Shown here: in pieces, positions 1 through 64,000 of the stretch
How the letters are laid out: every line of letters starts with the position of its first letter
Numbering within the stretch: the stretch's first letter is position 1
Notes under the pieces: generated by a model
The model's input: only the letters and a program-made list of their open reading frames with translations
Database searches by the model: none
What the model was told of the DNA's origin: nothing
Position numbers and translations under genes: made by a program
Origin: a virus
Reading direction: 5' to 3' (one strand)
Virus record (IMG/VR): IMGVR_UViG_3300012931_000018
Location: 23,946-87,945 of that record
DNA length: 64,000 nt

Positions 1-9
1 GAATAAAAA

Positions 10-1017
10 ATGGAAAAATCATTTCAAGATCAATTAATTCAAATAATTGAAAAAAGAATTTCTTTATTAAAAAAGAATAAAAATAACAACTTAGATGATA
101 GTGTAAGCAGGATGGCAGAATTACAAAAGATTTATATGCTATTACATGGTGAAATAACTATAAAAGAATATATAGGTGAAAGTGAAAAAATTAAAGAGCC
201 TGCTATTGAAGCTATTGAAGATAATTCAAAACCTATTAAGGTAAAGTTTGTTGTTGGTGTAGATAGTGATACTAAAAAAGAAAAGTTGTTTGCTGATAAT
301 TTTGATCGTGCATATTTAGATGGATTAGCTAAAGATACGGAGCAAGAAAATGTAATTGATGGTGTAAAGAAAGCACCAGTTGTACTTAAAGAATCTGACC
401 AAGCACATGCAGGTGAAGTGATTGATGAAGATGAATATTTTGCTGATTCGTTAAATACTATAGAAATGGGAACAAAAGTTAATAAAATACCTATTGTATC
501 TAAAGAACCTGATCAAGAACCTGCTGAACCTAAAAAGAAAAAAGAATATTATACGACTTTAGCAGATGTTATGAAAAACTGTGAGTTCATAGTAAATACT
601 AATAATGATAAGAAATGGTTTGAAGAAATAACGAAAATTTATAATAAAAAATTAGGGAAAAGAAGATTTAAGATCGTTAGCATACAACCGGATATGATTA
701 TAAGTAAAAGTAAAAAGTATTATATAGTAGAAAGTGAAGGTATAAGATCGTTATGGTTAAGGGTTGGAAATAATGGAAATAATAAGAAATGGGATTTACC
801 GCGTCGAATTTTTATGAATAAGGAAATGGAAGAACATTGTGAACTAATACAACGAGATAATGATAAGAAAGAATTGCTTAATGAAATTGAAAGGGTTGGT
901 GGACGTTGGATTGATTATTATCAAAACCATGCCATTAGTGTACGAAAATATAAAAGATATTATTGGATATATCGTAAATCATCGGATGCAACGGAACTTT
1001 GGAAAGTTAAAAAATAA
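10..1017 (+). CDS. Hypothetical protein with two C-terminal copies of a ~65-aa repeated domain
   Basis: 335-aa ORF; motif C-x-[LF]-I...I-x-K-x-K-x-YY...LW occurs twice and recurs in the next genes. Confidence 0.75.
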   Translation: MEKSFQDQLIQIIEKRISLLKKNKNNNLDDSVSRMAELQKIYMLLHGEITIKEYIGESEKIKEPAIEAIEDNSKPIKVKFVVGVDSDTKKEKLFADNFDRAYLDGLAKDTEQENVIDGVKKAPVVLKESDQAHAGEVIDEDEYFADSLNTIEMGTKVNKIPIVSKEPDQEPAEPKKKKEYYTTLADVMKNCEFIVNTNNDKKWFEEITKIYNKKLGKRRFKIVSIQPDMIISKSKKYYIVESEGIRSLWLRVGNNGNNKKWDLPRRIFMNKEMEEHCELIQRDNDKKELLNEIERVGGRWIDYYQNHAISVRKYKRYYWIYRKSSDATELWKVKK

Positions 1018-1030
1018 AAGGAATAATTCT

Positions 1031-1270
1031 ATGGATAAGGTAAATCAAATCTACCAAACTGTTAAAGAAGTAAAAAACAATTGCCGATTAATAGCTAATA
1101 GTGCTAAAGATTATCAGGAATATAAATCTGCTTTAAATAAGATATCTACTGAAACGAAAGGAATGGATTGGCAGGAAATTAATATTGATGGTAATGTCCA
1201 TATTAAAAAGATAAAAGAGTATTACTTGTTGTATTCTTTATATGGTACAGCACAACTCTATAAAGCATAA
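1031..1270 (+). CDS. Hypothetical protein, single copy of the same repeated domain
   Basis: In-frame ATG at 1031 after AAGGA, inside track ORF 860..1270; NNCRLI...IKKIKEYYLL...LYK. Confidence 0.7.
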   Translation: MDKVNQIYQTVKEVKNNCRLIANSAKDYQEYKSALNKISTETKGMDWQEINIDGNVHIKKIKEYYLLYSLYGTAQLYKA

Positions 1271-1288
1271 AAGGGAGATTTATATATT

Positions 1289-1507
1289 ATGTCATATAAT
1301 ATTAATAAAACTATTAAAATAAGGAATAATAATAGCACATCATCTATAAGGACACATCGTAAACAAATAAGAAGTATAATCAATAGTTTACCTGTTGATA
1401 TAGAAAAAGCGTTTAAGAATAATAAATTGATAAATATTAATGAAAGTGTTAAGTATAGTGAGCAAGTTCCGGTATCTAAAACAATAACAATTGAGATCAC
1501 GTTATGA
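1289..1507 (+). CDS. Small hypothetical protein
   Basis: SD GGGAG upstream; ATGA overlap with next gene. Confidence 0.65.
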   Translation: MSYNINKTIKIRNNNSTSSIRTHRKQIRSIINSLPVDIEKAFKNNKLININESVKYSEQVPVSKTITIEITL

Positions 1508-1839
1508 AAGAACTAATAACTGTAAAGGAAATAAAAGAACAGTGTATGCTAATTTTTGATGCTGAAGATGATATAGTGCTTTATGTACAGGTATTAAATA
1601 GAGTTAAGGCACTATATCCTAATGAAAAGTTTAACCAGGTTGCTACATATAATGATACAACAATAAGTAGAATGCGGGAATATTATATGGTAAACCATCT
1701 TGGTATGCTTAGTTTATGGAAATTAAAAGAAAAAGATAGTGTTCATACTGTTAATAACCCTATAGAGCACATTGAAGAACCACATAAAGTAGAACCTAAA
1801 TCTTGTAAGATGTATATAGGTGAAGGTCTCACGATTTAA
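1504..1839 (+). CDS. Hypothetical protein, fourth copy of the repeated domain
   Basis: EQCMLI...ISRMREYYMV...LWK; coupled start. Confidence 0.7.
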   Translation: MKELITVKEIKEQCMLIFDAEDDIVLYVQVLNRVKALYPNEKFNQVATYNDTTISRMREYYMVNHLGMLSLWKLKEKDSVHTVNNPIEHIEEPHKVEPKSCKMYIGEGLTI

Positions 1840-2715
1840 TAGAAAAAGAAAAAGGATAATAATAGTAGTAAGGTAAAGGATAGTAAGAAAGAAAACAATT
1901 AACTGCATGTATATAGTAATAAGATAGAATAAGGAAAGAAACAATGAATATGTTGATGAATAGTAGTAAAGAATATATAATATTAGATGGTAATAGAGTA
2001 ATTGATTATAGTATATCGAGGAATAAAGTAATGAATAGTGTATTATGCTATTTAGATGATAAGTTAAGTGATAATATGTTGAGCAATAAAACAATTTATT
2101 TGTTGAGTAATAAAGTAACAGTATTAGATCAAGACCAAAGATTAATAATATCAAGTAATAAAGGAATAGGGCAAAGATTGTTTTATTTGTTGAGTAATAA
2201 GATAATAAATAAAAGATTAAGGCACCACATGCTTCTAAACACACATGGTTCAACGATGGCAATCCCCGATAACTCGATAGCTCGAATTGATATAGAAAGT
2301 AGTCTATTTACCCCTTACACTGCTGATACTGCCCATATTGTTAGAAGCTCCGTAATATTGTTTAGTAGTCCTATAATACTGTTCATACTGTTGCTACTGT
2401 TGTATATTATTGATATAGTAATAAAATATATTGTTAGTACTGTCGATGATGTTAGCAGTATGGCAGTATTAGTAATGTTGAACAGTATATTATTAAATCC
2501 CAAGCAGTTAGGGGCGGGGGTATCAACAGTATCAACATTTTCACATTTAAGTATGAGATGTCTCTTTCGCCCCTACATACAATTTTTTCAAAAATTCTCT
2601 ACTTTTCCCAACAGTATGAAAAAATTCTCTACTTTTCATAACAGTATTAAAAAATTATCAGCATATCACTACTCACACACTGCCCACAATAGCACAATAA
2701 ATATATAATTAACAT
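1840..2715. repeat. Repeat-rich, probably non-coding block (candidate genome-end/packaging or origin region)
   Basis: AACAGTAT at 2117, 2481, 2525, 2610, 2640 and its complement ATACTGTT at 2376, 2385; 30-bp tandem repeat near 2590-2655; duplicated TTTATTTGTTGAGTAATAA; isolated GGGGCGGGGG at 2511-2520. Confidence 0.55.
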
Positions 2716-2737
2716 AACAACACAGGGGATAAATAAA

Positions 2738-3316
2738 ATGAATGAAAATAAGATAACACATTTATCAATGAATGATAATAATTCTTTATTAACGAAAGAA
2801 GAATTAACCAGAGAATTATTAAAAGTACCGGACGTATTAAAGGAACAAATTAAAGAGGCAATAGAAAATAATCTCGATGTAAGTATATTGATGCATAATA
2901 CACATGCTATGGATGCTGATGGTAAAATCCAGGTACTTGGTTGCCACTATAGTATCTTTGTTCCTTTTAATGTTATGAATACTAAGGAAAAGAATCTTGA
3001 AGTAATTGTTAAAAATATTGTATATGTTCCTTTACATGATAATTATTCTGCTAATGTAGAAATTTATTACGCGGATAATAAAATATATTCCGAAGATATA
3101 ATAATTGATAGTGTTGATATGATTAATTATATAGAAACTAAATTTAATCATGATGTTGTGAATAGAAAATATGGAACAGTGATAAATATGGATGATAATG
3201 AAGTACTTGGTTTGGAATTGGCATTGAATCCTGATCCTAATCGGACTTTACAATGTGATATAGATTGGCAATCTTTATATGTTAATTTCTATTATAAAAT
3301 AGATGAGATAGAATAA
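2738..3316 (+). CDS. Hypothetical protein
   Basis: 192-aa ORF preceded by ACACAGGGG. Confidence 0.7.
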   Translation: MNENKITHLSMNDNNSLLTKEELTRELLKVPDVLKEQIKEAIENNLDVSILMHNTHAMDADGKIQVLGCHYSIFVPFNVMNTKEKNLEVIVKNIVYVPLHDNYSANVEIYYADNKIYSEDIIIDSVDMINYIETKFNHDVVNRKYGTVINMDDNEVLGLELALNPDPNRTLQCDIDWQSLYVNFYYKIDEIE

Positions 3317-3318
3317 AT

Positions 3319-3696
3319 ATGCGGACTATGGAAATAGAACTAATGGAAATACAAGATGATGGCAATGCTGTATTAAAATTATCTATAAGTGAATTTGTTA
3401 ATTATAAAATAGTATTGTCTAAGCATATTTCTTTTGAATTTGTTAATTATAAAATAGTATTGTCTAAGCATATTTCTCTTGAAAAGAAAGTATTTGCTGA
3501 ACTCAAGGAAACTAAAATAATGAATGGATTAGATAAGGTTGGAGATAAAAATAAAGTAGGCGTGTTAAATGTGATAGGTGGCAGTAATTTAAAAAATGGA
3601 TTGAATAAAAATTTAGATATGAGTTTTGAAGTATCTGAAGATTGTGAAACTATAAGTGAATTTAGAATATTTGAATTAATAAAGGGAGGAAAATAA
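3319..3696 (+). CDS. Hypothetical protein with an in-frame 15-aa tandem duplication
   Basis: EFVNYKIVLSKHIS twice; 45-bp period at 3391-3477. Confidence 0.65.
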   Translation: MRTMEIELMEIQDDGNAVLKLSISEFVNYKIVLSKHISFEFVNYKIVLSKHISLEKKVFAELKETKIMNGLDKVGDKNKVGVLNVIGGSNLKNGLNKNLDMSFEVSEDCETISEFRIFELIKGGK

Positions 3697-3697
3697 A

Positions 3698-4297
3698 ATG
3701 AAAAATAATTTATTACAAGACTTGGAAGCAATACTGTTTTTAATAGGCATGACGATAACACTGGTTATATTAACCAGGTGTACTTCGATTGGTAATAATA
3801 CTGAAAAACCTATTCCGTTAGCTAACGATACGGAGCGTTTTCGGTATCTTTCAATTCTAATAAAAGAGTGTAATGATAGTTTAATAGTTCATGGGAATAC
3901 GGGTGATACTATAAAAATGAAATCTGATTATGGGTTAGTACAATCCCTGGAACAAAATCGCTTATTATTATTAAGACGTGTATTAGATTATTATAAAAGT
4001 CCTATTGCTGATGAAATAGAAATAGATACCTTGAATAAAATGGTGAGATGGAAAGATGAAATCTTGTTTCATCAAGGTGATTGTATAAATCACAATAAAT
4101 TTTTAACAGGTGTGATATTAAATAATAAGTATCTTCAAGATGATGCTGGTGCCACGATGGTACTTGGATATTTTCGAGATGGTATGCATTTTGTAAAAAT
4201 TAGGGATATAAAAAAAATAAGGTGTGAAGATATTCAGAAAGATTTTAAAGCAGAAGCCCGTATTTATATAAATAAATTGAATCGTAAACGAAAATGA
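3698..4297 (+). CDS. Putative lipoprotein / exported protein
   Basis: Hydrophobic N-terminus ending VILTRC (possible lipobox); SD GGAGG; DSL, DTI, DTL sequons. Confidence 0.6.
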   Translation: MKNNLLQDLEAILFLIGMTITLVILTRCTSIGNNTEKPIPLANDTERFRYLSILIKECNDSLIVHGNTGDTIKMKSDYGLVQSLEQNRLLLLRRVLDYYKSPIADEIEIDTLNKMVRWKDEILFHQGDCINHNKFLTGVILNNKYLQDDAGATMVLGYFRDGMHFVKIRDIKKIRCEDIQKDFKAEARIYINKLNRKRK

Positions 4298-5559
4298 AAC
4301 GTTTAATTTATTTACTGCCGTTTGTGTTATTGATAATATTTCAATTAATATTAATAGATAAAGGAATATTATCGATATCCGCTGATGAAAGCGGTCATAC
4401 CTTAAATGCTTATAATTATTATATAGGCAAAGGGAGTTTGTGGGGTATGTGGCTGCCAGGGCAACAGCTTATTTATACGGCGGGATTTATGGTATGGAAA
4501 GATTTAGTGTGGATGCCACGAATAGTGAGTATGATGTTTGGAATATTTACATTGATAAGTTTAATGCTGGTGACTAAAGAATTATTTAAGGATAAGAATA
4601 TAATTGTTATGACTGGAGTGTTTGGAAGTTTATTTGTTGGAATAAATTTATATAGCGTATTGCCCTTGACTGAAATATATTTCTTTGCTTTTATATTATT
4701 GGAAATATATTTAATGCTATATTATTTACGGACTGGTAAGAAAGAATGGCTGGTAATTATAGTTGGAATAATAGCAACAATGTTTCGTTATGATGGTTGG
4801 GTATTTATACTGGTTGTGGGCGGTATGATGATAAAGAAATTAAAATATAAAACTATACTGTTGTTTTTATTTCCGGTGGTATGGGTAATGTATGGATGGA
4901 TAATGACAGGGGATATGTTTGGGTTTATACATAGTGTTGCTGAAAGAAGAATAGCGTTGCGAAATGATGAAGGTATGATATATAACTATATTCTTCTAAC
5001 ATTGGAATCTACTTTATTGGCTGGATTATTTTTTATTAATAAAAATAAAAAATACTTAATGTTATATGTGATAACTTTTATTATTTGGGCAATAGCTTTA
5101 TCTCGAACCGGAGCAATGCCGACTCATAATGTATGGCGTGTACCGTTGATATGGAATATTATGATGATACCGTTTCTTGCTTATGTTGTGATGAAACCTA
5201 AACAAAAAATATTGAGCGTTGTAGTAATTATAATTATTTCACTTTTATTCATAAAGCAAACTGTTAAATATATTTCATTACCACAAAAATACATTTTAAC
5301 GTGGAATGAAATTGAACTGGGTAAGAAAATTCAACAGCTCGATGGGGGAATTATTATTCCTAAGATGGGTTGGGAATACTCGAATATTCTTGTGGTAAGT
5401 CAACGACCTGAAAGAATTTCTTTTAAAGATGGAATTAACTATATGGATTTAATATTGTACGATTATTTAATTGTACCGCGCCGGATTTATATTGATAAGG
5501 AAGAAATATGGAATAATAAAGATTGGTTTATTTATAAATTAAAAAACACAGGGGAATAA
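4294..5559 (+). CDS. Polytopic membrane glycosyltransferase, GT-C fold (ArnT/PMT-like)
   Basis: About 10 hydrophobic segments; acidic DE motif (SADESGH) after TM1; TE and RxD/E-type motifs (PLTEIYF, FRYDGW); short soluble C-terminal domain. Confidence 0.7.
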   Translation: MKRLIYLLPFVLLIIFQLILIDKGILSISADESGHTLNAYNYYIGKGSLWGMWLPGQQLIYTAGFMVWKDLVWMPRIVSMMFGIFTLISLMLVTKELFKDKNIIVMTGVFGSLFVGINLYSVLPLTEIYFFAFILLEIYLMLYYLRTGKKEWLVIIVGIIATMFRYDGWVFILVVGGMMIKKLKYKTILLFLFPVVWVMYGWIMTGDMFGFIHSVAERRIALRNDEGMIYNYILLTLESTLLAGLFFINKNKKYLMLYVITFIIWAIALSRTGAMPTHNVWRVPLIWNIMMIPFLAYVVMKPKQKILSVVVIIIISLLFIKQTVKYISLPQKYILTWNEIELGKKIQQLDGGIIIPKMGWEYSNILVVSQRPERISFKDGINYMDLILYDYLIVPRRIYIDKEEIWNNKDWFIYKLKNTGE

Positions 5560-5560
5560 A

Positions 5561-5947
5561 ATGAAGAACACATTATTGAAAATATTAATTGTGATTGGCA
5601 TAATAGTGCTAATAATATCAGCATCATTTACTACATTGAATGGTCAGACAATTTTGTGTACTAAACATTATCATCTAAGTACGGCAACTTGTACAGTTCC
5701 ATTTATGGATGATACTTTATATGTAACCGGAAAATATTTAACAGCTGAATTTGAATTTATATTAATAGAAATACAATTCCATGGTCTTGAATATTTGGAT
5801 GCTTTACAAAAAACCAAAATAGGTGTTTGGCATATATCAGAATATATTGATGAACAAATTAGATTTATTTATAATAGATGGATTGCTAAAAAAAGATTGC
5901 AAACAATCGATGATGATTTTTGGCAAGATGTAAATAAAAAAAGGTGA
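5561..5947 (+). CDS. Exported hypothetical protein
   Basis: Basic N-terminus, hydrophobic core, possible cleavage LNG/Q. Confidence 0.6.
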   Translation: MKNTLLKILIVIGIIVLIISASFTTLNGQTILCTKHYHLSTATCTVPFMDDTLYVTGKYLTAEFEFILIEIQFHGLEYLDALQKTKIGVWHISEYIDEQIRFIYNRWIAKKRLQTIDDDFWQDVNKKR

Positions 5948-6945
5948 ATAAAATGGAAAAGAAAAATATTTTAATAACAGGGCATAATGGATTGGTGGGA
6001 TCTGCTTTAGTAAAAATGTTTAAGAACGATGATAGAGAATATAATGTCATTGTTGCACCCAGAAGCAGTTTAGACTTAAAAAGTGAACAAAGTACCAGAA
6101 AATGGTTTGATCAAAGAATTAAAGAAGGCGTTAAGATTGATATGGTAATTTGTTGTGCTGGAAAGGTTGGTGGTATAGTTGCAAATTCTAAATATCCAGC
6201 TGAATTTTTATATGATAATGCTTTGATTGGATTGAATACAATTTCTGCTGCTTATATTTATAACGTAGATAAATTAATTTACTTAGGGAGTAGTTGTGTT
6301 TATCCAAAAACTTTAAAAATTATTGATGAAAATAAATTATTATCCAGTAAACTTGAACCTTCGAATGAAGGATATGCTATTGCTAAAATAATGAACATAA
6401 AACTTGTTGAAAAATTTCATATTGAATATGGTAAAAATTATTATTCAGTAATGCCTTGTAATGTTTATGGATATGGTGATAATTATAATCTTGAAAGTTC
6501 TCATGTTATTCCAGCATTGATTAGAAAATTGCATGAAGCTAAAATGAATAACAATACTGAATTTAATGTTATGGGTAATCCTGAAACACGACGTGAATTT
6601 ACATTTTCAGATACATTGGCTGCTAAGATATATAATTTGATTGAATTTGTTAGTGCAGATTATTTAGATATAGTGTATGGTACTAATTTATTGAACCTTG
6701 GTAGTGGTGTGGAATATACGATGGATAAATTAGTGAAAACAATTTCTAAGGTTGTTGGCTATAAAGGAAAAATAAATTGGACTAATACTGGTGCTGGAGT
6801 TGAAAGAAAATTAATGGACTCGAAAAAACAAAAAGAAATTTTTTCATCATTTGGTTGTTATAATGATTTATATGAACCAGAATTAAGTGAAGGAATAAAA
6901 GTAACATATAATGATTTTTTAACTAATGAAGGATTAAGAAAATAA
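5944..6945 (+). CDS. fcl: GDP-L-fucose synthase
   Basis: ITGHNGLVGSA Rossmann motif, AGKVGGI.AN, LGSSCVYPK, YAIAK catalytic motif, SHVIPALIRK. Confidence 0.95.
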   Translation: MNKMEKKNILITGHNGLVGSALVKMFKNDDREYNVIVAPRSSLDLKSEQSTRKWFDQRIKEGVKIDMVICCAGKVGGIVANSKYPAEFLYDNALIGLNTISAAYIYNVDKLIYLGSSCVYPKTLKIIDENKLLSSKLEPSNEGYAIAKIMNIKLVEKFHIEYGKNYYSVMPCNVYGYGDNYNLESSHVIPALIRKLHEAKMNNNTEFNVMGNPETRREFTFSDTLAAKIYNLIEFVSADYLDIVYGTNLLNLGSGVEYTMDKLVKTISKVVGYKGKINWTNTGAGVERKLMDSKKQKEIFSSFGCYNDLYEPELSEGIKVTYNDFLTNEGLRK

Positions 6946-7056
6946 TTTGTTAATAATCGTCATATATTCATTAGACATGAAAAAATGGCACCAAGATAAG
7001 AAAACACAGGTGCAATAAATAATTAATTATACTACAATTTATTTCGGAGATTATTA

Positions 7057-7206
7057 ATGGAAAAAGAAAAAGAAAAAAATGAAACTGAAAGTAAATCAAA
7101 TGAAGTTAAGACGGAATTTGATAAACTTTCAAAAGTTCAGAAAGATGTTGTCATGTCTGAATTAAATAAAAATCAGAAAACATCTGAGGTAAAAAATGAA
7201 AATTAA
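7057..7206 (+). CDS. Small charged protein (49 aa), below the ORF-track cutoff
   Basis: SD GGAG upstream of ATG 7057; MEKEKEKNETES...KNEN*; overlaps next start. Confidence 0.5.
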   Translation: MEKEKEKNETESKSNEVKTEFDKLSKVQKDVVMSELNKNQKTSEVKNEN

Positions 7207-8125
7207 TTGTCAATCAAAATCAGGTATGTCAGTATCTTCGGCATGGGGATGGACACCATTATTTGGTGGTGTATCGACTTGTACACTTACATTTAGTCCA
7301 GGCATAGCGGCACAAGGCATAGATATATTAAATGTCAATATTATTCATGCTTGGATGGTAAATGGGCAAATTATTGCTTCACAAAGTAATTTTGTTGATC
7401 AAATAAATAGTAATGGAATATTAAAGACAAGTCAATCTTTAATAATGGGTGGAATTCCAACAGCACAAGCGGAATTAGTTTTTGTAGTTGACATAGGTAT
7501 TCAGAATCCAGATGGTTCATATACTACTTGGAGAGGTACAACTCATACAGGTGTATATAATTTTTCTGCACCCGGTCAAGTTCAAGCTAATGTTCCTGAA
7601 GGTTCACCTATACAATCAGGTATTGCTTATAATGCATATTGTGGTATTGATTATAATGGAACAAATACTCATTATGAAGCAGAAGTCCAAAATGGATCAA
7701 TAGTGAATATTAGTGGAAATCATTTTGCTATAATTCCAAATGCACCTAATTGTTCTTGGAGAGCAAGAGCGGTTAATGATCAAGGTACTGGTGCATGGAG
7801 TAGTTGGTGTTCATTTTCTGTTGATACATATATTAATAATCCTGTTGTTAGTGCTTATGCTGTGCAGCACCCATCTAAACCAATTATTGCTTTATATATG
7901 AATGGAAGTATTTCTGTTCCATCTGGTGTTGTTATAACAAGTAGTAAATTTATTTATGGTGGTACTACAATTAATAATGGAACAACTTCAAGTCCATCTG
8001 CTTCAGTAAATAGTGTTAGTTTACCTATAACTGTGCAATTGCAAGTTATTTATTATGATTCTGTTTGTGCAAAATCGGTTAGTAAAGAAGTATCAGTTGT
8101 AGTTAATGATACTGGTTTAGAATAA
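7196..8125 (+). CDS. Ser/Thr/Gly-rich beta-sandwich protein with a fibronectin type III-like domain
   Basis: CSWRARAVNDQGTGAWS is an FN3 C-terminal signature; SD GAGG; followed by its own hairpin. Confidence 0.65.
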   Translation: MKINCQSKSGMSVSSAWGWTPLFGGVSTCTLTFSPGIAAQGIDILNVNIIHAWMVNGQIIASQSNFVDQINSNGILKTSQSLIMGGIPTAQAELVFVVDIGIQNPDGSYTTWRGTTHTGVYNFSAPGQVQANVPEGSPIQSGIAYNAYCGIDYNGTNTHYEAEVQNGSIVNISGNHFAIIPNAPNCSWRARAVNDQGTGAWSSWCSFSVDTYINNPVVSAYAVQHPSKPIIALYMNGSISVPSGVVITSSKFIYGGTTINNGTTSSPSASVNSVSLPITVQLQVIYYDSVCAKSVSKEVSVVVNDTGLE

Positions 8126-8147
8126 TTATCACAAAATAATAATTCAA

Positions 8148-8179
8148 TAACAGTCTGGTTGAAATATATCAGACTGTTA
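8148..8179 (+). terminator. Hairpin, probable terminator or processing stem
   Basis: TAACAGTCTGGT / ATCAGACTGTTA 12-bp stem; weak U-tract. Confidence 0.5.
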
Positions 8180-8187
8180 AAATTAAT

Positions 8188-9258
8188 TTGATGAGGTTAT
8201 ATAATATGATAGATAAAAATAAACAAGTTGCATTGATAACTGGAATAACCGGGCAAGATGGAAGTTACCTTGCTGAACTTCTTTTAGAGAAAGAATATAT
8301 TGTTCATGGTGTGATTAGAAGGTCAAGCAGTTTTAATACTGAAAGGATTGATCATCTTTATAATGATCCAACATTGTTAGATAAAAAATTGTTTCTTCAT
8401 TATGGTGATTTATCGGACAATAGTGTTTGTGAATTAATAAAAGAAATTAGACCGGATGAAATTTATAATCTTGCTGCTCAAAGTCATGTTGCTGTAAGTT
8501 TTAAGATTCCTGAATATACTTCTGACATTAATTATATGGGTGTAGTTAGAATGTTGGAATGTATTAGGCATCTTGATTATCGTGTAAAGTTTTATCAGGC
8601 AAGCACAAGTGAAATGTTCGGCAAAAGTCTTCCACCACAAAATGAATCAACGTTATTTCAGCCACAAAGCCCATATGCTGTTAGTAAAGTTGCTGCCCAT
8701 AACATATGCACTAATTATAGAAATAGTTACAAGTTATTTATATGCTGTGGTATTTTATTTAATCATGAAAGCCCAAGACGTAATGAAACATTTGTAACAA
8801 GAAAAATTGTTAATGGTTTATGTAAGGTAAAACTTGGATTGCAAGACTGTGTAGTGTTAGGGAATATATTTGCTCAAAGAGATTGGGGTTGGGCACCTGA
8901 TTATGTAGAAGCAATGTGGCTGATGATGCAAAGAAGTTTGCCTGATGACTATGTTATTGCTACAGGGGCAAGTTATACTGTGAAAGAGTTTATAGAAGCG
9001 GTGTTGCTTTGTCTTAATATTGAATATGAATGGTTGGAACATACAGGTGGTTCATTTCATGTACTGGATAAAAAAGATAGTAAAATTATTCTTTCAACTG
9101 ATAGTATTAAATATATTAGACCATCTGATGTTGATTGGTTGTGTGGAGATTATACAGCAGCAAAAAGATTATTAGGGTGGAAACCAACTAAATATATGGA
9201 TCAAATAATAGATGAAATGGTCAAATCAGATTTTGAAAAATTAAATAGAGGACAATAA
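8188..9258 (+). CDS. gmd: GDP-mannose 4,6-dehydratase (likely start 8206)
   Basis: ALITGITGQDGSYLAE, YNLAAQSHV, YQASTSE, PQSPYAVSK, ILFNHESPRR, RDWG. Confidence 0.97.
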   Translation: MMRLYNMIDKNKQVALITGITGQDGSYLAELLLEKEYIVHGVIRRSSSFNTERIDHLYNDPTLLDKKLFLHYGDLSDNSVCELIKEIRPDEIYNLAAQSHVAVSFKIPEYTSDINYMGVVRMLECIRHLDYRVKFYQASTSEMFGKSLPPQNESTLFQPQSPYAVSKVAAHNICTNYRNSYKLFICCGILFNHESPRRNETFVTRKIVNGLCKVKLGLQDCVVLGNIFAQRDWGWAPDYVEAMWLMMQRSLPDDYVIATGASYTVKEFIEAVLLCLNIEYEWLEHTGGSFHVLDKKDSKIILSTDSIKYIRPSDVDWLCGDYTAAKRLLGWKPTKYMDQIIDEMVKSDFEKLNRGQ

Positions 9259-9428
9259 TGACAAGACGTGAATTAAAAGATGAAATAAAAGAATCAATAA
9301 AGGATTCAAAAAGTTTTGATGACATTATTGAAAATGTATCTGAATATATTGTGAACAATTTCAAATTAAAAAGAAGGGTGATTGTTTATGGAAAAGACAA
9401 GAACAGCAAAAGCAAAAGCAAAAGATGA
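9258..9428 (+). CDS. Small hypothetical protein (56 aa), below the ORF-track cutoff
   Basis: TAATG coupling to gmd stop, SD GAGG; MTRRELKDEIKE... Confidence 0.5.
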   Translation: MTRRELKDEIKESIKDSKSFDDIIENVSEYIVNNFKLKRRVIVYGKDKNSKSKSKR

Positions 9429-9705
9429 TAAAAATTCAATGGTGGTATTTGACAATATTATTTTTGAAACAAAATCTAATAACGAACTATTGATAATTAA
9501 AATAAATGATAAAAATTTAGATGAGCATCTTGATAATATTGCTAAAAATTTGAAAACGTTGATAGATGCAAGCGGTTGGAATGGTAAAATAATTATTTTA
9601 AGAAGTGATGATGAAATAGTTTATGGCTCGATTAGTTTATTTAGATATGCTATTTATTGCATAAAAAATAAAATTAAATTATTAAAAAAATGGAGTAAAA
9701 AATGA
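9382..9705 (+). CDS. Hypothetical protein
   Basis: 107-aa ORF; ATGA overlap with next gene. Confidence 0.65.
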   Translation: MFMEKTRTAKAKAKDDKNSMVVFDNIIFETKSNNELLIIKINDKNLDEHLDNIAKNLKTLIDASGWNGKIIILRSDDEIVYGSISLFRYAIYCIKNKIKLLKKWSKK

Positions 9706-10325
9706 AAACTATATTTTCTAAAATTATTTTATTGAGTTCAATTTTAATATTAGTATTATCCTTAAATGGATGTGGATTAATTACTGGAATGATATTCCAA
9801 GATGACCCTAATAAGTATTATAAACCAGATACCACATTAATCACACAAACTGATTCAGTGTATCCAGATTTAGATTATGATAATTTATATGGATATGATG
9901 AATCAGCGGAAATGAAAATTGATTCTTCTGAAATTAAAAAAATGAAAAATAATATCGATAGTCTTAAAACAATATTAAATAGTGTTATCGGAGAAAAGAA
10001 TAAAATTTTATTTGATTTTGATATAGAGAAAAATATAAAAGAAAATAATATCTTATCAATACAATCAAAAATGTATAAATTAAAAAATATAATAGATAGT
10101 CTGGAACAAAATACAACTGATTCTACTTTGCTTAAGCAATTAAATGATGCTAAATTATATATAGCTAAAAATGATTCTGCTATGGTAAATGCTATGAAGA
10201 AAAATAAAAATATGATAGGATCAATTGGTGATGAAAAGAATACATTAATAATGGGTATGTGTTTGATTGCAATATCGTTTATTATTTTATTTGTATATAG
10301 CATCTTTAATAAAAAGAAATCTTAA
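9702..10325 (+). CDS. Lipoprotein with coiled coil and C-terminal TM helix; unimolecular-spanin-like
   Basis: Lipobox LNGC, heptad-rich middle, C-terminal TM followed by basic tail, adjacent to endolysin. Confidence 0.6.
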   Translation: MKTIFSKIILLSSILILVLSLNGCGLITGMIFQDDPNKYYKPDTTLITQTDSVYPDLDYDNLYGYDESAEMKIDSSEIKKMKNNIDSLKTILNSVIGEKNKILFDFDIEKNIKENNILSIQSKMYKLKNIIDSLEQNTTDSTLLKQLNDAKLYIAKNDSAMVNAMKKNKNMIGSIGDEKNTLIMGMCLIAISFIILFVYSIFNKKKS

Positions 10326-10401
10326 AGGGTATTATTGCCATATTTTTTTTCTTTTATTAATAGATGACAATTATTTTTATTACACAAGAATGGAATTAAT
10401 T

Positions 10402-11028
10402 ATGAGAACACTAAAACTTGTCAGGGATTATATAAAAAGTTTTGAATCGTTAAAATTAACAGCTTACCTATGCCCAAGTAGTGTTTGGACTATTGGATTT
10501 GGAACAACTATCTATCCTAATTATCAACGGGTAAAAGAAGGTGATAAATGCACTATTGAACAAGCTGAAGAATATTTTAATCACAATATTAATGAAATAG
10601 AAAAATTCTTAAATAATAAAATAAAATTAATTGTTGATGACTTAACTGATTATGAATATAGTGCATTAGTTAGTTTAATCTATAATATTGGAAGTGGAAA
10701 TTTTGAACATAGTAAGGTTTTTTATTACTTACAAAGAAAAGATCATTGGTATGCTGCTAATTCGTTTCTTGATCATATATATGCTTGGGATAAAAATAAA
10801 AAGTGTCGTGTAAAATTAAAAGGTCTTGAAATAAGAAGAAAAAAAGAAGTAGAAATTTTTAATTATAATAAATATGAAAAAGTTGTTAGTAAAACTGTTA
10901 AGCCGATTGAGAAAATAATTGATTTTAATTTTGCTAAAAAAATAATTGTAAAAGGACTTACAAAGATATATAATATAAAAGAAAATATTTTGGTAATGCC
11001 TAAATATTTGGATGAAAGAATTTTATAA
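10402..11028 (+). CDS. Endolysin, GH24 phage lysozyme
   Basis: FESLKLTAYLCPSSVWTIGFGTT (E-x8-C-x5-T triad), ALVSLIYNIGSG, GLEIRRKKE; start refined from track 10267. Confidence 0.92.
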   Translation: MRTLKLVRDYIKSFESLKLTAYLCPSSVWTIGFGTTIYPNYQRVKEGDKCTIEQAEEYFNHNINEIEKFLNNKIKLIVDDLTDYEYSALVSLIYNIGSGNFEHSKVFYYLQRKDHWYAANSFLDHIYAWDKNKKCRVKLKGLEIRRKKEVEIFNYNKYEKVVSKTVKPIEKIIDFNFAKKIIVKGLTKIYNIKENILVMPKYLDERIL

Positions 11029-11063
11029 TTTATTAATCTATTATTAATCTAAGAGGCAATAAG

Positions 11064-11399
11064 ATGAAAGAAATAATAATAACAACAGTTGTTACATTAT
11101 TGTTAACAACAGGAACAAGCTTCATAGTTTCATTAATTAAGAAAGGTCAATTTGAAACATGGGGAATTGCTTGTGGTAAGGCACTTAGTAAAATAGGTGA
11201 TTTAAAGTTAGGTAGAAGTAAATGGGAAAAAGTTGAAGATGCATTAATGATTGCTATTGTATCATTTGCTCAAGGTTTGAAAAAAGGTGCTGATTTAGAT
11301 GATAGTTTATCAGATGATGAAGTAAAAGCTCAAGTTGAAGCAGGTGCTCAAAGAATTGCCCGACGTTCTAATTCTGAAAAAAACAAGGCATCAAGTTAA
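11064..11399 (+). CDS. Putative holin / membrane protein
   Basis: N-terminal TM, charged C-terminus, directly after endolysin. Confidence 0.45.
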   Translation: MKEIIITTVVTLLLTTGTSFIVSLIKKGQFETWGIACGKALSKIGDLKLGRSKWEKVEDALMIAIVSFAQGLKKGADLDDSLSDDEVKAQVEAGAQRIARRSNSEKNKASS

Positions 11400-11437
11400 T
11401 GCTGTTAAAAATATAATACACAGGAAAGGTTTTTATT

Positions 11438-13216
11438 ATGGCACGTACATTAACAAAAAAGCAGCCAACAAGAAAAATATTTGTAAATGGACTGATGGAT
11501 ATTCTTTCAGCACCAAGTGATAATGAACAATTAATAGATAACAGTGATTGGATTGAAATTCCTGTACCAATAGATTATTTTTGTGAAAAATATTTAGGTG
11601 AACCTTTATTTGATAAGCAGAGTGAATTTTCCAGTGCAATGATTGATGGGACTAAAAGAAAACTTGCAGGGAAACCTATTATAACAACGCGATGGAATAG
11701 GCAATATGACGAAGGTCATGCCTTTTGGGGCAAGGGATCAGGCAAAGATAGAACGATTGCAAAAATTGTTGTTTATATAGGGTACAAATTAAAATGTCAT
11801 AAGAATCCTCAAAAATGGTTAAGAGAAAAATATGGTGCATCGATAGGTGATGATGATAATTTAGATATTGCTAATATTTCTATTAATGCACGTCAAGCAC
11901 AAAATGTATTTTTTAAGAAACTAAAATCATTTGTAAAGAAATGCAAGAATCCTAAAACTAAAAAGAATTGGTTTGAAGAACATGGCATGGATTTAAGGGA
12001 TGGTTATGATATCTTGCAAAATGAAATAAGATTTAGTGATTCAATAACAGCACATTCTTTAAATTCAGAAACATATACAGGTGAAGGACTTAATTTATTA
12101 ATAGTAGTAATAGATGAATATGGTGGATTCCCTGAAAAGAGAGCTTCTGATTTATATGATAGTTTAAGAACTTCTGTTGATTCACGTTTCCCTGGCGGTA
12201 TTGGGAAGTTAATGATTTTGTCATATAAATATCACAATAATGATCCAATGGATATTATATACAAGCAAGGTTCAAAAGAAGAAACAACATTTTCTTCTAA
12301 AGCATCAACATGGGATATAAATCCATTAAGAAAGAAAACTGATTTTGCTAAGCAATATAAAAAGAATCCTGAAAAGGCAAAGATGACATTCGAATGTGAA
12401 GGCGGTGATATTGAAGGTGGTTATGTTACTAAGAAATATTTATTGTCTAAAGGTTTTGACCCACATTATGTTAATCCTATTGTTGGAGATTTACTATCTA
12501 TAAAATCAAGCCATCTTACAAGTTTAAAATTTCATTCAGATTTTCAACCAGCAGTAGGAAAAATATATGCAGCACGTTTTGACTTAGCTACTGGAAAAAG
12601 AGATGGAAAAAGAGATATGGCAGGATTTGCTTTAGTACATCCTGAAAAAATGTTTCCGGTTTTTGATCCAAGATTAAAACGCGATTTAGCTAAAGAAGGT
12701 ATAGTGATTGAATTTGCAGAAGGAACCGAACAAAATCCTGTTGCGAGAAAAGGAATTCTAACAGACCTTGCTTTTCAAATAGTTGCTCCAACTGGTTCGG
12801 AAATTCAATTCAGTGATTTAAGGGAATTTGTATTGATGTTGAAAAAATTAGGGTGGAATATTGTTTATACAACTTATGATGGATGGGAAAGTAGAGATTC
12901 AATACAAATAATGAATCAAAATGGAATTGACGCATATCAAAGTTCGGTTGATAGAAATAATGATGCTTATGATTTGTGGAAAGAATTAATGTATCAGCAA
13001 TTATGGAAATGTTATCCACAATCAATAGCACAACGTGAAGCTAAAGAATTAATTTTAACTGATCAAGGTAAAGTTGATCATCCTGAAAAATCATGGCAAA
13101 GATTTTTAATGGAAGGGATTAATCTTGGCTCTAAGGATGTTATGGATAGTATTGTTGGAGCAGTTCAATGTGCATATGAAAAAATACCTATTGAAGCAGA
13201 TATATTTTTCGGATAA
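11438..13216 (+). CDS. terL: Terminase large subunit
   Basis: Walker A WGKGSGKD, Walker B IVVIDE, RNase H-like nuclease acids (ARFDLA, SKDVMD); upstream of portal. Confidence 0.9.
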   Translation: MARTLTKKQPTRKIFVNGLMDILSAPSDNEQLIDNSDWIEIPVPIDYFCEKYLGEPLFDKQSEFSSAMIDGTKRKLAGKPIITTRWNRQYDEGHAFWGKGSGKDRTIAKIVVYIGYKLKCHKNPQKWLREKYGASIGDDDNLDIANISINARQAQNVFFKKLKSFVKKCKNPKTKKNWFEEHGMDLRDGYDILQNEIRFSDSITAHSLNSETYTGEGLNLLIVVIDEYGGFPEKRASDLYDSLRTSVDSRFPGGIGKLMILSYKYHNNDPMDIIYKQGSKEETTFSSKASTWDINPLRKKTDFAKQYKKNPEKAKMTFECEGGDIEGGYVTKKYLLSKGFDPHYVNPIVGDLLSIKSSHLTSLKFHSDFQPAVGKIYAARFDLATGKRDGKRDMAGFALVHPEKMFPVFDPRLKRDLAKEGIVIEFAEGTEQNPVARKGILTDLAFQIVAPTGSEIQFSDLREFVLMLKKLGWNIVYTTYDGWESRDSIQIMNQNGIDAYQSSVDRNNDAYDLWKELMYQQLWKCYPQSIAQREAKELILTDQGKVDHPEKSWQRFLMEGINLGSKDVMDSIVGAVQCAYEKIPIEADIFFG

Positions 13217-13227
13217 AGGATAAGATT

Positions 13228-13428
13228 ATGAAAATAAATAAAGAAGAATTTAATAAAAAAGAATATGAAGCAAATTTATTTGCTTGCTATTTATTAATTC
13301 CTAAAGAAAAATTTGATAGTGAAATTAAAAACGGGAATAATACAGTAATAGGTCTTGCTGATTATTTTAATGTTCCAATACTTTCTATTTTGTTTTATGC
13401 AAGGCAGCTTAAATATCGAATAACTTAA
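13228..13428 (+). CDS. ImmA/IrrE (peptidase M78)-like C-terminal fragment lacking HExxH
   Basis: EYEANLFACYLLIP...LADYFNV pattern; only 66 aa. Confidence 0.65.
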   Translation: MKINKEEFNKKEYEANLFACYLLIPKEKFDSEIKNGNNTVIGLADYFNVPILSILFYARQLKYRIT

Positions 13429-13444
13429 ACACAGGAAAAATAAA

Positions 13445-13999
13445 ATGAACAATCAAAATAATAATCAAGCACCATTACCACTTGATGGAAATGATGGTAC
13501 TAATAATGAATTAAATAAAGAGTTGGAAGATGGCACAATTGAACTTGAAGGAAATAGCAATAAACAAAGTTCTTTCATTAGTGACGAAAGAAGCAAAGAA
13601 TCTATTCAACAAATATCTGGTGAAGTCGAAATTGCAGCGCCAGACAGAAGATTCAAAAAATCTTCAAAAGGAATTGGACGAAATGAGTCAGGAAAAAATA
13701 AACAATTGGAAAATGAATTCAAGCGACAAAATAAAAAACAAAATAAAATAAAAAGAAATAGTCAAAGGATAAAAAATATTAAAATGCTATTTAGATTTGA
13801 TGGCAATAATATATTGTTTAGTTTAATTAAAAAATTATTTGGTTTGGTAGATGTTATTTTGAATATTGTAACTATTTCAGCTATGGTGATTGGATTATAT
13901 TGGGCAATTAAATATATAATTGATGGTAACTATTATATGGTTGCTGCTTGTTGCTTATTTATTTTTATAGTTGCATATGTAAATGAAAAAATACAATAA
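13445..13999 (+). CDS. Membrane protein (charged N-terminus, two C-terminal TM helices)
   Basis: Hydropathy pattern; ACACAGGA upstream. Confidence 0.6.
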   Translation: MNNQNNNQAPLPLDGNDGTNNELNKELEDGTIELEGNSNKQSSFISDERSKESIQQISGEVEIAAPDRRFKKSSKGIGRNESGKNKQLENEFKRQNKKQNKIKRNSQRIKNIKMLFRFDGNNILFSLIKKLFGLVDVILNIVTISAMVIGLYWAIKYIIDGNYYMVAACCLFIFIVAYVNEKIQ

Positions 14000-14018
14000 T
14001 ATAAAATGAGGTTAGGAA

Positions 14019-15578
14019 ATGATATCATTAAAAAAATCTTTACCAGCTGTTGATATATATAAATCTAATTCAAAAATTTCTGTATTAGATAGCGATGAAT
14101 TAGGATATGGCAGCAGAACAAACACTGGAGAAAAAGATTCATATGCGCAAAAATTAGCAGCCAGAGGACTTTCTTTTGAAGAAATGGAAATGATTTATGT
14201 GGCTAATGTATGGGTAAGATCAGCTGTGGATAGAATTGTTGAAAGAGTCTCCGGTGTACAACCATTAATTAAACCACTTGGATTAAAGATAGAAGATTAT
14301 CAGGATGGTAAAGTTCCCGATAGTGTAAAAAGAGATATGGATGCTATTGGTGAATTAATAATAAGACCAAATGATAATAATGAAACATTTACAGATATAA
14401 GAAAAAAATATTCAAGAGATTTATTGAAATTTGATGCCTCTGCTATTGAAATTGTAACCGATATGGATATAAATAGAAGTAAAAATAAGGCAAGACTTTA
14501 TAATGTGTCGGGTGATCAGGTAAAAGTAAATGTTGATAACAATGGAATGATAAAAAATTATAAACAAGTAAAAAGAAATATGCAAGTTGTTGCCACGTGG
14601 TCTAAATCTGAAATGATTTATGGAATGTTAAATCCACAATCAAATAAAGTATATGGTTTAAGTCCGGCGGAATCTCTAATCCAAACAGTAACTGCTGAAT
14701 TATATGCAAGTCAATATCAATTAGATTTTTATTATAACAACGCAACACCAAGATTTGCTGTAATGATGGAAGGACTTGGAATTGGACAAGGTTCAACTGC
14801 AATGAACAGATTTAGAAAATGGTGGGATGATGAATTAAGAGGCAATCCACATCGTCCTATTATTCTTGGAACTGAAAATGGGAAAATTTCATTTCAACAA
14901 GTTGGTCTTTCTAATCAAGATATGGAATTTCAACAATATAGTATTTGGTTATTGAATAAGATTTGTTCTGTATATAAAATAATGCCATCGTTAATTGTTT
15001 CATTACCATCTTTACAAAATAAAGGTGAATATAAAGATATGAATGATCAGTTTAATCTTGAAGCTATTAAACCACATCTATCTTTATTTGCAGAGCAAGT
15101 AAATCAGCAAATTATTTTTTCTGAAGATGTTATGGGAATAAAAAGTGCATATCTTGATTTTGATCTTGTTATTGGTGATAAAAAAGAACAAGCGGAAATT
15201 CATGAACGTTATGCGCGTATGGGTGTTTTAACAATTAATGATATTAGAACACGCGGATTAGGATTAGCTCCAGTACCTTGGGGTAATGTTCCTTATCTTC
15301 AAAATAATTTAGCACCATTTGGTGCAGGGAAAAATGGTCAAGTTTTGCCGGGCAATTTAGATGAAGCAAATCAACAACTTAATGATGGTATTTCTGTTGA
15401 TGATATATCTAATGTTCCAAATACATCAATAGCATCTAAAAAAATAATTGAGCAATACTTATCTAAAACTAATAAACCTATTGGGTGGGAAAATTTAGAA
15501 GTAAATGAAAGACTTTTTATTGTTGAAAAATTATTAAAAGAAAAAGAAGATTGGTTGTCTAAAGTATATATTTATTAA
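14019..15578 (+). CDS. Portal protein (HK97-like)
   Basis: YGLSPAE, FYYNNATP, DMEFQQ, GVLTINDIR motifs; position after TerL. Confidence 0.92.
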   Translation: MISLKKSLPAVDIYKSNSKISVLDSDELGYGSRTNTGEKDSYAQKLAARGLSFEEMEMIYVANVWVRSAVDRIVERVSGVQPLIKPLGLKIEDYQDGKVPDSVKRDMDAIGELIIRPNDNNETFTDIRKKYSRDLLKFDASAIEIVTDMDINRSKNKARLYNVSGDQVKVNVDNNGMIKNYKQVKRNMQVVATWSKSEMIYGMLNPQSNKVYGLSPAESLIQTVTAELYASQYQLDFYYNNATPRFAVMMEGLGIGQGSTAMNRFRKWWDDELRGNPHRPIILGTENGKISFQQVGLSNQDMEFQQYSIWLLNKICSVYKIMPSLIVSLPSLQNKGEYKDMNDQFNLEAIKPHLSLFAEQVNQQIIFSEDVMGIKSAYLDFDLVIGDKKEQAEIHERYARMGVLTINDIRTRGLGLAPVPWGNVPYLQNNLAPFGAGKNGQVLPGNLDEANQQLNDGISVDDISNVPNTSIASKKIIEQYLSKTNKPIGWENLEVNERLFIVEKLLKEKEDWLSKVYIY

Positions 15579-15593
15579 TAATAGGTTTATATC

Positions 15594-17339
15594 ATGTGTG
15601 AACTATGTGAACAAAAATCATTACCTATAAGAACATATAATATTGCTAATAAATTAGCAGATATTATATTTAGAAAAAAATATGAAGATAATCCTGTATT
15701 CTTTTTTATGGATTGGATAATACTTCAAGAAGAAAAATTGCAATTATTGATAGAACAATGGTTGGATGATCAAAAGAATGAAACAATAAAAAAGTTTGAT
15801 GAATTGGCTGAAAAATTTACTGAAAAAAGAGCAGAGTATGATTCGGAATATTTATCTTTAACAGATAAGTTAAATAAATTTTCATTTGATCCAAAAATAA
15901 TTTATGCACAATTTTGGAATTTTAGATTTGAACGATACACTTTCCCAATTGAATTAAAAGATATTATTAAATCCGGAAATAAGATTTCAGATAATATTGA
16001 AATAATAAGTGCTATAAATACAAATCCATTTTTAGAAGCTATTGATCAGGCAAGTCTTGATGCTTTATCACAAGGTGGTCAATCAGCATTCACTTCAATT
16101 AATATTAATATACAATTTAATATGAGAGATAAATTGATTGAGAATGCTATAAAAAATTCACATATAGTATTATCTGATCAGGTTAAACAAAATTTACAAT
16201 CTAAAATTAAATTTGAATTATATACTGGTGTTAAAAATGGAGAGAGTTTAAAACAATTGCGTGATAGAGTTTTGTCTGTGTATGATAAACCTATTACTGT
16301 AAATGTTCCACCTAAGATTAAAGATAATGAAATTATTAGATCAGGTTACTCTTATCAAATGTCGCCTAAAGATTGGGCTGCTGCTGTTGCTGGAACAGAA
16401 GTTGCAAAAGGCTTTATGGAAGGCAAACTTGAAGGATATAGACAGATGGGAGTTGTTGAGCAAGTTCAATTCATAACAACACCAGATGAACGTATGTGTG
16501 AACAATGTGGTGAATATACGGATAAAGTTTTTAGATTAGATGAAGCTGGTGGATTAATCCCATTACATCCACGTTGTCGTTGTACTCTTATTCCTTATTT
16601 CCCTAAAGAAAATATTGAAAGTGTTAGAAACAAAGCTACTGAAAATATTAATAATTATTATGCACCTGATTTAACAAGTAATTTAGTTAAGTATGAAGAT
16701 GAAATTGCTGATTTGAAAAAAGGAAAATTATATATAGTTGATAAAAATGGGAACATGCTTTATACTAAAACAGGTTCTTCAAGTAAAATAAAAATAAATA
16801 AAGATGTTTTATCAAAAATAAAAGATAATATAATAACTCATAATCATACTATGGGTAATCCGGCATTTTCATCATCTGATATAAGTCTTGCTATTAAATT
16901 TAATGCTAAACAAATGCGTGCCGTTTCTGGAAAAACTAATCAAATAGGAATTATGACAAGACCTAAAAATGGATGGGGTAATATTGACTATAATAATATT
17001 GCTAAATTATATGAACAAGTAGATCAGCAAATAGCATTGGAAAATTCATCAAAAATTTTATCTGAAAAACTTGATTCAGCTAAAGCGGAATTAGAACATT
17101 ATATAAATGTTAATAAAAGAATATCAGAACAACTTGGATATAAGTTTAATGTTGTTGATTTGAAAAGAATTAAAAAATCTATGAAGTTTTATAAATCAGC
17201 TGTAAATGATATAATGGATGAACCAATTATTATAGATGATTCAATTCTTAAAACAAAACATTATACTAAAGAAAAATTAAAAGAGTTATTTGATTATTAT
17301 GAATATTTCAAGGGCATGTTTGACTTGATTAGTAAGTGA
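15594..17339 (+). CDS. MuF/SPP1 gp7-like minor head protein with C-terminal JAB/MPN-like extension
   Basis: DERMCEQC...IPLHPRCRCTL MuF signature; C-terminal ITHNHT-x5-FSSSDI. Confidence 0.85.
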   Translation: MCELCEQKSLPIRTYNIANKLADIIFRKKYEDNPVFFFMDWIILQEEKLQLLIEQWLDDQKNETIKKFDELAEKFTEKRAEYDSEYLSLTDKLNKFSFDPKIIYAQFWNFRFERYTFPIELKDIIKSGNKISDNIEIISAINTNPFLEAIDQASLDALSQGGQSAFTSININIQFNMRDKLIENAIKNSHIVLSDQVKQNLQSKIKFELYTGVKNGESLKQLRDRVLSVYDKPITVNVPPKIKDNEIIRSGYSYQMSPKDWAAAVAGTEVAKGFMEGKLEGYRQMGVVEQVQFITTPDERMCEQCGEYTDKVFRLDEAGGLIPLHPRCRCTLIPYFPKENIESVRNKATENINNYYAPDLTSNLVKYEDEIADLKKGKLYIVDKNGNMLYTKTGSSSKIKINKDVLSKIKDNIITHNHTMGNPAFSSSDISLAIKFNAKQMRAVSGKTNQIGIMTRPKNGWGNIDYNNIAKLYEQVDQQIALENSSKILSEKLDSAKAELEHYINVNKRISEQLGYKFNVVDLKRIKKSMKFYKSAVNDIMDEPIIIDDSILKTKHYTKEKLKELFDYYEYFKGMFDLISK

Positions 17340-17439
17340 TTAAATATAGTTATCCTTTTAGGATATTGACTGTTATTATTTTTCTATTTCATTACACTAC
17401 CATTTATATTAATAGCGGGAATAAAAATAGGTTTTCAAA

Positions 17440-18903
17440 ATGCCATATACATCAACTAATTATCCAGCACAATTAAAAAATTTACCTGCTGGTGCAAGGG
17501 AATTATGGATAAGAACATTTAATGCTGTATTGGAATCTACTCATAATGAAAACTCAGCGCGTCAAGCTGCTTGGAGTAATGTAAAAAATAAATATAAAAA
17601 AGTTGGGAATAAATGGGTGAAGAAAAGTATTAATTTTATTATAGATTTATTTAAAAAAGAAACTATGGTTTTACAAACTTTAATATTTGATAAAAATAAA
17701 TTTTCTTCTAAAGATGATGCAATTAATTGGGCAACGAATCATGGATTTAAACATGACTCAATTAGAGAAACTGGATCAAGTTATCGATTGCGTCAAGTAT
17801 CTAAAAATGATTTTATACCTAATACATATAGAACAAAGAATATGTCTGATGGTGTTACTGCTGTCTATGGAAAATTAAAAGTGAATAATAAAAAATCATT
17901 TAATTATGAGGATGAAATGAAAATAAAAACTGATAATATTATTATCAAAAAGAATGGTGTAACTGAAATTACCAACAATTCGGAAGATCAAGGAATATTT
18001 AAGGCATTTATTCCATTGGTAAAAAAGAATGGTAGTTATATCATAAAGAAAAGTGAAGGTGAAGGAATGCCGGAAAATTATTTTTTAGTTGGTGAGGCAT
18101 CTAACACTAAAGTTGATAAAGCTGATGATCGAATGTCAAAGAATTTTGTAAGATCGATGAAAGCACAAATACAAGGTTTGAATGTATTTGCTGAGCATGA
18201 ATATGATATTGAAAAAACATTAGGATATGTTTCAGCAACTGATGGAAATGATGATATGGTTATTGTAGAAACTGCTTTAGAAAATCCTGCTGAAAATTCA
18301 CTTGTTGATAAGATAATAAAGAAGATAGCACATGGAACTAAAATATATTATTCTGTTGCTGGTAAAATAACTAAAGCATGTAAAAAAATTGATGAGTCTT
18401 TAAATAAAACTGTTAGAGAAATTGAAGATGGAATAATTTATGAAGTTTCCTTAACCGCTCTACCAGAAGGTGATGTAGGGTTTGTATCACCAATAATGAA
18501 ATCATTTAAGACATTTATGAAAGCAATAGATTCGAAAGATGATGATAATGATTTAGATGAAGATGAAGAAAATGAAGATGAAGATGAAGATGAAGAATTA
18601 GAAGATGAAGAAACTGATATCAATAAAAATGCATCAAATCTTGAAAACTTTTCTAAAGCATTACAAGAAATGATGCAAAGTCATGATATTAGTGATAAAA
18701 TATATACTTTATTTTATACTTTCCGTGAGGCGATGTATCAAGTTACAAATGATGAAAATCTTAAACCAGCAGAAAAGAAAGAAAAAATAATGAATCTGGC
18801 TTCTGAATATGGAACAGAAGTTGAAAATTTATCTAATCAATTAGCTGAATTGACTGAAACGATTAATCAGCAGTTGTCATCTGAAAGTAGTTCAACTGAA
18901 TAA
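17440..18903 (+). CDS. Prohead protease with N-terminal ChaB domain
   Basis: Residues 1-62 ChaB-like (LPAGARELWIRTFN...AAWSNVKNKYKK..KW); HK97-type protease motifs (EHE, YSVAG, YEVSLT..P); acidic linker. Confidence 0.8.
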   Translation: MPYTSTNYPAQLKNLPAGARELWIRTFNAVLESTHNENSARQAAWSNVKNKYKKVGNKWVKKSINFIIDLFKKETMVLQTLIFDKNKFSSKDDAINWATNHGFKHDSIRETGSSYRLRQVSKNDFIPNTYRTKNMSDGVTAVYGKLKVNNKKSFNYEDEMKIKTDNIIIKKNGVTEITNNSEDQGIFKAFIPLVKKNGSYIIKKSEGEGMPENYFLVGEASNTKVDKADDRMSKNFVRSMKAQIQGLNVFAEHEYDIEKTLGYVSATDGNDDMVIVETALENPAENSLVDKIIKKIAHGTKIYYSVAGKITKACKKIDESLNKTVREIEDGIIYEVSLTALPEGDVGFVSPIMKSFKTFMKAIDSKDDDNDLDEDEENEDEDEDEELEDEETDINKNASNLENFSKALQEMMQSHDISDKIYTLFYTFREAMYQVTNDENLKPAEKKEKIMNLASEYGTEVENLSNQLAELTETINQQLSSESSSTE

Positions 18904-18974
18904 ACTTTTGTTAAACTTAATTCAAAAAGACATATTAATTAAAAATAACTAAACAAAAAAGTATGGAGTTAAAA

Positions 18975-19532
18975 ATGAAAAAGAAAATTGATGCAAAATT
19001 AATTGCTAAGGCATTGACTGATACACTTACTAATATGGCTAAATCTGCTGCTGATGCAATAAAAGATGATCAAGATAAAAAAGATGGGAACGCTGGAGAT
19101 AATAAAAATAATCCACCCGTAACAAATGTTTCTAAAAACATAGAAATAAAAATTGATGAAGCAAAGTTAGCAGAAGAAATTGCAAAACGACTTAATTTAT
19201 CTGACGATAATTCAGATGATGCTAATGATGATTCTGTTGATGATTCAAAAGTACCTTCTGAAGAACAAATAAGCAGTGCTGTAAAAGATGTTGCTAAAAA
19301 ATTAGGCATTAAACCTTCTGATATTCAAATCACAGCTAAAGGTGTAAAAAAATCTAAAACTAATGCTGATGATGAAAATGATGAAGAAAGCGATGAAGAA
19401 TTTGCTAAAAAACTTATTGGTGAAGATAATGATTATGAATCAGATGAATATAAAAAGAAATTTAGCAAAATGTCTTCAGAGGAAAAAGATGCTGAACTTG
19501 ATGATTATTTCGGGAATATATTAGCAAGATAA
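18975..19532 (+). CDS. Capsid scaffolding-like protein
   Basis: Acidic/charged helical protein between protease and MCP; start refined using GGAG SD. Confidence 0.6.
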   Translation: MKKKIDAKLIAKALTDTLTNMAKSAADAIKDDQDKKDGNAGDNKNNPPVTNVSKNIEIKIDEAKLAEEIAKRLNLSDDNSDDANDDSVDDSKVPSEEQISSAVKDVAKKLGIKPSDIQITAKGVKKSKTNADDENDEESDEEFAKKLIGEDNDYESDEYKKKFSKMSSEEKDAELDDYFGNILAR

Positions 19533-19610
19533 ATCATTATTAACATTAGTAAAAGTAAAAATAAAAATAAAAATAAAAATATTTATTGATAATTTAAATC
19601 GGAGTTAAAA

Positions 19611-20606
19611 ATGAAAAAGAATCTTAGAGATGCACTCAGAAAAGCATTATCCACAACCGCTGGTTCAGGTGGCGATTTTCTTCCAGCACCTTTAGCTGAT
19701 CAATTTATTCAACATGTTCGGGATAAAAACTTTTTGCGTCAAGCATTTACTACAACAACAATGACGTCAAAAACTAAAGATTATCCGAAAGTTCTTGGTG
19801 GTACAAAAGTTTATTATCAATCCACAGAAGGCGGAACTGCTAATAAGACTACGATGAACACAGGAACAATTCGCTTAACAGCTAAAAAGTTTATGGCTCA
19901 GATTGATATGTCAACAGAAGTTATTGAAGATGCACAAGGCGATATTAAATCGGTTGTTCGTCAACATTTTTCAGATCAATTTGCTGCTGCTGAAGAAGAA
20001 GCAATGTTACAAGGTAATCCAGATCATACACCAACAACTGCAACTGAAGCATCTGCTGATGATACAACATGGTTTAACAAAGATCATCGTTTATCGTTTT
20101 ATGGATTGTTAACCTTATCCGCCGATATAGCTGGAGATATTGCAGATGATACAAGAGCAGCAAACAGAGTTGATGCTGCTGGTAACGATATGTCAACTGC
20201 AATTGCGCGCCAAGCAATGTTCAATATGGGTAAGTATGGACGTGTAATGAGTGATATATTAATGATCTTGAATCCATGGTCAGCTAATCAATTACTTGAT
20301 GATCCAAAATTAGTAACTGCTGAAAAATATGGCCCAAATGCTACAATATTAACAGGTGAATTCGGAAAGTTGTATGGGAAAATTTCTGTAATTAATTCAG
20401 CTTATTGTACAGATACTTATGGAGTTGTAACCCATAGAATGAATCCTTTAATTGGTGATAGACGGTTAATAAAAATTAAAGAGCAAGAATGGATATCGGA
20501 TGATGTTGTTTATTATGTTCTCACAGCACGTTTAGATTTTACAGTTAATTATAAAGGTGCTCTTTGTCAAATTCATACTCTTGATACTGCTTCCACGGAA
20601 TCTTAA
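19611..20606 (+). CDS. Major capsid protein (HK97 fold)
   Basis: GSGGDFLP...FIQHV, LTAKKF...MSTEVIED, EEEAMLQG; strong SD; strong terminator follows. Confidence 0.92.
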   Translation: MKKNLRDALRKALSTTAGSGGDFLPAPLADQFIQHVRDKNFLRQAFTTTTMTSKTKDYPKVLGGTKVYYQSTEGGTANKTTMNTGTIRLTAKKFMAQIDMSTEVIEDAQGDIKSVVRQHFSDQFAAAEEEAMLQGNPDHTPTTATEASADDTTWFNKDHRLSFYGLLTLSADIAGDIADDTRAANRVDAAGNDMSTAIARQAMFNMGKYGRVMSDILMILNPWSANQLLDDPKLVTAEKYGPNATILTGEFGKLYGKISVINSAYCTDTYGVVTHRMNPLIGDRRLIKIKEQEWISDDVVYYVLTARLDFTVNYKGALCQIHTLDTASTES

Positions 20607-20632
20607 TCTCTTATTAATTTGATTAATTTATT

Positions 20633-20667
20633 TATAAGCCGGTAAATAATTTACCGGCTTATATTTT
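20633..20667 (+). terminator. Rho-independent terminator after MCP
   Basis: TATAAGCCGGTAAA-TAA-TTTACCGGCTTATA perfect 14-bp stem followed by TTTT. Confidence 0.8.
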
Positions 20668-20672
20668 AACTA

Positions 20673-21200
20673 ATGAGGATGATGATGAAAAAATATTTTT
20701 ATTTTTTAATTATTTTACTCATCATGGTAATAAAAACCAATGCTCAAAGTCATATGTGCAGACCTATTAGAGCATTTGCATCTATATATACTGTAGAAAA
20801 TTCTATTGTTCAATCAGTGCCAACAGGTTCTACTTATATAAAGGTAACTTGCTATTCTAAAAATGGTAGAAATTTTAATTGTATTGCTGATGTAACTAAT
20901 GATCAAATAATAATATCTGTATCAGGCACATATGATCTTACAAGTAATTTTAGTACAATAGCTTCAACTGCTGGTGTGACATTTACAACTGCTTTATTTG
21001 TAGATGAAACTGAAATTGAAAATATCTATACCAAAAGAAGGTGGGTGAATGCAAATGATAATAGTTCAGCATCAATGAGCTGTCAAATTTATTTAATTGC
21101 AGGTCAAAAAATTACAGCAAGATGTAAACATGATAGTGGTAATTCAGTAGATATCACTGTTATATATGCAAATTTAAGTGTAAATTATATTGGAGAATAA
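20673..21200 (+). CDS. Signal-peptide-bearing C1q/BclA-CTD-like beta-sandwich protein
   Basis: MKKYFYFLIILLIMVIKTNA/Q; IIISVSGTYDLTSNFS and LIAGQKIT jelly-roll pattern. Confidence 0.6.
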   Translation: MRMMMKKYFYFLIILLIMVIKTNAQSHMCRPIRAFASIYTVENSIVQSVPTGSTYIKVTCYSKNGRNFNCIADVTNDQIIISVSGTYDLTSNFSTIASTAGVTFTTALFVDETEIENIYTKRRWVNANDNSSASMSCQIYLIAGQKITARCKHDSGNSVDITVIYANLSVNYIGE

Positions 21201-21762
21201 AATGAAAATATTTAATAAAATTTTTTTAATAATATTGCTTTTATCGGGTATTATTTATTCACAAACTGTTATACCTAAAGATAAAATACATTATAAAATA
21301 CCTGGTGATGGTAGTAATGGAAAATTTTCTATTATGGCATATTATAATCCATCAACAAGTCAATATTATTATTATGAACCTACAGCTATTGGAACTATTA
21401 GTTTACCGGATTCAACAGCCTTACAAATTAGTGATCTTGAATCTTCAATAAATATTTTAAGAAGTTATTTTCATCCATCTGAAAGATATGGTGGTGATGA
21501 TAGTGTTACGGTAACTACTGAGACAGATACAATTCGTGCACCAACAAATACAACAACTTGGTGGAAAATAGATATAACCAACATTTCAAGTTCTATAAAT
21601 TTAGAATGGAGTTTTGATGCAGGGTGGAGTTGGCAAAGGGAAATTTTACCAACTATGTCATTTTATACAGAAGTTGCTTTATCTGTAACTTCTGTTGTTG
21701 TTGTACGTAGGCGTTCAGCATCAGGAACTGGATTGTACGATTATATTACTTTTGGTTATTAA
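21190..21762 (+). CDS. Signal-peptide-bearing beta-rich protein (likely start 21202)
   Basis: MKIFNKIFLIILLLSGIIYS/Q; DST, DSV, DTI sequons. Confidence 0.6.
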   Translation: MENKMKIFNKIFLIILLLSGIIYSQTVIPKDKIHYKIPGDGSNGKFSIMAYYNPSTSQYYYYEPTAIGTISLPDSTALQISDLESSINILRSYFHPSERYGGDDSVTVTTETDTIRAPTNTTTWWKIDITNISSSINLEWSFDAGWSWQREILPTMSFYTEVALSVTSVVVVRRRSASGTGLYDYITFGY

Positions 21763-21765
21763 AAA

Positions 21766-23844
21766 ATGGAGTGTGATATGAAAAAAATAATTTTATTCTT
21801 CTTAATTATAAACTGTGTTTTGATTGCACAATCAAGATGGTCTAATACAAATATCAGTTCGTTATCTCAAGCTACAAATGTTTTATATGTTGATAATAAG
21901 AGAACCGACGTTTATACAGAGGTTGGCACTTATAATTTACCATATAAGACTATCATGGGTGCTATGAATGCTATTACAGGAAATAGTGCAAGCAACAGAT
22001 TTTGCATTAAGATTGCTACTGGAGCTTATTATACTGAAAACATAACAATTAATAAAGATTTTGTAACATTAGAAGGATATGGAGAAACCCTTCTAAGTGG
22101 AACAATAACACTTACAGCTCCACATTTTAGATTAAAGAATCTTAAAACAACAGGTGTAGTTACAGGTACATATACTTCAGCATTTCTTGCTGAAATTTCT
22201 GATTGTTCAGTATCAACTGGAAAGTGGACGGTATCTTGTAGTGTTACTGGCGCTTATGTGCAGATAAGTGGAGGTACTACATTATGGACATCTGATATAG
22301 ATTTATCAGGAGTAACTGGTGTAGTGTCTTGTCAGAGTGGATACTTTGAAGGAACACATACTTTCACAAATTGTTATATGGAAATAATAGGTTTTGAAAA
22401 TTATAATGGGGTTATAAATCTTGAAACTGGTACCGAAATTCATATTGGAGCTTCACTTTGTATAGGAACGACAGTTAACCTTAAAACTGGAGCTACAGCT
22501 TATATAGATGCGACATCAGCCAGTGGAATAACACTTAACAATACAGGTGGTACTTTAGTACTAACTACAGAATCAAACAATATAAACTATGATAATACAA
22601 CAAGTGGCATGACCGCTTCCAATGTAAAAACAGCAATAGATGAATTAAAAACTGAGCTAATAGGAGCTGGAGGAAATTTTGAGCTAATAACAATGACGGG
22701 AAGAAGTATCCTATATGGAGTAGAAGGCACTACCTATAGACCCTTTGCTTCTTATGGTACAACTATTTTTTACGTTGATGGAATTAATGGAACTGATGAT
22801 TTAGAGCATGGTTACGGAACAGGAACATCAGCTTTTGCTACCGTGCAATATGCGGTAGATCAAATACCTGCTTTATGCTATGGAAATGTATATATATACC
22901 TTGCATCAGGTCAAGCATTTGCTGAAAATGTAGTTATACAAGGTAAACAGGTAATAGGGGATTATAATATATATATATCAGGTACTACAACTACTTTGAC
23001 TACAGGTACAACTACTTCTGGTAGTGTTGCTGGTACAGGAAGTACGTTGGGAACTTTAGTAAATAATGCAAGTACTTGGACAGCAAGTGCCTATACATAC
23101 CAATATGTCAAAATAACCAGTGGTGCTTTAAGTGGTCAAATAAGAATGATTAAAGATAACACAGCAAGCACTTTAAGTATACTTGGAGGTTGGGCTACCG
23201 CTCCTGTAAGTGATGTAACTTTTGATATATTGTCAGGCTCTTCAACTAATAATCCACGGTTAAATTCTCTTACTATGAAAGGACAACAGAATGTAATAGT
23301 GGAATTTGTTGCCTTTATTTCAGACACTTCTGGTGTATCAATATGGGGAGAAGCAAACTCACAATCAACAATTAGATATTGCTTTCTTCCTGGCTGTGTA
23401 CTAACTACAGCATGTAAAATGGCTATAATTTCTTGTAATAGTATTGCCTGCACTACAGGTAATGGAGGCATGACAGTAGATTGTTATTCCGGATTAAACA
23501 CTTGGTTTAGGACTTCACGTATTGATATAAAATCTTGTTGGTTTAGAACACTTTTTACAACACAAGTAGGAATAATAAATTTTGACCATTGTTCTGCAGG
23601 TTTTATCTTTGGCAATACTGAAATTACAGGAAATACTTCTGGAGCGTATGCTCCAAGGGGTGTATGGATTGGTAATAATTCATTAGTAGATTTTGAAGGT
23701 ACTAATTATAATATCATAGAGTATCTTACAGTAGGCGTATATGCTACACATGGTGGGGTGGGTTCACCTATAGCTTACAATACATATACAAGTTGCACTA
23801 CAAATAACTCAGCCAATACTACATCTTATGGTTACATAGATTAA
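21766..23844 (+). CDS. Signal-peptide-bearing spike/fibre protein with two beta-helix-like regions (likely start 21778)
   Basis: MKKIILFFLIINCVLIA/Q; beta-helix caps YVD...PYKTI..A and YVDG.NG.D...AFATVQ.A; fibre-type motif YDNTTSGMTASNVKTAIDEL. Confidence 0.7.
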   Translation: MECDMKKIILFFLIINCVLIAQSRWSNTNISSLSQATNVLYVDNKRTDVYTEVGTYNLPYKTIMGAMNAITGNSASNRFCIKIATGAYYTENITINKDFVTLEGYGETLLSGTITLTAPHFRLKNLKTTGVVTGTYTSAFLAEISDCSVSTGKWTVSCSVTGAYVQISGGTTLWTSDIDLSGVTGVVSCQSGYFEGTHTFTNCYMEIIGFENYNGVINLETGTEIHIGASLCIGTTVNLKTGATAYIDATSASGITLNNTGGTLVLTTESNNINYDNTTSGMTASNVKTAIDELKTELIGAGGNFELITMTGRSILYGVEGTTYRPFASYGTTIFYVDGINGTDDLEHGYGTGTSAFATVQYAVDQIPALCYGNVYIYLASGQAFAENVVIQGKQVIGDYNIYISGTTTTLTTGTTTSGSVAGTGSTLGTLVNNASTWTASAYTYQYVKITSGALSGQIRMIKDNTASTLSILGGWATAPVSDVTFDILSGSSTNNPRLNSLTMKGQQNVIVEFVAFISDTSGVSIWGEANSQSTIRYCFLPGCVLTTACKMAIISCNSIACTTGNGGMTVDCYSGLNTWFRTSRIDIKSCWFRTLFTTQVGIINFDHCSAGFIFGNTEITGNTSGAYAPRGVWIGNNSLVDFEGTNYNIIEYLTVGVYATHGGVGSPIAYNTYTSCTTNNSANTTSYGYID

Positions 23845-23919
23845 TAATACACTACTCAATAATATTCTAATATGGGAAATTAATTAACCCAATAAACAAT
23901 TTTTATTAATGGGGTTTAT

Positions 23920-24210
23920 ATGGATATGGAAAAAGAAGTCAAAGATTTAAAAGACAGTGTTCAAACTCTTAGAGATAATGTTCATATTTTACTTGGACGT
24001 AATAATGATTTTATAATTAAAGTAATTAATGGTAAAACAGATGAACGTCTTGCATCAGAACTTATTGGTGAAATGTATCTTGCTATTAAAGAACTGAAGA
24101 AAGAAACACCAAAAAAAATATGGTCTAATTTTGGAGCTTCTTTAATGCCGTTGGTTCAATTATTAACATTAATTGGTTTATTAATAACAATGTTCAAAGT
24201 TTTTTCTTAA
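23920..24210 (+). CDS. Small coiled-coil protein with C-terminal TM (holin-like)
   Basis: Coiled-coil N-terminus, hydrophobic C-terminus. Confidence 0.5.
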   Translation: MDMEKEVKDLKDSVQTLRDNVHILLGRNNDFIIKVINGKTDERLASELIGEMYLAIKELKKETPKKIWSNFGASLMPLVQLLTLIGLLITMFKVFS

Positions 24211-24225
24211 AAAAGGAGGAATCTT

Positions 24226-24537
24226 ATGTCTATTTCAAATGCAAGATTAAGAGCTATTGCTGATTATGAAAGTTCAGGTAATGGCAGTTGGTACATTCTT
24301 TTTAAAGATGGTGCAGAATTAGAATATTACCTGGCAGGTAGTGCAATGAATCCTAATGGTGTAGCAGGTTAGTGGTTCACAGCAGCAAATGAATATGATT
24401 CAGTTTTCTATCCAGATAATGGAAGCCAAACAACTATGTGGTCAAATGATTCATATCCTTATAGTTGTGTTTCTGTTAATGGTGGTGTTAGTGGGTATCC
24501 AATTAATTCTAAATACCATTTCCCAACAACTCCGTAA
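24226..24537 (+). pseudogene. 103-codon gene interrupted by one in-frame TAG (pseudogene or readthrough)
   Basis: SD AGGAGGA, ATG 24226, TAG 24370-24372, frame stays open to TAA 24535-24537, then a terminator. Confidence 0.7.
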
Positions 24538-24548
24538 ATAATATTTTT

Positions 24549-24580
24549 AAATGGTGATAAAATTTTATCACCGTTTTTAT
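24549..24580 (+). terminator. Rho-independent terminator
   Basis: GGTGATAAAATTTTATCACC palindrome followed by GTTTTTATTT. Confidence 0.75.
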
Positions 24581-24606
24581 TTATATAAATAACACAGGAA
24601 AATAAA

Positions 24607-26730
24607 ATGGACACAGGAAAAAAAATTCTTAATGAAAAAAAAGAACATCAAACTAAAACTATATCCATAAGAAGTGATGAAAAATATATTCATCTAACTA
24701 TTAATAAAGAATTTTTAACCACAAAAAATAATTTTGAAATTTATCAAAGCATAATGCTTGCAACATCTCCAATATTTACTAATGAAAATAAAGTCTTATT
24801 TAATAATAGAATAACTGCGGTTCCAAATAAATCTATTACCAAAAAATTATTCCCTCATATAGCATTTTTTATAGAAAATAAATCTCATTATACAGGTGGT
24901 AGATATTCAATGTGGCAACAAGCTGTATTGCTTTCTAATGTTGCTGATGTCACTATTGTAACAAATGCAATTCCAAAATTTAGAGATGATTTTAAACCAT
25001 ATGAAACTGATTTTTTAAAAATCATTGTTAACAATAATTATTTGATTGATAATGAAAATAATGAATTTGATTTGATAATAGGCGTTCCGATAATAGCTGG
25101 TGAATTTGCAACTCAATATGCAAAGAAATTTAATTTACCATTATATCTTCAATTATTTGAAAGTCCAAATTGGGTCAAACAATTTAGAGATTCATCACCT
25201 GATGCTACTGAAGAATTTTGGTCAGGATATAAAGAATGTTTAAAACAAGCTGATAAAATTTTAGTTCCAAGTATTGAAAGTTCAAATTGGTTAAGAAAAT
25301 GGGATGAAAAATTTAATGATATTCCTATATCTGTTATTTATCCTTGCATAAATCAATTTGCTGCTGATTATGTTAAACTTAATTATGGAAGTAAAAGATG
25401 TAAAAATGAAAAAGTTAATCTTGTGATGTCATCAAGAATGACTGATTTCAAATCACCTATGGCAATAATAAAAAAACTCAACAAAGATAAATATGCTTTT
25501 CATTTTATAGGAAAAGTTTGGGATATAACTAATAAAGGTTTGGAAGAACTGAAAAATAAAGGATATGATATAACAGTACATGGAATGATTAATGATGTGG
25601 AAAAATTCAAAATATTAGCAGATTGTGATATCCTTATCCACCCGTCTATTTTTGAAGGTTATGGTATGCCACCGCTTGAGGGTTTTTACGCTAATAGAAG
25701 CGTTATAGCGTATGATTTACCCGTTTTGAGGGAAATATACGGGGATAATATAATTTACGCTAAATTAGGTGATGCTAATGATTTTGCAAATAAAATAGAA
25801 AAAGAAAGTGAAAAAATAAAAAATAATGGATGTTATTATGCTGATAGCAATGTAATTAAATATGCAACAGTCAAATATAATTTAAGTTGTTTAATGACTG
25901 AACTTGATATTCCTAAAATAACTGCCGGTATGATTGTTTATAATGGAATGGATTATATAAAGCAATCAATAGGTTCTATTTATAAAAATTTATTTGAATT
26001 GATTATTGTTGAAGGTGCTGTTAAAGGTTATACTGATGAAAATAATTATACAAGTGCTGATGGAACTATTAAATATTTAGAAGAATCTTTATTAAATGAT
26101 CATATTCATAAAATAAATCTTATCAAGAAAGATAAATTTTGGGAAAATAAAATTGAAATGCAAAATCATATTGCTGAAAATGTAAATGGTGATTTTTATC
26201 TTAAACTTGATCATGATGAAATTTGGAAACCGGAAACTTTAATTGAAGCTATTAATGAATTTTATAAAGATAAAAATTTAATAATGCTTAAAATGCCATT
26301 TTATCATTTTTGGCTTAACTTCAAAACAATAGCTAAAGATGCTGGTGGTAAATGGTCAACTTGCCACCCAAGACTTTGGAGATGGAAAAAAAGTTATAAG
26401 CATACAATTAGTTTTAATCATTTCATAGATACTGAAAATGGTTTACCAGTTATATCTCCATCAAAAGATTTTATTGGAGATCGAATTTATCATTTTGGTT
26501 ATGTAAGAAAATTAAAAATATTGCAAAATAAAATTCATTATTATTCAAATCGTGGAATTGAAAAATTTGTTCAAGATACAGTTACAGATTATTCTGATGG
26601 TAAACCTACTCAACCAACACAAAAAGTAGAATCATGGGCAATTGATTTTGAAGGAACACTTCCAAAAATATTAGATAATCACCCATATAAATCTTTATTA
26701 GACATTAGAAAATATCAAGATGAGGAATAG
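24607..26730 (+). CDS. Two-domain glycosyltransferase (GT4/GT-B fused to GT2/GT-A)
   Basis: HPSIFEGYGMPPLEG...YDLPVLREI (GT4); ITAGMIVYN...IIVEG...LKLDHDE (GT-A DxD). Confidence 0.88.
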   Translation: MDTGKKILNEKKEHQTKTISIRSDEKYIHLTINKEFLTTKNNFEIYQSIMLATSPIFTNENKVLFNNRITAVPNKSITKKLFPHIAFFIENKSHYTGGRYSMWQQAVLLSNVADVTIVTNAIPKFRDDFKPYETDFLKIIVNNNYLIDNENNEFDLIIGVPIIAGEFATQYAKKFNLPLYLQLFESPNWVKQFRDSSPDATEEFWSGYKECLKQADKILVPSIESSNWLRKWDEKFNDIPISVIYPCINQFAADYVKLNYGSKRCKNEKVNLVMSSRMTDFKSPMAIIKKLNKDKYAFHFIGKVWDITNKGLEELKNKGYDITVHGMINDVEKFKILADCDILIHPSIFEGYGMPPLEGFYANRSVIAYDLPVLREIYGDNIIYAKLGDANDFANKIEKESEKIKNNGCYYADSNVIKYATVKYNLSCLMTELDIPKITAGMIVYNGMDYIKQSIGSIYKNLFELIIVEGAVKGYTDENNYTSADGTIKYLEESLLNDHIHKINLIKKDKFWENKIEMQNHIAENVNGDFYLKLDHDEIWKPETLIEAINEFYKDKNLIMLKMPFYHFWLNFKTIAKDAGGKWSTCHPRLWRWKKSYKHTISFNHFIDTENGLPVISPSKDFIGDRIYHFGYVRKLKILQNKIHYYSNRGIEKFVQDTVTDYSDGKPTQPTQKVESWAIDFEGTLPKILDNHPYKSLLDIRKYQDEE

Positions 26731-28419
26731 ATGGATAACTTAAATTCAAAAAATATTCTTAATGGAAGACCTAAATATATTGAAAATATTGAAAATGATA
26801 TTGAATCGTTTACAGGCAATATAAATTTATTCATTTCATGGTATAATGAAAAAGATGAAAATAGAAAAAAAGAATTTATTAATTGTTTGTTAAAAAATAT
26901 TTCAAATCGATATATAAACAAAATATATTTATTTGTTGAAAATAATTGTGAATGTGATTTTATAGAAGATAAAATTGAAAAAATATTTATCGATAAAAGA
27001 ATAACATATTTAGATGCCTTTACATTTATAAATTCAATAACAAATAAAAATGATATTAATATTTTATCTAATACTGATATTTATTTCGATGAAACTATAA
27101 AATTTGTATTTAACAAAATTGATTCTAATAAAGTTTTTTGTTTAACAAGATGGGATATATTATCTAATGGTAAAATTGAATTTCACAATAGGCGTGATAG
27201 TCAAGATGCTTGGATATTTTATGGGAGTATAAAAAATAATATTCAATGCAATTTTAATTTAGGAATTCCTGGATGTGATAATAAGATAGCATATGAATTA
27301 GAAAAATCTGGATATTCTATTTTTAATCCAAGTTTATCTATTAAAATATTGCATATCCATACAAGTAATATAAGAAATTATTCAAATAACACTCCAAAAC
27401 TTTCAAGACCTTATCAGTTTATTTCACCTTGTACAATTGATTCTATAAAAAGTAATAGAAAAAAGATATTGCATATAGGTCTGAATTTTGAAGGTCAACA
27501 AACTTTGACTAAAGCACTTAAAATGATGGGTGAATATATTTATATAAATTGGAGAAAAAAAGTTGATGAAATAGGTATTATAAATTTTAATAAATTTTTA
27601 ATTCAAGCTATTAGAAATATAGAACCTGATTTTGTTTTTATGCAAATACAAACGCCGGATATAATATTACCAGCATCAATAATCAAAATAAATGAATTTA
27701 ATAAAGTTCCAATATTAAATTGGAATGGAGATATCAGAAAACAAACTCCATTATGGATGTTAGAATTGGCAAAAGTAAGTGATAATATTCATACAGCTTT
27801 TACAAATGGTAGGGATATTAAAACATTCAAAATGAATGGCATTAATAATGTTCATTATATACAAATTGGTTTCGAAGAAAATATTTATAATGCTGATGTT
27901 AAGCCAATGCAAAATGTACCAAAAATAATTTTTACTGGTTCATATTATGGTGATCATTTTCCTTTATCTGAATTAAGATTAGAAATGTTTAATAAATTGA
28001 AAAGTTCATTTGGTTCTAATTTTATGGCATATGGTGGAAATTGGAAAAAAATGGGTGGTAACGATTCTTTGACTCCAAAAGATACTGCATCATTATATAA
28101 AGGTGCAGAAATAATAATATCCGTTAATAATATAAATGCTTTCAGATATACATCGGATAGATTGCTTAATATACTTGGAACAAATTCATTTTGTTTGGCT
28201 AATTATGTGGATGGTTTGAATTTGGATTTTCAAAATAATAAGCATTTAGTTTATTGGAATAATATTGATGAACTTATTGATTTGATAAAAGAATATTCTA
28301 AAAGTGAAAATAAAAATAAAAGACAAGAAATTGCATACAATGGTATGACTGAAGTTTGGTCAAATCATAGATGGCTTAATCGTATTGAACAAATGAAAAC
28401 TGAAATATTGAAATGGTAA
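26731..28419 (+). CDS. Two-domain glycosyltransferase (GT-A-like N-domain plus CgeB-like GT-B C-domain)
   Basis: LSNTDIYFD, SQDAWIF, GCDNKIA; C-terminal YTSDRLLNILG...HRWLNRIEQ. Confidence 0.8.
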   Translation: MDNLNSKNILNGRPKYIENIENDIESFTGNINLFISWYNEKDENRKKEFINCLLKNISNRYINKIYLFVENNCECDFIEDKIEKIFIDKRITYLDAFTFINSITNKNDINILSNTDIYFDETIKFVFNKIDSNKVFCLTRWDILSNGKIEFHNRRDSQDAWIFYGSIKNNIQCNFNLGIPGCDNKIAYELEKSGYSIFNPSLSIKILHIHTSNIRNYSNNTPKLSRPYQFISPCTIDSIKSNRKKILHIGLNFEGQQTLTKALKMMGEYIYINWRKKVDEIGIINFNKFLIQAIRNIEPDFVFMQIQTPDIILPASIIKINEFNKVPILNWNGDIRKQTPLWMLELAKVSDNIHTAFTNGRDIKTFKMNGINNVHYIQIGFEENIYNADVKPMQNVPKIIFTGSYYGDHFPLSELRLEMFNKLKSSFGSNFMAYGGNWKKMGGNDSLTPKDTASLYKGAEIIISVNNINAFRYTSDRLLNILGTNSFCLANYVDGLNLDFQNNKHLVYWNNIDELIDLIKEYSKSENKNKRQEIAYNGMTEVWSNHRWLNRIEQMKTEILKW

Positions 28420-29225
28420 ATTATAGGAAAATTGTTATGAATGAAAATAGAATAAATGTGTTTCATCATCAATCACCTAACTTTGGTGATTATATTGCTT
28501 TGGAAATAGTTAAAAGATTAAGTGGCAAGAATGTGAAAAGTATAAATCAAAATGATTCTGAATTTATGCAAGAACACTATGTAACAACAGGAAGTATATT
28601 AACTCAAATAAATGAACATTCGATAGTATGGGGCACTGGATTAGCATTTTATTCAGATAAATTTATCAAAGCAAAAGAATTTCGTGCAGTCAGAGGTAAA
28701 CTATCATTAATAAAAGTAAATGAATTAGGAATTGCTTGTCAAGTATGTGGTGACCCTGTTTTATTAACGCCGGAACTTTATAAAATATCTAAAATAGAAA
28801 CAAGATATAAACTTGGTATAATACCACATTGGATAGATTATTATTCAGCAATGCTTGCATATAGAGATTGTGATGATGTATTAATAATTGATATTCTTAA
28901 AAAGCCGGAATTGATAATTGAAGATTTATTAACTTGTGAAAAAACAATATCAAGTTCATTACATGGTATTATTTTATCTCATTCATATGGCATACCTTGT
29001 CTTTGGGTAAAATTTTCAGATAAAATAATAGGTGATGATTTTAAATATCATGATTATTTTACATCTGTTAATATTCCTATTTATAATGCTTTAGATTTGA
29101 CACTTAAACAACCAATTGAAAATATAATATCTAAAATAATTAATTATGATATAGTTTTCAATAAAAAAGAATTTTTAATGTCATGTCCATTTTTATCTGA
29201 TGAATGGAAAAACAAAATAAAATAA
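28413..29225 (+). CDS. Polysaccharide pyruvyl transferase (ExoV-like)
   Basis: NFGDY, TGSIL, VWGTG, AVRGKLS, GDPVLL, GIIPH, SSSLHGII.SHSYGIP, FKYHDY. Confidence 0.88.
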   Translation: MVNYRKIVMNENRINVFHHQSPNFGDYIALEIVKRLSGKNVKSINQNDSEFMQEHYVTTGSILTQINEHSIVWGTGLAFYSDKFIKAKEFRAVRGKLSLIKVNELGIACQVCGDPVLLTPELYKISKIETRYKLGIIPHWIDYYSAMLAYRDCDDVLIIDILKKPELIIEDLLTCEKTISSSLHGIILSHSYGIPCLWVKFSDKIIGDDFKYHDYFTSVNIPIYNALDLTLKQPIENIISKIINYDIVFNKKEFLMSCPFLSDEWKNKIK

Positions 29226-29226
29226 C

Positions 29227-29817
29227 TTGGAGAATATTATGGATGCTTTTAACAGAGATTCATTTATTAAAAAAGAATTAGGAACATTGATTGGAAAATT
29301 TGGAATAAAAACTATAATAGAAACCGGAACATATCTTGGTCAAACTACTGAGGAATTTTCAAAAATTGTTGATAATGTTTTAACAATAGAAATTAATGAA
29401 AGTTATTATGCATCATCTAAAAGCAAATTAAAAAAATATCCTAATGTTAAATGTTTGCTTGGCAGTTCACCAAATAAAATGTCAGAAATATTAAGTGCAT
29501 CTGAATTAAACAAACCTGTTTTATTTTATCTTGATGCACATTGGGGAAACTATAATCCATTAATTGATGAATTAAAAAGAATTTCATTGCATAAAATGAA
29601 GTGTTCAGTAATAGCAATTCATGATTTTAAAGTTCCTAATAAAGATTTTGGTTATGATAATTTCCCAAATGGTGAACCATATTCTTTTGAAATTATTAAA
29701 AGTGAGATTGAAAATATCTATGGTAAAGATGGATATGAATATAAATATAATGATGTAGCAGAAGGTGCTTGTAGAGGAATAATTTATATTTATCCAAAAA
29801 AAATAAGGATATATTGA
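29227..29817 (+). CDS. Class I SAM-dependent methyltransferase (likely start 29239)
   Basis: IETGTYLGQT, TIEIN, LGSS, LFYLDAH, IAIHD. Confidence 0.8.
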   Translation: MENIMDAFNRDSFIKKELGTLIGKFGIKTIIETGTYLGQTTEEFSKIVDNVLTIEINESYYASSKSKLKKYPNVKCLLGSSPNKMSEILSASELNKPVLFYLDAHWGNYNPLIDELKRISLHKMKCSVIAIHDFKVPNKDFGYDNFPNGEPYSFEIIKSEIENIYGKDGYEYKYNDVAEGACRGIIYIYPKKIRIY

Positions 29818-29818
29818 A

Positions 29819-30367
29819 ATGAAAAATAATAACACAGGATTGAGATTTAAATTTTTCTTTAAAGGTGAAAACCAAAAAGATTATAATTGGATGGATTCTG
29901 AATTCATTCGACAATTAAGAAGTAATATAAATGTAAATAAATTTTTATTTCAAACTAAAAATATTACAAAAATAGAACAAGAATATTGGTGGGAGCATGA
30001 ATATAGTAAAAATGAAAATTGGAAAATATGGATTATATATGATGAAAAAATTGAATGCCCTATCGGCTATATAAATATGCATATCGATAGTATTGCTCAT
30101 CGGAGATGTCAAGTTGATTATATTATATCGCCTGATTTTGATGAAATGAAATATGAAACTAAAATAATTAAATGGATGATAAATTCTGCTAAAAAAATTG
30201 AAATAGATATTCATAAAATATGGTTATATGTTTTCCCTGAAAATGAAAGAAAGATAGAATTGTTAAATAAAAAATTTGGATTTGAAATTGATGGCATTAT
30301 TAGAGATCATGTTTATAAAGATGGGAAATTTAGAAGTGTATATTTAATGAGTCTTTTAGTTTCTTAA
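29819..30367 (+). CDS. GNAT N-acetyltransferase (RimJ/PseH-like)
   Basis: IRQLRS...ITKIEQEYWW, IHKIWLYVFPENE, KFGFEIDGIIR. Confidence 0.8.
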   Translation: MKNNNTGLRFKFFFKGENQKDYNWMDSEFIRQLRSNINVNKFLFQTKNITKIEQEYWWEHEYSKNENWKIWIIYDEKIECPIGYINMHIDSIAHRRCQVDYIISPDFDEMKYETKIIKWMINSAKKIEIDIHKIWLYVFPENERKIELLNKKFGFEIDGIIRDHVYKDGKFRSVYLMSLLVS

Positions 30368-30448
30368 AAGGTATTAAATGTGAAAGTAATTTCTGAAAAT
30401 ATAAACCTATAATTATATTTTAATCAGTTAATAAAAGGAAAATATAAG

Positions 30449-31048
30449 ATGGCGGTAACATTTTATGGAAGCGCTGAAAAAGCAGCAGACCTTGCTGGCG
30501 TTGATGAAACTGAAATAACAGATGAAATGATAGAGGCAATAAATTCTGTTATAGATTCTGAAATCAGAACAGAAGGATTTACAAAAAAAGAAGTAACAGA
30601 ATATTATGATATCAATGATAATAATAAAAAACAATTGATGTTAAAAAAATATCCTGTTATTATTAATACACTTGAAATAACTGATAATTGTGATGATGAA
30701 AGTTCAGGTATTGTTGATTCAGATAATTATAAAATAGATTTAGAAACTGGTATTGTTCAATTCAAATCTACTGTTGCTGCATTAACAAAAGGTTTTAAAA
30801 CAGTTAAAGCGAAATATAGTCATGGTTTTGATACAGTACCTGCAATAATTATAGAATTGGCAACATTATTGATGGCTAAATATGCAAAAGTAAAAGATCA
30901 AAATGGAGATGCTGATGGATTGGCAAGTTTCAGTGCTGGTAATTATAATGAAAGAAGGGATTTGCAATTTTTAAATGTAAATTCTGAATTCGATTCTATG
31001 ATAAAAAAATTAACTGATAAAGCAAAAATACTTTATTATTTAGAATAA
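30449..31048 (+). CDS. Head-tail connector / adaptor
   Basis: LKKYPV, VKAKYSHGFDTVPAII; first gene of neck block. Confidence 0.7.
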   Translation: MAVTFYGSAEKAADLAGVDETEITDEMIEAINSVIDSEIRTEGFTKKEVTEYYDINDNNKKQLMLKKYPVIINTLEITDNCDDESSGIVDSDNYKIDLETGIVQFKSTVAALTKGFKTVKAKYSHGFDTVPAIIIELATLLMAKYAKVKDQNGDADGLASFSAGNYNERRDLQFLNVNSEFDSMIKKLTDKAKILYYLE

Positions 31049-31050
31049 TA

Positions 31051-31416
31051 ATGAAACCTATTAGATTAAAAATATTGAATAAAAGAGTTACAATAGTATC
31101 TATTGGGAATACTATTGGATCAACAGGTTCTGTTAGTGGTGGAGATACTACTGTATATAGCAATTTACCAATTAGAATAACAAAAGCTAAAGGTGATAAC
31201 AATGTAAAAGATTTAGGCATTTCGGCTTCGAGTAATTATCTTGGTTTTATTCAATGTGAATTAACTATAAATAATGTTGTGACTACAATTGTTATTAAAA
31301 CAGGTTATATAGTTATTGATGGTTCTGTTAGATATAAAGTTGATTATGTAGATAGTGCCCCAGGTGGTCTTGAAGGACACCATCAAGAATTATATATGTC
31401 AACATTAGGAAAATAA
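31051..31416 (+). CDS. Head closure protein
   Basis: Size, beta pattern, HHQEL C-terminus, synteny. Confidence 0.6.
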   Translation: MKPIRLKILNKRVTIVSIGNTIGSTGSVSGGDTTVYSNLPIRITKAKGDNNVKDLGISASSNYLGFIQCELTINNVVTTIVIKTGYIVIDGSVRYKVDYVDSAPGGLEGHHQELYMSTLGK

Positions 31417-31417
31417 A

Positions 31418-31846
31418 ATGGCAACTTTTACTGGAAAAGCTAATGCAAGATTTGGTTTTTATGTAGTTAATCCTAATTCTGCATTTAATAAATTATTATC
31501 ATATTCAAAAAAAGTAATTGAACCAGCATTATTTATAGGATTCAAAAAAGCATTATATGTTATAGAACGTGAAGCAGTTAGATTAATAAATCAAGGTTAT
31601 TATAAACCAGCAGTTGATACAGGTCATATGAGACGTTCTGTAACATCGAAAATTCTTTATTCAACTCATAGAGAAATAGCTGGTGCTGTTGGTGTAATTG
31701 ATACAAGTTATACTATTTATGTTCATGAAGGGACTTATAAAATGGAAAAGCGTCCTTTCTTGACTGATGCAGTTGAAAATAAAAAAGAAGAAATAATTGA
31801 TTTATTTAGAGGAATTATAAAGACTGCTATCAAGGTGAAAAAATGA
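31418..31846 (+). CDS. HK97 gp10-like tail completion protein
   Basis: PAVDTGHMRRS...YVHEGTYKMEKRPFL. Confidence 0.85.
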   Translation: MATFTGKANARFGFYVVNPNSAFNKLLSYSKKVIEPALFIGFKKALYVIEREAVRLINQGYYKPAVDTGHMRRSVTSKILYSTHREIAGAVGVIDTSYTIYVHEGTYKMEKRPFLTDAVENKKEEIIDLFRGIIKTAIKVKK

Positions 31847-32325
31847 ATCAAAATTATGCAAAAGAAAATGTTATTTTAGAAGCTATAAGGACAATATTGG
31901 TTGGTGATAATGCTATATTAACAACTCAGGTGAAATCAATACACCAATATTGTGAAGATAGAATAATAAAGAAGACAGCATTTACTGAACCACCAGGCAA
32001 TACATTAATAATGATGGAAATTATTCGTAGAGGTGGTCAAGATGGAATTCCATCAAGTAATTGGTTCTTAACTATAACAGCAGTTATACCAATGGATTCA
32101 TTAAATGCTCAAGACATTGTAGTTGAGATGGCATCGAGAATAGAATTCTTATTAAATAGAAAACCTGCTAATCTAAATTCTGTTGTTAGCTCAACAAAAT
32201 ATTTAAGATGCCGATATATAAATCATATTGGGACAATACCTGTTGATGATGATGTAAAAAAACTTTATAAAAGAGATGTTACATTTGATATTATTGTAGA
32301 TGATGAAATAATGAAACTTAATTAA
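31843..32325 (+). CDS. Tail terminator-like protein
   Basis: Synteny between gp10-like gene and tail tube; size. Confidence 0.55.
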   Translation: MNQNYAKENVILEAIRTILVGDNAILTTQVKSIHQYCEDRIIKKTAFTEPPGNTLIMMEIIRRGGQDGIPSSNWFLTITAVIPMDSLNAQDIVVEMASRIEFLLNRKPANLNSVVSSTKYLRCRYINHIGTIPVDDDVKKLYKRDVTFDIIVDDEIMKLN

Positions 32326-32362
32326 TTTATTAAAACAAACATTAAATAATGTGAGGTAGAAA

Positions 32363-32815
32363 ATGGCAGTTCAATTTGGTATGGCAACAATGGTTATGGG
32401 TGGAGTTGAAATAGGGTGCTTACAAAACGTAAGTATTGATTTTAGCTTCGATACAGCGGAATTATTTTGTGGTTCTGCATTATATCCAAAAGATGTAAGA
32501 ACTCATACAGCACATATTACAGGTAATGCAGAATATGCTGAAATAACCGCCGTTGGATTGGAAAAAATTCTTGGAGCAACAAGAACTGGTAGTTCATTGG
32601 CATTAGATAATACTAATGCACCACAAAAATTTCAATTGGTTACTTCTTTAATAACCGATGGAATTACTTTTTCAATAACATTTAAGAAAGTTCAATCAAC
32701 TAAATTATCATTAGCATTTGCAAGAGATGGACACTTAATTCCTAATTTTGATTTTCAAGTTCAATCTGATACAGATGGTAGTGTTGCTACAATTGAAGTT
32801 GGTGATGTATCTTAA
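32363..32815 (+). CDS. Major tail tube protein
   Basis: Beta-rich 150 aa, SD GAGGT, precedes chaperone and tape measure. Confidence 0.7.
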   Translation: MAVQFGMATMVMGGVEIGCLQNVSIDFSFDTAELFCGSALYPKDVRTHTAHITGNAEYAEITAVGLEKILGATRTGSSLALDNTNAPQKFQLVTSLITDGITFSITFKKVQSTKLSLAFARDGHLIPNFDFQVQSDTDGSVATIEVGDVS

Positions 32816-32840
32816 TAATAATTTAGCTATATGCTGATCT

Positions 32841-32931
32841 ATGCACTGGCTTAAATGAAATCAGTTTCCTGTGTCTGAGAGTAGTTTAAGTCAGTTGCAT
32901 TAATTTATATTAACACAGGAATCACAGGAAA
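32841..32931 (+). promoter_or_regulatory. Structured intergenic RNA element (hairpin with predicted loop pseudoknot)
   Basis: Stem 32841-32855/32885-32900, inner TCAG/CTGA, loop TTTCCTGTGT complementary to ACACAGGAA (32913) and CACAGGAAA (32923). Confidence 0.6.
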
Positions 32932-32948
32932 ATATTATTGAGGTTAAT

Positions 32949-33386
32949 ATGTCTAACAGTGAAAAAACTCCAGCAGCATTTATCGAAGATCAAGAACAAA
33001 AGGTTAAAAATATTCTTGGCTATGGTCAAAAATTAAAAGTATTTATAGGGAAAAATGAAAAAAATGAAGATGAATTCAAAGAATATCATTTTTGTCCAGT
33101 TTCATTATCGGATATTCCTGACTTAACTAAATCATTAAATGAATTTGGTAAGACTGCTAAAAATAAAAATTGGACAAAAGAATCATTAGAAACTGTTGCT
33201 AAAATTATTCAACTTAGTCTTAAAAGAGCACATGGTGAAATCCAAATTGATACATTATTAAATGAATTTGATTTTGGATCATTAGCTAAAGCAGTTAGAA
33301 TAGCAATAAATGTAAATGATTTTTTATCAGAGATGCAAACAATTCAGCAGACATTCGAAACCATGGACAAAATGGACAAGAAGTAG
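32949..33386 (+). CDS. Tail assembly chaperone (lambda gpG-like)
   Basis: Between tail tube and tape measure; slippery T-TTT-TTA at 33320-33326. Confidence 0.8.
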   Translation: MSNSEKTPAAFIEDQEQKVKNILGYGQKLKVFIGKNEKNEDEFKEYHFCPVSLSDIPDLTKSLNEFGKTAKNKNWTKESLETVAKIIQLSLKRAHGEIQIDTLLNEFDFGSLAKAVRIAINVNDFLSEMQTIQQTFETMDKMDKK

Positions 33387-33715
33387 GGGAACAATTAGAT
33401 ATATATGGAATTGTTGCACTACTTTCTGAAAAAGGATGGACTATTGAATATATAATGAACTTAACTTGGGTTCAATTGAATTGTTTGCTTAAAGGAATAG
33501 GACAAGTGAATGATATTAGAAGTAAGGAAATTGAAAAGAATAAAAATAAGAATAAAATAAAAAGTGGTAAAAAAAATAATTCAACACCAGAAATTAATGA
33601 TGCTATGAGCTTGCTTACATTGCCAGGTTTTAATCTATCTAAACAAGCTAAAGAAAAGTTGATACAGATAATGAAAGATAGAAAGCAGAAAAAAGAGGAA
33701 CAGAAAAATGGTTGA
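33320..33715 (+). CDS. -1 frameshift extension of the chaperone (gpGT-like)
   Basis: The -1 frame is open from 33320 through track ORF 33455..33715 (GWTIEYIMNLTWVQL). Confidence 0.8.
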   Translation, partial: FFIRDANNSADIRNHGQNGQEVGEQLDIYGIVALLSEKGWTIEYIMNLTWVQLNCLLKGIGQVNDIRSKEIEKNKNKNKIKSGKKNNSTPEINDAMSLLTLPGFNLSKQAKEKLIQIMKDRKQKKEEQKNG

Positions 33716-36700
33716 TGATAAAAATTTCATAGAAGAATTGTGGATAAAACTTCGAGCGGATATATTAGAGTTTCATAATGGAATGATTAAAGCATCTGCT
33801 GATCTAAAAGCATTTACTGCAAAAGTTGGAGCATCACATGCTGAAATGCAAAAATTTGGTAAAGGTGTTGGAGTTGTATCTACTGCATTAGCAGTTATGG
33901 GTGGATATGCTGCAAAAACATTTGCTGATTTTGAACAAGCAATGGCTAATACATTTTCAGTTCTCGGTGCAACTAAATCGGAAATGGAAAAGATGACGAC
34001 GGTTGCCAGAGAATTTGGAACAACTTCTGTTTTTCAAGCTAAAGAAGTTGGAAATGCTATGTATTTTTTAGCAAGTGCTGGTTATAATGCTAAGCAAACT
34101 GTTGATGCTTTGAAAGGAACATTAATGTTGGCAGCATCTACTCAAGCAGATTTATCTGATGCTACAAAGATTGTTGTTAATACATTAAATGCTTTTGGTA
34201 TGCAAGCAAATGAAGCAGAAAGAGTTTCTAACGCTTTTGCTGCTTCTATTGCTTATTCACAAGCAGAAATAGATAAGATTGGTGAATCTATGAAATTTGT
34301 TGCACCAATTGCTTCACAATTAGGAATAAGTCTTGAGCAAACAACGGCAGCACTTGGTGAATTATATGATGCTGGTTTAGATGCAAGTCAAACTGGAACA
34401 AATTTAAGACAAGCATTTCTTAAATTATTGAATCCAACTAAAGAAGCTAAAGAAGCATTATCGAAATTAGGTTTGAAAGTTAGTGATGTAAGTCCACAAG
34501 CAAAAGATTTAGTTGGAATAATTCAATCATTTGAAAAAGTTGGTGCTGGAGCTAAAGATAAACTTGATGAACTTGCAGCAATATTTGATGCCAGAGCAGT
34601 AACAGCTATGGCTGTTCTTATTAATAAAGGTTCTGAAGCATTATTGGATATGGAAAAAAGAATTACCGGAACATCTAAAGCATCTGAAATGGCAAATATA
34701 CAAATGAATACATTAACTGGATCAACAAAATTATTTATGGGCAATCTTAATAATCTATTAATAACAATAGGTGAGGTATTAGCTCCAACAATTAGAAAGA
34801 TAGCCGATGTATTTATAAATTTGATAAAATATTTTCAAAGTCTCAATCCAGCATTCAAAACTTTATTAATAACAATACCGGCATTGGCAACTGTATTTGG
34901 TTTATTAATATCTCCAATAGCTTTATTGATAGGATATTTACCAAAAATAATTGCTGGTATTGGTGTATTAAAAGTAGTTATGACTGGTGCTGGTGGAGCG
35001 GTACTTGGTTGGGTTTCGGTTATTGGTTTATTAATTGCTGCTGTTGGATATCTTGTATCAGCAAATGAAACAACATCACGGAGTACTGATGAATTAATAG
35101 GTAAAATGAATGAATATACTACATCAGCAATACAACAAAAGGAAACTCAAAAACAGTTACTTGATAGTTATTTAAACTTAGCATCTAAAACTAAAAAAAA
35201 TAGCGAGGAAACTGAAAAGCAGAAATTAATATTTGAAAAAATAAAAAGATTATATCCTGATTTAATATCTGCAACGGATGATTATAGGTCAGCACAAAGT
35301 AAATTAAAAACTGTTTCTGAAAATGTAAATGCTGAATTAGCTAATTTATATGCTCAGCAAAAAAGATTAAGAGAACTTGAACTAACAATTAATACTTCTA
35401 AGTTACAACAGCAAATGAAAGAATTAAAAACAGATATGGAAGATACTTCATTGGGACTGTGGCAATCTTTAAAATCTGGTTTTAAAGATATTTCAGGAAC
35501 TAATTTATTTGGCAATGCTTTTAATACAAATTTAGAAATAACAAAAGAAAAATTTGATAAATTAGCAGCAAGTACAGAAGGATTAAAAAAATTAGAAAGT
35601 GGTTTAGAACTATTATCACAAGGTTCACGTGCATTATCAATAGATTTAGCTGAAGTTGAAACAAAGATACAAAATATAGGTAATAGAAGTGATTTAACTA
35701 AAATTGGTAAAAAGGCAGAAACTGATATACTTGAAAAACAAAAAACATTATTAGAATCAAGATTAGACACAACTGATAAATTTGTTGATGCATATATTTC
35801 CGCTATTGAAAAAGGAAAGCAATTATTATCAATTGATACAAATATAAAAGAAAATCAAATCGAATTAAATAATTTAAAAATGGGTCTTAAAACTGAAACA
35901 CCTGTTACTGCTGAAACTGTTGATATAAATGCATTGAATGAAGTGGAAAAGGAAACTCAGAAAAAATTAAATGAGCAATTATTTGAAATTGTAAAAAATA
36001 GATTAGAATCTGAATTGGCAATTTTGAAATTAAATAAAGATAAGAAATTATCCATTGCTTTAGAATATGCTGATAAAGAATCTAAACTTGAAAAAGCTCA
36101 AAATGATAAAGATAAAGCTGATGCTTTAATTGATGCTAAGGAAACCGGTGCTAATGTTATTGAAATAAAAAAATCTTTTGATGCTAAAGAAAAAAGTCGT
36201 GTAGAAGTATTAGCATTCAATATTAATGAAATAAGACAACAATTTAGAGATAAAGATGTAAAAGAAGAGTGGAATAAATTGAGTGTTCAAAATGTAATTA
36301 ATGAAGATGAACTTAATAATTATAAAAAACATCTTCAAGATAAATTATCATTTTTAGAATCTATGGATGAAAAATGGACTGATGAATATACACAAACGGT
36401 AAATGAAATTAAAAAAATAAATGAAATGATTGCAGCACCACAAGAACAAAAACTAAAATTTAATGTTGACATGAGTCAATACTCTATTGACGAAGATCAA
36501 AAAGAACTTGCTTTAGAAAATTATAAAGCATATTTAGATGAGAAATTAATATATGAAGAAGAATTTAGTGAACAATGGTATGAGATTGCATCTGAAAGAG
36601 CAAGAATTGAAAAAGAATTAATTGATATGCAAATGAGTGATATGCAAATATATTTTGATAGTTTTGCTGAAGTAATAAATGCTGGTATAGGTCAAATGTC

Positions 36701-37205
36701 AGAAGAATGGTTGGTTGTTTCAAGGAAAGCTAAAAGTCAATTAGATGCTATTTGGTTGGCAGTTGAAAATGCAGCAATTAGAGCTATGACAAATATTATA
36801 CAATCTCAAATTACAGAAATGTTTACTAAATTATTATTTAAGATAGCTTCATTTTTAGGTAGTGGTGGAACAAGTAGTTTTAGTGAAGCAGTAATGGGGA
36901 ATTTTGATTTATCTACTGTTAGTAGTATTGCAGATACTGGTGGAATAGTTAAAAGAGGTGGATGGATAAATGTAAAACCACAAGAGGTTGTTGTATCCGG
37001 TGAAGTTGTAAGAGGAACTAAAGATAAGTATCAATCAGCATTAGGTGCTGATTCTAAATCAATGAATCAAACAGTTGAAAATAATAATACATTTTTGCTT
37101 GTTAATCCTATGGTTGATGATCAAAAATATTGGGAATCTGTTATGGAAAATCAACTTAATCCAATACAAGAAAAACTTGATAAAAGATTTGGACGGAAAA
37201 CATAA
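33708..37205 (+). CDS. Tape measure protein (TP901 family)
   Basis: FEQAMAN...FQAKEVGNAMYFLASAG, GLDASQTGTNLR; TM region; long helical C-terminus. Confidence 0.93.
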   Translation: MVDDKNFIEELWIKLRADILEFHNGMIKASADLKAFTAKVGASHAEMQKFGKGVGVVSTALAVMGGYAAKTFADFEQAMANTFSVLGATKSEMEKMTTVAREFGTTSVFQAKEVGNAMYFLASAGYNAKQTVDALKGTLMLAASTQADLSDATKIVVNTLNAFGMQANEAERVSNAFAASIAYSQAEIDKIGESMKFVAPIASQLGISLEQTTAALGELYDAGLDASQTGTNLRQAFLKLLNPTKEAKEALSKLGLKVSDVSPQAKDLVGIIQSFEKVGAGAKDKLDELAAIFDARAVTAMAVLINKGSEALLDMEKRITGTSKASEMANIQMNTLTGSTKLFMGNLNNLLITIGEVLAPTIRKIADVFINLIKYFQSLNPAFKTLLITIPALATVFGLLISPIALLIGYLPKIIAGIGVLKVVMTGAGGAVLGWVSVIGLLIAAVGYLVSANETTSRSTDELIGKMNEYTTSAIQQKETQKQLLDSYLNLASKTKKNSEETEKQKLIFEKIKRLYPDLISATDDYRSAQSKLKTVSENVNAELANLYAQQKRLRELELTINTSKLQQQMKELKTDMEDTSLGLWQSLKSGFKDISGTNLFGNAFNTNLEITKEKFDKLAASTEGLKKLESGLELLSQGSRALSIDLAEVETKIQNIGNRSDLTKIGKKAETDILEKQKTLLESRLDTTDKFVDAYISAIEKGKQLLSIDTNIKENQIELNNLKMGLKTETPVTAETVDINALNEVEKETQKKLNEQLFEIVKNRLESELAILKLNKDKKLSIALEYADKESKLEKAQNDKDKADALIDAKETGANVIEIKKSFDAKEKSRVEVLAFNINEIRQQFRDKDVKEEWNKLSVQNVINEDELNNYKKHLQDKLSFLESMDEKWTDEYTQTVNEIKKINEMIAAPQEQKLKFNVDMSQYSIDEDQKELALENYKAYLDEKLIYEEEFSEQWYEIASERARIEKELIDMQMSDMQIYFDSFAEVINAGIGQMSEEWLVVSRKAKSQLDAIWLAVENAAIRAMTNIIQSQITEMFTKLLFKIASFLGSGGTSSFSEAVMGNFDLSTVSSIADTGGIVKRGGWINVKPQEVVVSGEVVRGTKDKYQSALGADSKSMNQTVENNNTFLLVNPMVDDQKYWESVMENQLNPIQEKLDKRFGRKT

Positions 37206-40200
37206 TGAAAACTGTATCAACTACATTATTAAATAATTTTAATAAAAGTGAAGTTAGGATTATCGATAAAGTTTATATTTATCAGCAATTTAATAATCCT
37301 ATATTAACAGCATCTACTAATATTATAACATTAAATGGAGATGCTTCATTTTTATTATCTGATGATTCAATAGTTTTTCCGTTAAAATCATTAACTGATG
37401 AATATATTATTGAGTCGGTAATATATGATGAAGAAACAGATATAACTGAAATAGTTATTACTGACATTACATTAGATAGTACATATATTGGCAATTATTT
37501 AGCTAAGGTTGTAAATATAACAGAGAAATTGACAAAAAAATCAGTTGATAGTGTTAAGCAAACTATTGAAGGAAAATATTTTAATGAATTTGATTCAGGA
37601 AGTATGACTGCTGTTGTTAGTAATGATGCTGGATATTTTAGAAATAAAAATAAAACAGGTTTATTAGATGGTGATTATACTTTTTGGATAAAATATATTA
37701 TGAAGTTTCAAGGGTATGATGATGAATTTATATATTTTGCAGGGATAATTGAAATATCTGATTGTGAACCGGATTTATATAATAAAACTGTTTCTATTAT
37801 TGCTTATGGTCATAGTTATGAATTAGAAAGATATCCGGCTTTTTATTTAAGTGATGACGAAAATACAATATTGCCTAAGATAAATGGAATAAAAATTATT
37901 GGTTATACTCCATCTGATGATTCTGAAGAAGGTATTAAAGAGATATCATTCAAACCTTTTGGAACTTCTGATTTTGGTAATATCACTGTTGATTCAATTA
38001 ATGCTAATGGAACTAAAACTATTAGAATTCTTGAATTCAAATATCCAAATTTATTTAAATGGGATAATGGCAGTTGGGTTGCAATAACTACATTACCAAC
38101 TGATGGTATTCAAAAATTAACAGGTAAAGATGGTTCAAGTGCACAAGTTATTGTAGGTGATGGAGATGAACTATATGATTTTCCTTTGAAAGATACTGAA
38201 ATGTGGGTGATTGATAATAATATTCCTAATTGGGTATTAGATAATATTTATAAATCTGAAAGTGAGGATAATACACTTTCACAGGGCAAACCTACTATAA
38301 CATTTGATAATGGTACTGAAGAAATGTTGAGAATATATTTTCAATATATATTAAGAAAAGTTTCCAGTACTTATACTGATATTACACAAGATATAAATGA
38401 TCAAATAGAAAATGAAACAATTTTCAGTAGTGCTGCTGATGAATTGATAATAGTTTCCCCTAATAGATTTTGGGGAATAGATTTTAAATTTAATACCTTA
38501 TTATCTACTGTTGCTGAATTTACTATTCATTATAGTATAGGTGGACAATTATGGAGTGCTGATTTTAGTTCATTAATAACTGATGAGACTTTAGGATTTA
38601 CTAATCACGGTAAAATAAAATGGAATGAAGCTGGCAATTGGTCATCTAATAATATAACTATTGACACCAGTACAAATTATTCTGGATATATGATTAAAAT
38701 AGTAATTACAAGTATAACTGGAACATCAATCGCAAATTCTATAAAAAGAATATTAAGAGCACAAGGTGAAAATGGTGACTTCATAGATTTTGAAGCTGAT
38801 ATAAATCAAATGAATATTTCAGATACTACTGATGATGTAATTATTAAAAAAGATGATAATGGTGATTGGAAATATGCTGTTTGGTATTATTCAGCAACAC
38901 CAAATAAAATGCTTACAAAATTTAAAGAGATTGCTAAGTATGATGATGAAGATGTTATAAATGATAGTATGGAATATAATTTATCAGAACCTACTTTTAA
39001 TATATACGGAAGACAACCAAGATATTCTTTGTATGAATATCCAACAGCATTTTATATAGATTTTATTAATGGATATATTTATATTGCAAATAAATTAGAA
39101 ATTTATAGAAATAAAATGGATGGTACTGATTCATGGGTAAAATTATTTGATCTAAATGGAACAGGTCTTCAAGATACAATAACACAATATATGCATATTT
39201 TTAGTATAGATATATATGGTGATAATGTTCATGTATTAGTTAGTAATGGTTTATTCAGAAATGGGATGACTATATATAAATTTACATATAATATAGTCAC
39301 AAGTATTATAACTGATGATGGATATAATACGAAGCAATATAATGGAGAAGTAACATCGAGATATGGTCAATCTATTTTAGAAGGCATAAATAAAAATAGA
39401 TATATTGGGTGGTTTTCTACAAGAACTCCGGCTGGTGAAAATCTTTGTATTGCTTATCCTCAATTAAATGAATGTGATGAATGGACAAGAACAGTGGCAA
39501 TGTATCCAACGAGTGATGAGAAAACAAATACTGTTGGATATCCAGAATATTATTTTGATAATACAGCAGATCCACAAACTTTATTATTTAATTCTAAAAT
39601 GGGTTTTTACGCTGTTCAAAATAATACATCACAAACTGGAGTATATCCTGATATTTATAATTTGACAATTAGATTTGGTCAAAAAGGAATAATTGCCAAA
39701 AGAACAATATCTGATGTTATATATAATTATATGTTTACTAAAACAGAATTTGCTGGTGAAGAAGTGTATTGGCAATTTTTATGTTTAGAAGATGTTTTAA
39801 AATTTATGAATTCTAATGTATTTACTTTTATAAGGCACATAGCTGGTCATATACCAATATCAATGGCAGGAAGTTTAGAAACAATTTCATATTGGTCGTG
39901 GACAGAATGGAAAGATTTTGATGGTGATGTAAAGTCATATTCTTATATAAGTAAAATAGATGGTTTGATGGATTGGAAATATATAGCATCATTAGATAGC
40001 AGTCAAGTTCAAGTTGGGTTTAATATGGCTGATTCTATTAATGAAGGAACACAAGTTATTGATTTTATTACAACTAATAATTATTATACAGTATTTGGTC
40101 ATAATAAAAAATTAAAAAATGTTCTTATTAATTTATCAATTGAAGATGATACAAAATTATTTGAAATATATTATTGGGATGGAGCACAATGGAAAAGGAA

Positions 40201-49848: not shown

Positions 49849-50691
49849 ATGGAACATAAAATTAATGTAGAATTTAGCAGTAATAAAACTAACAATAATT
49901 CATTAAATATTGCTATAAAAATTAAAGCAGCAGATATTATTAAATCTATGTTGAAAGATTGTGATAAAGAAGTGATTGAAGATATTGAAAATATTGAACT
50001 TACGGTTTTAATAGAACAACCAGTAAACAACAGTTCAATTGAAACAAAAACTACAAAAATAACAAAGACTGAATATGTTGATGCTTTGCTTAATGATGTG
50101 TGTGATTGGAGTGGATATGGCTCGCCATATAACTTAGTAATACTACGTAGTAGTATTACTAAGTTTTTTAAATATATTAAATACTATTACTATCATAATA
50201 ACAAATTACAATTATTAAATAAAAACTTATTAAATAAAAAACAGCAGTACAACAGTACAACAAAGCAATTGCCAAATGAATTGATTGTAAGTGATGAAAG
50301 TGAATTGTTTGGAGAGAGTCCATTGAAAACTGCTAACTTGAAAAAATACATTTCAGGATTTAAGCAAAAAGAAATTTCTAAATGGAGCAGTAAGGAATTT
50401 GTTGATTATGTACAAAATAAATTTTCAAGTGTTTATGGAACTAACTTGATAAATAATTTTAATGGTAACAGTAGGAATAAAAGTGCTGGTCAAGTTTACA
50501 TAGGAATCAATATTTTGAAAAATCGTTTTAGAACACTTGAAAAATCTAACGAAGAAATTAAAAAATACATTGATTGGTTATTTGATGTTAAAGCTATCAA
50601 GTTAGATTTTCCTATCAGTATTGGTTTTATAACAAGCAATAAAGTAATAGATGAATGGATTTGGGTAACTAAAAAACAACAAAATCAATAA
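49849..50691 (+). CDS. Putative replication initiator
   Basis: Precedes loader-like, DnaB and primase genes; contains an internal palindrome and AT-rich tract; function inferred from synteny. Confidence 0.45.
   Translation: MEHKINVEFSSNKTNNNSLNIAIKIKAADIIKSMLKDCDKEVIEDIENIELTVLIEQPVNNSSIETKTTKITKTEYVDALLNDVCDWSGYGSPYNLVILRSSITKFFKYIKYYYYHNNKLQLLNKNLLNKKQQYNSTTKQLPNELIVSDESELFGESPLKTANLKKYISGFKQKEISKWSSKEFVDYVQNKFSSVYGTNLINNFNGNSRNKSAGQVYIGINILKNRFRTLEKSNEEIKKYIDWLFDVKAIKLDFPISIGFITSNKVIDEWIWVTKKQQNQ
50131..50165. promoter_or_regulatory. Perfect 16-bp inverted repeat, candidate replication origin element
   Basis: AACTTAGTAATACTAC-GTA-GTAGTATTACTAAGTT followed by ~75 bp almost devoid of G. 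Confidence 0.5.
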
Positions 50692-50699
50692 CAGTAAAA

Positions 50700-51299
50700 T
50701 TGAGGTGCAAAATGTTAACAGTAATTACTCCAGAAATTATGGAACACTTGAAGATTAAATATGGTTCAGGTAAATTAAGAACCGTAACAAACTTGTATGG
50801 TTCTAATATACCTGAAAAATATTGGTTTGAAAAATTTGATGACAAAGATTTACTTGATACAACAATTAATGACTTGAAGAAAGGAAAAGATTTTTTTATT
50901 TGCTGTAATGATTTATACAAAGCTAATTTTTTTATTGCTGATTTGTTAAAAGAATTAATTTCGAGTGGAAAGGATGTTTACCGTTTCAATTTCAGTGAAT
51001 TAATATCAAAGTATATGGATAAAGGTTTTTCATTTAATATGGAAAAATATATTTCTGATAATTTGTTGACTGATGTTATAGCTATTTCGGATATTATTCC
51101 TGGAAAATATTATCAACAATATTCACATATATTGGAAAATATAATCACTAACACTATCAATTCAAGAATGCAAAAGAATATTATAATTCATATCAAAAAA
51201 TATGATGATATGAATCAGCAATCTTATATTTCTAATTATGGCGAGTTTATGAAGGAATTATTATTTTCGGAAAGATTTGCTGCTGTTACTGAATTATAA
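50700..51299 (+). CDS. Degenerate DnaC/IstB-like helicase loader (likely start 50712)
   Basis: NIPEKY, GKDVYRFNFSELI, DVIAISDI, R...K.IIIH layout of DnaC, but no Walker A GKT. Confidence 0.55.
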   Translation: MRCKMLTVITPEIMEHLKIKYGSGKLRTVTNLYGSNIPEKYWFEKFDDKDLLDTTINDLKKGKDFFICCNDLYKANFFIADLLKELISSGKDVYRFNFSELISKYMDKGFSFNMEKYISDNLLTDVIAISDIIPGKYYQQYSHILENIITNTINSRMQKNIIIHIKKYDDMNQQSYISNYGEFMKELLFSERFAAVTEL

Positions 51300-51337
51300 T
51301 TGACAAAAATTCTAATTATTCTTGAGGTTAAAATAAA

Positions 51338-52819
51338 ATGTCTGAAAATATTCAAACATATGATATTGATAGTGAACGTATTGCCTTAAAGGCATTAATA
51401 CAAAAACCTAATTTTGCAAAGCAAGTAATTCTATACAATTTACTTTTTGATGATCATTTTGTAGATTTATTCCACAAAGATATTCTCAATGTGTTTTATA
51501 AATTTTATCGGAAATTTGGTCAATCACCTACATCTAAACAACTCAAACATTATCTTCCAAAGTATATGACATATGTGGATAAGTTCAAAACAAAACAGCA
51601 TCAAATGAAAATTTGGTTAGGTGCTGTAGAACGGCTTTATAATGATATGTCGGAAAATGAAATAAAAAATATTGATGCTTCGGTTAGTATATTGGATGAA
51701 TTGAGAAAAGCAAGAGTTATTCAAAGAGTAATAATAAAAAGTACAAAGAGTTTTGAAACAGGGAATTATGATCGTGTGATAGAAAACTTTTCCGAAGCAA
51801 TTATTGATTCTCGAAAAGTGGAGAATATGATAACTGAAGGAAATATAGTTGATGATTTAGATTATCATATTCAACTTGATAAAAGAATTAAAAGTGGTGA
51901 AGATCGCCCTATATCAACTCATATATTTGGAATATTCGAAGATCAAAAAACTAAAAAAATTAAAAAAGCAGATTTAGATTCTTTATTAACGGGTGGATTT
52001 TATCCTGGTGAAGTTGTATTGTTTGTAGGTGAAGTAAATATAGGAAAGAGTTTTACATTAATGGAAACAGCATATTGTACAAGTCGTTTCGAAAAGAAAA
52101 ATTCAATTCTTTATACCATTGAAATGAATAAGACTAAATGTCAAAGACGTATATATTCACGGGCAACTGGAATACCATATCGAAAATTTAAGATGGGTGA
52201 ATTGACTAAGGATGATAAAGAAAAACTTTATCGTTGGAAAGAAGATTGGAAAAAGAATTGTGGAATATTGGAAGTTGTTAGTTTTGATAAAGGGGCAACT
52301 GTTGGTGATATTGAAAATAAAACGAAAGATATTGAGAATAAGTATGGTGAAGAATTTGAATTAACAGCAATAGATTATTTGAATGACTTAAAACCTATGG
52401 GTAGGTTTCAAAATTCAAAAAGTTGGGATGCTATTGGTGAGATAAGTTGGGACTTGGCAAACTTTTCAAAATTTCATCACAATCATAAAGGCATATCTAC
52501 TATAACAGCGGTACAAAAGAAAACAATTATGTATGGGAAATCTGAAACTAAAGCAGGGAGCGGAGCAATGTCTGCTTTACCGGAGCATCATGCTACAGTT
52601 GCTATTGGATTAGGTCAAAACGATGAAGATAAATTCTATGGGTTAAATGGCAGAATCCGTTATGATATTTTTAAGAGTAGAGATGATAAAAAAGATATTT
52701 CGTTTTATACATTCCCTAATTTCAAGGTTAGCCGGATACATTCAGAGAAAAGTATGCGTTATCATTATCAAGATCAACTTGAAGAATTAAAAAATGAAGA
52801 ATCGCGGGGAAATGAATAA
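51338..52819 (+). CDS. dnaB: Replicative DNA helicase, DnaB family
   Basis: LTGGFYPGEV, GEVNIGKS, TIEM, AIDYL, ITAVQ, KSR. Confidence 0.9.
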   Translation: MSENIQTYDIDSERIALKALIQKPNFAKQVILYNLLFDDHFVDLFHKDILNVFYKFYRKFGQSPTSKQLKHYLPKYMTYVDKFKTKQHQMKIWLGAVERLYNDMSENEIKNIDASVSILDELRKARVIQRVIIKSTKSFETGNYDRVIENFSEAIIDSRKVENMITEGNIVDDLDYHIQLDKRIKSGEDRPISTHIFGIFEDQKTKKIKKADLDSLLTGGFYPGEVVLFVGEVNIGKSFTLMETAYCTSRFEKKNSILYTIEMNKTKCQRRIYSRATGIPYRKFKMGELTKDDKEKLYRWKEDWKKNCGILEVVSFDKGATVGDIENKTKDIENKYGEEFELTAIDYLNDLKPMGRFQNSKSWDAIGEISWDLANFSKFHHNHKGISTITAVQKKTIMYGKSETKAGSGAMSALPEHHATVAIGLGQNDEDKFYGLNGRIRYDIFKSRDDKKDISFYTFPNFKVSRIHSEKSMRYHYQDQLEELKNEESRGNE

Positions 52820-52963
52820 ATAAAAACTTTGTTTTTATTGTGTTTTCAAATACTGATATTAAAAATTTGTTAAAAAACAACTATTTGAAGGGGTATAAAG
52901 TAATGGGCAGTGTTATGAAATGGTCTTATAACACTTCTAATAGAGAAATTTAATAGGATTATT

Positions 52964-53986
52964 ATGAGAAATCTAAATGATATTGTAATAAATGAAGATA
53001 TAGATAATGATGTATTGGAAATAAAAAATAAATTACCAGATGATTTTGATGTTAAAGATTATTTATTAAAAAAAGGAATCGAGTTCAAAGAGCATGAATC
53101 AAGTTCTACTGGAACTTGGTTACAAATGTGTTGTCCATTTCCAGAACATGACGATAAACGTCCAAGTTTTAGTATTAATGTAGAATCTAAATCTTGGAAT
53201 TGTTATGTGTGTGGAAGTGGAAATTGGTTTCAACTTGCTGAAAAAATGGGATGGGAAGATTGGAAAAGTGATCAAGTTTTAATTAATACTATTAGTAATG
53301 AAGATTGGAAAAAGACTAAAAGAAATTTTTCAAAAAGATTAGAAGGTGGTTGCTATGTAGCAATAAAACCTAAAATGAAAAATATAAAACAAGATGATAA
53401 ATATTTTGAATATTTGAAGAATAGAAAAATCGAAAGTAGTATAGATATTTTTGAAATAAAAAGAGGCTCTATATGTTATGATGAAGATTATAATTATAAT
53501 TATAGAAATCGTATTTTAATTCCGGTTCATAATTTAGATGAAACTAAAATATTGTGGTATGAAGGTCGGCACATTGAAGACAAATTCAGTCCGAAATATT
53601 ATAGACCTAATGGTGTTGAAAAAACTAAAGTTATTTTTAATTATCACCGAGTGAAACAATCTGGTTCAAAGAAAGTAATAGTTGTTGAAGGGATAATAGA
53701 TGCAATTACTTTATGGATGTGGGGATATCCGGCGGTATGTATATTTGGATCATCAATAAGTCCTGATCAAATGGAATTGTTAATGTGTTTTGATGAAATT
53801 TATATTTGTTTAGATATTGATAGAGCGGGGATAAAAGGTTTTTTGAAATTCAAAGAATTATGTACAGGATGTGGTGCTTTATTAAAAAGAATAATTATTC
53901 CAAGAGGTAAGGATGCTAACAAATTAAAGAAATTGCAATTTGATGAATTTTATAATCGTTCTAAAAGTATTGATAAAAATAAATAA
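52964..53986 (+). CDS. dnaG: DNA primase (CHC2 zinc finger plus TOPRIM)
   Basis: CPFPEHDDKRPSF...WNCYVC; VVEGIIDA; CLDIDRAG; GKDAN. Confidence 0.92.
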   Translation: MRNLNDIVINEDIDNDVLEIKNKLPDDFDVKDYLLKKGIEFKEHESSSTGTWLQMCCPFPEHDDKRPSFSINVESKSWNCYVCGSGNWFQLAEKMGWEDWKSDQVLINTISNEDWKKTKRNFSKRLEGGCYVAIKPKMKNIKQDDKYFEYLKNRKIESSIDIFEIKRGSICYDEDYNYNYRNRILIPVHNLDETKILWYEGRHIEDKFSPKYYRPNGVEKTKVIFNYHRVKQSGSKKVIVVEGIIDAITLWMWGYPAVCIFGSSISPDQMELLMCFDEIYICLDIDRAGIKGFLKFKELCTGCGALLKRIIIPRGKDANKLKKLQFDEFYNRSKSIDKNK

Positions 53987-54002
53987 ATTGAGCAGTATAA
54001 TA

Positions 54003-54050
54003 TAAATCAGATATAATATCTGATTTAATGAAATTTTTTTTATTTTTTAT
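54003..54050 (+). terminator. Terminator after primase
   Basis: TAAATCAGATA / TATCTGATTTA stem and long T tracts. Confidence 0.6.
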
Positions 54051-54079
54051 TAGGAATCTTAATAATTTTTTTATAAGTT
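54051..54079 (+). promoter_or_regulatory. Possible promoter for the ncRNA
   Basis: TAGGAA-17 bp-TAAGTT in AT-rich context just upstream of the structured RNA; weak match. Confidence 0.3.
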
Positions 54080-54103
54080 AGTAGTAGAAATTATTGACAG
54101 ACT

Positions 54104-54588
54104 GGCTGATTGAATCCTAACTTAAACCGGATTGTTGCTGTTAAAGAAAGAAATAACTGAGCATTAAACTTTCTTAACAGTGTATAAACAAGACTTTAAT
54201 ATTGAGCCAAAAAAATACAGAAAAAGTCTTTTAGAAAAGTTAGGTTCTCTGATGGAGACAAAAACACTACTTTCCAAATCAAAGTAAAACTCATTCTTTT
54301 AATAGTACAAACCTTTCGAAAAAATAACCAAAAAATATCTAACCAAATTCAAAATAACAAAATGCTAACGAAGCAGTTATCTTTGAACCACTTCTTAAAA
54401 TACTGAATGAGAAACTAAGTTAATGTGATACCAATGAGGTGATTGACTTAGAAAAATTTTAAGAGTAATATCGGGATGGAGATGCCTAACTGATACTTAA
54501 AAACTTTGATGGTAGAAATGAAAAAGTGAAAGATCAAGAAACTATGATCACTTCAGGTTCTGAAATAAGAACGGATTTTTGGACAGCG
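54104..54588 (+). ncRNA. Large ornate structured RNA, ROOL-like
   Basis: ORF-free; many helices (54137-150/54169-181, 54190-197/54223-230, 54290-296/54405-411, 54415-424/54442-451), 5'/3' closing pairing, long-range AGTTAGG/CCTAACT; GAAAAGTTAG and TGAAAGAT motifs resemble ROOL as I recall it. Confidence 0.6.
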
Positions 54589-54603
54589 ATTTTTTAATTA
54601 AAA

Positions 54604-54677
54604 GGTCGAAACAAGGAAAGATAAGATTGTGATCTTATCTTTCCTTGTCTTATAATTAAGTTATAACCGATGAGACC
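54604..54677 (+). ncRNA. Type II hammerhead ribozyme, U4C core variant
   Basis: GGTC-GAAAC-[stem III hairpin]-GTC / stem I TTATAAT-TAA-GTTATAA / CCGATGA-GACC; predicted cleavage after C54649. Confidence 0.8.
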
Positions 54678-54717
54678 AAAAAACAAATTAAACAATCAAT
54701 CAAATGAGGAAAACAAA

Positions 54718-55194
54718 ATGAGACAAGCATTAAATAAATATTATTTTGATAAGAATCTTGAATTTGGTTCTGCTATCTATGATAGAAATTTAATTAATGA
54801 ATTAAAAAATGAAATTATAATATTTGAAAAGAATAAAGAAACTGCAAGAACAAAAATGCTTAATTTCATCGATGCTATTGAAAAAGGTATGAAAGTTATT
54901 AATTGTTCCATAAAATTTTTAAATGAAGTTGATACGGGAATTGATGGACTTTATAAAAATTCAGCTGGTCAAATAAATTTTAGACAATGTAGAGATGATG
55001 TTGTGATAACAGGTAATTTGAAATATTTAGGTAAGCAATTAAAACCAATTGATAATTATCATAAGGCAATAGAAAGATTAAGTAGACTTGAAAAGAAATT
55101 TAACGAAACAGCTGTTGGTGCACGTTTATCTTTGAATCCGTTTTCTATAAAGGATGATATTGAAAATATTTCATTCACTATTTATATCAAATGA
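54718..55194 (+). CDS. Hypothetical protein
   Basis: SD GAGGA before ATG 54718; the track start 54670 lies within the ribozyme core. Confidence 0.7.
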   Translation: MRQALNKYYFDKNLEFGSAIYDRNLINELKNEIIIFEKNKETARTKMLNFIDAIEKGMKVINCSIKFLNEVDTGIDGLYKNSAGQINFRQCRDDVVITGNLKYLGKQLKPIDNYHKAIERLSRLEKKFNETAVGARLSLNPFSIKDDIENISFTIYIK

Positions 55195-55203
55195 GGTGTT
55201 ACT

Positions 55204-55626
55204 GTGGGGAATGATAATAAAAATATTGATAATAATCATAAAAGAAATATCATTATTTTATCTATCCAAAGAATACAGGAACTTTGGAATATGCCGGTGA
55301 AAGATTTATGCTTTATACATGATCAGGTTTTAGGTTTACCTAAAAATTATTCATTGGCAAATCATTCTATTAATAAGTTAATATTTGATTTGATAGAATA
55401 TGAATTCGAATGTTCTTGGAAAGATATATTTCTTGTTAAATATGATATGGTTATTGAATCTAAGTATTTTGTTAAAGATAAAGTTTATCAATGTTGTTTA
55501 AGATTAGCTGATGATAATAGTGCATTAAAGAGTGGTGTTGTTGAAGATTATAATCTTTTTGAAAAAGCGTGCAAGGATTTATTTCCCGAAGCTAATTTTT
55601 CATATTTTCTTGATGAAGCTGAATAA
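55204..55626 (+). CDS. Hypothetical protein
   Basis: GAGGTG SD, GTG start. Confidence 0.65.
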   Translation: MGNDNKNIDNNHKRNIIILSIQRIQELWNMPVKDLCFIHDQVLGLPKNYSLANHSINKLIFDLIEYEFECSWKDIFLVKYDMVIESKYFVKDKVYQCCLRLADDNSALKSGVVEDYNLFEKACKDLFPEANFSYFLDEAE

Positions 55627-55729
55627 AACTATTTCTTAAATATCCTTCTAAACACCCATTTTAACAAACATAGATGTGCTTTTAAGCCCATTTAACCCCT
55701 AAATAGAGTAAAAGCTAATAACTAATTAA

Positions 55730-55996
55730 ATGAGGTATATAATTATGGCAAATAATAAGAACAAATCAAAATATTCAAACGGTGTTACTGCTACTGAATT
55801 TAAAGGCAATATGATATTAAGCTTGCCAACTAATTCTAAATATCCATTTTCATTCGGAGTATCTAAAGCTAAAATGATACTTGATCATATAAAGGATATT
55901 GAATTATTTGTTGATGAATATGGTAGTGGTGTAAAACGGTCTAATGGCAAAAGTAAAAGAGTTGATCTGGAACTTGATTCGGATGATGAAGAATAA
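55730..55996 (+). CDS. Small protein with acidic tail, possibly ssDNA-binding (PC4-like)
   Basis: EFKGNMILSL...FSFGVSKAKMIL; C-terminal DSDDEE; fold call tentative. Confidence 0.45.
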   Translation: MRYIIMANNKNKSKYSNGVTATEFKGNMILSLPTNSKYPFSFGVSKAKMILDHIKDIELFVDEYGSGVKRSNGKSKRVDLELDSDDEE

Positions 55997-56016
55997 TTAA
56001 ATTAACTAATAATTAG

Positions 56017-56697
56017 ATGAGGTGTAAAATGAAATTAGCTGAAATAATAAAATTAAAAGAATGCCCATCTTGGCTTAAAAGTAAATCAATAAAAGTTGAA
56101 AATGAAAATATTGAAATTATTGATGGCATAGTAACATGGGAAGATGGTATATGGAAAGGTGGTATATGGGAATATGGTATATGGGAATATGGTATATGGG
56201 AATATGGTACATGGAAAGGTGGTATATGGAAAGGTGGTATATGGGAATATGGTATATGGGAATATGGTACATGGAAAGGTGGTATATGGAAAGGTGGTAT
56301 ATGGGAATATGGTATATGGAAAGATGGTATATGGGAATATGGTACATGGAAAGGTGGTATATGGAAAGGTGGTACATGGAAAGGTGGTACATGGAAAGAT
56401 GGTACATGGAAAGATGGTACATGGAAAGGTGGTATATGGAAAGGTGGTACATGGAAAGATGGTACATGGAAAGATGGTTTTATTCAAATTGGCAAATGCA
56501 AATGGTTAGTTTTTTATAATTATAAAAAACAAATTGTTAAAATAGGTTGCAAAGAAAACTCAATTGCAAATTGGGTTGACTGGTTTAATTCAGATGATGA
56601 ATTTGAAACCAAAAGGAATACAAAAGAATTTTCTGAAATTTATAATAGTTTTCTGCTTGCAAAATTAGCAATTGAACTTGAATTAACAATTAGATGA
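56017..56697 (+). CDS. G-[IT]-W-x-x pentapeptide-repeat protein
   Basis: 22 tandem pentapeptides; C-terminal VKIGCKE..I..W domain. Confidence 0.8.
   Translation: MRCKMKLAEIIKLKECPSWLKSKSIKVENENIEIIDGIVTWEDGIWKGGIWEYGIWEYGIWEYGTWKGGIWKGGIWEYGIWEYGTWKGGIWKGGIWEYGIWKDGIWEYGTWKGGIWKGGTWKGGTWKDGTWKDGTWKGGIWKGGTWKDGTWKDGFIQIGKCKWLVFYNYKKQIVKIGCKENSIANWVDWFNSDDEFETKRNTKEFSEIYNSFLLAKLAIELELTIR
56146..56475 (+). repeat. 22 x 15-bp coding tandem repeat
   Basis: GGTAYATGG followed by AAAGGT, GAATAT or AAAGAT. Confidence 0.95.
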
Positions 56698-56710
56698 TGA
56701 GGAAAATAAA

Positions 56711-57091
56711 ATGTTAGAAATAAAATTCATGAATAAAGTATTTACCAATAAGTACACTGAATTAATTTATAAATTGACTGAAATAATACCAATCAATAAT
56801 AATTTTCTTATAACAGAAAAACTTCCAAAATTTCTATATAAGTATGGCAATGATGGTATTGATGGTTTAATTGGTTTTATAAAAAGTTGTGAAATTGAAA
56901 ATTTTTCTGCTGAAGTGATATGTGAAATAATATCCGGTGATTTAATGGATTATCAAGATGAGCCGTTCCCTAAAAATAATCAACCATATACTTTCAAGTA
57001 CAAAAATTTTTCAGCACTTCCACCAATAGAATTGTTAGTAAATACTTCTAATAACTATCATTTGAATTATTACAATTCTGAAAAGGATTGA
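56711..57091 (+). CDS. Hypothetical protein
   Basis: SD GAGGA; 126 aa. Confidence 0.65.
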   Translation: MLEIKFMNKVFTNKYTELIYKLTEIIPINNNFLITEKLPKFLYKYGNDGIDGLIGFIKSCEIENFSAEVICEIISGDLMDYQDEPFPKNNQPYTFKYKNFSALPPIELLVNTSNNYHLNYYNSEKD

Positions 57092-57092
57092 C

Positions 57093-57599
57093 ATGAAAAT
57101 AAATAAAGGTTTTGATGTAGAAAGAAATAAATTTGATACAGCTGTTGTAAGAAAAAGAGCTATACAAATTTATAATAAGCCATGTACAAAATGTCCTTTT
57201 GCATTGCCACCAGATAATAAAGTTGGTTTTTATGCATGCTGTAATCCGTATTTAATCTATAAATCAATAGTTAAGAATTATGGAAAAATAATAAACTGTT
57301 CAGATGAAAGCGATTATAGTAAATGTGAGTTTGCTAATAAAACTGAAAGTAAATTATTGAATGATTTTATACGGATAAAAAAATTGATAAAAGCTAAAAA
57401 GATGAAAGGAATTTATTTGCATATTGATAGTGATGAAGTTGATAAACTTATTGATCATCTTAGAGTTCATAATAAAGTGTATTTGGAAGCATTGATGGTT
57501 TATTTTGGTTATATATATATAAATGATGATAAAGTTGATGGTTTATTATTCACTAATAATTATGAATATATAAAGGAAAATTTTTTTATCATGAGGTGA
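57093..57599 (+). CDS. Cys-rich hypothetical protein (possible Zn binding)
   Basis: CTKCPF, CC, C..., C. Confidence 0.6.
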   Translation: MKINKGFDVERNKFDTAVVRKRAIQIYNKPCTKCPFALPPDNKVGFYACCNPYLIYKSIVKNYGKIINCSDESDYSKCEFANKTESKLLNDFIRIKKLIKAKKMKGIYLHIDSDEVDKLIDHLRVHNKVYLEALMVYFGYIYINDDKVDGLLFTNNYEYIKENFFIMR

Positions 57600-57603
57600 T
57601 AAG

Positions 57604-57795
57604 ATGAAAATTAAACAAGGGTTAAAAATTAGATATAATTACCCGAAACCTTTTGATAGTAATCATGCATATGATGATGGTATTATTACAAATTTATCAG
57701 AGAATACAATTAGAATAAAATTAACATCAATAGATGGTATTTTATTAATTCCAAGAACAAAACAAAACATTAAACAAATGAAGGTGCTAAAATGA
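57604..57795 (+). CDS. Small hypothetical protein
   Basis: GAGGTGA SD; coupled to next gene. Confidence 0.6.
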   Translation: MKIKQGLKIRYNYPKPFDSNHAYDDGIITNLSENTIRIKLTSIDGILLIPRTKQNIKQMKVLK

Positions 57796-58379
57796 AAAAT
57801 AGTAACATTCCATTCTTTCAAACTAAAGACTCTTATGAGCACAATAATCAATTAAATCGGAAAAAGCTAAAAACATTTCATCCAAATAGAAATAATCATA
57901 GTTCAAATTTTACAACTATGCCATTGAATCAAAAAAAACAGAAACCAAAACTTGTTGTTAAGATAATTTGGGGAACGGATAAAGTCGGGTCAAGATTTGT
58001 TTTCTTGAAAATAAAAAATGTAATCACTTGTGAATATTACGATAAATTTTTTATTTTACTTTATCAAAGTGATAGAATTGATAAAGCAGGGGTTGAAAAA
58101 AGAATTGAAGGCATTATCAATTATTTTAAAGATCATTTCCAAATTTCTAATGTTCCGGTCAGTGTTCCTATTAATAAGAATGATGAAAAATCTTCAAATA
58201 AAAACTTCTTTTTTATTAAAGGGAAAACATTTGATGATTATATTAATGTTAGAAGTTTTTATTTTGATTCTATAAAAGACTATATTGTTCAAAACGGAAT
58301 AAAAAATATTGATCAGAACATATTTTATGGTGATGATAACTATATGATGCGTTCTGGAATACTTAATTATATGAAATGA
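57792..58379 (+). CDS. Hypothetical protein
   Basis: ATGA overlap; 195 aa. Confidence 0.65.
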   Translation: MKNSNIPFFQTKDSYEHNNQLNRKKLKTFHPNRNNHSSNFTTMPLNQKKQKPKLVVKIIWGTDKVGSRFVFLKIKNVITCEYYDKFFILLYQSDRIDKAGVEKRIEGIINYFKDHFQISNVPVSVPINKNDEKSSNKNFFFIKGKTFDDYINVRSFYFDSIKDYIVQNGIKNIDQNIFYGDDNYMMRSGILNYMK

Positions 58380-58388
58380 GGCAATTAA

Positions 58389-58646
58389 ATGAAAACTAAA
58401 AAGATTAAAGCAGCATTATCAGTTTTGAATTTAGGATTGAAAACAAATTGTTATATTTTATCTGAAAACATTTCTAAAAAAAATAAAAAACAAAAATACA
58501 GTTTAGTATATTATGCTGAATTTATTAAAGACAATAAAGTCATTTCACAAGTTGTTAAAAAATTTCCATTAAGTAGAGGTGAAGAAATGTTATCTAAACA
58601 ATTAGACATATTGGAGAATAGGAATCATATTGAATCCAGAGGTTGA
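58389..58646 (+). CDS. Hypothetical basic protein
   Basis: GAGG SD. Confidence 0.6.
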   Translation: MKTKKIKAALSVLNLGLKTNCYILSENISKKNKKQKYSLVYYAEFIKDNKVISQVVKKFPLSRGEEMLSKQLDILENRNHIESRG

Positions 58647-58649
58647 TAA

Positions 58650-59234
58650 ATGATAACTATTCAAGATATCAACAAGGCAAAGACTAATAGAAAGTATTTG
58701 CTTGAAATTTATCATAAAATATTTTTCGATGGTAAAAAGCCAAAATTAAAAATGTGGTTAATAAATAATGGTATTAGAAATAATGATATTGAAGATATGG
58801 AACAATTGATGGCAATTACTTTTGTTGTAAATCTTTATAAATATAATTACAGTAAGATACCATTTGAGAAATGGATTTGGGTAAAGTTTAAGCAGTGCCT
58901 TGAAAATTATCGTTTTCAAAAAAAGTATATTAAAAAGAATTCAAATATCATTTCATTGACTGATATAATTGAAGATAATAATGATGAGTTTTTAAGGAAA
59001 TTAGATATAGGATATATTAATGAAGATGATATGGTTGATTATGATTTTAATAAAATTATATCGGCTATGAATAATATTCAAAGTTTCATTTCTAAATGTA
59101 AATTTTATAATGGTTGGTCAAATAAAGAAATAAGAAATTATTTGAATGGTAAAGGAATTTCGGATAAGCAATTTGATGAAGAATTAAAAAATGTAATTAA
59201 TGTTTTCAATTCTTATTTGAATGGGAAAATTTAA
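58650..59234 (+). CDS. RNA polymerase sigma factor (sigma70/ECF-like)
   Basis: Region 2-like DIEDMEQ...KYNYSKIPFEKWI; region 4-like FYNGWSNKEIRNYL. Confidence 0.7.
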   Translation: MITIQDINKAKTNRKYLLEIYHKIFFDGKKPKLKMWLINNGIRNNDIEDMEQLMAITFVVNLYKYNYSKIPFEKWIWVKFKQCLENYRFQKKYIKKNSNIISLTDIIEDNNDEFLRKLDIGYINEDDMVDYDFNKIISAMNNIQSFISKCKFYNGWSNKEIRNYLNGKGISDKQFDEELKNVINVFNSYLNGKI

Positions 59235-59318
59235 TAATAAAAACATTGAGGTGCAAAGTGAAAAATTAAAATATATTTATATTATGTATATTAACAATAG
59301 AAGTAATGGAGATTAAAA

Positions 59319-60485
59319 ATGTTTACAGGCATACAAATAGGTTATTACTTTTTAGATAAAGAAAGCAAAGATTTTAGCATTGTGTGTATTTCCGATAAGA
59401 ATATTGATAACGATGAATTGCTAAAAGATAAATTTGCAAAAATGTTATCCAACTTTTATATGTTTATAAAATCTGAATTCAGGGATATATTTTTAATTAG
59501 CACTAATGTTGTTGGATGGAATGCTAATACCAATCAATATATTGTTGAATATAATTTAAGGTGCATAAATACTGATTTTAAAAATATTCTTTACGAATTT
59601 AATAATGAATTTTATAATGAACAAACAATTAGTAAATTTAAAATGGAGTTAAAAATGAAATCACCGTATGAATTTTGGTCAATTACATCATTACAAGATG
59701 AATTAAAACGCCGTGGAATTTCAAATTACACCGATTATTCCGATAAAGAAAAAGCAATAAATTTTCTTAATGGGTTAGATCGAAAGAAAGGAAAAAATTC
59801 TAATACTCAATCTGAAAAACAAATAACAAAAAACAATGAACAAAAACAAATTAAAGGTAAAAACATGGGAACAAAAGATCAATTCAGCAAAATGAATGTA
59901 AAAGATTTAGTTGCATTCAAAAACGAAAACGGACTTGATTGCCGTTTACTTAAATCAATGTCAATTGAAGAATTACAGGATTCAGTTCGTCAAGCATATT
60001 CTAAAAAAACGAAAACTGAAAAAACATCTAAAAAAATCGAAAAGAAAGATGCTGTTAATTCAAATAAGAAATCATCAATTAAAGAAATTAAATCAGAAAA
60101 GAAATCGGAAAAATCATTAGCAAAGAAAACGGGAAAGAAAAAAGTCAATAGAGAATTGCTTGATGAATATGTAGAAAAGAGAAAAGCTGATAGAAAGAAA
60201 AGAGAAGCAGCAAGAAGAAAAAGTATGACGCCTGAATTGAAAGAAGAATTAAAAGCATTCAGAAATAAATTTAAAGATAAAAAGATCAACTGGAATAATA
60301 AGCTAAAGAAAGAAGGTTTATGGATTAATGGAATGAACTTCTTATCCAGTTATGAAAAATATAAAATATTAATTGCAAAAGGCAAAGATCAGAAAAAGTT
60401 ACTTGCTGCTGCTGAAGAAAAAGTAAAAGTTGTTGGAGAAACATTGAAAGGAATCTTTAAAAAGAAAAATAATATGTTATCTTAA
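59319..60485 (+). CDS. Multi-domain protein with Lys-rich, histone-like C-terminal half; probable internal starts
   Basis: In-frame SD plus ATG at 59655 and 59865; very basic C-terminus. Confidence 0.6.
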   Translation: MFTGIQIGYYFLDKESKDFSIVCISDKNIDNDELLKDKFAKMLSNFYMFIKSEFRDIFLISTNVVGWNANTNQYIVEYNLRCINTDFKNILYEFNNEFYNEQTISKFKMELKMKSPYEFWSITSLQDELKRRGISNYTDYSDKEKAINFLNGLDRKKGKNSNTQSEKQITKNNEQKQIKGKNMGTKDQFSKMNVKDLVAFKNENGLDCRLLKSMSIEELQDSVRQAYSKKTKTEKTSKKIEKKDAVNSNKKSSIKEIKSEKKSEKSLAKKTGKKKVNRELLDEYVEKRKADRKKREAARRKSMTPELKEELKAFRNKFKDKKINWNNKLKKEGLWINGMNFLSSYEKYKILIAKGKDQKKLLAAAEEKVKVVGETLKGIFKKKNNMLS

Positions 60486-60516
60486 ATTAAAGAAAAATAA
60501 TATGTTATCTTAAATT
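60461..60516 (+). repeat. 28-bp perfect tandem duplication across the stop codon
   Basis: AAAGAAAAATAATATGTTATCTTAAATT twice. Confidence 0.9.
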
Positions 60517-60526
60517 AACTACTGCT

Positions 60527-60560
60527 TAAAGGGCTGAATTTTTCAGCCCTTTATTTTATT
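60527..60560 (+). terminator. Rho-independent terminator
   Basis: TAAAGGGCTGAA-TTT-TTCAGCCCTTTA followed by TTTTATT. Confidence 0.8.
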
Positions 60561-60575
60561 ATACAGGAGATTTAT

Positions 60576-61061
60576 ATGAAAAGTAAATTTGAACTTGCTA
60601 AAAAAGGTAATATAAAAAAAATATATTCATTGTGGACAAAAACAGGGAAAAGAATATTTGGTCTTGGTGATTCTATAAATAATAAGAATGTATGGATATT
60701 TAGATGTGGTAGTGAAATCATTGGTTTTTGCCGGTATAATACTGATGAAGGAATAAAACTTGATTATTTGAAATTTTATGAAATTAAAATAGAACATAAT
60801 GATAAAAATACTATTAAAGTATTTTTTGATCATATAGATGATATTATATTGAAATTAGGTTATTATAAAGCAGAAGTTTTTGCCACTGATAAAGATATGA
60901 TATCAAAATTAATTGATGCTAATTGGTCTATAAAACAAAATAAATTTTCATTTGCTAATGAAAAGATATATTCTAATTTTATTTTTGAAAAAGATTTATC
61001 TAATAAAATAAATGATTGCAAAATAATAGATAAAAAATTTGGAAAATTAATTAATAATTAA
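60576..61061 (+). CDS. GNAT-fold-like protein
   Basis: WIFRCGSEIIGFCRY strand pattern; LIDANW resembles the GNAT C-terminal motif; tentative. Confidence 0.45.
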   Translation: MKSKFELAKKGNIKKIYSLWTKTGKRIFGLGDSINNKNVWIFRCGSEIIGFCRYNTDEGIKLDYLKFYEIKIEHNDKNTIKVFFDHIDDIILKLGYYKAEVFATDKDMISKLIDANWSIKQNKFSFANEKIYSNFIFEKDLSNKINDCKIIDKKFGKLINN

Positions 61062-61081
61062 ATTATAAAGAAAGGGAATTT

Positions 61082-62062
61082 ATGGAAGATACATTTGTAA
61101 TAATAGGTAAGGGGATAAGCGGGATAATGATGGCTGCTCAATTATCAATTAATTATCCTGAATCTAAAATTATAATTATTGATAAAGATAGTAAATTAAC
61201 TGAGCATGTTTTTCATTTGCATAGACCTATTGAAGATATTCCATCATTGAGTTCAAGAAATGGTCTTGTTATGAAAAAGTTTTCATCATCAACTTATGAT
61301 GGAAAGACAATTCATAATAATCCAACTATTGAAGATATAAATAGATATTCATTAAAAGTATTTGGTCACTTAAAAATAAATAATTCAGGTAACTCTAATG
61401 ATTTTACAATATTTCCTGTTGGAAAAGGAAAAATTGTACAAGCACTTAATGGAATGATAAATTCAGAATTTGTATTGGGTGAAGTTTCAAAGATAGATGT
61501 TAAGCAAAAAATAATAAGTATAAGTATGCCTGATAAGACAGTTAAGCAAATAAAATATAATTATCTTATAAATACAATATCTTTGCCAATATTTTTGAAA
61601 TTATGCAGAATAAAGCATTCAATAAATTTTGAAACATTTCCGTTTTACGGAGCAACTTTAAGAATTAATGAAACTGGATGTTATCAACAATTTATAAATT
61701 CATCTATTGATAATAGTAAATTAACAAGAGTTACGTTAATGAATGATGTTATATTTATTGAATCAATAGATAAATTTATTACTGATAATGATTTGGTTAT
61801 ATTAGAAAAAGTTTTTCAAAATAAATTTTCTAATTTAGATTTTTATAAAATAGTCCCTGGAAGAATAACTCCAATATCTAAAGAAATAAGAAAGCCATTG
61901 ATATATTGGTTGACTGAAAAATATGATATAATGCTGCTTGGTAGATATGGTTCATGGGCTTATAAAGTTGCTAATGATATTTGGGATGATGCTAAATTTT
62001 TAGTAGAATTAATAAACGTTAAACGACAATCAAAATTATTTGAAAAAGGATTTTTATTATGA
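61082..62062 (+). CDS. FAD-dependent oxidoreductase (UDP-galactopyranose mutase-like architecture)
   Basis: IIGKGISGIMMA FAD-binding start, YNYLINTISL, LLGRYGSW. Confidence 0.7.
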   Translation: MEDTFVIIGKGISGIMMAAQLSINYPESKIIIIDKDSKLTEHVFHLHRPIEDIPSLSSRNGLVMKKFSSSTYDGKTIHNNPTIEDINRYSLKVFGHLKINNSGNSNDFTIFPVGKGKIVQALNGMINSEFVLGEVSKIDVKQKIISISMPDKTVKQIKYNYLINTISLPIFLKLCRIKHSINFETFPFYGATLRINETGCYQQFINSSIDNSKLTRVTLMNDVIFIESIDKFITDNDLVILEKVFQNKFSNLDFYKIVPGRITPISKEIRKPLIYWLTEKYDIMLLGRYGSWAYKVANDIWDDAKFLVELINVKRQSKLFEKGFLL

Positions 62063-62778
62063 TATCTGAAAGAAAAAAACCTATTGTAAAATTGATAAGT
62101 ATAACAAAAGACCCTATAAAGGTTATTGCTTTTGCAAGAGATATTTCTGATCAAAAGGTAATACCACTTGTAACTAATGATATAAGTAATGAATATGCTT
62201 TATATACATTTAGAAAAGTATTATCTGAATATCACCAAACACCATTAGAATATATTAATACTGTTTGGTATTTAGATAATGTTAGTAGAGCATTTCAACA
62301 GCAACTAACAAGGCATAGAATAGGATTTAGTTTTAATATTCAAAGTATGCGATATATGGATGCCGGTAACTTTGCTAAAGAAATGAATTATCATATGCCC
62401 GGTACAGTTAAGGATGTTGAAAAATATCATCAAGGTATGCTTGTTGCTGAAAAAATTTATCGTGATGAAATTGAATCAGGTGAAACTGTTGAAGATGCAC
62501 GTGGTCATTTACCTATGAATGTTTTTTCGCCTATATCTATGGCTTGTAGTTACAGGGCATTAATTGGTTTGGTAAAACAAAGAATGTGCTGTGCTACTCA
62601 AGGTGAATGGAAAGATGTAGTCATTGGTATAAGATTTGAACTCGAAAAAATAAATCCAGTATTAATAGAACCGTTTGATTGTTTATGTGGAAGAGTTAAG
62701 AATGGCAAAGGATTTTGTAAAGTTCTTAAAATACCTGTTGATAAATATGGTAATAAAATAGGTAATAAAAATGAATAA
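62059..62778 (+). CDS. thyX: Flavin-dependent thymidylate synthase (ThyX family)
   Basis: HQTPLEY, VSRAFQQQLTRHRIGFSFNIQSMRY, EDARGHLP. Confidence 0.88.
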   Translation: MISERKKPIVKLISITKDPIKVIAFARDISDQKVIPLVTNDISNEYALYTFRKVLSEYHQTPLEYINTVWYLDNVSRAFQQQLTRHRIGFSFNIQSMRYMDAGNFAKEMNYHMPGTVKDVEKYHQGMLVAEKIYRDEIESGETVEDARGHLPMNVFSPISMACSYRALIGLVKQRMCCATQGEWKDVVIGIRFELEKINPVLIEPFDCLCGRVKNGKGFCKVLKIPVDKYGNKIGNKNE

Positions 62779-63118
62779 AGGAATTAGAACTAAAGTTAAT
62801 CGAGGAAAGATTAAGAATATTGATGCTGGGATAATTTTAAAAAAAGCATTGAAGACATATAATGAAAGAAGTAAAGACTATGGTAAACCGTATAAGCAGC
62901 ATGGTAAAATAATGTCTTTATTTTTTCCAAATGGTTTGATTCTAAAAACAGAAGATGACTTTAAAAGATTTGGAATGATAAATATAATTATTGCTAAAAT
63001 GCATAGATATATTAAAAATTTCAATGAAGGGAAAACACATATTGATTCATTACATGATATGGGTATTTATGCATTTTTACTTGAAGAAGTGGATAGGGAA
63101 ATATTTCACATAAAATAA
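62771..63118 (+). CDS. Small alpha-helical nucleotide-modification-associated protein
   Basis: ERSKDYG...KMHRY...DSLHDMGIYA pattern of the MazG-like/DUF1599-type fold. Confidence 0.55.
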   Translation: MNKGIRTKVNRGKIKNIDAGIILKKALKTYNERSKDYGKPYKQHGKIMSLFFPNGLILKTEDDFKRFGMINIIIAKMHRYIKNFNEGKTHIDSLHDMGIYAFLLEEVDREIFHIK

Positions 63119-63131
63119 ATGAGGAATAAAA

Positions 63132-63563
63132 ATGAAAATTATTAGAATTGTCTTAAGCTATTTAATTATAATTATTGGTTTTTATATCGCTATTAAAATA
63201 ATTTATGATGGTAACTGTACAATGTCTGATGATTTTGAAAACAATAAAACTATTGCTGCTAATATAAGTATTGTAGGAATATTTATATTGAAAATATTAG
63301 TTGGAATAGATTTGAGTTTATCAATAATATTTTTAGGATTGTGTATTTTCCCGTATCCATATAAAAATTACATAGATGATTCTTATTTGAAAAATACTGA
63401 TAATGATAAAATTCATGTATATGGTCAAGAAGCAGATATTTGGGCACAAGGTCATAAAAATATTATTTGCCCATATTTTGTAATTTTCTTATTATCTTTT
63501 CTTAAAATATGGTCTATTATATTTATTGAAAAAATAATTTTCTTTTTAGGTAATGAAAAATGA
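63132..63563 (+). CDS. Membrane protein
   Basis: Three to four hydrophobic segments. Confidence 0.6.
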   Translation: MKIIRIVLSYLIIIIGFYIAIKIIYDGNCTMSDDFENNKTIAANISIVGIFILKILVGIDLSLSIIFLGLCIFPYPYKNYIDDSYLKNTDNDKIHVYGQEADIWAQGHKNIICPYFVIFLLSFLKIWSIIFIEKIIFFLGNEK

Positions 63564-63573
63564 GGTGTATAAA

Positions 63574-64000
63574 ATGAAATATATATTAATAATGATTTGT
63601 TTTTTAGTTATAACTGTTGGAGTATTAATAGCCAGAAAGTTTAATTTATTTTTTATTGATAAAAAGAATAAAGTAAAAAAATTGATTATAAAAGTTAAAC
63701 CGTATGCTCAGGGGTCAAATTCAGATTTTTGGGAAATAAAATATAAAATTGATAATGGTGGCTGGAATATAATTTATAATCCATTTTTAAATGATTTATC
63801 AATATCAAACAGATATCACCCTATGTTATTTGCAAAATATGATAGTGCTGTTATATATGCAAAAGGTTTAACAATTGAAAAAATCAAAGAAAAAATAGAA
63901 GATGATGATAAATTATATTTTAATCATATTGAACAACTTCAAAAAAAGCATAAAGATTTTATTTCAAAAGAATGTATAATTGAAAAGGTAAGTAATGCTG
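63574..64000 (+). CDS. Membrane-anchored hypothetical protein, runs off the window end
   Basis: GAGGTG SD, ATG 63574, MKYILIMICFLVITVGVLIARK..., no stop before 64000. Confidence 0.6.
   Translation, partial: MKYILIMICFLVITVGVLIARKFNLFFIDKKNKVKKLIIKVKPYAQGSNSDFWEIKYKIDNGGWNIIYNPFLNDLSISNRYHPMLFAKYDSAVIYAKGLTIEKIKEKIEDDDKLYFNHIEQLQKKHKDFISKECIIEKVSNA

Follow-up and report, generated by a model that had tools for sequence, protein, structure and literature searches.

What does a phage encode in a gap of several hundred nucleotides between its replication genes and a block of ORFans, when the gap ends in what looks like a hammerhead ribozyme? The role of bacterial and phage hammerheads has been a question since 2011, when they were found in thousands of genomes, and the main proposal is that they divide operon transcripts into separate messages. 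The gap analyzed here belongs to an 87,945-bp IMG/VR phage genome with direct terminal repeats, the final 64 kb of which make up the stretch under study (the window). GC content is about 27% and all genes are on the + strand. The phage comes from wetland metagenomes, and the two sequencing runs listed for it are both of wetland DNA. Contigs from these runs overlap almost none of the window and are silent on C54668. The gap extends over 731 nt (53987–54717), from a DnaG-like primase gene to the ORFan block. A preliminary description made from the sequence had called it the sole large gene-free gap. This is correct, as the other apparent gap (23844–24607) is packed with small ORFs. The gap itself holds no + strand ORF of at least 38 aa, and it has no small ORF in common with the corresponding gap of a relative, L073/L143.

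Relatives were identified by their primases. These are P0002 (60% identical), P0003 (56%; encoded on an 86-kb contig), L073/L143 (55%), and L004 (39%). A JGI contig (L073) and a 35.7-kb IMG/VR record (L143) represent one phage recovered from two samples. Primase-based locus searches returned only L004 and L073/L143, and P0008 as a query led to no close relative. When 50,697 phage records were searched, tblastn of the primase reached at best Clostridium phages at 27% identity, too far for comparison, and blastn of the gap in distant mode gave no match. The comparison covers two phage lineages, the window and L073/L143. In L073/L143 the corresponding gap is 612 nt long and holds a canonical type II hammerhead with the core CUGAUGA. 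In the more distant L004, the primase gene is likewise followed by a gap, of 630 nt. Covariance models of the upstream RNA domain (R1, run on the whole L004 record) and of the hammerhead (R2), both described below, find neither element in L004.

Upstream of the gap is a replication module composed of an SNF2-type helicase, a DnaB-like helicase (51338–52819), and the primase. The following features frame the two RNA elements.

52964–53986, + strand: DnaG-like primase gene (Pfam Toprim_2 and Zn_ribbon_DnaG; PHROG 47, DNA primase)
54003–54048, + strand: AT-rich 12-bp hairpin (54003–54014 with 54016–54027; inverted repeat I8), then a T-run; kept in L073
54041–54078, + strand: block conserved in the L073 comparison, with an identical 16-nt stretch ending in TTAGGAA and a TATAAG-like hexamer 16–17 nt further on
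54104–54340, + strand: variable 5′ part of the leader, which aligns poorly with the relative and has no supported structure
54341–54353, + strand: conserved 13-nt block AACCAAATTCAAA, the start of the conserved part (exact match to L073 6238–6250)
54706–55194, + strand: Shine–Dalgarno sequence (SD) GAGG (54706–54709) and a 158-aa ORFan with its ATG at 54718, the first of about ten ORFs without a family match

The hairpin and T-run at 54003–54048 would make a terminator-like end of the replication operon. The shared 16-mer (54041–54056 in the window, 6041–6056 in L073) occurs once in the window. The block that contains it, 54041–54078, scores below the pass level of a sigma-70 promoter scan, and we infer only that it could be the promoter of a leader RNA. 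At the other end of the gap, an SD and start codon had been placed 40 nt after the ribozyme. The spacing is exactly this, with the hammerhead ending at 54677, GAGG at 54706–54709, and the ATG at 54718. The 158-aa ORF that begins there is unmatched in Pfam, PHROGs, and the ESM Atlas, as are the roughly ten ORFs downstream of the gap in Pfam and PHROGs.

A central question is whether the 3′ part of the gap truly forms a hammerhead. The minimum free energy (MFE) fold of 54590–54690 is precisely the type II junction, with a z-score of −5.7. The stems and core listed below were read from the sequence, and the cleavage site is predicted from the core geometry.

54604–54677, + strand: type II hammerhead three-way junction, indicated by the fold, a descriptor search, an ortholog in L073 with covarying stems, and model R2
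54604–54607 with 54674–54677, + strand: stem II, 4 bp, GGUC (3′ strand) with GACC (5′ strand)
54608–54610, + strand: G12A13A14
54611–54648, + strand: stem III, from A15.1 to U16.1, 17 perfect bp with a 4-nt loop
54649–54650, + strand: predicted cleavage site, between C54649 (C17) and U54650 (N1.1)
54650–54666, + strand: stem I, 7 bp with a 3-nt loop
54667–54673, + strand: core C3–A9, CCGAUGA, with C54668 in place of U4

The elements follow the three-helix type II order (stem II 3′ strand, GAAA, stem III, UH, stem I, CUGANGA, stem II 5′ strand), save for U4. The defining pairs A54611–U54648 (A15.1–U16.1), G54674–C54607 (G10.1–C11.1), and U54650–A54666 (N1.1–N2.1) are all present. G12A13A14 is intact and H17 is C54649, not G, so that every core element is in place except position 4. 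It is here that the window departs from the invariant core C3 U4 G5 A6 N7 G8 A9, as U4 is replaced by C54668. The preliminary description had spoken of a complete hammerhead. The junction, the 17-bp stem III, and C54649 at H17 bear this out, but the core reads CCGAUGA. Its prediction of a perfect 17-bp stem III agrees with the fold of 54590–54690 and with inverted repeat I1, and C54649, after which it had placed the cut, does occupy H17 in the core geometry. Fast type II hammerheads typically form a pseudoknot between loop I and the 3′ tail. The candidates for such a contact are UUAA with UUAA (4 bp) in the window and just 3 bp in L073, and no convincing loop I/3′-tail pseudoknot conserved between the two was found. 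Two further complementarities were set aside on comparison with L073. One, between the start-codon region (54718–54727) and the cleavage-site region (54644–54653; repeat I17), is absent there and was taken as chance. Nor does L073 keep the other, a 12-bp extension of stem II (repeat I10).

We asked how often such a motif arises by chance. A type II descriptor permitting C or U at position 4 matched a single time in the 88-kb genome, both strands included, at 54604–54677. On about 1 Mb of unrelated phage loci it gave only two matches, both with minimal stems. In 150 simulated genomes of the same dinucleotide composition there were 0.13 weak matches per genome, none with stems of at least 6/4/8 bp. 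The hammerhead motif is beyond chance.

The L073 copy provides an evolutionary view of the same fold. In stem I, both bases of three pairs differ from the window to L073. Stem II is GAUC/GAUU in L073 vs GGUC/GACC in the window, which amounts to one double and one single change. Stem III is wholly different in L073, where it is a longer hairpin of about 85 nt. The junction has been kept while the helices drift, the signature of a functional ribozyme fold, and covariation, as seen between these two lineages, supports the hammerhead stems.

Rfam does not recognize this ribozyme. Its hammerhead models match neither the window nor L073 even at E ≤ 10, and RF02276 run against the three phage records gave 0 matches. 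A pattern built on the junction sequence led to twelve further IMG/VR loci (L203–L214), and all but one or two of these are textbook type II hammerheads. They share with the window the same junction, reading GGUC or GAUC, GAAAC ... GUC UUA ... UAA CUGAUGA, and GACC or GAUC, and they too stand ahead of an SD and ATG. They differ in stem III, which is 8–10 bp with a conserved loop vs 17 bp in the window and about 85 nt in L073, and in having no upstream structured domain (R1 finds none). One more candidate, L215, found with a long-stem-III pattern, has a mismatch beside the core and was not counted as a hammerhead. In about eleven other IMG/VR phages, a small ORF stops 1–13 nt ahead of the related hammerhead, and the next ATG follows 23–25 nt behind it. 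The gene that follows is mostly a Mor-family transcription activator. Clustered prophage hammerheads have been proposed to cut polycistronic RNAs into single messages, and the placement between cistrons fits the operon-processing role suggested for phage hammerheads (PMC3088659).

As a control, one canonical member of the subfamily was scored with the Rfam Hammerhead_II model and obtained 22 bits (E = 0.011), vs a gathering score of 37. The type II model is therefore insensitive to this subfamily, and the gathering score was reached by none of the 12 related loci. Covariance model R2, built from the 11 other phage hammerheads, gives the window 67 bits (E ~1e-13) and L073 60 bits, scores that are partly circular because the pattern that found the 11 came from the window and L073 and fixed about 23 positions.

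The hammerhead does not stand alone in the gap. Upstream of it, the preliminary description had proposed a densely base-paired RNA of 485 nt. The MFE z-score of 54095–54600, −1.44 for the + strand and −2.4 for the − strand, is unremarkable given the composition. The window and L073 resemble each other in nucleotide sequence chiefly over 54341–54600, and 54104–54340 hardly aligns. The proposed 485-nt element shrinks accordingly, to a conserved part at 54341–54580 with covariation only in 54415–54580. Blocks identical in the two phages are AACCAAATTCAAA, GATACCA, TTAGAAAAATTTT, GGATGGAGATGCC, TGGTAG, and TTCTGAAATAAGAA. The fold of the domain was predicted by RNAalifold on the window and L073, and contains the following helices.

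54415–54451, + strand: helix H1, an interrupted hairpin of 12 bp whose 3′ strand carries an SD-like AGGUG; all pairs kept, two changed on both sides
54457–54502, + strand: helix H2, a long interrupted hairpin with the identical apical block GGAUGGAGAUGCC; 14 pairs kept, three changed on both sides
54522–54580, + strand: three-way junction of a closing helix (54522–54527 with 54575–54580), H3 (54532–54549), and H4 (54557–54572)

In H3, four of five pairs are changed on both sides, and in H4 one pair. The closing helix is predicted on the alignment, and the closing helix of the preliminary description (about 54104 with about 54588) competes with it and is less well supported. Both phages form every one of the 42 pairs in the five helices of 54415–54580 (about 170 nt), and in 11 of these pairs both bases differ. 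When the closing helix is left out and hammerhead stems I and II are included, 47 pairs can be followed. All are paired in both phages and 14 are doubly changed, vs 0–2 double changes when partners are slid by 1–3 columns. Since structure prediction and pair counting drew on the same two sequences, we ran a shuffle control against circularity, in which 300 column-shuffled alignments were predicted anew. These gave 2.5 ± 1.6 double changes (maximum 7) vs the 11 observed. The consensus energy is −27.2 vs −4.2 ± 2.3 in the 300 shuffles (best −11.0) and −15.9 on the − strand. Conserved G–U pairs likewise indicate an RNA read from the + strand.

A linker of 19–23 nt separates the domain from the hammerhead in both phages (23 nt and A/U-rich in the window), and its conserved ending is (A/G)UUAAAAG(G/A)UCGAAA. 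The pairing of structured RNA and ribozyme, which had been expected to recur in related phages, does so in L073/L143, making two lineages. Elsewhere the domain is hard to find. Model R1 detects nothing in about 0.9 Mb of other loci, and three DNA-pattern scans of IMG/VR recovered only L143. Seven pattern matches in GTDB genomes were rejected by the domain model and are chance hits. By covariance model, the domain is limited to the two phages among everything searched. An Rfam 15 cmscan of the whole window gave 0 matches at the gathering score, and a permissive scan of 53950–54760 at E ≤ 10 returned only microRNA and snoRNA noise centered on the long hairpin, with no match to ROOL, GOLLD, HEARO, RAGATH, or riboswitch models. 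L073 and L004 likewise have no ROOL match at E ≤ 1 and no other relevant Rfam match. The domain belongs to no described RNA family. The structured RNA is real but rare, with a supported fold of about 170 nt and perhaps 240 nt of conserved sequence.

From these motifs, their conservation, and their covariation, all directly observed, we infer a transcription start, a cleavage event, and the product that matters. The reading we favor, with some confidence, is that the gap encodes a transcript leader of two joined RNA modules, in which the hammerhead cuts the folded leader off the downstream mRNA. The transcript would run from the variable 5′ part through the conserved domain, the 23-nt linker, and the hammerhead to the ATG of the ORFan block 40 nt on. 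Once it had folded, the hammerhead would cut after C54649. The upstream product would then have the 17-bp stem III hairpin at its 3′ end, closed off by a 2′,3′-cyclic phosphate. The downstream mRNA would begin with a 5′-OH at the base of the stem I hairpin (7 bp), 56 nt ahead of the SD. The two would separate because the 4-bp stem II is too weak to hold the products together. A 5′-OH can stabilize or destabilize an mRNA depending on the RNases of the host, as known from glmS and from 5′-end-dependent RNases. Cleavage is probably slower in the window than in the relative with its consensus core, because C54668 replaces the invariant U4.

The cut would produce two RNAs, and the upstream one may have a function of its own. 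The preliminary description supposed that it persists, and the long stem III in both phages fits this idea without proving it. Taken further, the five-helix domain would be the core of a new class of phage ncRNA, with a 3′ end made by a hammerhead instead of a terminator. Once released, it would act in trans, perhaps serving as a decoy or scaffold in host takeover or against defense, and the same cut would start the mRNA of the ORFan operon. We offer this extension tentatively and think it doubtful as it stands.

The change at position 4 raises a different reading of the same motifs. U4C may leave the window copy weak or dead. The hammerhead would then be a decayed relic inactivated by U4C, and 54090–54717 an uncleaved structured 5′ UTR in which the 17-bp hairpin is merely a stabilizer or a weak terminator or attenuator. 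C54668 at the place of U4 is the chief evidence for this, as U4C "considerably decreases activity in vitro" (PMC3088659). The 17-bp hairpin was also flagged as terminator-like, and there is no Rfam hammerhead match. However, the hairpin is followed by a poor U-tract, and the remaining core bases and junction-closing pairs are intact. A natural U4C variant is functional in vivo, being active enough for viroid infectivity (PMC3088659). Stems I and II have also been kept by compensatory changes relative to L073, which argues for continued selection on the ribozyme fold. We consider a relic unlikely, though it deserves to be taken seriously.

Two other readings assign the gap a different kind of function. 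In one, the domain is a sensor, and the open 4-bp stem II forms only in one state of the domain, bound to a ligand or a protein, so that the hammerhead is an allosteric switch for the ORFan operon. The spacing of just 19–23 nt between domain and hammerhead in both phages, the conserved linker ending, and a stem II that is short, open, and easily disrupted would all suit such a switch. Yet we found no conserved alternative pairing in competition with stem II and no match to an aptamer family, and the related phage hammerheads do without any such domain. We consider a switch improbable. In the other, the gap is mainly a DNA-level element, a replication origin or a promoter/operator, and its hairpins are DNA features. 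Its AT-rich, non-coding sequence directly 3′ of helicase and primase genes and its perfect 17-bp palindrome are what one might expect of such an element. The compensatory changes nevertheless include conserved G–U pairs, which are A–C mismatches on the other strand, and the consensus energy is far better on the + strand than on the − strand. There are no iteron-like repeats, and the sequence of the palindrome is not kept in L073 although the surrounding hammerhead junction is. A role in DNA is thus very improbable.

The label ROOL-like implied that the upstream RNA belongs to ROOL or GOLLD or is distantly homologous to them. This is scarcely credible, for the size of the gap (about 730 nt) and the phage setting alone speak for it, whereas cmscan finds no ROOL, GOLLD, or other large-RNA match in the window or L073, whether at the gathering score or, under permissive filters, at E ≤ 10. 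The tRNA genes that often neighbor GOLLD are absent from the whole 64-kb window, the conserved stretch is only about 170–240 nt vs an ornate 500–600 nt or so, and the fold of the whole region is unexceptional.

The favored reading, a two-module leader cut by its own ribozyme, can be compared with known systems. Like the glmS ribozyme, the window hammerhead is a predicted self-cleaving RNA in a 5′ leader. Self-cleavage of the glmS leader reportedly leaves the mRNA with a 5′-OH and sets its stability. The glmS ribozyme is of another class and depends on a metabolite, whereas no ligand dependence is indicated for the window hammerhead. ROOL and GOLLD RNAs (Weinberg et al. 2017, PMC5737381) are also non-coding, phage-borne, and several hundred nucleotides long. 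The domain described here has a much smaller conserved core, no tRNA neighbors, and no covariance-model match, and the locus adds nothing to the ROOL/GOLLD story. RAGATH candidate RNAs, which occur near genes associated with hammerhead and twister ribozymes (PMC11061315), offer a parallel in kind, as unexplained conserved structured RNAs near self-cleaving ribozymes in mobile or phage DNA. Here, no RAGATH family matches, and the RNA is joined to the ribozyme by a linker of 19–23 nt on what would be one transcript.

The system that the window resembles in its parts is the type II hammerhead (Perreault et al. 2011, PMC3088659; RF02276). The G10.1–C11.1 pair, GAAA, the A15.1–U16.1 pair, the GUC triplet, and the order ending in CNGAUGA are shared, as is the position in a phage operon just ahead of a gene. 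The window differs in having C for U4, a very long stem III, and no clear loop I/3′-tail pseudoknot. RF02276 does not score it, and its upstream "cistron" is a structured ncRNA, not a protein gene. The class is a known one, and the hammerhead is a new member that departs slightly from the consensus. Because the subfamily falls below the Rfam type II threshold, such ribozymes are under-counted in viromes. The two orthologs, of which L073 has the consensus core and the window U4C, provide a natural test of the core variation that phages tolerate. A phage hammerhead cassette was already known, and what is new is the joining of a hammerhead to an undescribed structured RNA. Since what precedes the ribozyme is a conserved folded ncRNA and not a protein gene, the ribozyme may set the 3′ end of an RNA product as well.

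The conserved five-helix domain of the leader differs between the two phages in its number of modules. The H1-type hairpin (GAGATACCAGG.AGGTGGTT) is present as a single copy in the window, whereas the relative phage carries two copies in locus L073, at the following positions.

L073, 6208-6235: H1-type hairpin
L073, 6268-6293: H1-type hairpin

Module number therefore differs on the 5' side of the domain. In the window, helix H1 also has AATGAGGTG on its 3' side (54433-54441). The same bases make up the ribosome-binding region of the gene downstream in L073 (6586-6594). An exposed GGAG lies in the H2 loop. Both are Shine-Dalgarno (SD)-like sequences inside the leader.

The 5' start of the leader (54101-54116, ACTGGCTGAT...) matches L073 6475-6490 at 13 of 16 positions. 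This L073 segment lies in the apical part of the long stem III insertion of the L073 hammerhead. With about 0.4 exact 10-mers expected by chance, the resemblance could be either fortuitous or a shuffled functional module.

The L073 and L143 contigs, which represent the relative phage in two different samples, end at locus positions 6633 and 9378, respectively. Both ends fall 30-60 nt inside the gene after the hammerhead. The genome may therefore terminate, or become hypervariable, directly after the cassette. In the more distantly related L004, whose primase is 39% identical, a 630-nt gene-free gap is kept after the primase gene (5958-6584), but the hammerhead and the conserved domain are both absent.

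About eleven IMG/VR phage contigs (L203-L214) share a canonical type II hammerhead, near-identical among them, that sits between genes. A small ORF lies 1-13 nt upstream and the ATG of the next gene, in most a Mor-family transcription activator, 23-25 nt downstream. One contig serves as an example.

L204, 2182-2242: type II hammerhead
L204, 2268-2567: Mor-like gene

One hammerhead of this subfamily scored 22 bits with the Rfam type II model RF02276. Because this is below the gathering score of 37, the subfamily is missed by standard annotation.

Follow-up and report, generated by a model that had tools for sequence, protein, structure and literature searches.

Perreault et al. (2011, PMC3088659) have described the type II hammerhead ribozymes (Rfam RF02276), whose strands follow one another as stem II 3′ strand, GAAA, stem III, UH site, stem I, CUGANGA and stem II 5′ strand. 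These ribozymes are common in bacteria and in phage contexts, rare variants of the core occur, and the majority of members form a pseudoknot of at least 4 bp in which loop I pairs with the nucleotides that directly follow stem II on its 3′ side (PMC3088659). A proposed role of intercistronic phage hammerheads is to divide long transcripts into gene-sized mRNAs, and the U4C core change lowers activity in vitro, yet is functional in vivo in a viroid (PMC3088659). A second system with which the locus described here has been compared is ROOL (Weinberg et al. 2017, PMC5737381; cryo-EM in PMC12286853), an RNA of 581 nt with six junctions and three pseudoknots that frequently neighbours tRNAs or prophages.

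We analysed the window, a stretch of 64,000 nt that makes up bases 23946-87945 of an IMG/VR virus record, and in particular the noncoding gap that follows its primase gene. Our reading, to which we assign a probability of about 0.6, is that this gap encodes a lineage-specific noncoding transcript on the + strand, with a variable 5′ part, a structured 3′ domain and a type II hammerhead that forms the 3′ end. The predicted ribozyme has the strand order of the type II hammerheads and, like them, lies in a phage intergenic region and has covarying stems. It differs from them in its U4C core and its 17-bp stem III (about 100 nt in a relative, L071, where the stem contains an insert), in having neither a clear loop I pseudoknot nor an Rfam score, and in being fused to a conserved upstream domain of 250 nt.

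A first-pass annotation of the DNA had assigned most of the gap to ROOL. The element does resemble ROOL in length (about 550 against 581 nt), in its many hairpins and in its association with a phage, which occurs for ROOL as well; unlike ROOL, it is conserved over only about half of its length in its nearest relative. Searches of the whole window with Rfam 15 at gathering thresholds returned no match, and searches of 53900-54750 (851 nt) with permissive filters and E ≤ 10 returned no ROOL, GOLLD or OLE. Run over the complete 88-kb genome at E ≤ 10, the ROOL model (RF03087; 574 positions, gathering score 99.1 bits) was also without a match, a result that is weak alone, control genomes being likewise blank. 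The fold shared by the window and L071 consists of nine helices arranged as hairpins plus an ACCA/UGGU pairing, and lends no support to junctions or pseudoknots of the ROOL type. The neighbourhood differs too: the record is a free phage with terminal repeats, and ARAGORN found no tRNA in the 64-kb window. As there is no covariance-model match, no tRNA neighbour and no support for the ROOL architecture, we rejected the ROOL identity; because the call is false, this locus does not widen the host range of ROOL.

Setting of the gap and its relatives

The source record (87,945 bp, 27% G+C, 123-bp direct terminal repeats) represents an uncultured tailed phage with all genes on the + strand, in an order that runs from terminase, portal and head genes to helicases and a DnaG-type primase. 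No cultured phage has a portal more than 27% identical to the one encoded here, and the FCB host suggested in the first-pass annotation stays conjectural. The stretch was located in two wetland-metagenome DNA runs, which may be its source, and no RNA run was among the runs listed; contigs aligned to the stretch were short, spurious pieces only. The gap (53987-54669, 683 nt) has the primase gene on one side and small genes of unknown function on the other. It is the longest in the genome to lack a + strand ORF of at least 50 aa; the runner-up, of 437 nt, is at the genome end. The features of the gap and its surroundings are collected in Table 1.

Table 1 Features in and around the post-primase gap, in window coordinates.
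Feature	Position	Strand	Remarks
DnaG-type primase	52964-53986	+	Replication genes (helicases) nearby
Hairpin	54003-54027	+	AT-rich, 12-nt perfect inverted repeat; just 3′ of primase stop; T runs after
AT-rich block	54035-54085	+	Contains TTTTTTATTAGGAA(T/A)CTTA; conserved in L071
Variable 5′ part	54100-54337	+	First three helices of the first-pass annotation and AGTTAGG site; z -0.18
Structured 3′ domain	54338-54590	+	nhmmer against L071 E 6e-12; covariation; MFE z -2.43 (54338-54600)
ACCA/UGGU	54342-45/54510-13	+	Invariant; predicted long-range pairing
Hairpin	54415-24/54442-51	+	Conserved loop G.GAUACCA...AGGUG
Helix	54457-66/54493-54502	+	Encloses invariant GGAUGGAGAUGCC (54474-86)
Helix	54522-27/54575-80	+	Encloses hairpins 54532-36/54545-49 and 54557-61/54568-72
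Type II hammerhead, predicted	54604-54677	+	Core with U4→C; stems I/II/III of 7/4/17 bp
Hammerhead stem II	54604-07/54674-77	+	GGUC/GACC; open
Hammerhead G12-A15.1	54608-11	+	GAAA
Hammerhead stem III	54611-27/54632-48	+	17 bp, closed
Hammerhead predicted cut	after C54649	+	GUC triplet
Hammerhead stem I	54650-56/54660-66	+	Closed; hairpin UUAUAA-UUAAG-UUAUAA
Hammerhead core	54667-73	+	CCGAUGA; C instead of U at position 4
RBS and start codon, likely	54706-09 and 54718	+	GAGG and ATG; 158-aa gene; read from sequence

Relatives of the primase are few. The closest are P0002 (60% identity) and P0003 (56%, on an 86-kb contig); the close comparison of gaps took in L071 and L176. The L071 primase is 55% identical to that of the window, and its gap region, which is identical to that of the 35.7-kb IMG/VR record L176, is homologous to the gap of the window (nhmmer E 6e-12). 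Four further loci (L002, L072, L073 and L075) have primases 39-46% identical to that of the window, followed by ORF-poor gaps of 600-1200 nt. The post-primase noncoding regions of two of these, L072:2520-2960 and L002:5235-5560, are homologous to each other (about 62% identical) and show weak structure, with 28 pairs of which five are compensatory. Neither the L072 nor the L002 gap gave a convincing alignment with the window, and a four-way alignment including the window was unreliable.

No homologue beyond L071/L176 was found by blastn against cultured phages, which returned no match, in scans of viral, metagenome and genome collections that started from primases, or in DNA pattern scans. Other phage loci, about 2.2 Mb in all, were searched with R1, a model of the 3′ domain, and nothing convincing emerged: its weak matches were a hairpin in L073 (14.2 bits) and a site in L142 (23.5 bits), and we judged the latter to be a chance match, as it overlaps the start of an ORF. 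The pattern of the GATACCA hairpin gave 19 viral matches, about the number expected by chance, and all except L176 were rejected because they lack the closing stem or lie inside coding sequence. The putative noncoding RNA is thus known from two phage genomes only.

Two elements precede the region of the RNA. The hairpin just after the primase stop codon, which has an equivalent at the same place in L071, may serve the replication operon as a terminator or as a processing element; its G-C pairs were too few for a terminator scan to pick it up. The AT-rich block that follows is better conserved in L071 than the 5′ part of the RNA, and we infer that it is a candidate promoter region for the noncoding transcript. 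Its TTTTTTATTAGGAA(T/A)CTTA motif is not enriched across the window (8 matches, 8.5 expected), and a sigma-70 promoter scan of the region performed no better on it than on shuffles.

The conserved 3′ domain and the variable 5′ part

From position 54338 on, the window and L071 align well, except for a window-specific insert of 51 nt that carries the TTCAAAATAAC/GTTATCTTTGAA hairpin. RNAalifold applied to the two sequences predicts 46 base pairs in nine helices. All 46 pairs (92 cells) are standard in both sequences and 11 of them are changed on both sides, whereas controls in which the partners were slid by 1-3 columns show 30-49% pairing and 0-2 double-changed pairs. The clearest case is the hairpin at 54532-36/54545-49, where GAUCA/UGAUC in the window is replaced by UGGUG/UACCA, amounting to four double changes. 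Two more fall in each of the helices 54415-24/54442-51 and 54457-66/54493-54502, and one in the hairpin at 54557-61/54568-72. The count is partly circular, because there are two sequences and the consensus fold was predicted from the same two; the covariation, seen with L071 only, is therefore suggestive of RNA structure in the 3′ domain rather than statistical proof of it at n = 2. Ten cells of the fold are in G-U pairs; read from the minus strand, each of these would turn into C-A, which assigns the fold to a + strand transcript.

The first-pass annotation had proposed a structured RNA of about 485 nt that, should the ROOL assignment fail, would be a new large RNA class. The complementary segments that it listed are all present where it placed them, and most are paired in the MFE fold. 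Comparison with L071 separates them: CTAAGTTAAT/ATTGACTTAG, TTTTAAG/CTTAAAA, GATCA/TGATC and GTTCT/AGAAC are kept in L071 by way of compensatory changes, whereas CTCATTC/GAATGAG and TTCAAAATAAC/GTTATCTTTGAA lie in or around the 51-nt stretch that L071 lacks. Fold statistics set the two halves of the region apart. The whole of 54090-54600 is only marginally better than shuffled sequences on the + strand (z -1.76, with 4/100 shuffles as good; z -2.40 on the minus strand). The 3′ half (54338-54600) stands out (z -2.43; 3/200 shuffles as good), and more so when the hammerhead and downstream hairpins are included (z -5.35; 0/100), whereas the 5′ half (54095-54337) is indistinguishable from chance (z -0.18; 81/200). 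What survives of the proposal is about 250 nt that are conserved and structured in two phage genomes.

This 5′ half contains GCTGTTAAAGAAAG/CTTTCTTAACAGT, AAGACTTT/AAAGTCTT, TACTTT/AAAGTA and the AGTTAGG site. It is mostly absent or rearranged in L071/L176, with which it shares only the short blocks TGATTGA, CTGATG.AGA..GACAAAAACA and AAGTAAAAC, and its window-specific hairpins, absent from L071, include the one that bears AGTTAGG. AGTTAGG (54238-54244) does have two possible partners, the CCTAACT copies at 54116-54122 and 54485-54491, as had been observed when a switch or pseudoknot was suggested. AGTTAGG and both copies of CCTAACT are, however, absent from or changed in L071, which leaves that suggestion without comparative support; part of the second copy is also taken up by two short helices of the predicted fold (54478-79/54485-86 and 54472-74/54490-92). 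A pairing of the 5′ TGATTGA with TCAATCA in the 5′ UTR after the hammerhead was no better than in shuffles across four loci. The 5′ 240 nt or so look like fast-evolving, lineage-specific filler with no detectable selected structure.

Several blocks of the 3′ domain are invariant between the two sequences: AACCAAAUUCAAA, the loop GAUACCA...AGGUG, UUAGAAAAAUUUU, GGAUGGAGAUGCC, UGGUAG, UUCUGAAAUAAGAA and UUAAAAG. The UACCA of the loop and the conserved UGGUA at 54510-54514 are complementary and may form a tertiary contact. Such a contact would compete with the ACCA/UGGU helix, and the two sequences show no variation in either pairing. The G.GAUACCA...AGGUG hairpin loop recurs: it is found at 54425-54441 in the window, at 5202-5234 and 5262-5296 in L071 and, slightly shorter, at 2316-2331 in L073. 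Within GGAUGGAGAUGCC a tiny ORF begins (54476-54493 in the window, MEMPN*), which has 12 codons in L071 and is preceded there by GAGGA 9 nt upstream. We rejected it as a peptide gene, since the lengths differ and the identity extends to third codon positions and is perfect only within the block.

A predicted hammerhead before the next gene

The boundary drawn by the first-pass annotation (54588) falls just short of the predicted hammerhead. All core positions of the window copy match the consensus except for U4→C, and the core of the L071 copy is the canonical CUGAUGA. The pairs that adjoin the core are intact (1.1-2.1 U-A, 10.1-11.1 G-C and 15.1-16.1 A-U). A hammerhead descriptor matched once in the 88-kb genome, both strands included (176 kb); L071 gave a single match too, at the homologous position. 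Shuffled genomes yield 0.25 matches each when the stem thresholds are loose; a strict form (stems I, II and III of at least 6, 4 and 8 bp), whose thresholds were set after seeing the matches and are reached by both real copies, gave 0 matches in 600 shuffled genomes. Between the window and L071, 19/19 stem pairs are kept, with eight double changes spread over all three stems of these two sequences (n = 2), against 0-2 in slid controls.

Stem III is the most unusual part. In the window it resembles a terminator, being a 17-bp hairpin with a T-rich tail; its equivalent in L071 lacks the T tail and is not terminator-like; what is conserved is thus the ribozyme junction rather than a terminator. 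Stem III of L071 also contains an unusually large insert of about 80 nt (L071:5456-5530), with CUGAUGGA and hairpins of its own. Matches of the stem III hairpin to Rfam miRNA and sRNA families were far below their thresholds, and we dismissed them as generic-hairpin noise.

Rfam hammerhead models (clan CL00010; the threshold of RF02276 is 37 bits) matched neither the window copy nor the L071 copy, even in searches of 111-146 nt at E ≤ 10. The loop I pseudoknot of type II members is likewise not apparent: the only partners for UUAAG of loop I are a UUAA about 10 nt downstream and a UUAA 5′ of stem II, the best pairing in L071 is of 3 bp, and no covariation was seen for a loop I pairing. The locus would provide a natural example of a type II hammerhead that escapes the present Rfam models and combines a U4C core with a very long stem III; such an example is useful for improving ribozyme searches of phage metagenomes.

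The more distant relatives vary at this site. L072 has the hammerhead core motifs and stem I, and its stem III is imperfect. At the aligned core positions L002 has CAAAAAG and UUGAAAA, which looks like a decayed ribozyme. At the syntenic position of L075, in the gap that separates the primase gene from the gene after it, lies a type I hammerhead (L075:1174-1260). Its core is canonical, the parts being AACUAA, CUGAUGA, a GAUC hairpin, GAAAC, an 8-bp stem III, GUA and UUAGUU, and it scores 24.5 bits (E 0.04) with the Rfam HH9 model, the threshold of which is 52.

Proposed fate of the transcript and of the downstream message

In our preferred reading, a + strand transcript would span the gap, starting in the AT-rich block at 54035-54085 or arriving as read-through from the replication genes. 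The hammerhead, in spite of its U4C core, would cleave itself after C54649. The upstream product would then be capped by the 17-bp stem III and end in a 2′,3′-cyclic phosphate, and the downstream mRNA would have a 5′-OH and start about 55 nt ahead of its RBS, with the hairpin of stem I. As judged from sequence, the hammerhead probably trims the noncoding RNA off the message of the next gene, and the released 3′ domain would act as an RNA in its own right and not as a leader only. Several points count against this reading: the two sequences on which it is based, the U4C core, the missing Rfam score, the terminator-like stem III, the loop I pseudoknot that is not evident, and the hammerheads that are imperfect in L072 and degenerate in L002. 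If the released 250-nt domain is stable and functional, it would offer a tractable case for why phages make ribozyme-trimmed RNAs.

We also considered, more tentatively, that the 3′ domain and hammerhead represent a new class of trans-acting phage RNA that is matured by a ribozyme and built of modules, with blocks that bind a partner. The G.GAUACCA...AGGUG hairpin, present once in the window, twice in L071 and once in L073, is a possible but doubtful candidate for such a module. With similar reserve, the invariant single-stranded UUAGAAAAAUUUU, GGAUGGAGAUGCC and UGGUAG might bind each other or a partner from the host or the phage; the UACCA loop and the UGGUA block could make one such contact.

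We wondered whether the gap could instead act in cis, as a long 5′ leader of the operon of small genes that follows. The 3′ domain would then work in cis only, where it might tune hammerhead cleavage, translation or read-through; the mRNA would gain a 5′-OH hairpin end and the upstream piece would be degraded. Such an arrangement fits the placement of the element directly before an RBS in a genome with all genes on the + strand, the continuity of the conserved domain with the hammerhead, the recurrence in L071 and L075 of a gap in which a hammerhead precedes the next gene, and the role in producing gene-length mRNAs that is proposed for intercistronic phage hammerheads (PMC3088659). We nonetheless consider it unlikely and favour a released noncoding RNA, because the 250-nt domain is large for a leader, has invariant single-stranded blocks, and precedes genes that seem not to be conserved; nor does the element match any known riboswitch or leader family in Rfam. 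As for those genes, the 158-aa protein has no match in the L176 and L002 records, an argument of little weight given that the L176 record stops about 100 nt beyond the hammerhead. At the N terminus of the downstream protein, the first 11 residues differ between L071 and the window, a weak hint that the RNA does not go with any one specific gene.

The proposal that the gap holds DNA-level signals only, either a replication origin or a cluster of promoters and terminators in which the 54611-54648 hairpin is an intrinsic terminator, appears improbable to us. The sequence is indeed AT-rich and adjoins helicase and primase genes, the 17-bp hairpin with its T-rich tail was called terminator-like, and the fold of the 5′ half is at the level of chance. 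Against this, the helices stay paired by means of G-U pairs, which the opposite strand would turn into C-A, and the L071 equivalent of the terminator hairpin has the insert of about 80 nt and no T tail while the hammerhead junction is kept. An origin of replication in the gap was rejected, as there are no iterons, nor direct repeats beyond T runs, and the cumulative GC skew is monotonic with no turn at the gap.

A divergent ROOL, GOLLD or OLE beyond the reach of the Rfam models is barely credible: the length of about 550 nt, the phage genome, the hairpins with A-rich linkers and the short ROOL motifs invoked in the first-pass annotation are outweighed by the blank searches (at E ≤ 10 on the 851 nt, at gathering level on the window and genome-wide with RF03087), the lack of a tRNA nearby, the unsupported multistem-junction and pseudoknot architecture, and a half-length that is not conserved even in L071.

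The mechanical ORF of the gene that follows the hammerhead starts at ATG 54670, which falls within the CCGAUGA of the hammerhead core, and the in-frame ATG 54718 lies 8 nt after GAGG. L071, L072 and L075 have, as does the window, an (A/G)AGG Shine-Dalgarno-like box a few bases 5′ of an ATG. Judging by these signals ATG 54718 is likely the true start of the 158-aa gene, and because the ATG of the longest ORF sits inside the core, automatic annotation probably over-extends the gene by 16 codons. Farther downstream, small genes that match neither Pfam nor PHROG fill about 7 kb and lead up to a gene at 62059-62778, near the right end of the genome, that encodes ThyX, a flavin-dependent thymidylate synthase (Pfam Thy1, E 4e-29).
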